This document shows, one piece after another, positions 1 through 64,000 of a DNA stretch of 64,000 nucleotides. The notes below the pieces were generated by a model. That model did not search any database. It was not told the DNA's origin and saw only the letters and a program-made list of their open reading frames with translations. Each line of letters begins with the position of its first letter. The first letter of the stretch is position 1. Both the position numbers and the translations under genes were made by a program. Origin of the DNA: Octopus vulgaris (Eukaryota); NCBI GenBank assembly GCA_951406725.2, contig OX597837.1:43958001-44022000 (forward strand), given 5' to 3'.

Positions 1-292
1 ATAGTAAATGCTGTCCGGTGTGCAAATCGAACCTGCGATCTGGCGAATGTGAATGCAACATCCTAACCACTAGACCACGGTGCCTTCAGAACACAATTGA
101 ATAATTTTAATGTTGGTTGTTTCTGATAGGGCGCTATGGCGGAGATGCCAAAGAACTCTACCCACAGAATGGTAGATAGAGAAAATGGTTGGCTGGGTGG
201 ATTTTTTACCTCAGTAGAAAACAAAAACCAGAACAGAGTATCTTGTAATTAAATAACAGAGAAACAAAAGCGGAACCATCTTAGAGACTTAC

Positions 293-506
293 CGTTTCCA
301 ATGTTAACAAAGAATGTAAGGATTGTTCAGCCGGATCAAAGGAATAAACGTGATCCACGGTTACTTTCAATGATACCATGACCGGTTGCAAGTAGTGCAT
401 TTGCGGGGCAACATTTTTGTCGTAATCTCGAAATAAGGCTCCCAGGGTTTGGGTAATCTCCTCGTAGGCTCGGTTTTGACGACCATCGGAGAGGTTTGCT
501 GTCAAC
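293..506 (-). CDS. Gene B exon 2: Cys-loop/AChBP-like ligand-binding domain N-terminus; gene continues beyond left edge
   Basis: Acceptor tctctttgatcgcag at 507, donor ACG|gtaagt at 292, phases 2 to 0. Encodes LTANLSDGRQNRAYEEITQTLGALFRDYDKNVAPQ..PVMV..DHVYSFD..EQSLHSLLTLET, the LF.DYDK..P..PV.V pattern of pLGIC N-termini. 28/60 identical, ungapped, to gene A exon 2. Confidence 0.9.
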
Positions 507-2066
507 CTGCGATCAAAGAGACAATGAACATTAGCTTAAAAGTTTGGCACAATGCCAGCAATTTCAGAGGAGGAATTAAATCGATAACATCGATCCCAAC
601 GCTCAACTGCTACTTATTTTAGTGACTCTGAAAGGAACGAAAGACAAAGATGACCTCCGCGGAATTTGAACTCACAATGTAAAGACGGACAAAATGCCGT
701 CGAGTATTTTGCCCGGCGTGCAAACGATTCTGTATGCTCGCCGCCTTAAAGAGACAATTAATACTGATTTCAAATTTTGGCACAAGGCCAGCAATTTCGG
801 TGGATAGGATAAGTCGATTACATCGACCTTAGTGTTCAACTGGTACTTATTTTATCGACCCCGAGAGGGGATGAAAGGCAAAGTTAACCACGGCAGCATT
901 TGATAACGGAATGAGAATAATCTAGCCGCGTGGATTTAATAGAAAGTTTGGTTTAAAATTTAGAAAATGTTATCGCATACAGCAGACACCTGAAGAAGGC
1001 CGGGGGATGCAACGGGCGAATAGTTATGATTATGACAACCACAACGAGGACTTTGGAAACATTGTCAGACTTAACAATCAGCTTTATCTTTCTTGCTACT
1101 CCGTGTTATCTTCAGAGTATCATGAAGCAAACTTAAGATTTTTTGGTGTTTTTAATAATAAATATTTTTAGACACCCAGTGAACATTATCACGTATAAGC
1201 TAATGAAGGAGAATCTATGTGGTTGCTTGACCTGCAAGAAGTAGCAGTCAAACTGCATCTTACTATACACTACTGTCTTTGAAAAAGTGGATAGCTGGCA
1301 CTCCGTCGATTACGACGATGAGTTTTCCAGTTAGTTCTACCAACAGGACGGCCTGTTCGTAAAATTAACGTCTAAGTGGCTGAGCACTCCACAGACACAC
1401 GTACACTTAACGTAGCTCTCGGGGAGATTCAGTGTAACACAGAATGTGACAAAACTGGCCCTTTGAGGTACAGGTACAACTCCTTTTCACCTGCTCAGTG
1501 GACTGGAACAACGAGTAATAAAGTGTCTTGCTGAAGAATACAAAGGGCCGCCGAGAATCGAACTCACTATCGTTATTTTCGCAAGCCGAATACCCTTAAG
1601 CACTAAGCCACGCAACTCCACAAGTCATTGGATAAAATAATCAGAGACTAAATGATAAGATGGCCACGGTGAATTTATTTCAACTACCCTGCCTTCGCAT
1701 AAGCTTTATTCCGACTCTCTACGTTCTGAGTTCAAATTCCGCCGAGGTCGACTTTGCATTTCATCCTTACAGGGTCGATAAATTAAGTACCAGTTGCGTA
1801 CTGGGGTCGATCTAACCGTCTAGCCCCCTCTCCCAAAATTTCGGGCCTTGTGCCTAGAGTAGAAAAGAATAAACTGGTCTTATTAATTCACAACTAACTC
1901 GTTCTTTTTTCTTCTTCTCAGTTTTGGCAGAGGCCTGTCTGTGTGTTCCAGTAGTTGGCTTTGCAACCATGAGCGAAACCTTGAGCAAGTATCTTCTACT
2001 ATAAACCTGGGCCGACCAATAACCTTGTGAGTGAATTTGGTAGATCGGACTGTGTGCAAGACCATC

Positions 2067-2101
<35 letters not shown>

Positions 2102-3515
2102 TAGCCCAATCGTCAGGATTCCTCTCTCGACCTTGCTGACGTAGTCCAATGGAATGCAGAGCATTACGTTTGGCACCAGCCTGGTTGCAGAGGCTGTGGG
2201 AAGAGTGTCGAGTCAAACACTAAACCGCCTACAGGGCTCCACTCCGGATTTCTTTAAAGGTTGTCTCCTTTCCGTAACACTGGATAGGGGCCCATACCGG
2301 GTACTGTCAGCCGGAGCCAGCTGAACCCGGTACTCATATCAGGCAGGGTCGTCACTCCCTGAAGTAGTGAAGAAAATCGCTACCCAAAACCTATATTATA
2401 TTATATGATATGATATTATATTATATGATGTTATATTATATTATATTATATTATATTATAGGAAAAATCAAAACCAAGACAGAAAGAGTGGTGGTGGTGT
2501 GTTGGTGCCAGTGGTGGTATTGGTGCCAGTGGTGGTGGTGGTTGCGGGGGTGGCTTTGGTGTCGACGGCGGTGGTGGCGGTGACGACAGCGTTTGCGGTG
2601 GGGGCGTTCGTGGTGGTAGGGTGTGTAAGAAACCACCCACCAATGTAGATAGAGTAGGGCCGGCGAAATGTCAGTCACCAGAGATGTTTAGATGTTGTTC
2701 TATATTTATTTCGCTCCTGTCTTCAACTGATATCCTTTTGTTTGTTCTTCTTGCAGCCGAGATTCTTTTATGACTAACGCGGTGCCAGGTGATTCACTCT
2801 CGGTGCAAAAACACCTACACACGCAAACGGCACTTATACACACACACATATATGTACAAACAAGAACACTCTGCAAATACATATAGATATATATACACGC
2901 ACACTCATGCATACGTTTGTGTGAGCGTATGTGTAGATATATACGTGTGTGTATATATATATAAATGTAAAAAATTACAAACTGGAACAAGAACGCAAAA
3001 CATTAAGAAGACGATACAAAAAACACGGACGGACTCGAAGCCTTCAAGCTTCAGTCAAGAACCGGATCATCCTCGCAATTTTGGCTGATTAATCTTGAGA
3101 TTGCTCCGATCTGGCCTGCCCCAAAGGAGAATCTGAGCCAAGCGCATTAGATTCCTTATATATATATATGGATGCATACATACGTATCTCATACACATAT
3201 AGATAAACAATGTTTGTTACGGATTTCCTGCAAATACATAATTTCTTTTTTTTTTTTGCCTTCAATCGCATTGTTTACGAAGACGTATTTGTATACGAAA
3301 ACGTCGTAACTTTCAGTGCTGGCACGAATTTCTATAGAAAATGCTGCAGAAATAATTTTAAGAAGTGACTGAATCGCACTGATAACACCAGCTGGATGCA
3401 GTATTGAATTATGAGCCTTTAATATACGTCGTACTATATCATGGTTGCATAATGTAATATGGTGTCCCTACCAGTTACTAATATATGTATATATTTATAC
3501 TGGTGTGTGTGTATG

Positions 3516-3548
<33 letters not shown>

Positions 3549-3662
3549 GCATTTATATGTATATATATATATATATATATGTATTTGCATGTATATATAT
3601 ATATATAATATATATGTGTGTGTGTACGCATGCATGTATGTATATGTATATATGTATATATA

Positions 3663-3693
<31 letters not shown>

Positions 3694-4455
3694 AGTGTGT
3701 GTGTATGTATGTATATTTGTATTTATATGTATATATGTATTAGTATATAACTATATATATATGTATATAAAAAATATTCTATAATTATATGCATAATTAT
3801 AAGAAAGGGTCAGTTAAGTGCTTCGCCACGTACTGAATTAGAAATAGACGCTAATATCTTTTAAACTACCTAGTTGAAAAGATATTAGCGTCTATTGTAT
3901 GTACGTATATATGTATGCATGTATACATTTATCCTGTTTACTAAACTGATATATGAGTAAGAGAATACGACATTTTCAAGTCTCCAAGTACATTAACTAA
4001 AGCCTAAATCCTTAAAACATTATTTAAAATAGAATTGAAAAATTTCTGACGATGCAGCTATATTTGCATTATATATCGGTATATGTGTGGTGTGTGTGTG
4101 TGTATCTGTGAGAGAGAGGGAGAAAAGGTGAGAGAGAAAGAGAGAGTTTCCGAAGAACTTTTGAATTAGCAAAAGCCTGTTTTTTCTGCTAAAACATTAA
4201 ATCTGTAAAGAACAATTATTTGCTTTATTTATATTTCATACGTATTGAGTCCTCTTTGAAATTTTTGGTTCGTTTGATCTATAATTCAAGGATGTGTGTT
4301 TATGTGAGAAGGAGCAGGTGTGTGTGTGCGTGTGTGTCTGCATGTGCATGTGTGCATGTGTGTGTGTGTGTGTGTGTGTATGTGAATAATTTTTGTTCCC
4401 TATATTTTTCAAACATTTGTTTTCTGCATGTATATTTATAAAATAAACATACACA

Positions 4456-4519
<64 letters not shown>

Positions 4520-4913
4520 TAAACACAAGCAGAAACTCATACGAGCACACACAAACACACACATAACAACCGCCCTATTTATATATATATATAGAGATAT
4601 ATATATATATATATAGATATATGTCTGTGTGTGTGTGTGTAGATATATATATATATATCTCCATGCATATACATGTATATGTGTGTATATGTGTTAACAG
4701 AAAGAGAGAGAGACAAACAGACAGACAGAGACGGTTACAGAGGTAGAGAGATTGATTACATCTGTCAGATATTAAACATAAAACACATCACCATGTGTTA
4801 TAAATTTTCAAGACTTGCAAGTTACTTTGGCTGCTTCTTCTCGTGACCTTATAAAGCTCAGATTTATAAAGATGACCTTTATTAGGTGTTTATTATTGTT
4901 GTTGCTGTTACTA

Positions 4914-4983
<70 letters not shown>

Positions 4984-5081
4984 TGTTATTTTAGTAGAAA
5001 GGATTATTATTATTATCATTATTATCATTATTACTATTGTTATTTTATTAGAAAGGATTATTATTATTACTATTATTATTA

Positions 5082-5137
<56 letters not shown>

Positions 5138-5364
5138 GAAGGCGGCGAACTGGCAGAATTGTTAGCACGCCGGGCAAAATGCTTAGCAGTATTTAGTCTG
5201 TCTTTACGTTCTGAGTTCAAAGTCTGCCGAGATGGATTTTGCTTTTCATCCTTTCGGGGGTCGATAAATTAAGTACCAGTGAAACACTGGGTCGATGTGA
5301 TCGACTATCTCCCTTCCCTAAACTTCAGGCCTTGTGCCTATTGTAGAAAGGTTTATTATTGTTG

Positions 5365-5408
<44 letters not shown>

Positions 5409-6102
5409 GAGTGCAAGAGCAGTGCATGCCATCAAAGTGACACTGGGGTAAAATATACGAAGCCCAGTATACCCATCATGACTACCCCTCTAATAAGGGT
5501 ACACCAGGTACATGCATCGCAACCATATGTGTGCGACATGGTGATCTCATATCAAGATAAAAAAGTGCATGACCTTGCAGGCGGGGCCCAGCAAGGAATT
5601 TCCTCTGGTCGAGTAATCCATCCCGCTCAAAAGGTCCCTGAATAAGGGTTGTTTAAGGATGTTGAACGAACCACCCAGTATTCTCGTTTGTGAGAGCAGT
5701 CGAGTTTATTTCAGATATTCCCATTTTAAAATTCATCTCTGGCTAATCGTTGAGATGACGTCGGTGTTACCTTGGCGGAGGTTTGCGCTCTCTGACTGCT
5801 CTTGTTAAAATTGTTATGGATACAGTTATCAACGACATTAATGGCCTTATCGTCAACTTCTTCACCAATATTGTTATCAACGCTATTATCAATATTGTTG
5901 TTATTATTTTTATCTATGTTGTTATCAGTGTTGCTACATGTTGTTATCAATGCTGTTATCGGTGTTATTCAAACTGAAACATTTTTCACTGTCGTTGTGG
6001 CTTATCTCCAAATCTCAAATCTCATCAACACAGAAACAGGTATGCTTGTATGGATGTATGCTTATATGCATATCTGTATGTATGCATGTGTGTATTATAT
6101 AG

Positions 6103-6140
<38 letters not shown>

Positions 6141-6188
6141 TACATGTGTATATATATATATGTATATATATATTTATATAACAATATT

Positions 6189-6239
<51 letters not shown>

Positions 6240-7006
6240 GTATGTATATATATATGTATATATATGCATGTTTACATACATATATACAATGTGGAGAATT
6301 GTAATCCCGCTAGACTGTCTCTGGAGACTAGGGAAGTTTTAATGTAGTCTGCCTGCATCTTTAAAACCCATCAAAAGATAGTGCAGTGTTAAAAATAATA
6401 TCACTCCATTTTTGCCCTCCCTCAACACTCATACTAATTCTTACACGCATGCTTACACTTATAAACCCATGTGCGCACGCTCGCACGTATAACCATTTAT
6501 TTCAAGCATCCATACAGCCCTCCGCGGATAAATGTATCCAGTATGCATATAGAAGCAACACATGTACCGTCTCATTATTCGTGTTATATGCTTGCGAGTG
6601 CGTAATATGAAGGCAAGTGGTTTAGTGTTTAGGGGTATTCGGTTCACGATCCTATGGACGCGATATCGATTCCCGCCAGCGCATTGCGTCCTTGAGCAAG
6701 TTCCAGTCAACGGAATAGCCTGCTCATGAAATTAACGTCCAAGTGGTTGAGTACTCCACAGACACGTCTACCTTTAAAGTAATTTCTGAGAGCGATTCAG
6801 TGCGACACAGACTGTGAGAAGGCTGGGCCATTTGAATTTCGGGTACAACTCATTTTTAATGCCAGCTGAGTGGAATGGACCAATTTGGAAAAAAAGTGTC
6901 TTGCTGAAGAACACAACGCGGAATCGGAAATCGAACTCACCCCCTTACGATTGTGAGCCAAGCCGAGGACTTTAACCACTGAACCACGCACACACACACA
7001 CACATA

Positions 7007-7135
<129 letters not shown>

Positions 7136-7196
7136 GTATATATATATGTATATATATATATATATATATTTATGTATATATATAATATATATATAA

Positions 7197-7252
<56 letters not shown>

Positions 7253-7329
7253 GTATCCATATATTATATATATAATATTTATATATATATATTAATAAAT
7301 ATAATATATATATATATATATATATATAA

Positions 7330-7374
<45 letters not shown>

Positions 7375-9361
7375 TTATATAACGCACACACAATCACGTG
7401 TGCACCTGAAGCATATTTTAATGTAACCTTTCATACTACTTTTACGTAACAAATGAGTTTATTTGACGAAGCACCCACCACCGCCAACACATAAGCCATG
7501 CCAAAGAAAACTTTACTTGTGTACATAGCTGCTGCTGCTACTTTTATCTGTGTGTGCGTGCGTATGAATATGGGACTTCATGTGCGCCCATATGTATAAT
7601 CGCGCTACGTGCTATGTGAATGTGTACGTGCTCCTGTGTGTGTACTGTGCGTGTCTGTGCCTTGTCGTTTGTGCGTATTTGCGTGTTTCTAAAGGAGTGC
7701 TCTATATTTTAGCAACAGTCAATCGTTTAAGTGACAGATGTTGCACTGTTCTTCTGGTGATAATACAAATAAATATCTGCCTTCAGAGCTAGTAAAAGCC
7801 GATATTCTTGCTGTCTTTTGCGTTTTATATTTAAAATAAATCTGTCCAAACACCACACACACACATGTGCGCATGAAATAATTCTTATTTATAAAACGTT
7901 GGGCCTCGAAGCAGATAAGCTATAAATTCTTATGACGTCAACAACATAGAATTCTCTCTAGGAGGAATAAAGTCTCTAAAACGGATATAGAAATTCGAAG
8001 AATTGCTTTGATCCAACGGTAGAAAGCCTTTTCAGTCTACAGTTCTGAGTTCAAATTTCACCGTGGTTTACTTTGTCCCGTATCCCCTTCGAGGGTCGAT
8101 GTAATCCACTTAACTCCTCCCTTGAAATTCCTGAAATAAATCTGTCCAAACACACACACACACACGCATGAGATAATTCCTTTTCAAAATCATTGGGTCC
8201 CGAAGCAGATAAGCTATTAATTCTTATGATGTCAACAGCATGGAATTCTCTCTGGGAGGAAAATAATCTCTAAAACGGATACAGAAATCCGAAAAATTAC
8301 TTTTGTCGAACAATAGAAAGCCTCACGAGATAGAAAGGCGGCGAGCTGGCAGAAACGTTAGCACACCGGGAGAAATGCTTAGTGGAATTTCGTCTGCCGT
8401 TACGTTCTGAGTTCAAATACCGCCATGGGCGACTTTGTCTTTCATCCTTTCAGGGTCGATAAATTAAGTACCAGTTACGCACTGGGGTCGATGTAATCGA
8501 CTTTATCCCTTTGTCTGTCCCTGTTTGTCCTCTCTATGTTTAGCCCCTTGTGTGCAATAAAGAAATGAGAAAGCCTCTCGAGTTTACAGTTCTGAGTTCA
8601 AATTCCACCGTGTTCTACTTTATCTTGCCTCCCTTTCGGTGGAGGTCGACGTAAATCCACCTATCTCCTTCCCTGATATTGCTGGCATTGTGCCAATATT
8701 TGAAACCTATAGTCTCTCATTAATATGGTATTATTGATACGTCGTTTATTTCTATTGACTTCGTTCAGTAAAATAATTTGTCTTTTGGAAGTTTATGATT
8801 TTGTATCGTTTATCGGGCCAGCAGAATCGTTAGCAGGCTGGACAAAATGTTTACAGGGCCGTCGCTTGGCTCCTTCAACCCCTGCGTTTAAGGGCCCCGT
8901 GTTAAGATCAAAGTACATAGATGAGTCATCTATTTACTTTGGTTAAGATGTAAACTGAAAATTTGAAGCCAGACGAAACAAATAATTTCATCATCCCCAG
9001 TGCTCAACTAGTACTTATTTCATCGACCCCGAAAGGTTGAAAGGCAAAGTCGACCTCGACAGTATTAGAACTCGGAAGGTAAAGACGGACGAAATGCCGC
9101 TAAGCATGTTGCACGCTGTGCTATCGATTCTACCCGCTCGCCACCCTTATATATATAGTCACGCAAACGCACTGGAACACGTATGCATGCTTGTATATAA
9201 GTCTGTGTATATACAAGTATTGCCTGTCCCTTAAATAGAAACTTAATTATAACGAAGATAAAAAGCAACCACCGGAAAAGTAATAACAGTAATAATAATA
9301 ATAATAATAATAATAATGATAATAATAATAATAATTATAATAACAATAATAATAATAATAA

Positions 9362-9392
<31 letters not shown>

Positions 9393-9431
9393 AAGAACAA
9401 CAACAACAACAATAATAAAATTAATAATAAC

Positions 9432-9497
<66 letters not shown>

Positions 9498-9940
9498 AAT
9501 AGTTAATAAATAATGATAATAGTTACTGACAAATGTAAGTCTGCAGTATCTGCAGATATATTACTTTCTAGATAATTCCATCAAACATAATGTTTCTGAT
9601 CTAATTTTGGTTATCAGAGTTGACTTTTTTAATCAAGATAAGAAGCGTCGAACATCGTTTCCCGGTCGTACATGAGTTTACGCATTACAGCCATCGAGAC
9701 AGCCATACAAACATACTCATCGTATGACATGATAGGTGTGCGAGTGTGCATAAGGCTGTGTGTGTGTGTGAGTGTATGGGATGATGAAGGGTGGAGACTG
9801 ATGAGGAACGGTGAGGTTGATGTGGAGGGGTATTGGTTGATCTTTATCTGAAATGAAATTGCAAAAAAAAAAACTATTACCGGTAAAGCTTCACATCCAA
9901 GTTTATCAGAGTTTACGCTTCAACACGAAGGTGTGCATAC

Positions 9941-10032
<92 letters not shown>

Positions 10033-10037
10033 ATATA

Positions 10038-10102
<65 letters not shown>

Positions 10103-10152
10103 CGCTTCAGCACGAAGCTGTGCATACATGCAAACATACATACATACATACA

Positions 10153-10232
<80 letters not shown>

Positions 10233-11493
10233 CGTGTGTATGTATGTTTATGTATGTATATGTAGGGATCAGCATGAGGAAGCTGATAAGGGAGTCTTTA
10301 CTTGGTCGCACAACCTGCTACAAATAGCAACCAATTCTCCTTCACATTGCACCTTACCGACTTTTGTGAAGAAGGCGGTTTGGAATGCCTTTGATAATAA
10401 ATAGAACGATTTAAACAAGGGTGACCTTGGGTTGAACTCGTAAGTATCATTTTCGTACTGGGGTCGATCTAATTGACTGGCCACCTCCCCCAAAATTTCG
10501 GGCCTTGTGCCTAGAGTAGAAAAGAATATTTAAGGCGGCGGGCTGGCAGAAACGTTAGCACGCCGGGCGAAATGTGTAGCCGTATTTCGTCTGCTGTTAC
10601 GTTCTGAGTTCAAATTCCGCCGAGATTGACTTTGCCTTTCATCCTTTTGGGGTCGATAAATTAAGTACCAGTTACGTACTGGTGTCGATGTAATCAACTT
10701 AGTCCCTTTGTCTGTCCTTGTTTGTCCCCTCTATGTTTAGCCTCTTGTGGGTAATAAAGAAATGGGTATTTCGTCTATCTTTACGTTCTGAGTTCAAATT
10801 CCACCAACGTCTACTTTGCCATTCATCCTTTCGGGGTTGATAAATTAAGTACCATTTGCGTACTAGTGTCGAGCTAATCGACTGGCTTCCTTCCCCAAAA
10901 TTTCAGACCTTGTGCCTCCAGTAGAAAAGAATATTTATATCTGGTTTGTGTTATATAACAATCATAAAAAAGCTCCATTTCATATATATGTTGAAAGTGT
11001 GTGGAGTCTTGTACATCTGTTAATTTCTGCGATATAAACACGGATTACACTTGAACGACACCGATTTAGATTGAACAATATTTACATTACTAAAAATATT
11101 TACTTTAAATATTTACATTGAATAAAAAATATTTAATCCTATTCCAAAAGAAAACAAGAAATACTCTATTGTACAATATGAAAATAGTAAGGAAAATGTA
11201 AGAACATTTCGCACGATTAATACAAATAATATTTCATCAACGATAGGGGGTGGGGAATAAGCTTCATACTAAAGTAGGAATTAAAGTAGGAATTAAAAAA
11301 AGGAATACGCATTCTTTTCAGTTCTATATTTAAGAGACGAGGGATTATGTACATTATTTACATTATTTATATTTGACGGATATTTGTCCTCATCTTGTTT
11401 GTTGTTAACACAACGTTTCGACTGATATACCCTCCAGCCTTCTTCAGGTGTCTTGGGGAAAATTTTGATGTTGTTGGAAGAGTAAAGAGAGTA

Positions 11494-11529
<36 letters not shown>

Positions 11530-11541
11530 TATTATTATTAC

Positions 11542-11607
<66 letters not shown>

Positions 11608-11728
11608 GGTTACTGCCTGGTATCGAACTCGGAATCTTTGGGTTAGTAGCCCGCGCTCTTAACCACTACGCCATAACAACAATAAAAATACCTTAGGAAT
11701 GAGAACCCAGGTTCAAAATTTCCCCAAG

Positions 11729-11772
11729 ACACCTGATGAAGGCTGGAGGGTAAATCAGCCGAAACGTTGTGT
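11729..11772 (+). ncRNA. Minimal type I hammerhead ribozyme motif (Penelope-type); inverted copy at 11408-11451
   Basis: acac CTGATGA a GGCTG-loop-CAGCC GAAA CG TT gtgt: stem I, core, stem II, palindromic mini stem III. Confidence 0.7.
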
Positions 11773-13070
11773 TAAAACAAACAAGATGAGGACAAATATC
11801 CGTCAAATATAAATAATGTAAATAATGTACGTTTTCTTTTACCATTTCAGACAATTTGGATGGGATCTGGTTACGGGGCAAAATAACTCTTTCTACTCTA
11901 AGCACAAGTCCTGAAATTTGGTGGTGGGTGGGTAGGAAGGGTTATTTCGATCATATCGACTCTAATAGTCAATTGGTAGTTATTTCATCGACACCGAAAG
12001 GACGAAAAACAAAGTCGTTCTCGAAAGAATGAATAAAAAAATTAATCTCGCCGAGATTTGAGCGCAAATACATTTTTTTAAATATGATTTTGTCCCAAAC
12101 GAGACGTGGGGAGGCATTGTAGAATAAGGAACTACAAATAAGAAATAAAAGGATCAACAAATTCCAGTTTGAATTCAGAAGATGGAGACGGACAAAATGC
12201 TTAGCGGGATTCTGTTCGTCTTTACTTTCGGTATTCAAATTTCGTCGAGGTTGACTTTGCATTTCATCCTTTCGGGGTCGATAGAATAAATACCAGCTGA
12301 ACACTGGGATTGGTTGAAAATAGCGCAAAAGAAAATGGGTAGGTGGGAGCCAGTCGATGACATCAACCACAGTGCTCAACTGGTACTTATTATATCGACC
12401 TCGAAAGGAAGGTAAGTGAAGTCGACCTCGGTGGCATTTGAACTGAGAACATAAAATCGGAATAAATATCGCTAAGTCTGGGGTGCTACCGATTCTGCCA
12501 GCTTTCCTCCTTATTAATTACTTCAATTTTTGGTACAAGATATGTAAATTTAGAGCCGGGGGTCACCCGATTACATCGAACCCAGGGCTCAATTGGTGCT
12601 TTGTGATATTGACTCCGAAACGATTAAAGGCTAAATTGACATCGGTGGGATTTGAACTCAGATTGTACAGAGCCAAAAGAAATACCACGAAGCCAGGCGA
12701 AATGCGTAGCCGTATTTCGTCTGCCGTTACGTTCTGAGTTCAAATTCTGCCGAGGTCGACTTTGCCTTTTGTTCTTTCGGGATCGATTAATTAAGTACCA
12801 GTTACCATATAATCGACTTAATCCGTTTGTCTGTCCTTGTTTGTCCTCTCTGTGTTTAGCCCCTTGTGGGCAGTAAAGAAATAGGTAGTTCGTCTGCGGT
12901 TACGTTCTGAGTTCAAATTCCGCCGAGGTCGAATTTGGCTTTCATCCTTTCGGGGGGTCGATAAATTAAGTACCAGTTACGCACTGGGGTCGATGTAATC
13001 GGCTTAATACCTATGTCTGTCCTTGTTTGTCCCCTCTGTGTTTAGCCCCTTGTGGGTAGTAAAGAAATAG

Positions 13071-13133
<63 letters not shown>

Positions 13134-13505
13134 AATAAATAAATGCTAGTTCCCAAGATCGCCCCCGCTTTACTTTGGAGGTCACATTGAAAGTAAAATG
13201 TCTTGCATTATATTCAATTCTGGATAAGGTAAAACCAGTGATAGGTGTATTCTTTCCTATCGTCTCACGCCTCTTCTTATTCCGTTTTTATTTTCACTTT
13301 TATTCTTATGAATTTGTGGTTTTTGTTGTTTTTGTTGTTTTTTTCTGCTGTCGCTATTTTTTTTTGTTTTTTTCTTCCTTCATTCGTAGTAAAAGTATTG
13401 AAAAAATATATCTTGGGCGTTTGTTTTGTGAACTGACTAACTTTCTCTGTAACCCTACCCAACCACGCACTGCCGTACTTACTTCAGTTCGCCGCTTACA
13501 TGAAT

Positions 13506-13542
<37 letters not shown>

Positions 13543-13661
13543 AGTATATGCATATATGTATGTATCTATACATACACACACTCACACATATATATATACA
13601 GATACCTTCAAAAATACATACGTATATACATATGCATACATACTTACATACATACATACAT

Positions 13662-13705
<44 letters not shown>

Positions 13706-13742
13706 ATATGTATGTGAGTGCAATATCTATGCATATGTAAGC

Positions 13743-13796
<54 letters not shown>

Positions 13797-14480
13797 GTGT
13801 ATGCGTGCATTTATGTGTGTGGGGGGGGATCAGTTGAACGCAAAGACATCATTGGAAACAAAAAAAAGAAAAGAGAAAGAGTACTCGATCTCACACCGCA
13901 TCATAATATGTTTATACACCCGGGAGTTCAAATTTCCTAACTCCGAGTTTCATGTCTCTGATTGGCAAAATAAACACACAGACGCGCGCGCGCACACACA
14001 CACACGCATGAATATATATATATAGAGAGAGATATATATATTATCCTTTCTACTATAGCCACAAGGTTAGAAATTTGGGGGAGGGGTAGTTGATTAAATC
14101 GACCCCCAAGATTCAATTGGTTCTTATTTTATGGACCCCGAAAGGATAAAAGGTAAAGTCGACCTCGGCGGAATTTGAACTCAGAACGTAGAGACAGACG
14201 AACGGCCGCTTCGCATCTTGCCCGGCTGACTAACGGTTCTTATTATTTCTTTATTGCCCACAAGGGGCTAAACATAGAGGGGACAAACAAGGACAGACAA
14301 ACGGATTAAGTCGATTATATCGACCCCAGTGCGTAGCTGGTACTTAATTTATCGACCCCGAAAGGATGAAAGGCAAAGTCGACCTCGGCGGAATTTGAAC
14401 TCAGAACGTAACGGCAGACGAAATACCTATTTCTTTACTATCCACAATAGGTTTTTTTTTTAAAGAAAACTAAACTCGCA

Positions 14481-14715
14481 TAACGAGCTGAAATTTGATC
14501 AACGAACCACGAGTATACGACACGTACATATTAGTTACTAGGAGCCAGTTCGCTTAACGAACTGAAATTTGATCAACGAACCAAGAGTATACGACACGTA
14601 CATATTAGTTACTAGGAGCCAGTTCACTTAACGAACTGAAATTTGATCAACGAACCACGAGTATACGACACGTACATATTAGTTACTAGGAGCCAGTTCG
14701 CTTAACGAGCTGAAA
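14481..14715. repeat. 74 bp tandem repeat, ~3.2 copies
   Basis: taacga(g/a)ctgaaa starts at 14481, 14555, 14629, 14703 with near-identical interiors. Confidence 0.9.
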
Positions 14716-14916
14716 CCTTAACAACATTCCACGAGTAGATTTCGCGTGCATATAAACGAACAAATCATATAACGAACAGATTTTTTATTACGTTTATTTG
14801 TTTGTTTTGCAAGATTCTTGATGTGAAACCGTGTATTAAAACAGATATTGTTACACTCGAGAGTGGTCATCTTTTGCCAATTAAACACGCGCACTGGTTC
14901 TGTCAGCGCTCTACCT

Positions 14917-14983
<67 letters not shown>

Positions 14984-15268
14984 TGTTGTTGTTGTAGTAG
15001 TAGTAGTCATAAAACTAAAGTGAAGATCAAATAAATAGCGCGAGTGTTTTATTGGCAAAAAGTGACCCTCCCCATTATAACAATGGCTTTTTTTAATGTC
15101 TTTTATGAAAATTATATTCAGTCAATGAGTTGAAATTTGACTCAAACCACAAAGAACCGCTGCAATAAGTGTGTGAATCTGAGAGGGAAATATGTTGAAT
15201 AAAATCATAATTAACAGATCCTCCTTTATTTTCTTTTACCCAAAGCCAGGAACTTTTCAGCACAACTC

Positions 15269-15301
<33 letters not shown>

Positions 15302-15308
15302 TGCGTGC

Positions 15309-15343
<35 letters not shown>

Positions 15344-15569
15344 TGTGCATGTGCGTGTGTTTTTTACGTTCTTATTTCTTTACTGCCTACAAGGAGCTAG
15401 ACACAAAGGGGACAAGCAAGGACAGACAAACGGATTAAGTCGATTACATCGACCCCGAAAGGATGAAAGGCAAAGTCGACCTCGGCGAAATTTGAACTCA
15501 GAACGTAACGGCAGACGAAATACCACTAAGCATTTCGCCCAATGTGCCGACGTTCTTTACGTTCTGTTG

Positions 15570-15648
15570 GGCGGTTTAGCTCAATAGTTGAGAGCACCGC
15601 GACGTGTAATCACGGAGATGTGAGTTCGAGTCTCATGGCAAGCCGCCA
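15570..15648 (+). tRNA. tRNA-like sequence (pseudo-tRNA or SINE head; anticodon position TGT)
   Basis: Acceptor GGCGGTT/AGCCGCC, D stem GCTC/GAGC, T arm GTGAG-TTCGAGT-CTCAT, downstream T run. Has a 3 nt insertion after the T stem and an atypical anticodon arm. Confidence 0.45.
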
Positions 15649-15974
15649 ACACTTTTTTCTGCAAAATAGGGGTAGCTTATCCTGTTCAGGCTTTATCATT
15701 AGCATCATCCTGCGTTTGAGAATTTAAAATTCACTTCTTTAACTTGCTAAGACATCTGAACGCTTCTAAAGCAAACTTCGTTTGTTTGTTTACGTTCATC
15801 GTAATTTGAATCTATAGTAAAAACAATTTTACATTAATCTGACGGCTTTCTCTATACTTTTGTAGAATTGTGTTATTATTCTTAAGCAAGAATATCTTTG
15901 ACAGTGATTTCGAAGTTTCGTCCAGTTAAGCAACTTTCCATGATATTCTTGCTTAAGAATTACATATATATATG

Positions 15975-16034
<60 letters not shown>

Positions 16035-16059
16035 GTATGTATATATATATATATTCATT

Positions 16060-16407
16060 TTTCTTTTCATTTTATCTAGGTTCAGCTCACGAGCTGTGGC
16101 CATGCTGGGGCACCGCCATTCGGTGTTGCTACATGATTTTACTTCACGAATGCTTTTTAGCAATTGACATTTGGTGCATGAGAGAGTTTGATGCAGCTGC
16201 CCTCATCTGCACCTCCTGCCGTGAAGTTGGTTCATCAGGGACACCCGAGAGGAAGGGGTCCAGCTTTATTTTGAAGACATCTGCATCCACCCCATGCAGG
16301 TCTCTCAGGTCCTTCGGGCGGATATAGAAGAGCTGTGGACCTCTGAAGCCCAGGCTATCACAGTATCTTGTCCTACATCTTGATGGCAAATTTGGAGTCC
16401 TCGGCAC
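16060..16407 (-). mobile_element. 3' end of a related CR1-like LINE
   Basis: RYCDSLGFRGPQLF..LRDLHGVD..FKIKLD.FL.GVPDEPT..MRAAASNSL aligns with the 58070-58336 translation; same GGTGCCCCAGCATGGCC tail motif. Confidence 0.9.
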
Positions 16408-16461
<54 letters not shown>

Positions 16462-17546
16462 CTCTGAGCGAGATATAAACAGTAGCTGCACGACATCGTG
16501 AAGTATATTTGCCACTTAAATGTGACTAACCACTAAGGGTGAATGCTACTGTAGCTTGTAGCCCCAGAAAGACATCTCCTCCAGCTGGCTATTGACACAC
16601 TTTCTGTGCCCTATCAGTATTTTCGAGGTCAGTGACTTTTCGTCACTGGAAAAAGGTTATATATATTTGCATTTGGAACCAATTCACATCGACAACCGGT
16701 GATTGTCACACGCTGATGACGGGTCAATAACGAACAATTTGCTTAAGATTCAGGGCTCCGAAACAGATTTCGTTCGTATGTAGGGATTCCATCGTGTACA
16801 AATTGTGCAAGTTCAGAAACAATAATAATTATACCGAAAGTAATGCAGAGGTTGCCATAACTAATTTTTGTTAATTAACACATGTCGTTTAAATTGGTAC
16901 ATGTTGATAGAATAAGTTCCCCTCTGAAGTAACGTCCTGTTTTTGTTGATTATCAGCCAATAAAGGGTTCCAAGAAGAAACAATGGTGGTGTCATTGAGT
17001 TGGCATATCTATACATACATATCTGTATGTATATGTGCGTGTATAGAGGTGTGTGTGTGTGTAGGTGCGTTTTTCTCTATATGCATGTATATATGTATAT
17101 ATATGTTCTCTTCTGTTTTTAAGTATGTGACGTCTTTCTGTAAGGAAGAAGCTTGTTTCTAACAAAGCTGCAAAGCTCCATCGTTTCAATGTAGATATGA
17201 AAAACAAATTGAGATTTTGAACTTCAGAAAAATCTTGCATATATTTACAAACAGATTGTATTTGTATTGTATGTATGTACGGACGTACGGACGTATACAT
17301 GTCAATATTCAGCTTTATGAAGATGGCGAGCTTGGTAGAAACGTTAGCACGCCGGGCGAAATGCTTAGAGGTATTTCGTCTGCCGCTACGTTCTGAGTTC
17401 AAATTCTGCCGAGGTCGACTTTGCCTTTCATCATTTCATCCGTTCAGGGTCGATTACGCACTGGGGTCGATATAATCGACTTAATCCCTTTGTCTGTCCT
17501 TGTTTGTCCCCTCTATGTTTAGCCCCTTGTGGGCAATAAAGAAATG

Positions 17547-17592
<46 letters not shown>

Positions 17593-18429
17593 CACACATA
17601 AAAAAAATAGCTTATGTACAGACATAGATTTACACACTTATGTGTTTGTGTGTATGTGAACAGTACTGATACTAGATGGATAAATACATAGATATTAAGG
17701 TTTGTTTTTATGTTCAGTTTTATGGTTTCAAATTTTGGCACAAGACCAGTAATTTGGGGGGAGGGGATAAGTTGATTGCATCGATCCCAGTGCTCAAATG
17801 GTACTTGTTTCTATCAACCCCGAAGGAATGAAGACCAAAGTCGACCTCAGCAAAATATGAACACAGAACGTAACGTAAGAACGGACGAAATACCGCTAAG
17901 CATTTCGTCCGGCGTGCTAACGTTTCTGCCAGCTCGCCGCCTTATGTTCAGTTATAATTTTAAAAAACAAAACGGTTGTACATCGATCTGATGGACTTTT
18001 GTGAGAGTACAAATTTATTATTCTTATACGAGAATATTGTCGACAGTGACTTCGAAGTCCAACGATTGCTTAGCTGACCGAATCTTCGAAGTCTGTCAAC
18101 AACACTCTTATATAAGAATGCATAGAAAAAATGACAGACAGACAGATAGATAGATATGTGTCAATATCTCTCCCTCTTCCTCCCTCCTTCTCTCTCTTGC
18201 TTTCTTTCTCTCTTTCTCTTTCTCTCCCTCTGTCTCTTTCTCTCTCTCTCTCTTTCTCTCCTTGTAAGTAGGTGAATATATTTATTTGTGGCAGTATACA
18301 CAAGTGTTACACGCACAGAGGGAGATTTATATTTCTAATAATTATATAATATTCTAACCAATAACCATAATATAAGCATCCGTGTACACACACACACAAA
18401 CACACACTCATATATATATATATATATAT

Positions 18430-18640
18430 AAAACCATCCAGTGTTTGCATTAAGCTCTGCAAAAAGTATTTCGCTACCCACTCAACGAAAGTCGTCCATA
18501 ATCTGAGGTGCCATGAAAATCTGTTTTCTGTTATGCCAGCCAAATATGGTTCTAGAAACCTTTGCATTCTCTCTGCTGGCAATATTGGACGGTTTTCAAA
18601 CAAAAACACTTCATCCCTGGGAGATCCACCTTTGAACAAA
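18430..18640 (-). mobile_element. Possible highly decayed Tc1/mariner DDE fragment
   Basis: Weak resemblance of AERMQRFLEPYLAG.. to the post-QQD segment of Tc1/mariner transposases. Confidence 0.3.
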
Positions 18641-18739
18641 TAATATAAACTGTGGTTCTGCTACATCTTCTTTCGTTGTTTTTTTTTTTAATAAAATCTA
18701 TACACTGTTGCAAGACCCCAATGCATTGTGTGTGTATGT

Positions 18740-18788
<49 letters not shown>

Positions 18789-19063
18789 AATAAATACATG
18801 CGTGTGTGTGTGTGTGTGTTTCGGATGTGCTTTTTTCGGCTTGACACGGTCTATAATTTCCTTCGTTTTTCTTTTTTCTAGTTCATCCCTAGGGGTTCTA
18901 ACTCTGTACAAACAAATAGAATGCGCGTGTGTGTATGTGTGTGTGTGCGTGCGTTTGCGTGCACGCATGCGCGTGTGTGTGTCTGTGTGTTTGTTATTCT
19001 ATTTTCTTTTAATACTATGCATTATTGCAAATTCTTACTACATCATACATGTGTTTGGATACA

Positions 19064-19103
<40 letters not shown>

Positions 19104-19210
19104 TCATATGTACATATGTGTATATGTATGTATATATATATAAATATATGTATGTATGTATGTCTGCTTGTATGTACGTATTTATATATAAGTATATATG
19201 TATCTATGTA

Positions 19211-19249
<39 letters not shown>

Positions 19250-19355
19250 TTGTTTTCGTATTTTCTTGATTTTTATTGTTTATCTGTCAGTCATGCATTT
19301 TTGCCAAGAAATACACTTTGGGACACATCTACATTATAGTGCCACCACCATCATC

Positions 19356-19425
<70 letters not shown>

Positions 19426-19426
19426 G

Positions 19427-19457
<31 letters not shown>

Positions 19458-19749
19458 GTCATCATCATCACCATCATCACCATCATCATCATCGCTGTCA
19501 TCATTACCCCATCATCCATTCTCCTCGCCATTATCAAACCCCATCGTCTCCGTCAAGACCATCAACATTATCGTTGTTGTTCTTCTTAACGTTTCTCAGC
19601 TCTCCGAGCACCGCCTGCAAGCTGCTCCTTACCAGCCTCACCTGAATCAGTTTCACGCTCCATTGACATCCGTTACTGCTTCTCAGACACTATGAAAGAT
19701 AACTTTGCACATTAAAATAGATGTCAAATATCATTATTATTATTTTTAT

Positions 19750-19821
<72 letters not shown>

Positions 19822-19851
19822 TATTATCATCGTTATTATTATTATTATTAC

Positions 19852-19899
<48 letters not shown>

Positions 19900-20453
19900 C
19901 CCAATGACACAACAACTGCAACAACAATGATAACAACTATAAACTAAAACTCTGGCTAATTTTAGCACAAGGCCGGCAGACTTGAGGAGATTGAACTTGC
20001 TGGTTATATTGACCGATTTTTGATTGCTACTTTATTTATTTATTTATTTATTTGTTGTTGCTTTTTAGCGTACCCGATGGGGTGGAGGGCAAAATTGATT
20101 CAGACGGAATTTGAATTCAGAAACGCAAGTAATCGAAAAATATACTGCCAGGATATTTTGCCTGACGCTTTAACAATTCTCATTTCTTTACTACCCACAA
20201 GGGGCTAAAAATAGAGGGCACAAACAAGGACAGACAAAGGGATTAAGTAGATTACATCGACTCAAGTGCGTAATTTGTACTTTATTTATCGACTTCGAAA
20301 GGATGAAAGGCAAAGTCGACCTCGGCGGAATTTGAACTCAGAACGTAGCGGCAAACGAAATACCGCTACACATTTCGTCTGGCGTGGTAACGTTTCTGCC
20401 AGCTCGCCGCCTTATCAACGACACTTTAACAATTCTGGCAGCAAGCTGCCCTC

Positions 20454-20530
<77 letters not shown>

Positions 20531-20531
<1 letters not shown>

Positions 20532-20711
20532 CACCAGGACTTACAAACACATATAACATACAGAAAATTGCACTACTAGGCACTGCCCACATCCTACGCA
20601 GAACACTTTCCATACAATAATCAGAGCATCACAACAAATCACAGCACATAACACAGAGCTGCGCTCGGTAGTGAAGTGAAAGCACGCTATAAAAATAAAA
20701 ATAAAACTACT
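20531..20711 (+). mobile_element. 3' end of R4/Dong-like LINE within a (TAA)n array
   Basis: IQKIALLGTAHILRRTLSIQ* C-terminal motif; (TAA)n on both sides. Confidence 0.7.
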
Positions 20712-20737
20712 GAATAATAATAATAATAATAATGATG

Positions 20738-20801
<64 letters not shown>

Positions 20802-21267
20802 TAATAATAATAATAATAATAATAAATGATCTGATACAGTACCAAGCAGTGGCTCTCATGGCTTCTGATCTTAACTGATATTGGAAGTGTTATCAATGTA
20901 CATTGTTTTGTCTTATTATAAAAGATGGACTACAGCAAATATTCTGCTCAATACCTCAGAGTTGTTTGTCAGTTGTCTGACCTTAACCAGTCGAGCATGT
21001 CCCTTAGTGGCATCTCTGTTTACGAGCAGAAGTAGTTGGGGACCATCATAGCTATGTGTTAAGAGGAATTCTTTGGTGTTTGAATAATTCACCCTGAAAA
21101 CACGGGTGTTTTGTTTATCTCGAGCAGGATTTGAAACGGTTAATCGAAGGAGCTGTTGTTTACATCTCAGTTTTATCAATCAAAATAACCCATGCTACCG
21201 GAACATTATTTTACAGTGAAAAGTAAGTCATAATTTGATTTTTTGCAACCCTTAAGATTCCACTCGC

Positions 21268-21444
21268 GCATTCATGGCAAACAAGGCACAGGGTCAGACT
21301 TTAGATCGTGTAGGTATATTTTTACCCACTCCGATGTCTGCACACGGCCAGTTATACGTTGCTATGAGTAGAGCAACAGAGTCCAGTAATTTGGAAATTA
21401 GTGTCAACCAAATAGAAAATATCGTCTACAAAGAAGTTTTGTAA
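21268..21444 (+). mobile_element. Helitron Rep-Hel (Pif1-like helicase) C-terminal fragment
   Basis: AFMANKAQGQTLDRVGIFLPTPMSAHGQLYVAMSR..NIVYKEVL*: helicase motifs V and VI plus the typical Helitron protein end. Confidence 0.9.
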
Positions 21445-21469
21445 TCATATTGGTATTAATGAAGGGAAT

Positions 21470-21855
21470 GTGGAGGCGCAATGGCCCAGTGGTTAGGGCA
21501 GCGGACTCGCGGTCATAGGATCGCGGTTTCGATTCCCAGACCGGGCGTTGTGAGTGTTTATTGAGCGAAAACACCTAAAGCTCCCCAAGGCTCCGGCAGG
21601 GATAGTGGCGATCCCTGCTGTACTCTTTCACCACAACTTTCTCTCACTCTTACTCCTGTTTCTGTTGTACCTGTATTTCAAAGGGCCGGCCTTGTCACTC
21701 ACTGTGTCACGCTGAATATCCCCGAGAACTACGTTAAGGGTGCACGTGTCTGTGGAGTGCTCAGCCACTTACACGTTAATTTCACGAGCAGGCTGTTCCG
21801 TTGATTCGGATCAACCGGAACCCTCATCGTCGTAACCAACGGAGTGCTTCCATCC
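21470..21855 (+). mobile_element. SINE family 2 full-length copy
   Basis: A box tggcccagtgg, B-box-like gtttcgattccc; TSD aatgaa(g/a)ggaat. Confidence 0.88.
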
Positions 21856-22429
21856 AATGAAAGGAATATGATTTATAATTTAAATAAGGAAATTTGTGAA
21901 CTTTGAATGTATAAGAGTATAAACAAGCGTAGAATAGTGTAAACAACTGAAATAAAAGTATATCTAAATAACATTTCATAACATAATGTGGCTAGGGACA
22001 GGGCAGGGCGGTGGGGGTGTTACTGATGCATTTAGCCCCAGGCGATCATCAACGTCACCAGATAGGCTGACACCATCAAGGTGTCCTTAGAGAATTATTA
22101 TTGCTAAATAACATTTGTTTTCTTAATACTTTTTTTATGTAGTGGTCGCAGGAATCTCTGGCTTTCGTTAGGAGTGGTCCACATAACCATTCGTGATGCA
22201 GAGGCTGGAAGCCTGTTTCAGTTCCGAAGTGAATCGTCATCACATGTTACTTAGTCACAAACATATGTCATACAGCTGTAATAGAATGCTGTATCACCAA
22301 CAATAAGGTGATTTCTCTAAGACATCACCCAGTAATCCTATCAAAGTCCATTTACACATTTCTCAATACATAATGCTGCTATGACTTCCCTCCCTCATTT
22401 TATGCCTCCATCGTAGACGGGTAGATTTG

Positions 22430-22490
<61 letters not shown>

Positions 22491-22513
22491 TAATAATAAT
22501 AATATTAATAATA

Positions 22514-22559
<46 letters not shown>

Positions 22560-22598
22560 CGACGACGACGATGATGATGATGATGATGACGACGACGT

Positions 22599-22658
<60 letters not shown>

Positions 22659-22659
22659 C

Positions 22660-22712
<53 letters not shown>

Positions 22713-22859
22713 CGATGATTATGATTTTGGCATAAGGTTAGCAATTTCGGGGGAGGGGTAAGTCGATTACGTTGGCCCCAGGGTTCTGGTACTTATTTTA
22801 TCGACTCCGAAACGATGAAAGCCAAAGTCACTCTGGGTCTCACAAACGACGATCACACC

Positions 22860-23058
22860 TGCTTATCGTCAAGGAATTGCTGGATATGTTGTGGCCTCCG
22901 CACATGTCTGTACATCATCAACCACGGCATACCCAGTCCTCCATTTAGCGGATGTTGACAACAAATGGAGCGCCCAACCAATAAAGAAACGTCCTTTCCA
23001 TACAAAGCGGAAGAGTAGCTGCTCCAGTCTGGTCAGACGTGAACTGGGGCAAGGCACG
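22860..23058 (-). mobile_element. L1/Tx1-like LINE ORF2 fragment
   Basis: PCPSSRLTRLEQLLFRFVWKG followed by a shifted GGLG-like segment. Confidence 0.6.
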
Positions 23059-23400
23059 ATGTTCGAGCAGTTTCAACAAGATGGAGCCACCGCTCACACA
23101 GCGAAAAGATCAACAGAAATTTTGAGAGAACTGTTTCCAAAACAATTGATCTTAAGCGGATGACCTGCAAACTCGTCTGAGCTAACCCCTTGCGATTATT
23201 TTCTCTGGGGTCACTTGAAAGGTGGGGCTAACAAATATCAACCAACAACCATTAACGAATTAAAGACTGTTATACGCCAAACAATTTCAGAAATACCACC
23301 GGAAATGCCACCAGAAATACCATCAGAAATACCACCGGAAATTGACTACAACAGTATGTTGAGACTAGAGACCATCATTTGGGGGATATTGTTTTCGAAA
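23059..23400 (+). mobile_element. Tc1/mariner transposase remnant
   Basis: FQQDGATAHTA..LRELFP...PANSSELTPCDYFLWGHLK..PTTINELK, with an in-frame stop. Confidence 0.85.
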
Positions 23401-23884
23401 CCAAATGAAACAGACTATATTCTTTCATTCTAGCGTTTTAAAAATATCCGTTTTAATAACGTTTAGCTTGGGCCTTTTTGACAACCTGTAATATACAGGA
23501 TTTCTTTAGTCGCATCCTATATATTTAAAACAAAATTTTTGGACATCACTCTTAGTGTTAGAGCAATTTCTAATGTTAAACTTTATATCCTAAACCCAAA
23601 ACCTAAACCTAAATTCTAACTTTAACCCTAACCCTGACTCCAGTCCTAACTGGAAACTGAGTTTTCTTTAGCTACATTGAAAAAGAAAAGCTGTTAGAGT
23701 TTCACGATTCTGTTCGGTGTACAGTTTTCATCACAGCTGTCCGACGAGCGGGAACGCGAAATTCTGAGTAACGGCTTTTGGGGATAATTTTGCAGTTTTA
23801 ATAAAACCATATTACTCGACTTTTGGCATTCGAGTCCTATCTTTTCCACCTTGATTTGCACTTATGTGCTCACCTGTGTGTGTG

Positions 23885-23917
<33 letters not shown>

Positions 23918-23934
23918 ATATGTATGTATGTATG

Positions 23935-24006
<72 letters not shown>

Positions 24007-24807
24007 TTAAGGATGGCAGAAAATGGAGAAATATCGATGAACAATAATTGACTTACATCAATTATTATTTATTAATTCAATACAAATAGACTGCGTATGC
24101 CCATGGTTAAACATAGGTAATATACCGGAAGTGCAAATGGATACTTCTATCCCTTAGACGGTTATTTTAACCTCTTACTCAGCTAACCTTGTGTGTGTGT
24201 GTGTGTGAGTAGAGAGAGAGAGAGAGAGAGAGAGAGAAAGTAAAGCTTATTTCAAAATGTGAACAACATAAATCCAGCCCAATGAATATGTCGAAACGAG
24301 TGTCCAAAATGAATGAATCCCAGACTGCTCTTGGTACTTTGAATACAGAGTCTGCCAGAAAAATATATACACACTTCAGGAAACGAAAAAAATCTGTATA
24401 AATATTTTAATTCAGGGTTATTAAAATTTATTCAGGATTATCGCAATTTGAAAGAGGTATTTATATTTATAGGGGTACTGATACAAGTTAAATATTTGTA
24501 CAGACTTTTCCTTTCTTGAAGTGAGTTTACATTTTTTGTAGCGCGGGTGGGGGGACACTGTATACGTCAGTTACCAGCCACTTCATTGAGGAGGCAAAGG
24601 GGAACATAAACATGCTCTCAGCGGTAAGGGATAAATCGCTCCAAAGCCTACCCAAGTGTGCCCCACCCATCAACTAATCAAAACTACATTGGAGCAAGTA
24701 TCTACAGCAGTAGTAAAATTCTGTGTCGCTTGTGGATTCATTGTAGAAGTTTCACCTCCACATGACAGAGCTGTGAAAAGTACATTATGGCAGGTGTATA
24801 TGTGGTC

Positions 24808-25039
24808 AAGGCGGCGAGCTGGTAGAATCGTTAGCACGCCGGGCGAAAATCTTAGCGGTATTTCGTCTGCTGCTACGTTCTGAGTTCAAATTCCGCCGAG
24901 GTCGACTTAGCCATTCATTCTTTCGGCGTCGATTAAATAAGTACCAGTTACGCACTGGGGTCGATATAATCGATTTAACCCGTTTGTCTGTCCTTGTTTG
25001 TCCTCTCTGTGTTTAGCCCCTTGTGGGTAGTAAAGAAAT
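24808..25039 (+). mobile_element. SINE family 1 monomer (many other copies, e.g. 5140, 8337, 17325 on +; 15370, 20185, 48308 on -)
   Basis: tRNA-like head ggcggcgagctgg..gagttcaaattcc, core cctttcatcctttcggggtcgat; perfect 16 bp TSD aggtgtatatgtggtc. Confidence 0.9.
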
Positions 25040-25149
25040 AGGTGTATATGTGGTCCTGTTTGCGGTTGCCAAGAACATAATGCTAGAAATGCACGGCATA
25101 GAAGTCAAGGGGATCAGAAACTGATGACAGTACAAAGTATTTAGTCAGC

Positions 25150-26760
25150 AAGTCCTTCATGGATGATATTAGAGTCATAGCACCATCAATCAAAAGAACA
25201 CGGTGAACCTTGAGCTCACTGGAAAAGAGAGCTTCATGATCACGTACGATATTTGACCCAGAGAAATCTTGGAGTTAGAGTATCTTTAAGGGAAGCTGAC
25301 AAATAACATCTTCAGCATCCAAAGGGTCTCAGATTCCAAAAAAATCGTAAGGAACCCGATGCTTTGGGAATTATAATGTTAGTACCCTGAAGGGTATCTG
25401 TAACCTCAAAGACACGAAGACTTAACTAAATAGCTTGCTCGGAAGTCTTGAGGTGTGGGCTCTCCTGTACAGCGTCATACCTAAACTACAGGGGTCATTC
25501 CTGCTTGATGAATTTGTATCGACTCAGAAACAATAGAAAAACTGTGTAGTATATATGCCTGGTTGTTCTCCTAATTTTCAGTTCAGTAAAGCTGTACAAC
25601 ACCTCTAAGCTCTGCTTACTGAGTTCTCCAATTGTGAAAAAGTTCAAAGCCACTAAGAGCAGCTTAACGCACTGCGACCAGCTGAGAATAAAAGAGACAT
25701 GCCAACAAGAACATAAAGAGTATCCGAAAGTGGAGGCCCCAGGAAACTGAAGGAATGGAAACTAACATCGAAAACCGGGAGATTGCTGGAGTAGTTTGTT
25801 AATAATGACTAGAGCTTGGTAACTAGAGTGCCAAGAGTTCGAGACATGTTAATGTCAAGGGTTAAGAAGCAGGGCTCAAAGAGTAAAAGATATGAGATTC
25901 AACAGAGAAAGATCTTTGTGAAAAAGCAGTAGGACTTGCTTGCCAGAGAGGGTGGATCCAGTAGGATTAAGCACTTGATTGACTACTGTCTTGGAGAAAA
26001 TTTGGGGTACTGATTAAGGAAAAATACTTTTGCTCTCTTCCACCTATGTATAGTAGCTGACCGCTTGCCAAATCCGAATAACTTTAAAATCGAGAGCGAA
26101 GTGCAAAACACATCCTGCAAGTTGTGTGTAGCAGCTTTTTGCAACCTGAACCAAATTTTGACCGGATATCCTAAAGCACTTGGAAGAGGACGATACAAAC
26201 AGAAGCACGAAAAATATCCCAACAGAAAATTCCAGGTGAACGAGGAAGTAGAGAGTTATGGGTAACGAGCAACAAGTTTCATTACCCAAAGATGTCGGAT
26301 TCCTAAAGATGATAAGGCTCCTAAAACAAAAGCAACTGTTAGTGACCCGTTCTCGATTTTGCATCAAACCTCAAACTAGTAGAAGTAAGTAGATCTGTTG
26401 GAGAGATTTAACTTTCTGGAAGAAGAGTCACTGACACGATTTTTATATCCAAAAGCACAAAAGCAATTATGGTGGATGAAATCACAATGCGCTGGGAAGA
26501 CTGTTCCTATATTTCTCACCAAATGAAGGAAACCAAATACGGGGACTTAATTGACGAGGCTCTTGTTAAAGAATTGCACTCGTTCCTTTTGAAGTTGATA
26601 GTTTCTTTGTGGTTTCCCAGTAAGATCGGCGTTCTATTTCCGGAAAAAGATTGTTTTGGAGCTCAAACAATTGAAGCAAGTTACCTACAAGAACATAGCT
26701 GAGACCAGCTCAAAGTGGCTGCAGTTGGCAAGGGATCTACATGTTGAGAGCTGGTTCAGT
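25150..26760 (+). mobile_element. Decayed restriction-like-endonuclease LINE (Hero/NeSL-like)
   Basis: FMDDI RT core, CKLC..NLNQILTGYPKALGRGRY zinc region, EITMRWED..KETKYGDL endonuclease motif; many stops and frameshifts. Confidence 0.7.
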
Positions 26761-27099
26761 CCTCGCTGTCCAAACAGGTGTAGCACACAAGCTTAGGAAT
26801 GAAACATTTGCAACCCTGAGATACCAGCTCATAACGATTGGCTTCCAAATTTAAGATAGCTTTCATGAGAAAAGCTTGCAAAATCTTTAAGTGGTTTCTG
26901 CATGGGATAAAGCATCTCTGAATATTATTCCAGCCATCATCTTTATCAATGTTCTTTAATACATACAAATTTGTGTTACACCATGCAAAGGGATTTGGGA
27001 AATGTCTGGATGTGCATTTGTGGGTGCCATTGAATGTTTGAGAGTGTGCAATGTTTGCATATGAACATGTGTGTGCACATACAGATAGATAGATACACA

Positions 27100-27133
27100 T
27101 ACATTGGTATTTATACACATTACACACATACAT

Positions 27134-27181
<48 letters not shown>

Positions 27182-27510
27182 TGAGATACAGAGAGAAAGG
27201 TAGATAATTTAAATACACAATTAGTGTATAAGTGTATGAGTGCGTGCGTACGCATGTAAATACAGGTGTGTGCGAACATACACATATAAATATATATGTA
27301 CCTATGTATGTACGTATGTATGTATGTATGTATGCATGTATGCATGTAGGTGTATGTATGTATGTATGTATGTATATGTATGTATGTATGTATGTATGTA
27401 TGGTTGCATGTATGTATGTATGTATATATGTATATATGTATGTATGTATGTATGTATGCATGTATGTATGCATGTAGGTGTATGTATGTATGTATGTATA
27501 TGTATGTATG

Positions 27511-27542
<32 letters not shown>

Positions 27543-27610
27543 TGTATGTATGTATGTATGTATGTATACAGGGACTGAACCCCGAACCATGTGGCTGAGA
27601 CAGCCACACA

Positions 27611-27682
<72 letters not shown>

Positions 27683-27837
27683 ATGTATGTATGTATGTAT
27701 GTATGTATGTATGTATGTATGTATAAAACTTTTCCATTCTGTCCGAGCGTAAAACTAACACACCTACTTTTTGTTCCTTCAAATATCTTCGTCTTTTGGT
27801 TTTTGTAAAATTTGAACTACACACAAACACACACACG

Positions 27838-27936
<99 letters not shown>

Positions 27937-28208
27937 ATCTCACAATGTCTAGAAAATAACAAAAGTGACCCGGGAGCTGAGAGCATCGTGCATGTCGCCA
28001 TCGAAGTTCAATAAACGATATGCACGTAACTTTCAGCCTTTGAGTCACTTCTGTAACTTTCTGTATAGCAAAAAAATAAAAAAAAAGAATATATATGTGT
28101 GTGTGTACGTACATGTATACATACATATATACATACATATATAATATAATATAATATATGTATGTTTGTATGTATGTATGTATGTATGTATGTATGTATG
28201 TATGTATG

Positions 28209-28239
<31 letters not shown>

Positions 28240-29132
28240 GTATGTATGTAAGGAAGAGAGGTAGAGATCAAAAGAGAGGAGAGATACATACATACATATA
28301 TCATTCGTACATATATATAAACATATATATATATATATATATATATACATACGTACACACACATACAGATAGATACTTAAATACATATAGATATATATAT
28401 ATATATATACATTAATATTACATATATATAAATATATACATATACATATATATATATATATATATAGAGAGAGAAAGAGAGAAAGAGAGAGACAGACAGA
28501 CAGACAGACATAGAGGGAGAGAGAGAAAGAGAGAGACATGAATGCCGTGTTGTACAGGTGTTTGCACGCATATACCTATGTTGCTGTTAACAAGTCCCTA
28601 GGTCACCTGATTCAGGCGTTCCAACCATGATCCTGCCACCTTTCATTTCTAGACCAAGTGTCAGTCATTTTACTAATCCAACTACCTGTGCATTGTGTTA
28701 CAGTCTATGTGTTGAAGTATCTCACTGACACCTGTACCCGTAACGTAATCTTGGGGTGGATTCAACATGACCCTGTATATTGACAGGGCTGATTCCTCAA
28801 ATTACGGGTACATACAGTGCAACCTGAATTATAGTATTAAGTATTTGACAAAATACTTGTACCCTTAATGTACCATTCGGGCAGAATTAGCGACACCCTG
28901 GGTATGTGACTAGATAGGCCCTTTGAATTACGGGTGCATCCATCTTGATTCGTCATGTAAGTAGCTGAGCACTTCACTGACACCTGTGTATGTGTATACA
29001 TACATACATACACACATACATACATACATACATACATACATACGCACGTACACACATACATACATGCATGCATGCATACATACATACATACATACATACA
29101 TACATACATACATACATTCATACATACATACA

Positions 29133-29163
<31 letters not shown>

Positions 29164-30610
29164 GTACGTGTGTACTTACGTACATTCATATATACGTATG
29201 TACATACATACATACATACATACATACATACGTACGTACGTACATACACACACACATACATACATACATACATACATACATACGTACGTACGTACGTACA
29301 TACATACATACATACATTCATACATACATACATACATACATACATACATACGTACGTACGTACGTACATACGTACGTACATTCATACATACATACATACA
29401 TCGGCACACGGATATATATATAGGTATATATAGGGATTAAGTGAACATGGTTAACTACACATAACCAACACCAATAAATTCAAATACAAGAAGCATTCCA
29501 CAACATTATTTACATTTGACGATATTTCTCCTCATCTTGTTTGTTGTTAATAGCCGTCAAATGTAAATAATGTAAATAATTCCTCGTCTCTTAAATATAG
29601 AACTGTATAACATTCAACTGTTGCATATAACGTATGTATGTATGTATGCATGTATGTATGTATGTATGTATGTATGTATGTATGTATGTATGTATGTATG
29701 TATGTATGTATGTATGTGTGTATGCATGTATGTATGTATGTATGTATGTATGCATGTATGTATGTATGCATGTATGTATGTATGTATGTATATATGCATG
29801 TATGTATGTATGTATGCATGTATGTATGTATGTATATATGCATGTATGTATGTATGTATGTATGTATGTATGTATGTATGTATGTATGTGTGTGTGTATG
29901 TGTGTATGTATGTATGTATGAATGTATGTATGTATGTATGTATGTATGTGTGTATGTGTGTATGTATGTATGTATGTATGTATGTATGTATGTGGTGTAT
30001 GTGTGTATGTATGTATGTATGTATGTATGTATGTATGTATGTATGTGTGTATGTGTGTATGTATGTATGTATGTATGTATGTATGTATGTATGCATGTAT
30101 GTATGTGTGTATGTATGTATGCATGTATGTATGTATGTATGTATGTGTGTATGTGTGTATGTATGTATGTATGTATGTATATATATCTGTATGTATGTGT
30201 GTATATATATATATGTATGTATGTGTGTATATATATATATGTATGTATGTGTATATATATATATGTATGTATGTGAAAACATAAAAGCATAACAGTTCAA
30301 AATGTATTTTAGGGCCTACCTTTTTGTAACTTATGATCAACTGACCGATATATGAGTATGCATATATGTGAGTGATAAATGTGTGCATGTGCGTGTGTGT
30401 GTGTCTTTGTACCTCCCGCCCACCCACCAATTGCTTGGCAATCCGTGTTGTGAAAACTTGAATATTAATTCTCCGTAATAATATCAATTTAAAACTAGTG
30501 ACCTTGCATATTGAAAAATCTGAAGATTCAGAAAAATTATATTACATACATATGTGTGTGTGTGTATACATACATGCATACATACATGCATGCATGCATA
30601 CATACATACA

Positions 30611-30644
<34 letters not shown>

Positions 30645-30780
30645 CATACATGCATGCATACATACATACATACATACATACATACATACATACATACATA
30701 CATACATACATCGATACACGGATATATATAGGTATAAATAGGGATTAAGCGAACATGGTTAACTACATATAAAGGCATAA
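27100..30780. repeat. Large (TATG)n/(CA)n/(TA)n microsatellite field with local duplications
   Basis: Simple repeats read directly; 29400-29460 recurs at 30710-30770 and 30325-30460 at 30815-30960. Similar fields at 32200-33460 and 52220-53020. Confidence 0.95.
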
Positions 30781-30870
30781 CAATCCAAAATTTATATATA
30801 TATATATACCTTTATATATAACTTATGATCAACTGACCGATACATGAATATGCATACATGTGAGTGATAA

Positions 30871-30923
<53 letters not shown>

Positions 30924-31128
30924 GTACCACCCACCCACCTCTTGCTATCCGGCAATCCGTGTTTCTCTTTTTTCTATGTTTACGTCCCCGTAAAAAAATA
31001 AAAGAAGGCGTTAGTCCAACCGAGCCGATGGCAGAAGAAAATATCACAACTCAAGACCTCACGGTTTCGAAGTCAAGTGGCTAAACTCCCAGGCACAACT
31101 GTGCCAACATATATATATATATATAATA

Positions 31129-31168
<40 letters not shown>

Positions 31169-31374
31169 GTATGTGTATGTATGCAAATACATGGATATAC
31201 GCTCACATATATAGCAATACACAGAATTATGTTTACATGAAGATATTGTTTATTCAGTAATCTGTTGATATGAATATATATAGATGTATCGTGCATATGT
31301 AATTGTGTTTTAAGGAGACATTTAGATAGATAGATGGATAGATAGCTAGATAGCTAGCTAGCTAGCTAGCTAGC

Positions 31375-31426
<52 letters not shown>

Positions 31427-31778
31427 CAGATAGATAGATAGATAGATAGACAAAAAAGGTAAATAGATAGACAGATAGACTGATAGATATATTGTTAGAC
31501 AAGGAGATACAATGATAGATAGGAAAGAGAAAGAGAGCGAGAAACATAGACTGGACAGAGAGAGAGAGAGAGAGACGGGTGGAGGCGGTCAAGCAGAAAG
31601 AGACAGGCGTTGGGAAAGACGTAAGTTTACTTTCATAAGAGCGAGACCGGTTAGAAAACCAAACGGGGTGGGATGTTTGAAGTGATAACGGGTAGAACTG
31701 AAAAAATGAAAACACACACATTTTCGGCAGGGTATAATCGAGGGTAGTTTTAAGACTTGAAATGAATTGTCTACCTAC

Positions 31779-31843
31779 CCGAGAAGGACACAGACGAAGA
31801 GGGTTAAAGACACCCAGTTATAGAGGGTCACGGGTGGCTGCAT
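31779..31843 (-). CDS. Gene B exon 1 coding part: signal peptide MQPPVTLYNWVSLTLFVCVLLG
   Basis: aaaATG context, hydrophobic core, ends CTC GG|gtaggt (phase 2). This matches the phase-2 acceptor at 506 and gives ...FVCVLL-G-LTANLSDG/RQ. Implies a ~31.3 kb intron; no transcript evidence available. Confidence 0.72.
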
Positions 31844-32197
31844 TTTTTTTTTTTTTTTCCTTTCCTATCTCTGTGCTGTCCTGCTTTTTTCTTCAATCTG
31901 ATGTTCCTGTCGTTCTCTAAGGTTCTTCGTGTTGGTGTTGATGTCGTCGTCCTCGTTGTCGTCGTAGTGTTTGTTGTTGTGGTTGTGGCTGTTGTTGTTG
32001 TTGCTGCTGCTGTTGCTGCTGGTGCTGCTCCTAGCGGTGGTGGTGGTGATGGCGGTGGTGGTGGTGGTTGTGGTGGTGCCTCTGGGATACAATGGTAAGT
32101 TCGCTCCTGTTGTTGTTGCAGCTGTTGTTGATGTCGACTGTAGTCAGTCGCAGAGTTTAGAAAAGCTGCAATTTTTGGCTTTTTCTCGGTAACGCAC

Positions 32198-32200
<3 letters not shown>
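31844..32200 (-). other. Putative 5' UTR of gene B with CAA/CAG/CCA triplet runs and A-rich tract
   Basis: Non-TE, low-complexity sequence directly upstream of the ATG at 31843, bounded by (TG)n. Transcription start unknown. Confidence 0.4.
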
Positions 32201-32231
<31 letters not shown>

Positions 32232-32470
32232 CGCTCACACAAAAAGGCACACATACGCACACACACACACACAGATACACGTGCACACACACACACACAT
32301 ACACACACGTGCACACACAAACGCACGCACACGCACACGAACACTCACTCACACACATACACACACACTCACTCACACATACACACACACACATACATAC
32401 ACACACACACACACATACATACACACACACACACACACGTGCACATACACACACATACACGTGCACACAC

Positions 32471-32501
<31 letters not shown>

Positions 32502-32601
32502 AAGGCACACACACGTAACACACGAACGCACGCACACCCTTAAATGAATACTTTCATTTATACACACATGCTACATACTACATACATACGTACATATACA
32601 A

Positions 32602-32641
<40 letters not shown>

Positions 32642-33114
32642 GTTCATTTATACATACATAGTACATACATACTCACATACATACCCCATCATACACGCAC
32701 ATATGCATTCATACACATACATATACAAATACATACATATACACCCCTTTGCGCTCACTGCGAACACCTACACACTAACTGCACGCCGACACACACACCA
32801 TTTCTTTAACTCTCTCTCTCTCTCTCTCTCCCCTCTTTTCTCCCCTTCTCCTTCTCCACTTTTTTACACACACACCCCATCGCTTGCTCATCTTTCTCCT
32901 CCTCCTCCTACCCCTCTCTCACCCCAACACAGTGATATCTCCCAGTGTTTGTTTTGTTTGTCTGCCTGCCTGCCAGCCACTCAGTCTCTCTCTCTTTCTC
33001 TCTTTCTCTTTCTCTCTTTTTCTCTCTTTCTCCACACACATCTACACACATACATGCACACTCACACACACACATTCTCTCACCGTGTTTCTCACGCTCT
33101 GTCTATATATATGC

Positions 33115-33202
<88 letters not shown>

Positions 33203-33206
33203 CTTA

Positions 33207-33274
<68 letters not shown>

Positions 33275-33284
33275 ATCTATCTCT

Positions 33285-33345
<61 letters not shown>

Positions 33346-33358
33346 CATCTATCCATCC

Positions 33359-33442
<84 letters not shown>

Positions 33443-33728
33443 GTCTGTCTGTCTGTCTGTCTGTAATAATGATGCTGATGACAGTGACGACGGCGGTGGT
33501 GATGATGCTGGGGTGATCACTATAGTAACTGTGTCAGTAGGGGCGATGAAGTTGGGTACTATGATGCTGATTTTAGGTGGCGATGATGATGATGGTGGTG
33601 GTGGTGGTGGTGGCGGTCATGATAATCATGCTCATGATGATAGTAATGATGATGATGAAGATGATGATGATGGTGATGATGATGATGGCGATGACGAAGA
33701 CGACGAGAATGAAGATGCGGTGGTAGTG

Positions 33729-33828
33729 NNNNNNNNNNNNNNNNNNNNNNNNNNNNNNNNNNNNNNNNNNNNNNNNNNNNNNNNNNNNNNNNNNNNNNNN
33801 NNNNNNNNNNNNNNNNNNNNNNNNNNNN
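33729..33828. other. Assembly gap (100 N)
   Basis: Run of exactly 100 N. Confidence 1.
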
Positions 33829-34479
33829 ATATAGCTAGCTAGCTAGATAGATAGATATCAATATGTATATGTATGTTTGTGCGTGTGTGCGCGCGTAACG
33901 GGTGCACATTGAGAAAAACCACATGCACACAAATATGCACATAGCATGCATGTACACATCCGGACACACATCTACACAGGTGCCCCTTATACGTGCTTAT
34001 GTAAGTGTGTATATATATATATATGAATATGTAATATATGTATATATATATGAATGTGTAATATATATAAAGTAATATATATATATTTGTATTTATGTAT
34101 GTATGTATTAATATATATTCGCATATATATAAATCTTTCTTCTCCATAAATTATGTATCCAAGTGCATTCGTCTATGAGTGAGTCTTCCTCTCAGCATAG
34201 GTGACCACGTGTGCGTATGTATGTCATGTTACACACACACGCAAGTATGTATGTATGTATGCTTGTATGTATGTATGTATGTATGTATGTATGTATGTAT
34301 GTATGTATGTATGTATGTATGTGTGTATGTGTGTATGTATGTATGTATGTATGTACGTATGTATGTATGTATGTACGTATGAATACCCTTGTGTTTTCCC
34401 TGGCGGTGCCCTCGCATATCCGCGGCCGGGTGCTATTATTAGAAATAATAGCATAGATGCAAATGTTTATTTCAGTGTA

Positions 34480-34539
<60 letters not shown>

Positions 34540-35726
34540 CGTGTGTGTGTGTGAGTGTATCCATATATATAGATGTATGTTATTTGTGCGTGCATGTGTG
34601 TAAATATATGTGCAATTATGTATGCGTATGTATCAGTAACTCACCCGTCTTTACTAATTGTATTCATATGTTTGCTTGAAACGAGAGGGCGGGAAGACAA
34701 GCTGGGTTAGTGAACGCCGTGCATATGAGAGCGTTTTGTATAAATGACGTAGGTGTGAATACGATTGTAACAACTTACTACGCTGTTTTATATCATTTCT
34801 AAATTTATGCTTCATACATACACACACACACATGTATATTATATTATATTATATAATGTATGTATGCACGGCTGTGTGGTAAGAAGATTGCTTCCCAACC
34901 ACTTGGTTCCGGGTACAGTCCCACTGCGTGGCACCTTGGCAAGTGTCTTCTGCTATAGCTCTCGAACTGAAATTATTAAAAGAATAAAAGAATAAAGTAT
35001 ATATATATATATATATATGTGTGTGTATATAGGCAATAAAATAAACAATGGTAGAACGAACACCTGCCCTATCAGCAGAAGATGTGCGTTCGCGTCCCAC
35101 ATCAGCCTTCGGCATGTTCTCTCGATATGTGTGTGTGTGTGTGTATGTATATAAATATATAAATATATATGCATATATATATTATATTATATTGTATTAT
35201 ATTATATTATATATGTATAGAATTAAGAGATAGAACCTCCATAAAGTAATTCAATTAATAACGAAAGATATTATTTATAATAAAATATAAATTTAAATAT
35301 ACTATTAATATTGCTCTAAAAATTACTATACTAAATAATACACATTAAAACGACGACGCGAGTTTCGTAACGATATATTTAAATCGACAAGATCAAAATC
35401 GATAATCTCAAAAGTAATATTCCTTCGATCCACCGGTACATAGCCACTCTTCAGGTCTAAATAGCATAAAATAAATTTACAACATAAATGAAGACGTTAT
35501 AATTTAATTATACATTTAGAAATAATCGATAAGATTTAACAGTATTAAAGAAAAATATAACTATGCTTCTACTTTTCTTTAATACTGTTAAATCTTATCT
35601 TGCTTGATTGATTGAAGGAGGGCAGCGGGGCAATCATTACTACAGACCCGACCGATAGATGGATCCTTCCACACGTGACAGTAGCTGTTCGACATAACAC
35701 CACAAGTCAGCAATGGCCAGACACTG

Positions 35727-35760
<34 letters not shown>

Positions 35761-35902
35761 CGCAGGAGTGTGATAAGTAGCTTGCTTACTAACCACATGG
35801 TTCCGGGTACAGTCCTACTGCGTGGCAACTTGGGCAAGTGTCTTCTGCTATAGCATTGGGCCGACCAAAGCCTTGTGAGTGGATTTGGTAGACGGAAACT
35901 GC

Positions 35903-36400
35903 CTACCAAATTGAAGGAGGGCAGCGGAAGCAATCATTACTACAGACCCGACCGATAGATGGATCCTTCCACACGTGACAGTAGCTGTTCGACGTAACTC
36001 CACAAGTCAGCAATGCCCGGACACTGAACGAGTGCGTACAGAACGGTTTCGTCACCCTGGGCGCACCTCGGACAAGCCCGTCTAACAACAGATCCGTGTC
36101 TGTACAGTTTATCTCGAACCAGTAGCAACCCCAGTAGCACTGCCAGGCTAAGGACAAGTAGAAATTATCCATGATAGTTCCCGACCGGAAAATCCTCTGG
36201 AACAGACTAATCAGTTCATTTCCATTGGTGCCTAGAGTCTCTCCTAGAACGTCGTCGCACTTCCCAGCCATTAATCCTCTATAAATTTCTAAAACGGCAC
36301 ATTCACTGATCCCATTGCCCAACTGGTAGAGGGCTGTCAGCGCCTGACGATATTTTAGGTGCCGGGCACCCAGTCTCGGTTTTTCTTCACCCAATACCCT
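35903..36400 (-). mobile_element. L1/Tx1-like LINE C-terminal remnant; part duplicated at 35612-35730
   Basis: RDKLYRHG..CPRC..DETVLYALVQC zinc-knuckle-like motif; frameshifted. Confidence 0.75.
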
Positions 36401-36618
36401 CCCATAATACAAACACTTAATTTTCTTTCCTGACTCACGGATTTTGACAGCTATACATACATACATAGATCGTTAGCCACTACACACATTTTTTCTCTCC
36501 TTGTTTTTTTTCTGTGTCCCTTTCTGTAGAAGAGCGTAGGCTCGAAATGTAAAAGACTTTTTCTATTCCTGAGCATTATACTAATACATCTTCGTCTTTT
36601 GTTTTTTTCGTAAACTCT

Positions 36619-36665
<47 letters not shown>

Positions 36666-36994
36666 CGTTATACTAATACATCTATTTGTTTTGTACACCA
36701 CCTGTCTTCGTCTTGTTTTTTTTCGTAAACTCTCCCCATACATACATACACACACACACTTACGCATGCACTCACGCTTACAGGCTCACACGCTCACACA
36801 CAAAACTTCCTAGCTTGACTCTTTCCTCATTGCTCAAATAAAACACGTCAGAATCTAGAAAACCAGAAACCTTGTGATGAGAGACGTGAAAGTGACACAT
36901 CGTTTCCCCTTCATTCTGACCTACAATAAATATGAACCACGCTGCTTCTAGCGCCTACGTTATTGTATAACATAGATAGATAGATAGATAGATG

Positions 36995-37083
<89 letters not shown>

Positions 37084-37310
37084 TTTCGTTCGGATGTTTA
37101 TCGTCGCCTGAAGGATGACACGTACCGTGAGTAATAAGAGAGTGAGACATCGACTTCGAAAGAAAATGTGTTTATATATTTACTTAAAATAAAAACAATG
37201 ACTTACACGGAACGAGTCACGTTTGTTTAACTTCAGAATTCATCACCAAAAGACACCCACATACGCATACATACATATATGTATATATGTATGTATTCTT
37301 GTGTGTGTGC

Positions 37311-37450
<140 letters not shown>

Positions 37451-38189
37451 ATATATATATATAATGCATATACACAGGCGTGGCTTTGTAGTGAGAAGTT
37501 TGCTTCCCAGCCACATGCTTCCGGGCTCAGTCCCACTCTGTGGCACTTTGGCCAACTGTTTTCTACTATAGCCTCAGGCCGCCGACGAAAGCATTGTGAG
37601 TGGATTTGGTAGACGGAAACTGAAAGAAGCCCGTCGTATATATATATGTGTGTGTGTGTGTGTATGCGTGTCTGTGTTTGTCCCCCACCCCACCATCGCT
37701 GGACAACCGATGCTGGTGTGTTTATGTCACCGTAACTAAGCGGTTCTGCAAAAGTAACTGATCAAATAAGTACCAGTTGCGTACTGGGGTCGATGTAATT
37801 GACTGCACCCCTCTCCAAAAATTTCAGGCCTTGTGCCTAGAGTAGAAAAGAATATCTGTTGCCACTCCAGGAAGGCTGTTCCTTACAAACCGAAGTTACA
37901 ACCATTTTTTAACCCAGTGAGGACACCTCTTTTAGCTGGCTATCGATGCAATCTGCACCCAATACATATTGCAAGCCAGGGTACGAACACCTACCATTTT
38001 CTGGCAACTTGTCAGGACCACTAGACCTTCTGGTTTCGGGCAATTTTGTCCATCCTCAGTGGTGGACTACTGTCCGCTAGAGATAGTAGTAGTTCGTTCC
38101 AGTTCACAGTATATAGAAAAATAGAGGAGGCATCCTCTTGGAGTTAAAAATCGTAGTAATGTCGGTTCGTACGGAACAGCCATGGTGAA

Positions 38190-39000
38190 GTGGCGACAAA
38201 TATTACTTTTGAAAACTCTGAGTTCAATCTACTTATTGTATCGCATCAGCCACTTCGTGAAGGCCCCATGGAAGCCTTCCAAAGTAAAGGTGTTCCGGAT
38301 CCTCTTCAAAGCGTCCTTCATCTTTTAAAGGTCTTCATAATTATTGCCCCTGATGTTCTCCTTCAGCTAAGAGGACAACCAAAGGTCTCAAGGAGCAAAG
38401 TATAGAGTTGTAATGACGGTTTTGAAGTCCATCTCTGTCATGTCATTGCTTACTAGGATGGAATTGTGGACTGATACATTGTATTGGAGCAAGGGCCCCG
38501 GCCTTTTGCGACGGAATCTTTTCTTGAACTCCCTCAAAACATTCACAAAGTAATCTTCGTCGACTGTAAGGCCAGTGGAAGCCCAGTGGATAAAGAGGAT
38601 CCCCTTACTGTTAAAATGGGATCATTATGAGTTCCCCGGTGAACTTGTTTGACTTGCCTTTTGTGTCAGCGAAAAATTGATGCTCGGCTCATACAAATTA
38701 ATCAATAAGCAGTCTGGAGAACTTCATAAGTTTCTGCAGAGTTTTTGCCCAGATTAACACAAAACTTCACTGCATAACGAGCTTCCAAATTGCCTTCACG
38801 TCCCGACTCCATTCTACGAAATAGTCAGCTGTAGCAAGCAATGTTTAGTAGCGTTTGTTCGTCTCCTTTAATCTAGAATAGCAAAAGTTGGCAGGTCAGC
38901 TTATTAGATATGTAGTAATGATATATTAAATTCACACTAATCTAAGAAGTTTTAATTGCTTCTTCTAAAAGAAACTTCAAAACTTCTAGAATGCAACTCG
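38190..39000 (-). mobile_element. Degenerate mariner transposase
   Basis: Minus-strand KGILFIHW..GLTVDEDYFVNVLREFKKRFRRKRPG..VHNSILV..FTKWLMRYNK with stops. Boundaries approximate. Confidence 0.7.
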
Positions 39001-39233
39001 CATATATATATATATATATATATAGGGGGAGAGTTTACGAAAAAAAAAGACGAAGACAGGTGGTGTAGAAAACAAACAGATGTATTAGTATAACGCTCAG
39101 GAATAGAAAAAGTCTTTTACGTTTCGAGCCTACGCTCTTCTACAGAAAGGTACACAGAAAAAACAAAGAGAGAAAAAAATGTGTGTAGAGGCTAACGATC
39201 TATATATTGTGTATATATATATATATATATATA

Positions 39234-39498
39234 CAATAATCCCTCGACTATCACGAGTCTAACGTCCCAAAAAACCCACGATAGGTGAAAATCCGCGAAG
39301 TTGAAATAGTACTGTACTGTATAATTTTTTTTTATCATTTTTTATAATTTGTATATATTTATGTTATTTTAAATGCAAAACAACACCACGGAGGAATCGA
39401 CTAAGTTTAATTAATAAACCGCGATAGGTGAAACGCGATATGTGAACTGCGGAAGGTGAACCGCGATAGGTAAAAGGCAATATGGCGAGGGATTACTG
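39234..39498. mobile_element. pogo/Tigger-type MITE
   Basis: TIRs CA(A/G)TAATCCCTCG...CGAGGGATTACTG, TA flanks, internal ccgcgataggtgaa repeats. Confidence 0.8.
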
Positions 39499-39796
39499 TA
39501 TGTATATATATTTGTGTGTGTGTGTGTGTGTGTGTGTTTGTGTATGTGTGTGTCTGTGTGCATGTGTGTGTGTGTGTGTACATACATATATGCCTGTGTG
39601 TATTTATGTACCGCCATTATGGAATTGGCGGAGCTTTCTGTTAACGTCTTCAACTGGAGTTAAATAATGACTCAGAGAGTACCTGGGAGAATTAGCCTAG
39701 AATTCACTTTACCTGTGCACACACACACACACACACACACGCACACGTACATACATGCGTACACGTGTTGCACTATACCGAAATATATTGAAACTT

Positions 39797-39840
<44 letters not shown>

Positions 39841-39990
39841 ACACGCATATATATATATATATGGCAGGAGTTGCTTCCCAACCACATGGTTCCGGGTTCA
39901 GTCCCATTGTGTGGCACCTTGGGCAAGTATCTTCTACTATAGCCTCGGGCCGAACAAAGCCATATGAGTGTATTTGGTAGACAGAAACTG

Positions 39991-40030
<40 letters not shown>

Positions 40031-40091
40031 CCATACGCGCACACATAGATATATGATATACATATGTATATTTAAATATATAATATATATG

Positions 40092-40215
<124 letters not shown>

Positions 40216-40337
40216 CACACATATATATAGTAAGCAGCACAGACGCTAGTGAAAAGTACATGTGTGATAAATCGTTTAAAATTTCCATGGAAGACAAGAA
40301 TATATTTTGAAATTTCTGTTGTTTAGGAACAACGATC

Positions 40338-40390
<53 letters not shown>

Positions 40391-40425
40391 CATTTTTATT
40401 ATTATTATCATTATTATTATTATTG

Positions 40426-40460
<35 letters not shown>

Positions 40461-40474
40461 CATTATTATTATTA

Positions 40475-40529
<55 letters not shown>

Positions 40530-40989
40530 CATCATCATCATCATCATCATCATCCTCATCATCATCATCATCATCATCATCGTTATTATTGTAGGTGTTG
40601 TAGTTATCTTTCGTATGGTGAATTTTAAAAGGGAAACAATAACTGGCACTGATGAAGTCTCGTATCCCACACATAATCCCACTGAAACGTCTTTACGTAT
40701 CTTGCCTCCCACCCACCCACACACACACACACACGCGCGCACACACACACATATAGGAGAATTAAAATAGTCAATAAAGATGACTAGGGTGTTAAGAAAC
40801 AACTACATTGCTAGAAATAAGAGCTAAACCACTCTAATGATGTAATTAACGCACATAAATGAAAACATACACTAACATATATACATATATATATATATCT
40901 ATATGTCAGTGTGTGTGCATACGTATATACATACGCAGTCAGAGACAGAGAGATACGTGCGCGCACACACGACTACACGTTTCTTCTCA

Positions 40990-41456
40990 AGCCCAGAAGC
41001 TGGCTAACCACATAGTTCTTGGTCTCAAGCATTTGTCTTATGAAGAAAGGCTGAAGACGCTCGACCTTTATTCTCTAGAAAAACTACGACGCCGTGGTGA
41101 TCTCATTCACGCTCACAACATCATAAGCGGAAAGTGTAACCTCTCGAAAGAGCTGTTCTTCACTCCTGCTCCAGAGCGTGGGCTGCGGGGTCACTCCGAA
41201 AAGCTCTATCTACGACGATTTCATCTCAATCGAAGGAGAGGGGCTTTCTCCGTCTGGGTTGCGGATCCGTGGAATAAGCTGCCGGACGATATAGTGAAGA
41301 TGCCGACGACCGCTCGGTTCAAAAGTCTCTCTTGACCAGAAATAGCCTGAACTTTTTGTATGACCACTCTCCCTGTACATAACTCCCTGTCCCCCTACAC
41401 GGCCTTGCTTTTGCTTTTTGAGCTAATAAAAATTGAATTGAATTGAATTGAATTGA
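40990..41456 (+). mobile_element. 3' end of a different CR1-type LINE
   Basis: GLKHLSYEERLKTLDLYSLEKLRRRGDLI, LRGHSEKL and WNKLP motifs; (AATTG)n tail. Confidence 0.9.
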
Positions 41457-41833
41457 TATATGCAGTACATATTTCCACATATAGTGTATATGAACATATA
41501 CAAGTATGTATGTGTGTATGTGTGTTTGTATGAATGTGTGTGAATACATATATATTACTTATGCGTGTCTGTACGCGTGAGTATTTTTGTATGTGTCTGT
41601 GTATGTGTCTGTATGCGTCAGTAAGTAAGTATGTCTGTGTGTATAAACATCATTGCATGTAAATGTCTGTATGTCGTTGAGTTAAGTGTTGAAGTCGAAA
41701 ACAAAAATTGCTTGCAGATAGAAACAACCTAAAGTGATTTATAGGAATACCAACTTGCAGGATTATACGTTTAAACCATTTTTTCTGCGAATGCATATAG
41801 TATTTCGTAATTGTATATGTGTGAGGATGTATA

Positions 41834-41876
<43 letters not shown>

Positions 41877-41991
41877 CGTGATCACCGTGACCGACCAGGC
41901 TATCAGATGTTGCTACACATCGCTGGTCACAATGCGCTTCGCATTGTTTTAGCCTTCGGATGACGCCACCCCGCTGGCTAAGTGAGCAGGC

Positions 41992-42064
<73 letters not shown>

Positions 42065-42251
42065 ATGTATACACGCACACATATACGAGGGAGAGTCAAA
42101 AATTATACGCACGCTTGTTTTTTCCAATTTATTTACACAAAAGCAGGAGATATATAAGTACCGTAAATCCTCGAGTATAGTCCGCCCTTGAGTATAATAC
42201 GCAAGGACCACTTGTTTCAAGTATGTAGATGATTTAGCTCTCATAGAGATC

Positions 42252-42294
<43 letters not shown>

Positions 42295-42460
42295 CTTTAT
42301 TTAAAGCAGCAGAAAATTCAACAAAATCTGTTACTCTGAGTTTCCCGTTGCCGTTCATCAGACAGTTTTTGCTATAATTATAGCAAAAACTGTCTGATGA
42401 ACGGCAACGAGAAACTCAGAGTAACAGATTTTGTTGAATTTTCTGCTGCTTTAAATAAAG
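42295..42460. repeat. 166 bp palindrome (one mismatch) with two opposed hammerhead-like motifs
   Basis: Centre gctataattatagc; ctgt CTGATGA acggcaacg(a/g) GAAA ctcagag TA acag at 42390-42427 and its reverse at 42328-42365. Confidence 0.85.
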
Positions 42461-42578
42461 CATATTACTCTACCACTGGTATTTGAGTACTCTTTTTTCC
42501 ACCTTGTTTCACATTTATGTGTTTACTCCGGTATATATATACAGAGACAGAGAGCTAACATATATGTACGTATATATA

Positions 42579-42626
<48 letters not shown>

Positions 42627-43410
42627 TGCTCATATATAAATGCCTGTGCTTAGATGAATATGTGTGTGTATGCACACACAAACCCCCCCACCCCACACAC
42701 ACACACACACAGTGTTTATAACAGAAAATTGATATTCTATTCAGGGTGTGTCTTGCAGTGATGACATAAACGATCTATTCTGATGTTCGTTAAAACTATT
42801 TCATTTCACTTAGCAACTGGTTCTATCAGGTTTTATAAAATTCGAGAGAACCTGAAACAATTCTTTTTCGGAGCACAGTATCTCGAAGCAGACAAAGCTA
42901 TAAATAATGACAATGGATGATCGCGTGCTATGTTTTACAGATGTGAGTTCATGTCCCACAGGCAGCCTTCGAATTCTTCAATACAATGAGTTGTTAACCC
43001 AATATCTACTCGCGGTTGTATATAACTTTATTTGCTTCGAGATACAGCATTTCCAAAAAGAAATATTTTGATTCTTCATAAAAGTCTTGCAGTTGTTTTT
43101 CTTTGCTTTTTCTTTGCTTTGCTTCGGCTTTCTTTTTTTTTTTTTTTTTTTTTTGGCGCTTTTCATTCCTGAAAAAAAATCCATCAACTCGGCCTTAATC
43201 ACAATCACAGCACTTGTCATGGAAGTAACCTTGTTCCTCCCCTAATCCAATCATGAACTACACTCGACTAAAGATGATATAAATGCTAGGCTTTGTAATG
43301 TCTGATAATCCCCCAAATAGCAAGAATTCTCCCGTTTCGGTTCTTACGATTACTCTCGGCTCTAATCCCTTTCTTAACAAAGTGGGCACTACTACCACAA
43401 CTACCACCGC

Positions 43411-43984
43411 TTCTTCTTCTTCTTCTTCTTCTTCTTCTTCTTCTTCTTCTTCTTCTTCTTCTTCTTCTTCTTCTTCTTCTTCTTCTTCTTCTTCTTCTTC
43501 TTCCAATCAGGACTCACGCCATTAGCCACAAAGAACAATCTCTAATTCGAGCCTACTCTAAGCCACTAAGAAAGCATGTGGCAACTTGAAGATCCACCCA
43601 CCTTACGCGATAAACTGGCGGTTGCACGGGCGCGAAAGCTACGTTGTTATCCTCATTCCGTAAACGGTGACTTTTTAACGGGTGGAGAGCTGAACCATCC
43701 TGGGGTACAGAGAATTCGCAATCTAGACTAGGGTCTGAAAGTTTACCACACCATAGTGGGTTACACCATGGTTCCTCTGCTTTGTAGCAGAAGTAGGAAG
43801 AAAGAGTGAGAGAAGGTTGTGGTGAAGGAGTACAGCGGGGTTCACCACCCCTCCCCGCCGGAGCTTCGTGGAGCTTAGGTGTTTTTGCTCAATAAACACT
43901 CACAATGCCCGGTCTGGGGATCGAAACCGCGTTCTTACGACCGCGAGTCCGCTGCTCTAACCACTGGGCCATTGCGTCTCCACC
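43411..43984 (-). mobile_element. SINE family 2 head with a different 3' body and (GAA)n tail; partial inverted copy at ~50737-51070
   Basis: Head matches the 21470 copy; 43500-43830 is the reverse complement of 50745-51050. Confidence 0.8.
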
Positions 43985-45678
43985 CGGTGCTGCTGCTGCT
44001 GCTGCTGCTGCTACTACTATACACACCACACAGAGATCTCATAAACCATTTGCATCTGAAACAAACAAATACCAGCTCTCTTTCCTGCAAAATATTTGTA
44101 GGAGGTAACGGATTCCTGGCCGAGTATCGAAACCCGCGTCTTGACGTTCGTTTCTTTTGCGCTCGGATTGGGCCCTAAAATCCCATTTGTTTAACCCTGT
44201 CAAATTCACCATCGACTTAAGTTGAATAGACGTTTAATCTAGACAACTCTCATCCAATATTATTTTCAGTGACCTTGATAAGCTTTAACACGGGTGGATA
44301 TCCGTGATACCTGTAAAAGCAGGTTGTTCCTTCTTTCAAACAGTTGCCTTCTGCTACCTACCAAGCAATTTCTCTGACACTTGATTTGTCTCTCTCTCTC
44401 TCTCTCTCTCACTTCTCACTCACTCTCTCTCTTTCTCAGTCAATCTCTTTCACACGTACACACTCAAACACACACACATTTCCTACCTCATAATTAATGG
44501 CATAAATAATGCCAAGCAGATAACTCATTAATTACTAAAGCCGTAATGAAACCTTCAATCTAAATTAATCATATTGAATTAGAACTTGGCAACGAAATAT
44601 TTTAATTTATAACAATAATGGAAACTGAATTACGTTTTTAATAAATAAGAAAATTTGGCGTAGTTCTATAGAAACCACTGTCCTAGACAGCATCCAGAAG
44701 CAGCCTGGGCAAACTAAAAGTGTCGAAATCCGTAAGGAAATAATCAACCAAGCAGCCGCTGTAAGTTCGGCTTCGTTCGGGCAATAGAAGATGTGCTCCG
44801 TTTCGATGACCCTGGCTAAAGTCATTAAATGTAGGGCTCATGATGTCGGAGGATCATTGTGGAAAGAACTGGAGACTCCAACCCGGAATGGTTTAAGTCA
44901 CCGATTGACCAGGGCTGGCCATCAATCTGCAACAGGCAATGGACTGCAAATACGCACTTGCCTCTCTGTTCTTTTTTTATTATAACTTTTATTATAACTA
45001 GCAAATTGTATCCCTTAACCCCTACTCGAGTCCCTGCAATTCTTCAGTCTTTCATTTTGTCGTCACCCTTATTGTATTTCCCATTCTAGACCCCGAACAG
45101 TACACTTTCATTTCTTCAGCCACTACCCCAGGTATTATGTTGGGTCGTTTTTCCCTCCTGCAAGAATAACCCTATAAATGTTTGTTCCTTCTCGAGCAAT
45201 GCCTGGCTCATAAGGGCCGGTTTCCCGGTTTCCTTGGCGTGTAGGTTCCCAACCTGGACGGGACGACGGTCCGTCGCAGGTGAGCTGCAAGATGCAGGAG
45301 GAAAGAGTGAGAGAAAGTTGTGGCGAAAGAATCAACAGAGGTTTCGCCATTACCTTCTGCCGATTCTGGTGTGTTTACGTCCCCGTAACTTAGCGGTTCG
45401 GCAAAAAGAAACCGATAGAATAAGTACTAGGCTTACAAAGAATAAGTCCTGGGGCGCGATTCATTCGACTAAAGGTGGTGCTCCAGCATGGCCGCAGTCA
45501 AATGACTGAAAGAGTAAAAGATAGTAAAAGGGTAAAGAGTATTTACTTCCCTTGTTTATCACATGTGACACTAAGCACATATTTCTTTATCGTCCCCACA
45601 TCACATAGAATACTCATTCCCTATATTTTCTTCAACCGCTAATTTTGGACTTATGAAAGGAAAGCTTTATATAATACA

Positions 45679-46247
45679 TCTCTTTCTAAATAAAGGGCAG
45701 TTTGTCTGTCTGTGTGTCTGTCAGTGTGTCTGTCAGGTTGTACCCTCACCCTGACCACGGCTTTCAACCGATTCTGATGAAACTTGACACACACATAGCC
45801 CAATGTCATAATTCAAAACTAACGCAGCGAAAATTTTGAAAAGTTCCCCAGTTCTGAAAAAAATCGATAAATTCAACATAGGTCGAGAATCTAAGCTTTT
45901 CATATGCAACACATTTTCTGTTGTAGTTTTTGCAACTTGCAATCGATTTTCACCAAACTCATGGTGAAGCTTTATGTTACCCTAAGAAACTTAATCCTGA
46001 CGTTAGTTTTCCATGCAATACCTCACCATCAGAAAAAAATCGATAAAATCATGCCATTTGGGGAAATCGCGTTCAAATTCAAGATGACATATTTTCGACA
46101 ATATCTTTAACAAATTGGCAGGAATTTTTTTTTAAATTCACAGCATTTTGCACCACATTTAATAATGGCCACAATACTTAGATCGGGATTAGTCGTTGCC
46201 TACTAGGGGCTCTTACATACCCGGGCAACGCCGGGTTATGCTGCTAG
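45679..46247 (+). mobile_element. Non-autonomous Helitron (569 bp)
   Basis: A|TC start followed by (TGTC)n, subterminal hairpin CCCGGGCAACGCCGGG (46220-46235), CTAG|T end, no TSD. Confidence 0.8.
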
Positions 46248-46361
46248 TAATGTATGAAACACACGGTTCGTTAAAAGCCTGAAAACAAAGAAGAACGCTT
46301 CGGACATCTTATGAAGATGCTTTGGACGGGCAAAGAGTCTTAAAATAAAAACACGGTGACG

Positions 46362-46401
46362 TTTATTTCTTTTTAATCTATTTATTGCATTCTACTTTAT
46401 T
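46362..46401 (-). terminator. Candidate polyadenylation signals of gene A
   Basis: Three AATAAA hexamers on the minus strand (tttatt at 46362, 46381, 46396), 64-100 nt after the stop. AT-rich context lowers specificity. Confidence 0.4.
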
Positions 46402-46464
46402 ACCATTTCCTTTAATTGGAATTTACAACAACAGAAAAATAAATAAAATAGAAAATGTGGGATT

Positions 46465-46897
46465 TCAATATTGTGTCGGCACAACGGCCACACAAGATAA
46501 GACCATCAACCAAATACTCGTGGATAACCTAAGGGCTTTGTTGGCGTGAGAGAAACCTTCATTGTCTTTAGTCAATCTGATGCTACCGACAGCGGTTGGG
46601 ATATTAGTGGGAGTAGAATCGCTGGTTGAAGGCGATCTCGTAGAATGAAATTCGGTTTTTCTGCTAACATTCCAGAAGTGGTTGCTAAACGATTCGGCCA
46701 CGGAAAATCTTGTCAGCTGCAGTTGTTCCTCGGAACTTTTGAATGGAGTCGAAGCGAAAAGATAGCTACACGCATGGGTTTCATTAGTGAGGGCGGTGGG
46801 ACAAAATGTCTTCACAGAAACCTTCCGGTGCCAAACTAGGTTGCCTTGGTATTCGAGGTAGATTGTGTGCTCTTCTAAATCTTCAGGCTGAGCTAGA
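46465..46897 (-). CDS. Gene A terminal exon: rest of ligand-binding domain with Cys-loop, plus hydrophobic C-terminal tail and stop
   Basis: Acceptor tactttcag in phase 2; 143 codons to TGA. G.LVW, KTFCPTALTNETHACSYLFAS (Cys-loop), SNHFW, SIRLTK (beta10), then DNEGFSHANKALRLSTSIWLMVLSCVAVVPTQY*. Confidence 0.9.
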
Positions 46898-46961
46898 CTG
46901 AAAGTACAAAATATATACGGAATATATATACAGTATTTATAGACAGCCCAATCGTAGTACA

Positions 46962-47032
<71 letters not shown>

Positions 47033-47142
47033 ACAGACACAGACACACACACACACACACAGACATACACACATTTACTCACGCACACACATAAAATTTT
47101 CATTTAATGACATAATATAATAGATATATATACTTATACGTA

Positions 47143-47924
47143 GGGCGGCGAGCTGGCAGAAACGTTAGCACGCCGGGCGAAATGCTTAGCGGTATTTCGT
47201 CTGTCGTTACGTTCTGAGTTCAAATTCCGCCGAGGTCGACTTTGCCTTTTATCCTTTCGGGGTCGATAAATTAAGTACCAGTTACGCACTGGGGTCGATG
47301 TAAACGACTTAATACCTATGTCTGTCCTTGTTTGTCCCCTCTATGTTTAGCCCCTTGTGGGTAATAAAGAAATAGGTATTTCGTCTGCCGCTATGTTCTG
47401 AGTTCAAATTCCACCGAGGTCAACTTTGCCTTTCATCCTTTCAGGGTCGATTAAATAAATACCAGTTACGCACTGGGGTCGATATAATCGACTTAATCCA
47501 TTTGTCAGTCATTGTTTGTCCCCTCTGTGTTTAGCCCCTTGTGGGTAGTAAAGAAATAGGTATTTCGTCTGCCGCTACGTTCTGAGTTCAAATTCCACCG
47601 AGGTCAACTTTGCCTTTCATCCTTTCAGGGTCGATTAAATAAATACCAGTTACGCACTGGGGTCGATATAATCGACTTAATCCATTTGTCAGTCATTGTT
47701 TGTCCCCTCTGTGTTTAGCCCTTGTGGGTAGTAAAGAAATAGGTATTTCGTCTGCCGCTACGTTCTGAGTTCAAATTCCGCCGAGGTCGACTTTGCCTTT
47801 CATCCTATCAGGGTTGCTTAAATAAGTACCAGTTACGCACTGGGGTCGATGTAATCGACTTAATCCGTTTGTCTGTCCTTGTTTGTCCTTTCTATGTTTA
47901 GACCCTTGTGGGCAATAAAGAAAT
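47143..47924 (+). mobile_element. SINE family 1 tetramer (~184 bp period)
   Basis: Units start ggtatttcgtctg at 47191, 47375, 47559, 47742; flanked by atatatacttata direct repeats. Confidence 0.9.
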
Positions 47925-48740
47925 ATATATACTTATAAGTGCTCGGTTTAGTTTACCACTAAAACACCGGCTTGAACTCTAAAGGCGGTGTTGAAATTGC
48001 CTATCAAAAATTGTTAAAAGTGGCTCACCATTGAGAGGGCAGATATATCGTAGAAATGGAGAATGAACAAGCCCTATATTTATGTGCGGTGGGGTGTCCA
48101 AATTAACGTGGATGTTTCGTTAGAAAACAGAACACTACGTTGTTTACCCAAGGAGAACGTCTCATGGTTGCGTGGTGCAAAAAATAAGCAAATCCAATGA
48201 TCTAAATAGGAGTGTTTTTGTGCACCACAAGTCCTTATGAGAGGTTCTCTCATGGTAAATAATGCTCAAGGATACATGTTGGCCGGTTCACGAATCGAAA
48301 CCACAATCTTATTTCTTTATTGCCCACAAGGGGCTAAACGAAGAGGGAACAAACAAGGACAGACAAACGGATTAAGTCGATTATATCGACCCCAGGGCGT
48401 GACTGGTATTTATTTAATCGACCCCGAAAGGATGAAAGGCAAAGTTGACCTCGGCGGAATTTGAACTCAGAACGTAGCGGCAAACGAATACCGCTAAACA
48501 TTTTACCCGGCGTGCTAACGTTTCTGCCAGCGATCATGAGTATAATGCCCGAACCACTACGCCACGCACCTCCAAGATACAATAAATACCGAACTTAAAA
48601 TGAATCTTGGGGTCTATTCTTTCGACTGAAAATTCTTCAAGTTGATGCTCCAGTATGAGCGCAGACAAATGAGTAAAACGAGTAAAAAGTAATAAGATAG
48701 AAGATACTTTGATAATTTGATGGAATTATCAGAAACTTAC

Positions 48741-48841
48741 CCGTTCAGAAGAAATAGGTTAGGGGTCCAAACCCTTGCTTTTTGAGTATAGATACTTTGC
48801 AGTCTTTGAGGGTACCATGCAAGACGTCTATCAGACCATCT
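48741..48841 (-). CDS. Gene A exon 3 (101 nt, absent from ORF track)
   Basis: Acceptor ttttttcaag, donor AAC GG|gtaagt, phases 0 to 2. RWSDRRLAWYPQRLQSIYTQKARVWTPNLFLLNG matches the W.D.RL.W and W.P.(I/L)..N signatures of pLGICs. Confidence 0.93.
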
Positions 48842-48916
48842 CTTGAAAAAAAATGACGAGAGAGAAAAATTGAAATAGTCTTAGATGTATCACGTTATCA
48901 GGTGAATGGGGTTGTT

Positions 48917-49361
48917 GGATCATTTCGGTTTGAACGGCAGTTTTTAACATAATGTCTAGGTAACTAAAAAAATTTTAACTTCGTATACTGGTAGAATGTG
49001 TTTATAAAACATCTTTTTTTCTTGGCTTTATTGAGAAAATTCTATAGTTTGTAAGATATTTGCTGTTTTTTTTACTTCAATTTCTGCAATTTCAACCAAT
49101 CAATGACCGTCTATTGAGGTGAAAACATTCTGTAACGTATGAATATGTCCCCCGTTTAAGAAACAGACTGGGTTTATTTACATTTCTGAAGAAAAAGAGA
49201 TACCCTTCCCCCCACCCCTAACTCTAGCCCTAACCTTAACCCTAACTAACCCTAACCCAAAAACAGATTGAAATGCAATAGATCGATACTAGGGTCATAA
49301 TTATGGGTGACAATTTCATATGACACCGCTAGAAAAACTGACTTTCAAACCGAAAAGATCC
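48917..49361. mobile_element. MITE with ~29 bp imperfect TIRs and 8 bp TSD, in gene A intron
   Basis: GGATCATTTCGGTTTGAACGGCAGTTTTT...AAAAACTGACTTTCAAACCGAAAAGATCC; flanks gggttgtt/gggttgtc; internal CCCTAA-like repeats. Confidence 0.8.
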
Positions 49362-50014
49362 GGGTTGTCTTTTATGAATTTAATGGAATGTAAATAATCG
49401 CTGATTGACGAATGAAATGGAAGAAGGACAGAGAGGAGGAAGATGAGGCGGAGGAAGAAGAGAAATAGGGAAGAAAAGGTGAAGAAGTAAAGGAATAGAA
49501 GCAGCAGCAGCGGTGGTGGTGGATTAGAAGAAGAAGGGGAAGGTGAAGAAGAAGAAGAAGAAGAAGAAGAAGAGAAGAAGAAGAAGAAGAAGAAGAAGAA
49601 GAAGAAGAAGGGGAAGGTGGAAGAAGAAGAAGAAGAAGAAGAAGAAGAAGAAGAAGAAGGGGAAGGTGGAAGAAGAAGAAGGGGAAGGTGGAAGAAGAAG
49701 AAGAAGAAGAAGAAGAAGGGGAAGGTGGAAGAAGAAGAAGGGGAAGGTGGAAGAAGAAGAAGGGGAAGGTGGAAGAAGAAGAAGAAGAAGAAGAAGAAGA
49801 AGAAGAAGAAGAAGAAGAAGAAGAAGAAGAAGAAGAAGAAGAAGAAGAATGAGGAAGAAGAAGTAGAAGAAGAAGATGGGGAATATGGAAGACGAAGAAG
49901 GAGAAGAAGAAGAACCGAGAAAGAATTTCAGAATCCATAAGAAGTGTGATGCCATCTTGTGTAAGATAAACATATGAAGAACATAGTTAATTAAAATGGT
50001 TAATTAAAACTGAC

Positions 50015-50231
50015 CAGGCTAAGAGAGAGTAATGAGTGCAGCATTTGATTGGTGACGTCGAAGTTGTATATGTGGTCCAGAGTGGCCTCCATCCTCACCA
50101 GAACCGGTTCCGTGTGGTTGGGTTGAGGCCGGATGCGCTTGTCATATTCGACGAACATCGTGTTGTAAATCTGGGACGCTTCTTCGTAGGCGCGCACTTC
50201 TCGGTTCGACGACGTCGCTCCGACCATGATC
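50015..50231 (-). CDS. Gene A exon 2 (first exon found): Cys-loop/AChBP-like ligand-binding domain N-terminus
   Basis: Acceptor ttactgcag at 50232, donor CTG|gtcagt at 50014, phases 2 to 0. IMVGATSSNREVRAYEEASQIYNTMFVEYDKRIRPQPNHTEPVLVRMEATLDHIYNFDVTNQMLHSLLSLSL contains YDKRIRP, PV.V and D..NQ.L motifs. Confidence 0.92.
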
Positions 50232-50272
50232 CTGCAGTAACAACAACAACAATAATAATAATAACAACAATG

Positions 50273-50326
<54 letters not shown>

Positions 50327-51113
50327 GTAATCATAATAATAATAATAATAATAGGAGGAGGAGGAGGAGGAGGAGGAGGAAGAAGGGGAAGAGAGCTGGT
50401 GGTAGTGGTGGTGCTGGTGGTAGTAGTAGTAGTTGGATGAGGAGGAGGAGGGGGAGGAGGAAAAGGAGAAGCAGCAAGAGGATGGGCTTTTTACAGTTTT
50501 CGTCCGCCAAATCCACTCACAAGGATTTGGTCGGCCTAAGGCTATAGTAGAAGACACTCGCCTACGGTGCCACGCAGTAGGACTGAACTCAGAATCATGT
50601 TGTTGAGAAGCAAGCGTCTTACCACCAGCCAAGTCTGCGCCTATGTGTATAATTTCTGCCCGCATGTGCGTACAAGCGTGTGTCTCTGTTTATTCCCAGT
50701 TTCGAAAAGTTCTGTCGCCAACACAACTTCAATCAGCTGTACTCTATCACCACAACTTTCTCTCACTCTTTCTTCATACTTCTGCCACAAAGCAGAGGAA
50801 CCATGGTGTAACCCACTATGGTGTGGTAAAACTTTCAGTCCCTAGTCTAGATTGCGAATCCTCTGTACCCCAGGAGGGTTCAGCTCTCCACCCGTTAAAA
50901 GCTACCGTTTACTGAATGAGGACAACAACGTAGCTTTCGCGCCCGTGCAACCTCCAGTCATTCGCGTGTAGTGGGTGGTTTCTTAGTAGCTTAGAGTAGG
51001 CTCGAATTAGAGATTATTCTTTGTGGCTAATGGCGTGAGTCCTGATTGGAAGAAGAAGAAGAAGAAGAAGACAACAGCAACATCTTGTGAAAGTCGATAT
51101 TAAAAATTTATTT

Positions 51114-51929
51114 AAGGCGGCGAGCTGGTAGAAACTTTAGCACGCCGGGCGAAATGTTTAGCGATATTTCGTCTGCCGTTACGTTCTGAGTTCAAATTCC
51201 ACCGAGGTCGACTTTGCCTTTCATCCTTTCGGGGTCGATTAAATAAGTACCAGTTACGCACTGGGGTCGATGTAATCGACTTAATCCGTTTGTCTGTCCT
51301 TGTTTGTCCCCTCTGTGTTTAGCCCCTTGTGGGTAGTAAAGAAATAGATATTTCGTCTGCCGTTACTTTCTGAGTTCAAATTCCGCCGAGGTCGACTTTG
51401 CCTTTCATCCTTTCGGGGTCGATTAAATAAGTACCAGTTACGCACTGGGGTCGATATAATCGACTTAATCCGTTTGTCTGTCCTTGTTTGTCCCCTCTGT
51501 GTTTATATAGGAGCACTCCGTCGGTTACGACGATGAGGGTCCCAGCTGATACGATCAACGGAACAGCTTGCTCGTAGAATTAACGTGCAAGTGGCTGAGC
51601 ATTCCACAGACACGTGTACCCTTAAAGTAGTTCGCGAGGAGATTCAGCGTGACACAGAGTGTGACAAGGCTGGCCCTTTGAAATACAGGTACAACAGAAA
51701 CAGGAAGTAAGAGTGAGAGAAAGTTGTGGTGAAAGAGTACAGCAGGGTTCACCACCACCCCCTGCAGGAGCCTCGTGGAGCTTTTAGGTGTTTTCGCTCA
51801 ATAAACACTCACAATGCCCGGTCTGGGAATCGAAACCGCGATCCTACGACCGCGAGTCCGCTGCCCTAACCACTGGGCCATTGCGCCTCCACCCTCTGTG
51901 GTTAGCCCCTTGTGGGTAGTAAAGAAATA
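51114..51929 (+). mobile_element. SINE family 1 dimer with nested family 2 SINE (about 51505-51891, minus)
   Basis: Outer 18 bp TSD gatatta(a/g)aaatttattt; inner duplication cctctgtgNtta. Confidence 0.88.
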
Positions 51930-52590
51930 GATATTAGAAATTTATTTTACTCATCGTTCCGGTAGACTTCGACATTCCAAAGTCTAAGGTTTCGTTTTCA
52001 ATATCTCATTTTATTTTTGTTTGTTTGTTGTTTCTTTGTGATTTGTTGTTTATTTTATTTTCCTTATCTTATTTTTGCCTTTCTTACGTTTCGGTGGTGT
52101 GGGCGGTGTTGGTTCGTTTGTGGCGGCGGTGCAGCTTCCTATTATAGTCTCTAGGACTTATCTTGGTATGATCAGCTGACTGGTGTCATATGATATACTA
52201 GAGCAAAACTAGTGAAAGCATGAATGTATGTATACGAGAAATGTCGGGTGTGTATACACACACACACATATACACAAACACACATACACACACAGATACA
52301 CACACACATGTACTCACACATATACAAATGTATGCATATATATATACACACACGTACATGCATACATACATATACGTACGCACACACATACACACACATA
52401 CATACACATATACCCATATACAAATGTATGCATATATATATATATACACACACACATGCATGCATACATACACACACATACATACATACATACATACATA
52501 CGTACGTACGTACATACATACATACGTACATACATACATACATATATACATACATACATACATACACACATACGTACGTACATACATACA

Positions 52591-52624
<34 letters not shown>

Positions 52625-52973
52625 CAAATGTATGCATATATATATATACACACACATACATGCATACATACACACACATACATACATACATACATACATA
52701 CATACATACATACGTACGTACGTACGTACGTACGTACATACACACATACGTACATACGTACATACATACATACATACATACATACATACATACATACATA
52801 CATACATACATACATACATACATACATGAATGCATGCATGCATGCATACACATATATATACACTCAGGGCTCGAGCAAGTGTGCCTGAATGCTAAACATG
52901 CGTCTGGATACAAGTGTATGGGGTATATGATATATGTGTGTGTAGGAGGGTGTACACATAAATACATGTGTGT

Positions 52974-53019
<46 letters not shown>

Positions 53020-53368
53020 ATGAATACATAGGACTTGATTGCTGTATGTGCATTTGTAATTAAGTATATGGATTACAGGATGAAATATATACACGAAAAT
53101 TAGTGTTTGTACGGATATAATTGAGCGTGTTTCATATTTCAAAATGGCTGTATATATTGATATAGGTGTGTAAGTGATCACGTGATTGTATCTATGCGCG
53201 TCACTGGTTTCAAGTTTAGTTTGACAGCTCAGCAAATCTACTTAACTAGACTCATATGCGTACGCGCGTATGTTTATGTATGTATAGAGATATAGATGCA
53301 CATGCGTCTGTGTTTACGTATACATGTGCACACCCTTGCATATATGTATCTATATATACATACATACC

Positions 53369-53452
<84 letters not shown>

Positions 53453-53470
53453 TATTTACATGTTCGGTTC

Positions 53471-53742
53471 TTCTTGAAAAACCTTACCTTATCAAAAATA
53501 TTTTTAAAAGTTAAGTGTAATAAGAAAAAGTTCATAATTTTTTTTTACTAGTCTCAACAGAGTCCACGTGGTGGTGTTTTATGGGTGGGGGAGCATAACG
53601 GCTGTCTTGTGCGTTGACTAGAATCGTTGGCTGTAATCGTGAAAACGTGGACTCTGTTGAGACTAGTAAGAAACAATTATGAACTTTTTCTATTACACTT
53701 AACTTTAAAAATATTTTTGATCAGGTTCGTTTTTTTCAAGAA
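53471..53742. repeat. Fold-back element: ~98 bp inverted arms around ~76 bp spacer
   Basis: 53471-53569 is the imperfect reverse complement of 53645-53742; inner actagtctcaacagagtccacgt pairs perfectly. Confidence 0.85.
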
Positions 53743-53819
53743 AATTAAAATTTATTTTTACATAGTGGCATTTTCAAACTTCTTTTTCATAAATACGTAC
53801 CCACTCGTATGCCACCTGC

Positions 53820-53880
<61 letters not shown>

Positions 53881-53943
53881 CACCAGGTGGTGCTATTAAG
53901 TTAGACATGGCCTGGGCCAATAATGGCCGAAGTATACTCTACT

Positions 53944-54375
53944 CACAGTATCCTGCAAAAGTCTCCGGCCACTTTAAACTATAGTAATTTTCTACTAACT
54001 GCCAACTTATAAGTGGATGTTTCGCATCGCGTTTCTTACAGATGAAACATCTCCTTTGTTGGAGTCATTTCCGTACCTAATTATTGTATTCTGAATGAGA
54101 CAGCCAGACTCTGTTGTGTTGCCCGCGATCTCTGGCATGGAGCCCCGTCATACCTTCATCCAAGTCTGGAACCAAATTGTCCTTCAGTAACTGGATGTAT
54201 TTGACACTATTCAAGTTACCGTTAATTTTAACCAACTTTCTGAAACTATCACTTTTTATGTATCTCCAAAGCATCAGACTACAACCCCAACCCCACGCAA
54301 ACTTCACTGTTTTCGTTGTGTAACGTGGGTCGTTTCGCTTTCCTGGAGGCTTTCTGACAAATTCTCGCTTATTAG
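53944..54375 (-). mobile_element. Tc1-like transposon remnant with one TIR-like end
   Basis: VRKPPGKRNDPRYTTKTVKF..SLMLW..LVKINGNLNSVKYIQLLKDNL; cacagtatcctgcaaaagt end at 53944. Confidence 0.8.
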
Positions 54376-54385
54376 ATATATACAT

Positions 54386-54445
<60 letters not shown>

Positions 54446-54552
54446 ATATTATATATATATATATATTAAACTGTATTGACCAGACAATCGGATGTTGGTA
54501 AACATCGCTTGTCACAATGCGCTTCGCCACCCCACAGGCTAGGCCAGTAGGT

Positions 54553-54678
<126 letters not shown>

Positions 54679-55608
54679 GTGTGTGTGTGTTTGTGTGTGT
54701 GCGGGTGGGTGGGTCTATATACACACCCACACACACATATATATATAATAAGTATTTGCGTGTCTGCTTGAGGACTACGTCATTGGAATACATGCCTGCG
54801 GAATACTCAGCCACCTATATGCTAATTTAATGAGCAGATAGTTCAGCTGATAGAAGAATTGAATACAATCTTTGATAATAGTGAGTATGTGTGTGTGTGT
54901 GTGTGTATGTGTGTGTGTGTGTGTGTGTTTGATTTGCGATCGTGTGTTCGATTCCCGGGCCAAGCGGCACGTTGTACCCGTGAGCAAAACTCTTCATTCC
55001 ACGTCACCCCGGCCCACTGCCACTGCAGTCTTATCTCCCTCCAGCAGTTACATCCTGGATATTATTCCTTTCGGTCAAGGACGGGACACTCCGGGATAGT
55101 GTCTCTTTCTCCTCACGAGTGCACACCTAAAACAATTAGCAAAGGTAATGGCATATAGTGTGGAGGCGCGTGGCTGAGTGGTTAGGGTGTCACCACCATG
55201 ATCGTAAGATTGTGGTTTCGATTCCTGGACAGGGTGACGCGTTGTGTTCTTGAGCAAAACACTTCATTTCACGTTGCTCCAGTCCACTCAGCTGGCAAAA
55301 ATGAGTAACGCTGCAATGGACTGGTGTCCCGTCCAACTGGGGAACACATACGCCATTGAAACCGGGAAACCGGGCCCATAGGCTGGCTAGGCTTTAAAAA
55401 GGCGCATTTATTTAGTGGAGGTGCAATGGCCTAGTGGTTAGGTTGTTGAACTCATGATCTTAAGGTTGTGGTTTCGATTCCTGGACCGGGCGATGCGTTG
55501 TGTTCTTGAGCAAAACACTTCATTTCACGTTGCTCCAGTTCACTCAGCTGGGGAACATATACGCCACAGAAACTGGGAAACTGGGCCCATGAGCCTGGCT
55601 AGGAAATA

Positions 55609-55679
<71 letters not shown>

Positions 55680-55708
55680 TATCTATCTATCTACATATAT
55701 ATAATATA

Positions 55709-55747
<39 letters not shown>

Positions 55748-55750
55748 ATA

Positions 55751-55832
<82 letters not shown>

Positions 55833-55834
<2 letters not shown>

Positions 55835-56245
55835 CGTAGGAGTGGTTGTGTGGTAAGTAGCTTGCTTACCAACCACATGGTTCCGGGTTTGGTCCCACAG
55901 CGTGGCACCTTGGGCAAGTGTCTTCTACTATAGCCTTGGGCCGACCAAAGCCTTGTGAGTGGATTTGGTAGACGGAAACTAAAAGAAGCCCGTCGTATAT
56001 ATGTGTATATATATGTGCATGTATGTGTGTGTATATGTTTGTGTATCTGTGTTTGTCCCTCCAACATCGCTTGACAACTGTTTACGTCCCCGTAACTTAG
56101 CGGTTCGGCAAAATACACCGATAGAATAAGTACTAGGCTTCCAAAGAATAAGTCCTGGGGTCGATTTGCTCGACTGAAGGCGGTGCTCCAGCATGGCCGC
56201 AGTCAAATGACTGAAACAAGTAAAAGAGAGTAAAGAGTAAAGAGT
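55833..56245 (+). mobile_element. SINE family 3 copy (others at 37477, 58964 on +; 60050-60443, 50480-50640 on -)
   Basis: Head ggcgtaggagtgg..ggtaag..gggtt..gtccc, internal microsatellite, tail ggcggtgctccagcatggccgcagtcaaatgactgaaac plus gagtaaa repeats. Confidence 0.85.
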
Positions 56246-56426
56246 AAATATATATATATTAAACTTCTTTTAAGAAATCTTATTTATTCACTTCCCTCGC
56301 TTTCAATCCGTGCTAATGGAGCAAATAACTGCAGTTCTTACAGCTATTTTGGCGTCTATTTCTAGCATGTGGCGCTAATCATTAGTGCCTTTAGTATTAT
56401 AATTATATTTATATAATTATATATAC

Positions 56427-56464
<38 letters not shown>

Positions 56465-56637
56465 CCGATAGAATAAGTACTACGCTTACAAAGAATAAGT
56501 CCTAGGGTCGATTTGCTCGACTAAAGGCGGCGCCAGCATGCCGCAGTCAAATGACTGAAACAAGTAAAAGGGTAAAGAGTAAGTAAATGAGTCCCAGGAA
56601 ACTGAACCGGTGAGTGTGCTAAACAATGTCCCCAGAC

Positions 56638-56690
<53 letters not shown>

Positions 56691-56816
56691 AGACCTAACT
56701 TCAGTCGTGATTTAAGATGATGAGTACTCATCAGCCAATTATAGAGGTTTTCCATTAATACAAAAATTTTCAAGTCAAGTGGCAACATCATAGTGAAGGT
56801 AGATATGCAAAGATGT

Positions 56817-56871
<55 letters not shown>

Positions 56872-56872
<1 letters not shown>

Positions 56873-58407
56873 CTCCCAGTCAACTTGAAAGAGGGGGTAA
56901 TATGCCCTATCCATAAGGGAGGTAGCAGAGCAGATGCTAAAAATTATAGGCCTATCTCTCTGACCTCACACATCAGCAAAGTCATGGAACGAATAGTCCG
57001 TAAGAAACTAATCATGTTCCTTGAAGAAAATGACTTGCTGTCTGACACCCAGCATGGATTTCGACCAGGTAGAGGCTGCCTAACACAGCTCCTGCAACAC
57101 TATGACTGGGTGTTGAAACAGCTACTAAATGGCTCAAATGTGGATGTAATATATCTCGACTTTGCAAAAGCCTTTGATAAAGTCGACCATGGTATGATCT
57201 GTCACAAACTGCGTGGTCTCGGCATAGGCGGGAAACTTGGAGAGTGGCTGCACAACTTCCTAAAAGACAGAAAACAGGCAGTTGTGAGCAATGGAGCCAC
57301 CTCCAAGGAAACGCAAATAACAAGCGGTGTCCCACAGGGCACTGTCTTGGGGCCACTGATGTTCATAGTGGCCCTTTCAGACATGCCTTCAGTTGCTACG
57401 ATGACCACCTCTTGCTAGCTATGCAGATGACACAAAAGTCTCCCACGCAATACAAAACCCTGAAAATATTGCGCATCTGCAACATGAGCTGGACACAATA
57501 TACAGGTGGGCTGAGGACAACAACATGCAGTTTAATGCAGGTAAGTTCCAGGCCCTGCGCTATTGGCACACAAAGGTAAATGACGTGAAGACTGGATACA
57601 CTGGCCCAGGAAGAATTGCAATCCCTGAGTCAAAATCAGTGCGTGACCTGGGCATTGACATGAGCAATGATGCGTCTTTCCAAATGCATATTGCTAATCT
57701 GGTGATAAAATGCAGACGGCTAGCTGGATGGATTCTCCGAACTTTCAGAACAAGAGAGAAGGAGACACTGATGGTCCTATGGAAAACATTCGTCCTCAGC
57801 CGCTTGGACTACTGCTCCCAACTTTGGTCACCACACAATATAAAACAAACAGCAGAACTCGAAGCAATTCAGAGAAGCTACACAAAGAAAATCGTCTCAA
57901 TGCAAAATATCAGCTACTGGGAAAGACTGAAGGTATTAAACCTCTTCTCCCTGGAGCGGAGGCGGGAGAGATATGCAGTGATATACATCTGGAAAATCCT
58001 GGAGGGTCTTGTCCCAAACTATGGCATTCAAAGTTACTCCAACCGCAGAACGGGCGCCGCTGCGTGGTGCCAAGGATTCCAACATCACCATCAAAATACA
58101 GGTCCAGATACTGCAACAGCTTGGGTTTCAGAGGACCACAGCTCTTTAACATCCTCCCTAAATGCCTGAGAGACTTACATGGTGTGGATGTGGGTTTCTT
58201 TAAAACTAAACTGGATCTCTTCTTGTTGGGAGTCCCAGATGAACCTACCTCACGACAGGGGACGCGGATGCGGGCAGCAGCATCGAACTCCCTTGTTGAT
58301 CAAGTGCCACGTATCAGAGGTGGATTCACAAACTAGTGTAGCTCATTCAGCGGTGGTGCCCCAGCATGGCCGCGGCCTTCGGGCTAAAACATTTTTAAGG
58401 ATTTAAG

Positions 58408-58412
<5 letters not shown>
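56872..58412 (+). mobile_element. 5'-truncated CR1-like LINE ORF2 (reverse transcriptase) with two frameshifts and 3' tail
   Basis: NYRPISLTS, QHGFRPGR, YLDFAKAFDKV, GVPQGTVLGP, YADDTK after a frameshift near 57410, RLDYCSQLW, SLERRRER. Second frameshift near 58050, stop at 58336, tail tttaaggatttaaggatt. Confidence 0.95.
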
Positions 58413-58459
<47 letters not shown>

Positions 58460-58868
58460 TCATATCTTGAGTTCTATTTTCTCGTTTGCATCACTAAACC
58501 TATATGTTAACACACACATAGACACACGCACATGCACATATACACATATACCCGGTGCGTTGCACAAAAGGGGTTTCTGTTGTAACACATACTGCTGATA
58601 TAGCATATATAGATATTTCCTGATGAGTCAAGCAGGCCACCTGGACGGTAGGACACGTAGCTGCCTGCCTACGAAACTCTGAGTAATAGACGTGGGAGTC
58701 AGTCAAGGCATTATTTTTACTCTTAGTGTTCTTCCTTTTCTTTTTATGTCAATTCGGATGTGTACAGATGTGCGTGCGTGTCTATGTGTATGTATATGAG
58801 CGTATATGTCCGTGTGTATATGTATGGGTATGCATAAATGTACGTCTGTGCACGTATGTGACCATAAC

Positions 58869-58900
<32 letters not shown>

Positions 58901-58923
58901 ATGTGCACGTATGTGAGCATAAC

Positions 58924-58961
<38 letters not shown>

Positions 58962-61096
58962 ATAGGAGTGGTCGTGTGGTAAGAAGCTTGCTTACCAACC
59001 ACATGATTCCGGGTTCAGTCCCACTGCGTGACACCTTGGGCGAGTGTCTTCTACTATAGCTTCTGGCCAATCAAAGCTTTGTGAGTGGATTTGAGAGACA
59101 GAAACTGAAAGAAGCCCGTTGTGTGTGTGTGTGTGTGTGTCAGTCTTTGACCTCCTCCACCACTTAATAACCGGTGTTGGTGTGTTTACGTCACCGTAAC
59201 ACTAGCGGTTCGGCAAAAGATATCGATAGAATGAATACCAAACTCAAAAAGATAAGTAATTGGGGGCGATACATTCCACTAAAAATTGTCGAAAGCGGTG
59301 CCCCAGTATGGCCACAGTCTTATGACAGAAACAAGTAAAAGATAAAAGACAAAAAACGAAATTTATTCTTCTTCCTACGACACCCCAATTTTTCTAACGT
59401 TTTTCTGTTATGAATTGACTGCTTTGATCGCCTTCCTCTTCCTGTGATCGCAACTGTGATGCTTCGACATGTCGCGCCAGTATTGTCTCTCCTCCGTTTG
59501 CTTTGGTACGTTATTAGTTTCATGTCGTGTGTATCTCCTAATAACATCGGCGTAAAATAACCTGTTTTTAACCGAAGAACTCGAAGTAGATGAAGCTATG
59601 AATAATAATTTCTACTATAGGCACAAGACCTGGAACTTTGGGGGTCGCGGATTGATCAATTACATCGACCCCAGGGATCGATTCCTACTTATTTTATCGA
59701 CGTCCAAAAGATGAAAGGCAAAGTCGATTAACTGAAGAACTCGAAGTAGATGAAGCTATGAATAATAATTTCTACTATAGGCACAAGACCTGGAATTTTC
59801 GAGGTCGCGAACAGGTCAATTACATCGACCCCCTGGGCTCGTTTCCTCCTTATTTTATCGACGTCGAAAGGATGAAAGGCAAAGTCGATCTCGTAGGAAT
59901 TTGAAATCAAAACATAAAGACGGACAAAACGTCACAATGCATTTTTGTTCGGTGCCGTAAAGACGCTGACAACTGCCCAACCTGTATAAAGAATAAAGAT
60001 GTGGATAAAAAGGAAAACAAAGAAAATGATGGAATGGTCATAAATGGAATATCTTTCTCTCTTTCTCTTTTACTTGTTTCAGTCATTTGACTGCGGCCAT
60101 GCTGGAGCACCGCCTTTAATCGAGCAACTCGACCCCGGGACTTATTCTTTTGTAAGCCCAGTACTTATTCTATCGGTCTCTTTTGCCGAACCGCTAAGTA
60201 ACGGGGACATAAACACACCAGCATCGGTTGTCAAGCAATGCTAGGGGGACAAACACGGACACAAACATATATACATATATACGACGGGCTTCTTTCAGTT
60301 TCCGTCATCCAAATTCACTCACAAGGCTTTGGTCGGCCCGGGGCTATAGCAGAAGACACTTTCCCAAGATGCCACTCAGTGGGACTGAACCCGGAACCAT
60401 GTGGTTGGTAAACAAGCTACTTACCACACAGCCACTCCTGCGTCATAAATGGAATATATAGATATCTTCAATCAAGGTTACCCTAGGTCTGACCATCAAC
60501 AACAACAATACTAACAACAATAAGCGGAACATCAGGAAAGTCTACACCATGAGGTGTGGTAGAAAAATGCCAAAAAACGAACCCCATGGAGCAGAATGTT
60601 TTTCTTACGCAAAACAAAGTAAACATCCTTAATATACTCAAAGACATCTGAAGTAACAATATAAGCGCATAAGAGCATCTGCACGAGATTACCAGGCCCA
60701 ACCATATGTCTCCCCCACATACCGGCCTAGCCTGACTATCAAAACCACCCGCCCGCCCGCCCGCCAGCCCCCACCACCTGTTCGCTTCAGTTCGGCAATC
60801 TGGTCAACATGGCTGCGGCTGCTGCCAATTTATGATTTGCTGAAATGTAAACATGCGCATTCGATGAGATGTACGTGCCACCACCAGATGTCATGCATGT
60901 CTCCCACCTCGAGGTGCTTTATATCAGGTTCGATCCCTAGTCTATTCTTTGACGTATATATAAGTGTGTATATGAGTGTATTTATTTATATGTGTGTGTG
61001 CTTGTATGCGTGTATGTGTGTATGTACGTGTGCGTGTATGAATGTATATGTATATATGTGCATGTGTATGCGTGTGCAGGAGTGTATGCCTGCGTG

Positions 61097-61146
<50 letters not shown>

Positions 61147-61422
61147 TTTGTCTGTGTACGGAACGTATGTATATGTATATACGTGTGTATGTGTACGTAC
61201 GTTGGTGTGCGTGTGAGTACGTGTGTTGTGTGTGTGTGTAGGGGTGTAATTTGCTCGATTAGGTCACCAACTCCTGTGGGAGTCGTAGGTGTGCCGTGGT
61301 AACATACAGCTTGTGTTATGCATTTTCATTCAAGTGGAACCCGTCGCTCTTCAGGATATGGGCGTGTGTGGATCTTTACATATATTTATGAATATTATAT
61401 ACATGCATACATATATACGTAC

Positions 61423-61505
<83 letters not shown>

Positions 61506-62049
61506 TATGCGTTTGTGTGTGTGTGTATAATTGAGAACATTGGAGTCAGCAAGTAGGAGTATGGTTGGACATTTACTTTTTAACCCCTACAATTGTTTCC
61601 ACGCAATGTAGTTCTCCAGGCGTGCCGGTACTTGAATACACAAGTGCTCTCCTACCTTATGAGATTTAGTTGTGTTTTCTCAGGTAATATTTAAATATTG
61701 TCTTCGTAAGTTCAAAACCCTCGGCTTCAGGAACATCCAGTCTGTCTGTTGTGGCAAACATATATGTACATATATATTTACATATATATTTACATATATA
61801 TATGTATGATTTATATATAATATATAGTTATACATATGCATACAACATACTCATAAACATACATGTATATATCCTTTCTACTATAGGCACAAGACCTGAT
61901 ATTTGTGGAGAAGGAGATTACATCAACCACATCAACCACACTGTTCAACTGGTACTTATTTTATCGACCCCGAAAGAATGAAAGACAAAGCTGACCATGG
62001 CGGAATTTGAACTTAGAATGTAAATGTCACGAAGCATTTTTTCCGATGC

Positions 62050-62103
<54 letters not shown>

Positions 62104-63399
62104 TTGCTATTATGCAATGAGTGAGTGTGTGTGAAGAGGGGGTGTCTGTCTTCAAAAATCCAAAGTTGAGTAACATTTTCATGCTTGGATTTGTAAACTA
62201 CGATAAGAATAACACTGGTCAACAAAGAATTTGTCCCAAAGAAAAGAATACCAGTATCTTATATGTTTTTGCATGTAGAATTCAAAAATAGTGTCAAATT
62301 ATCTGTATCACCCACAGTTACTCTGTTCCACGATATCCCTTTCAGTTCCTGTTACGTGGACTAAACTTCAGTCAAACTGTTGAAATGTGAAGTTAACGGT
62401 TTAAGAAATACTCCTAATTTAAATTTTTATGCATAGAATTAACCTAGTGAAATCATAAATCCAGCCATCTGAGTCAATGAGTCCCTGAAGCTTGGCAATA
62501 CTGAGTCGATGAGTCACTGATGCTTTGTCAGTACTGTGCTTTGAAGCGTAGGTGTGTGGTTGTGTACTAAGTTCGTATATTCCATTCACCTTCATAATGT
62601 CAAGAAACTGTTTAAACATCGCAAACAACTTTTGCTATATGTGAAAAATATGTAAAATATTAAGACAATTGACGAAAAGTATCTGTAATAGAATTTTAAT
62701 TGATAAATATAAATTTTTATTAAAACAAAACACGAGGGTGAAGTAAATCCCGTGTTGTGAAGAATCAACACAACGTGCGGTTGTCATGGTAACAAGTTGT
62801 TAATGTCTCGCTGTCTGTTGATTGGCTAAAATTATCCAAATTTTCCAACTTTGATTCTAAATAACATCAGATTTTTTAATTTACGAGATAAAGTAATTGG
62901 TTGATTATAATAAAAATTCAGAGTTACATCGATACTCTAAAATCTGAGAAAGATTAAAGAGGGTTCATTTTGCGAATGAAAAAGACTAGATCCATATTAA
63001 CGATCATGGAGGTATGTTATGTGTGGGGGTAAGTTCACATTGGGATTTTTGGAAGAATTTACAAGTGCAGAAGAATTTGTGTTTACACATTGTGAAGGCT
63101 TCGTTGTGTTAAGCAATTGTGGTGAGTTATGGGTTAAAATTTTGAGGGCTTCTTTTAGGCAGAGTCCACAAGTGGTATTATTAAGAGTATTAGTAATAGT
63201 ATTATTTTCGGTAACGGTAATATCGCCATTGGCGGTAGTACTAGTATTATCGCTGCTATTATTATTAGTTGTAGTAGAGGTATTAGTAATTATAGTGGTT
63301 ATAGTATAGTTAATATTATTAGTATCAGTATTCCTATTGATACTACTGTTGGTTTCAACTGTGTGCCCATTTTCCTCCGAGGCACGGATTATGTATTAT

Positions 63400-63730
63400 C
63401 TATGTTTAAGTGTTAGGGCCTGGGGTGTTGGATATGTTATTGCGAGCGGTGTTTGTGTTTTCGTTGTGTAGGTCTATGGTAGGGTTGTATGCATTTAGAT
63501 AGTAAGAGCTAAGTTTACATTTGTTAGATGAGGTGATAATAGATTCTATATTTGGTGTAGATGAATAGGATAATTTCAAAGTGGATCTGTTAAAGATGGA
63601 ATGATATTTGTGGTTACGTGGGAAATTAGGGTCTACTATTTTGAAGAATGCTTTAGCGAAATCCTTGACGTTTAAAGGGAATGGAGGTTTGTACCAGAGA
63701 ATAGATCTCCCACCACTTTTATTAGGCAAA
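63400..63730 (-). mobile_element. Penelope-like element ORF fragment
   Basis: RSILWYKPPF..FFKIVDPNFP..H..IFNRSTLKLSYS..NIESII resembles the IIWFNPP...IFNRN.K.SYS linker of Penelope-like ORFs. Confidence 0.7.
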
Positions 63731-64000
63731 TTTGGGGAGGTGTAATTCCTTGTGCATGTTAGAAGAGAGTTGGAGGGTTTGATGTTAGTATTCTTAGATC
63801 GAGTCTTATGTGTGTGGGTGCTAGGCGGGTGAGGTTGCCTAATTATAGTGGGAAGATTTGGCTATCCAATATGCGGGTTCTCTCGTCTAGGGTTAAGTTT
63901 AGAGAGGTATTCCTTAGATCTAGTGTTGATTATAAATCTAATTTTCTGGAGATTTATAAGATTGGTTGCAGTAAGTGGCGTAATTATTGAAGATTTCTTC

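Follow-up and report, generated by a model that had tools for sequence, protein, structure and literature searches.

The locus presented here raises the question of what is made by an octopus gene that encodes the extracellular domain of a Cys-loop receptor and ends shortly after it. To our knowledge, Cys-loop proteins have so far been described as four-helix channels or as soluble AChBP/ACCBP. The initial annotation had read three phase-compatible exons in the window (the whole 64,000-nt stretch of Octopus vulgaris DNA analyzed here) as covering the extracellular domain of a pentameric ligand-gated ion channel, and this was borne out: all three lie on the minus strand with AG/GT boundaries and compatible phases, and each matches PF02931. 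Exon 2 is located at 50015..50231, is bounded by splice sites and encodes the end of the signal region, helix alpha1 (E38-E39-A40-x-Q42) and beta1-beta2 (E = 1.4e-6); it is identical to the NCBI model P0005 across the aligned part. Exon 3, at 48741..48841, carries the WSD...WTP core of the domain (E = 2.5e-5) and is joined to exon 4 in transcripts. The coding part of exon 4 (46465..46897, E = 3.5e-3) comprises beta5-beta10, the linker, the hydrophobic tail and the stop. The signal peptide is encoded by a 65-nt exon 1 located outside the window, 28.5 kb upstream of exon 2 (G000:C24:44038760-44038824). The complete CDS of four exons has 816 nt and encodes a 271 aa protein, in which a polar linker connects the Cys-loop extracellular domain to a hydrophobic C-terminus of 12 residues. 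PF02931, the alpha1 plus beta-sandwich layout and the cysteines of the Cys-loop disulfide place this domain in the Cys-loop superfamily. As was also claimed at the outset, 33 residues (D239-Y271) follow beta10 before the stop codon (46465-46467, minus strand), and AATAAA signals are located 3' of it at 46401, 46386 and 46367 on the same strand. The 3' UTR occupies 46362..46464 (minus strand), with AATAAA at 46386-46381 and the transcript end near 46362-46370.

Transcript contigs from six of eight runs (six studies) span the last exon unbroken, from 46898 to 46362-46370. The exon-3 junction is visible in five of these six runs and a poly(A)-type tail in the sixth, the RNA status of the runs being judged solely by the splice junction. 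The transcript 3' end falls within an A-rich stretch and might therefore stem from internal priming. Splicing of exon 4 into downstream M1-M4 exons, which had been raised as the counter-case to a channel-less protein, was seen in no contig of the eight runs; the contigs stop just past the stop codon. A scan of 264 kb likewise gave no M1-M3 exon, its best transmembrane-profile match being a poly-Val microsatellite and not a channel exon. Full-channel orthologues, which would have made the stop a premature one, were not found either, as none of the 29 aligned family rows matches the PF02932 channel domain. The four-helix channel domain M1-M4 that defines a pentameric ligand-gated ion channel is absent from the octopus protein, and the data support a stop codon that is not premature and a protein that is channel-less. 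That the locus is a channel gene truncated or in decay, or that its annotation is an artefact, is most improbable and largely refuted. The NCBI model of the locus, P0005, does have a different C-terminal end, and the database models of a few relatives (P0013, P0025, P0168 and P0169) also end with other C-termini; against this stand the spliced transcripts of six studies, none with the P0005-type joint (absent from all eight runs, in contigs that drop rare variants), the intact ORF and same architecture in three molluscan classes, and the lack of channel exons in 264 kb. The P0005 model of the locus is mis-spliced.

The protein resembles AChBP (Lymnaea, Aplysia, Biomphalaria) and ACCBP in having a signal peptide, a stand-alone PF02931 domain without M1-M4 and a shortened hydrophilic Cys-loop, but it differs from AChBP in its 33 residues past beta10, which add a linker and a hydrophobic signal, and in lacking the aromatic box and the loop C disulfide. 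The aromatic box of Ls-AChBP is given in PMC3956608 as Y89, W143, Y185 and W53. In the octopus protein, loop A (exon 3) has Leu126 in place of Tyr, and loop C (residues 213-228, 46597..46644, minus strand) is Ser/Thr/Pro-rich, with no Tyr-x-Cys-Cys in the alignment to canonical alpha nAChRs. The Cys-loop itself (C160-x10-C171, 46768..46803, minus strand) bears an N-glycosylation sequon and lacks the FPFD channel-coupling motif. The same holds for the family: both Cys-loop cysteines are present in 27 of 27 aligned rows and the core W-x-D and W-x-P are retained, while the loop A Tyr, loop B Trp, loop D Trp and loop C Cys-Cys occur in none of them, and the Pro column of the [FY]PFD motif is a gap in 25 of 27 (the target having C-x10-C, not C-x13-C). 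The pre-M1 Arg and the Cys-loop F/D, which contact the membrane domain, are lost. Compared with nAChR subunits (PF02931 plus PF02932), the extracellular domain is homologous, with best PDB matches at E about 1e-26, but identity is only 18-25% and the channel domain, FPFD, the pre-M1 Arg cluster and Y-x-C-C are all missing. No natural AChBP is found among the best 60 PDB matches of the family profile. Because the aromatic box, the vicinal cysteines and FPFD are lost, and helix alpha1 shows family-specific conservation, the protein is read as neither an AChBP nor an acetylcholine scavenger, and the "AChBP-like ligand scavenger" of the initial annotation is not supported in the acetylcholine sense.

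Phylogeny leads to the same separation. The relatives form one clade of 26 rows with a long stem (SH-aLRT 100), its placement resting on quick trees, and this clade stands apart both from the AChBP-like proteins and from the octopus chemotactile receptors, both among the groups against which a comparison had been proposed. Its named members belong to cephalopods (octopods), gastropods and bivalves, and include Aplysia and Biomphalaria proteins. The chemotactile receptors CRT1 and CRB1 are likewise nAChR-derived and without a canonical acetylcholine site, but each is a single long, intronless ORF that encodes C-x13-C and M1-M4, and they cluster on a different contig, whereas the present gene is split into four exons and has relatives across the molluscs. 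Two further channel-less ectodomains of putative lipid-anchor type, P0100 and P0051, fall outside the clade, and P0100 retains most of the acetylcholine site. Searching with P0012 and P0031 revealed no third family copy in the octopus genome, and copy counts are to be read as lower bounds. No description of this channel-less family was found in the literature searched. Jiao et al. (2019; PMC6896357, Table 1) counted "LBD-TM" nAChR models in molluscs and annelids, seven of them in O. bimaculoides; these have a ligand-binding domain with one hydrophobic segment and may include family members, although theirs is a gene-model count, GPI does not appear in the main text, and their tree took LBD-NTM genes only (PMC6896357). 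Trees restricted to full channels drop the family members. Since automatic annotation at present labels the members as nAChR or 5-HT3 subunits, and one model of this locus is mis-spliced, molluscan receptor counts are inflated.

The proposal of a third architecture with a GPI-like tail, single-pass insertion being less likely, is supported by the sequence: a terminal hydrophobic stretch is kept in 22 of the 26 family rows, while its sequence and the linker length are unconserved. In the octopus protein, the hydrophobic core of the C-terminal signal has 12 residues (I256-V267, 46480..46515, minus strand), with Kyte-Doolittle values of 2.65 in an 11-residue and 1.89 in a 19-residue window, and is followed by four uncharged residues without a basic cytosolic tail. 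The predicted omega site is Asn247 (46540..46542, minus strand), with Ala at omega+2. Concerning the small-residue spacer GFSHANKA noted earlier, N247-K-A holds up and "SHA" does not; the latter is unconserved in P0004, which makes N247-K-A the better omega candidate. In four octopod proteins (the target, P0004, P0010 and P0171), N-K-A/G is found at the same distance from the C-terminus, 24 residues. Hydropathy gives an N-terminal signal peptide and no internal transmembrane segment, as expected of a GPI-type protein, and N247-K-A is followed by a spacer and then by I256-V267. The family tails match the pattern that the relevant part of PMC3497722 gives for GPI signals, namely small omega/omega+2 residues, a short polar spacer and a hydrophobic C-terminus of variable sequence. 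A crude tail screen, with thresholds chosen after the family had been seen, was passed by 21 of 26 family rows and by 387 of 3137 (12%) random ORF ends; because a single such tail appears in 12% of random ends, the weight rests on the 21 rows. A hydrophobic tail together with a small omega/omega+2 pair was found in 17/26 rows versus 4.9% of random ORF ends, five of the 22 tailed rows failing this full screen. Taken alone, GPI attachment of the octopus protein is predicted as rather probable.

It is unlikely that the tail instead remains uncleaved as a single transmembrane anchor (type I, with hardly any cytosolic tail), perhaps one left by the decay of an M1 helix. The 19-residue hydropathy value and an uncharged C-terminal run of 20 residues, enough to span the membrane, would suit such an anchor, as would the "LBD-TM" models counted in molluscs and the AF2 model of the orthologue P0010, which shows the alpha1 plus beta-sandwich layout and a C-terminal helix of 16 residues (pLDDT 85.4); in some rows, among them P0019, the stretch reaches transmembrane length and basic residues come after it. 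However, several family cores have just 11-14 residues, neither a cytosolic nor a positive-inside motif is conserved, and the tails match the M1 profile no better than their own shuffles (86 of 200 reached the score of the target), with a median of 0.0 against 44.7 bits for true M1s. An M1 remnant, prompted by a few linker residues of P0004, was rejected, since none of 28 tails beat all 200 shuffles; the best were P0052 (8/200) and P0028 (10/200).

We tentatively favor a GPI-anchored, acetylcholine-blind, non-conducting surface ectodomain, forming AChBP-like rings and working by protein contacts. The protein would be cut at Asn247 and then GPI-anchored on the outer cell surface, the ectodomains may assemble into AChBP-like rings, and the conserved membrane-distal face of helix alpha1 would contact protein partners, suggesting a co-receptor or docking protein and not a transmitter sink. 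Seven of the 14 family-specific conserved positions fall at residues 38-50, in alpha1, although His49-Lys50 of the family is absent from the octopus protein and the conservation could instead reflect folding or self-assembly. Rather doubtful is a GPI-anchored surface sink or presenter of a non-cholinergic small molecule (e.g., a hydrophobic environmental or host compound) bound in a remodelled inter-subunit pocket. Chemotactile receptors, which also lack the loop B Trp and Cys-Cys, bind hydrophobic molecules and not acetylcholine, according to the portion of PMC11526382 drawn upon, and variable pockets could stem from diversifying selection; yet the family lies outside their clade, the target has small or polar residues at its pocket columns (S91, L126, T178 and the Ser/Thr-rich loop C), and one pocket residue is shared in the family, the Asp at the loop D position (17/27), the other columns being variable. 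Quite improbable is a role as an accessory subunit of nAChRs or chemotactile receptors, in which the protein would co-assemble with their extracellular domains or cap them, and would damp or tune gating or surface expression. In its favor, the fold and the residues for core assembly are kept, an engineered AChBP is able to dock onto a pore domain (as indicated in PMC3423370) and Lynx1 exemplifies nAChR modulators that are GPI-anchored but differ in fold; against it, the residues facing the membrane domain (Cys-loop F/D and pre-M1 Arg) are lost, identity to channels is ~20% and linker lengths are very different.

Next to this gene lies a tandem paralogue, P0007, with its signal-peptide exon 1 at 31779..31843 and exon 2 at 293..506 (both minus strand), exons 3-4 being located just past the window start (L002). 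Its ORF stops at beta10 without a tail, as in AChBPs, and it is predicted from its sequence to be a secreted, soluble counterpart that would have arisen by tail loss in octopods. Lynx1/Ly6 proteins, of an unrelated three-finger fold, offer a functional analogy only, with GPI-anchored and secreted sister forms at the cell surface in the sources consulted. The paralogue and the mollusc-wide family had been missed by the initial annotation, whose channel-less third architecture stands without the acetylcholine scavenging. For the family as a whole, the balance tips slightly toward a third Cys-loop branch predating the cephalopod/gastropod/bivalve split and made of GPI-anchored recognition or co-receptor ectodomains, which in octopods would exist as an anchored and a secreted twin, lipid anchoring having arisen more than once. 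A conserved, expressed, membrane-tethered and pore-less class would mean that the Cys-loop fold also serves the cell surface as neither channel nor scavenger, a role open to direct test in the Aplysia and Biomphalaria members and in the anchored/secreted pair of octopods. The family further offers a natural experiment for separating the extracellular-domain residues that serve gating from those that serve assembly.

Concerning other structure resources, the ESM Atlas returned generic PF02931 clusters alone, under 0.9. A three-copy complex prediction of P0010 residues 30-236, for which the alignment was not used, scored 0.00 and is uninformative either way, as is a fold of P0006, a model of the paralogue, from an alignment of five rows (pLDDT 33).

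The target gene lies on the minus strand and consists of four exons. The window covers G000:C24:43958001-44022000. The signal-peptide exon of the gene is located outside it (C24:44038760-44038824), followed by exon 2 (50015-50231), exon 3 (48741-48841) and the coding part of exon 4 (46465-46897). Exons 2, 3 and 4 each have canonical splice sites, a compatible phase and a match to the extracellular domain PF02931, in agreement with the initial annotation, which had read an extracellular domain from three phase-compatible exons. The spliced CDS of 816 nt encodes a 271 aa protein with three N-glycosylation sequons. Past strand beta10, whose last residue is K238, come 33 more residues, as had also been proposed. 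They comprise a polar linker, then N247-K-A and a short spacer, and finally a hydrophobic core of 12 residues (I256-V267), with four uncharged residues between it and the stop. The NCBI Octopus vulgaris model at this locus (P0005, CAI9740374.1) is identical, wherever aligned, to exons 1 and 2 and to the exon sequence next to them. Intron 1 holds fragmented LINE-type reverse-transcriptase ORFs, judged from translation (56819-58336, plus strand).

Transcripts were checked in 8 of the 24 listed sequencing runs. Six runs, from six study codes, gave one gap-free contig each, spanning 46898 to 46362-46370 and carrying 0-2 differences; exon-3 sequence continues past 46898 in five of these, and the sixth bears a T14 tail at 46362, ~20 nt beyond an AATAAA, at an A-rich 3' end that internal priming may explain. 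The other two runs look like genomic DNA. No joint within exon 4, where splicing to downstream M1-M4 exons had been considered, was present among the joints listed for the eight runs, whose contigs drop rare isoforms. P0005 removes most of exon 4 (46409-46820), losing the Cys-loop and the tail; because no such joint is listed in any run, this shortened ending is unsupported. The stop is genuine, and a truncation or artefact is highly improbable. An M1-M3 profile made from 48 channels and run on 8254 ORFs over 264 kb around the target matched only microsatellite ORFs (best E-value = 0.0035, poly-Val). The same profile recovers 17 of 20 pLGIC-locus ORFs of this genome, many of which belonged to its training set.

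A profile run against 1.84 billion representatives returned 1121 matches at E ≤ 0.001, and the best-scoring group among the best 150 of them comprises proteins of 220-330 aa with the plan of the target. Named members occur in cephalopods (Octopus, Argonauta), gastropods (Patella, Batillaria, Pomacea, Babylonia, Arion, Biomphalaria, Bradybaena, Physella, Aplysia, Elysia) and bivalves (Potamilus, Dreissena, Ylistrum, Pinctada). PF02931 was matched in 29/29 aligned family rows and the channel domain PF02932 in 0/29. A second search (4883 candidates of 78-581 aa) gave six matches, the sole channel-bearing one being a canonical alpha nAChR, identified by motifs and left out of the tree; channel-bearing orthologues, once a concern, were not encountered in either set. 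In a quick, midpoint-rooted 82-row tree of extracellular domains, with rows taken from the same search and without a named AChBP, 26 rows form a single branch (SH-aLRT 100, length 0.76), which excludes the channels, ten chemotactile-type receptors from octopus and four AChBP-like proteins that are soluble; separate comparisons anchored P0069 and P0034 to AChBPs. These sequences indicate that we are dealing with a family rather than an isolated gene. The target is a Cys-loop-superfamily domain, yet not a channel, an AChBP or a chemotactile receptor. The ten references derive from more than 20 chemotactile-receptor-like, single-ORF PF02931 loci (~400 aa) clustered at G000:C15:56.9-57.4 Mb.

In the usual loop and nAChR residue nomenclature, canonical alpha subunits carry a Tyr in loop A, a Trp in each of loops B and D and a Cys-Cys in loop C; each of these is absent from 27/27 family rows. 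L126, T178 and S91 stand in the target instead, and its loop C is rich in Ser/Thr; the loop C tyrosine columns, which are poorly aligned, hold Tyr in 2/27 and 5/27 rows. Acetylcholine is bound in Ls-AChBP by these loop residues, according to PMC3956608. Of the earlier interpretation, an architecture that is neither channel nor AChBP stands, but ligand scavenging is not supported as far as acetylcholine is concerned. An unlikely alternative that deserves mention is that the protein takes up a non-cholinergic small molecule as a sink. FPFD is missing from the Cys-loop, which reads C-x10-C, and the pre-M1 Arg has largely disappeared, losses that would be expected from long evolution without a pore. 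Helix alpha1 (residues 38-50) holds 7 of the 14 family-specific conserved positions, and the target retains E38, E39, A40, Q42 and T46 there, without H49-K50. A role as accessory subunit of channels appears rather improbable. For P0010, the orthologue from Argonauta, which shares 54% identity with the target, the AlphaFold2 model shows the expected helix/strand order and a C-terminal helix (pLDDT 85.4, pTM 0.76).

A terminal hydrophobic stretch is present in 22/26 family rows, together with a polar linker in 21/26 and additionally with a small omega/omega+2 pair in 17/26; with these author-chosen thresholds, fixed after the family was seen, of 3137 ORF ends drawn at random in the region, 387 pass the stretch and linker screen and 153 also the omega-pair screen. 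Near-copies, isoforms and fragments were omitted from the count (P0004-6, P0008-9, P0014, P0020, P0025, P0031, P0047, P0161-4, P0168-71, P0173). Four rows lack the tail: P0007 and P0011, which are the octopod paralogues, as well as P0037 and P0013, the last with a model that carries a long unrelated C-terminus. Three omitted proteins, P0025, P0168 and P0169, share the ectodomain of tailed members and have other C-termini without a tail; they are candidates for mis-models or for alternative splicing to soluble forms. Family tails resemble M1 no better than their shuffles (M1 profile). They are alike in character without a common sequence, which fits the GPI signal, described as consensus-free in PMC3497722. 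In the target, P0004, P0010 and P0171, the distance between N-K-A/G and the C-terminus is exactly 24 residues. Against GPI, the uncharged run of the target measures 20 residues and the tail of P0019 is transmembrane-like, and for these reasons we infer, rather than assert, that the target is probably GPI-anchored; an uncleaved single-pass anchor seems improbable.

The tail-less tandem paralogue P0007, 36% identical to the target, has the same four-exon plan on the minus strand (31779-31843 and 293-506, then 1439-2682 of L002, the sequence beyond the window start that holds exons 3-4); it starts at 31843 and ends just past the window start. An assembly gap of 100 N (33729-33828) lies between the two genes. 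The paralogue stops at beta10 in octopus and Argonauta records and is predicted to be a secreted, acetylcholine-blind AChBP-like protein. The pair is also present in Argonauta, where P0171 is a second tailed copy. Both octopod copies have the tailed fragment P0031 as their sister (SH-aLRT 93 and 83), a position from which the tail would most simply be ancestral and lost in the paralogue. Our tentative mechanism, to which we give a little less than an even chance, is that the signal peptide would direct the target into the ER, cleavage at N247 would be followed by GPI transfer, and the protein, likely an AChBP-like ring, would be displayed on the outer leaflet and act via protein contact, not acetylcholine capture, with the secreted twin as soluble counterpart.

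A full-text literature search, with most subscription papers beyond its reach, found no description of a GPI-anchored or tethered Cys-loop ectodomain. In the parts available of each source, 'LBD-TM' gene models are tabulated without comment on GPI (PMC6896357), 15 molluscan clades are resolved with none named channel-less, although the supplements could contain family sequences (PMC13174522), AChBP/ACCBP are described as soluble only (PMC3423370, PMC4569296) and chemotactile receptors as channels (PMC11526382). Outside the family, the unnamed database proteins P0100 (261 aa) and P0051 (257 aa), both from the profile search, are channel-less ectodomains with GPI-like tails. P0100 retains the Trp of loops B and D and the Tyr-x-Cys-Cys of loop C, which makes it a candidate for a true, membrane-tethered acetylcholine binder that arose independently.

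Follow-up and report, generated by a model that had tools for sequence, protein, structure and literature searches.

Gene A, on the minus strand of a 64,000-nucleotide stretch of the Octopus vulgaris genome (contig OX597837.1; the window), encodes a Cys-loop receptor ectodomain (ECD) that lacks both the aromatic acetylcholine box and the channel and that ends in a hydrophobic tail conserved among its relatives. The explanation that we favour, with a probability of roughly 0.6, is that its product is a GPI-anchored surface protein with the AChBP fold, serving a non-cholinergic ligand or partner. Following this explanation, the protein would be exported by its signal peptide, its C-terminal signal would be swapped for a GPI anchor near Asn247 and the ECD would be displayed on the outer cell surface, where several copies would probably form a ring as in other proteins of this fold. 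As a tethered counterpart of AChBP, it would bind or capture a non-cholinergic ligand or a protein partner through either a remodelled polar pocket or a conserved apical helix. It would be unable to signal alone, and the neighbouring gene B would provide a diffusible, tail-less version.

Genes A and B are arranged in tandem on the same strand, in repeat-rich animal DNA (Table 1). Each of the gene A exons matches Pfam family PF02931 (E-value for exon 2: 1.4e-6), which places the product in the Cys-loop receptor ECD superfamily; searched alone against the sequences of solved structures, the last exon had no matches. Splice sites are present at exons 2 and 3. P0003, an NCBI protein of O. vulgaris that is identical to exon 2 across the aligned part, carries the junctions between exons 2, 3 and 4, while P0001 carries the exon 3-4 junction and the entire last exon (90% identity over the whole exon). 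As the same joins are found in these database proteins, the splice junctions of gene A are supported. The signal peptide is encoded by a 22-residue exon known from P0003 that lies beyond the window: a scan of positions 50240-64000 for exon 1 gave 12 weak candidates, none of which matched the P0003 signal peptide. Counting this exon, as is done in all residue numbers here, the gene A product is 271 residues in length and is interrupted by at least three introns, two within the window and a third upstream. The public NCBI model of the gene, P0003, is truncated (158 aa) and named "alpha-L1"; most of the last exon is spliced out between a donor at 46822 and an acceptor at 46409. Both sites are weak, the donor being non-consensus and the acceptor purine-rich. 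Because this model removes most of the last exon, a truncated gene A isoform may exist. The window contains a gap of 100 bases at 33729-33828.

Table 1. Features of genes A and B in the window (positions counted from the first nucleotide of the window).
Feature	Position	Strand	Remarks
Gene A exon 2	50015..50231	-	End of signal peptide, N-terminal helix with family motif (Glu39), beta1-beta2
Ser91, loop D Trp position	50024..50026	-	Pairwise alignment to human alpha6/alpha3 and MAFFT
Gene A exon 3	48741..48841	-	W-x-D-x-R-L-x-W block and loop A; splice sites
Leu126, loop A Tyr position	48746..48748	-	Pairwise alignment to solved human alpha subunits and MAFFT
Gene A last exon	46465..46897	-	Loop E, Cys-loop, loop B, loop C, beta10, linker, hydrophobic tail, TGA stop
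Short Cys-loop, C160-x10-C171	46768..46803	-	No F/Y/W-P-x-D motif
Thr178, loop B Trp position	46747..46749	-	Alignment via P0001 (identical to gene A there) and MAFFT
Loop C	46600..46650	-	Ser/Thr/Pro-rich, no Cys-Cys or Tyr; MAFFT alignments
Asn247, candidate GPI omega site	46540..46542	-	Asn247-Lys-Ala; hand rule
Hydrophobic tail	46480..46524	-	Residues 253-267; mean hydropathy 2.07 over 15 residues
AATAAA/ATTAAA cluster, five signals	46367..46416	-	50-100 nt past gene A stop; weak evidence in AT-rich DNA
Gene B exon 1, signal peptide	31779..31843	-	Predicted; identical to P0004 residues 1-22
Gene B exon 2	293..506	-	Thr at loop D (302-304); remainder of gene B left of window

The aromatic residues of the nicotinic box form the cation-pi site for acetylcholine. 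These positions were located in gene A using a 41-row alignment built in three MAFFT modes, together with pairwise alignments to solved human alpha subunits; because the fold searches gave ranges rather than residue pairs, this mapping rests on sequence alignment. Ser91, Leu126 and Thr178 were placed identically by all three modes. A preliminary description of the locus, made by eye, had proposed that loop D Trp, loop A Tyr and loop B Trp are replaced by Ser, Leu and Thr, respectively, and the formal alignments arrive at the same residues and place no aromatic residue in the gene A box. Its further reading, that loop C has neither the vicinal cysteines nor the tyrosines, agrees with every MAFFT mode: the first Tyr position corresponds to Pro or Ser depending on the mode, with no aromatic in any of them, and the second corresponds to Ile227 (46600-46602) in two of the three modes and to Pro otherwise. 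Loop C is the least certain region of the alignment, its register being doubtful because it is Ser/Thr/Pro-rich and is poorly modelled in the Argonauta ortholog P0002 (pLDDT of approximately 52 over residues 211-220). The Phe-His pair that opens loop C was considered as an equivalent of the canonical loop C "F-Y"; this was rejected, as the pair falls on no box position in any of the three modes. The loop E position, which the preliminary description did not list, is His151. As a control, 14 canonical-type matches were found to keep an aromatic residue at loop D in 11 cases, at loop A in 10 and at loop B in 11. Gene A thus has neither the loop C Cys-Cys nor the Tyr/Trp box on loops A, B and C that mark an nAChR alpha subunit, and since the cation-pi box is lost entirely, it is likely that the protein does not bind acetylcholine via the classical site. 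The conserved pocket residues that make up this site are listed in PMC3423370. Among mollusc paralogs, box loss by itself is common: in PMC6896357, a fully retained principal site is given for 13 of 33 oyster alpha subunits.

Past beta10, the gene A frame runs through approximately 10 polar residues into the hydrophobic tail and then to a TGA stop codon (46465), 35 residues beyond the strand. The span considered in the preliminary description ended at 46597, before both the tail and the stop. No good donor site was found in or just after the last exon, where the best scores were 0.1 and 1.5 as opposed to 2.3 and 6.7 for the donors in use. The F/Y/W-P-x-D motif of the Cys-loop, which couples to the pore, is present in channel-type matches and absent from gene A. 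Of the features that mark an nAChR channel, gene A therefore has neither the four transmembrane helices past beta10 nor a C-x13-C loop carrying F/Y/W-P-x-D. As the frame is open to a stop after beta10 and the Cys-loop is short and without the channel motif, gene A is not a channel and cannot conduct ions.

The same observations could in principle come from a nicotinic subunit gene that is truncated or in decay, or from an incomplete model with its transmembrane exons elsewhere, as the truncation of P0003, the very divergent sequence and the 100-base gap in the window might suggest. This is highly improbable given that the frame is intact, that the same tail is found in P0001 and in the Argonauta and snail relatives and that exon 1 of gene B lies 14.6 kb downstream of gene A. 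A search for transmembrane exons among the 2888 ORFs of the window found none (best E-value: 0.06), also counting against decay, albeit as a weak test in which one of four control pieces was clearly detected.

The nature of the tail is central to the GPI-anchored reading. By a hand rule, gene A shows the pattern of a GPI signal: small residues at omega and omega+2, a polar spacer, a terminal tail and no cytosolic segment. The tail is followed by four uncharged residues and the stop, with no cytosolic stop-transfer residues. The same ending is found in P0001 and in Argonauta hians P0002 and P0084 (129/241 and 131/245 residues identical to gene A, respectively). In all four of these gene A-lineage proteins an N-K-A/G sequence is located 25 residues from the end, a distance kept despite an indel just upstream. 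The hydrophobic N-termini of P0003, P0002 and P0004 are predicted by hydropathy to be signal peptides. Based on these sequence features, the tail is most likely exchanged for a GPI anchor near Asn247, and a lipid anchor probably holds the protein at the cell surface. With 15-19 hydrophobic residues, the tail could alternatively remain uncleaved as a membrane helix, perhaps a remnant of M1. Such a helix (16 residues) is modelled in P0002, basic residues follow the tail in a few family members (P0036 and P0008) and genes of this type are counted as "LBD-TM" in Table 1 of PMC6896357, with seven in O. bimaculoides. We consider an uncleaved tail quite unlikely for three reasons. First, as described above, gene A lacks stop-transfer residues. 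Second, a small-residue site is present at a fitting distance from the end. Third, the family tails are unlike M1, scoring no more than 5.3 bits against a profile of M1-M3, as compared with 9.6-42.1 bits for seven of seven held-out channel segments.

The fold was predicted on orthologs of the gene A protein. In an AlphaFold model of P0002 (pLDDT 84.5), residues 37-238 fold into a full ECD with the beta-sandwich of the superfamily, and a linker leads on to a terminal helix at residues 247-262. Residues 37-238 match whole ECDs with Z of approximately 21, and the comparisons with an AChBP chimera (rmsd 2.8 over 197 residues), the alpha9 ECD (2.5 over 199) and the chemotactile receptor CRT1 (1.9 over 195) are tied; identity to solved ECDs is approximately 15-20%. 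In Pfam, P0002, P0004 and P0012 match PF02931 alone. A prediction of a four-copy complex of the P0002 ECD, in which the alignment was not used, scored 0.00; this is no answer and is not counted as evidence. ESM Atlas matches of 0.85 and 0.89 (below 0.9) to a 214-member cluster with PF02931 only, in which Mollusca are commonest, are taken as leads only.

To place gene A among its relatives, P0001 was searched against 1.84 billion representatives, which gave 81 matches; 23 of these were dropped because they hit only the repeat-derived N-terminus of P0001. Many of the remaining matches are ECD-only proteins, mostly 220-330 residues in length. The 27-row counts and the tree exclude P0003, P0006, P0026, P0044 and P0070, each of which is truncated or fragmentary or has a foreign C-terminus. 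Of the 51 rows in the tree, 26, genes A and B among them, group on a single branch (SH-aLRT 98.6); six soluble AChBP-like rows and 19 channel-type rows, so labelled on the basis of length and hydropathy, fall outside it. The tree comes from a quick search with SH-aLRT support only, on a set of rows without chemotactile receptors, Lymnaea/Aplysia AChBPs or amorphous calcium carbonate-binding proteins (ACCBPs). Besides O. vulgaris proteins, the clade includes proteins of Argonauta and of a land snail, Bradybaena similaris, represented by two genes whose locus numbers are close to each other.

Box loss is not peculiar to gene A and is common to the whole family, snail members included. An aromatic residue occurs at loop D in 0/26 members, at loop A in 0/27 and at loop B in 3/27 (gene B, its ortholog P0082 and P0066), and loop C Cys-Cys occurs in none of the 27. 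As the loss is shared with the snail proteins, it probably predates the split between snails and cephalopods. A GPI-signal-like hydrophobic tail is found in 23 of the 27 members, and charged residues beyond it are few or absent. Of the four tail-less members, three rows make up the gene B lineage, which is nested beside the gene A lineage; the other is P0007, apparently a fused gene model.

In the N-terminal helix the family has its own conserved residues: Glu39 (26/26), Gln42 and Phe-His-Lys-Tyr. On the complementary face, loop D has Asp in 16/26 members and position 153 has Lys or Arg in 26/27; the latter position is occupied by Pro in six of 14 canonical-type rows and by Arg in GABA-A alpha2. 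The Glu39 motif and the remodelled complementary face are candidate working surfaces. Gene A has Glu39 and Lys153 but Ser instead of the consensus Asp at loop D, and because of this difference the members may not all share one ligand.

Gene A might instead be an accessory or decoy subunit with a vestigial pocket, its anchored ECD (or secreted gene B) joining or docking onto nicotinic or chemotactile channels and tuning their assembly or gating. In its favour, the fold-core residues are conserved in the family, variation being free in loops A, B and C of the principal face, and CRT1, the third solved-structure match of P0003 (E-value: 9e-10), is tied as the best structural match. GPI-anchored modulators of nicotinic receptors are also known from the literature, Lynx1 being an example. 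We nevertheless regard an accessory role as unlikely: the similarity to CRT1 is no better than that to alpha6 or alpha3, an invariant motif specific to the family points to an independent function, and the presence of members in a land snail indicates that the family is not tied to the cephalopod expansion of chemotactile receptors.

Gene B was examined through P0004, an NCBI protein of O. vulgaris that represents the full gene B protein; it is identical across the aligned parts and is encoded mostly outside the window. Exon 1 had been predicted prior to the comparison with P0004. The Thr previously proposed for loop D of gene B was confirmed, and a Tyr is kept at loop B. Gene B has no hydrophobic tail, and its predicted fold is a compact ECD that ends at beta10 (pLDDT 86.3). 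From its sequence, gene B is probably secreted, and its lineage, sister to that of gene A, would have lost the tail.

Among the closest known proteins are the molluscan and annelid AChBPs (Lymnaea, Aplysia, Biomphalaria and Capitella), which like gene A have a signal peptide, a single ECD, a shortened Cys-loop, the same fold (Z 20.6-21.5) and no channel. In AChBPs, however, the box and the loop C disulfide are conserved (PMC3423370) and the proteins are soluble, whereas gene A has none of the box residues and carries an anchor-like tail. Gene A is thus ECD-only without the AChBP pocket, and it groups apart from the six soluble AChBP-like matches in the tree.

The preliminary description drew a parallel with chemotactile receptors, which reportedly lack the vicinal cysteines. 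There are likenesses: both derive from nicotinic receptors, occur as tandem genes and share the ECD fold, and just as chemotactile receptors are no longer gated by acetylcholine, the gene A pocket is predicted to be non-cholinergic. However, chemotactile receptors are described as pentameric ion channels encoded by intronless genes (PMC11526382) with a hydrophobic pocket (PMC13174522), whereas gene A is interrupted by introns, lacks M1-M4 and has a shortened Cys-loop, a polar pocket and snail relatives; CRT1 also has Tyr opposite Ser91 of gene A. Since gene A is not a channel, the parallel is misleading.

A third comparison is with the ACCBPs of Pinctada and Haliotis, in which the AChBP fold has a non-synaptic role; no ACCBP sequence was identified among the database matches. 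By analogy with these oyster and abalone proteins, gene A could have a matrix or structural role without a pocket ligand, as a glycosylated protein of the surface or of mucus, with mineral, metal or matrix as its binding partner. Octopus is not known to have a calcified shell, which counts against such a role. Gene A has three N-glycosylation sequons and the Ser/Thr/Pro-rich loop C, and His75, His201 and acidic residues are conserved in the family, all compatible with it, as is the recruitment of AChBP-fold proteins to calcium carbonate binding (PMC3423370). On the other hand, ACCBP is described in the same source as a soluble di-pentamer tied to shell growth that is still acetylcholine-responsive, and we judge a matrix role for gene A to be improbable. 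The alternatives considered here overlap in part.

Proteins of the gene A type have been counted before. Table 1 of PMC6896357, on nicotinic-receptor gene models of lophotrochozoans, gives 18 LBD and seven LBD-TM models for O. bimaculoides; these share the gene A architecture and are only counted there, and neither "GPI" nor "binding protein" occurs in the main text of that paper. Secreted AChBP-like proteins have been reported from snail-conditioned water (PMC9589101). Channel-less forms are not mentioned in the accessible text of PMC9068888 or of bioRxiv 10.1101/2025.06.15.659772, and in the literature searched (mostly open-access, main texts) we found no description of this family or of any GPI-anchored Cys-loop ectodomain. 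The family has probably been overlooked for technical reasons: the public gene A model is truncated and bears the "alpha-L1" name, and the filter of the 2026 phylum-wide survey (≥300 aa and ≥30% identity; PMC13174522, section 2.5) excludes most members.

Judged across the clade, what is new in these sequences is the combination of box loss, pore loss and a conserved anchor signal. In the channel-less Cys-loop ectodomains known so far, the AChBPs, the acetylcholine site is retained and the protein is soluble; if our explanation is correct, the family represents a third use of the fold, as a surface binding protein in which both the pore and the site are lost and a lipid anchor has been acquired. 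A bolder proposal, which we consider doubtful, is that this ancient molluscan family constitutes a new class of cell-surface receptors or co-receptors, in which, in cephalopods, tethered gene A and secreted gene B would capture or carry non-cholinergic cues, like odorant-binding proteins, and pass them to chemotactile or other Cys-loop channels. Gene B and tail-less gene A should both express as soluble proteins, which would make them easy to test.

The 158-aa NCBI model of gene A (P0003) is spliced such that it has neither the Cys-loop nor loops B and C, and the tail is also lost. The donor of this intron is non-consensus and its acceptor is purine-rich. The P0003 splice form is either a mis-annotation or a minor isoform.

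Close paralog pairs are found elsewhere in the gene A/B family, namely P0002 and P0084 in Argonauta and P0015 and P0083 in Bradybaena, with both members of a pair located on contigs of equal length. This arrangement suggests that tandem duplication has been repeated in this family. The first intron of gene A exceeds 13.7 kb; that of its tandem sister, gene B, is listed in the table with the assembly gap that separates the two genes.

Features of the window
Feature	Position	Strand	Remarks
Gene B first intron	506-31779	minus	~31 kb
Assembly gap	33729-33828		100 N; separates genes A and B
Transposon remnant	38391-38621	minus	weak Pfam match to Transposase_1 (E 4e-4)
P0003 intron in gene A	donor 46822, acceptor 46409	minus	NCBI 158-aa model
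Repeat of ~190 bases	47144-47900, 48344, 51116-51500 and elsewhere		SINE-like, judged by dispersal
Transposon remnant	54080-54448	minus	LINE or transposase fragment, by eye; no Pfam match
Transposon remnant	57405-58166	plus	LINE or transposase fragment, by eye; no Pfam match
Transposon remnant	63409-63861	minus	LINE or transposase fragment, by eye; no Pfam match

P0080, an AChBP-like protein outside the gene A/B family, retains Trp at loops D and B and has a loop C without the vicinal cysteines. As this protein also carries a GPI-signal-like tail at its C-terminus, anchoring may have more than one origin. The AChBP-like proteins P0031, P0037, P0049, P0063 and P0071, classed as soluble from length and hydropathy, have the loop C Cys-Cys present and short Cys-loops. 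In P0037, the aromatics are gone at loops D, A and B, and loop C is kept.

ARAGORN identified no tRNA gene. The SINE-like repeat gave 21 matches of at least 120 bases in the window, and some of its copies lie in tandem in the last intron of gene A.
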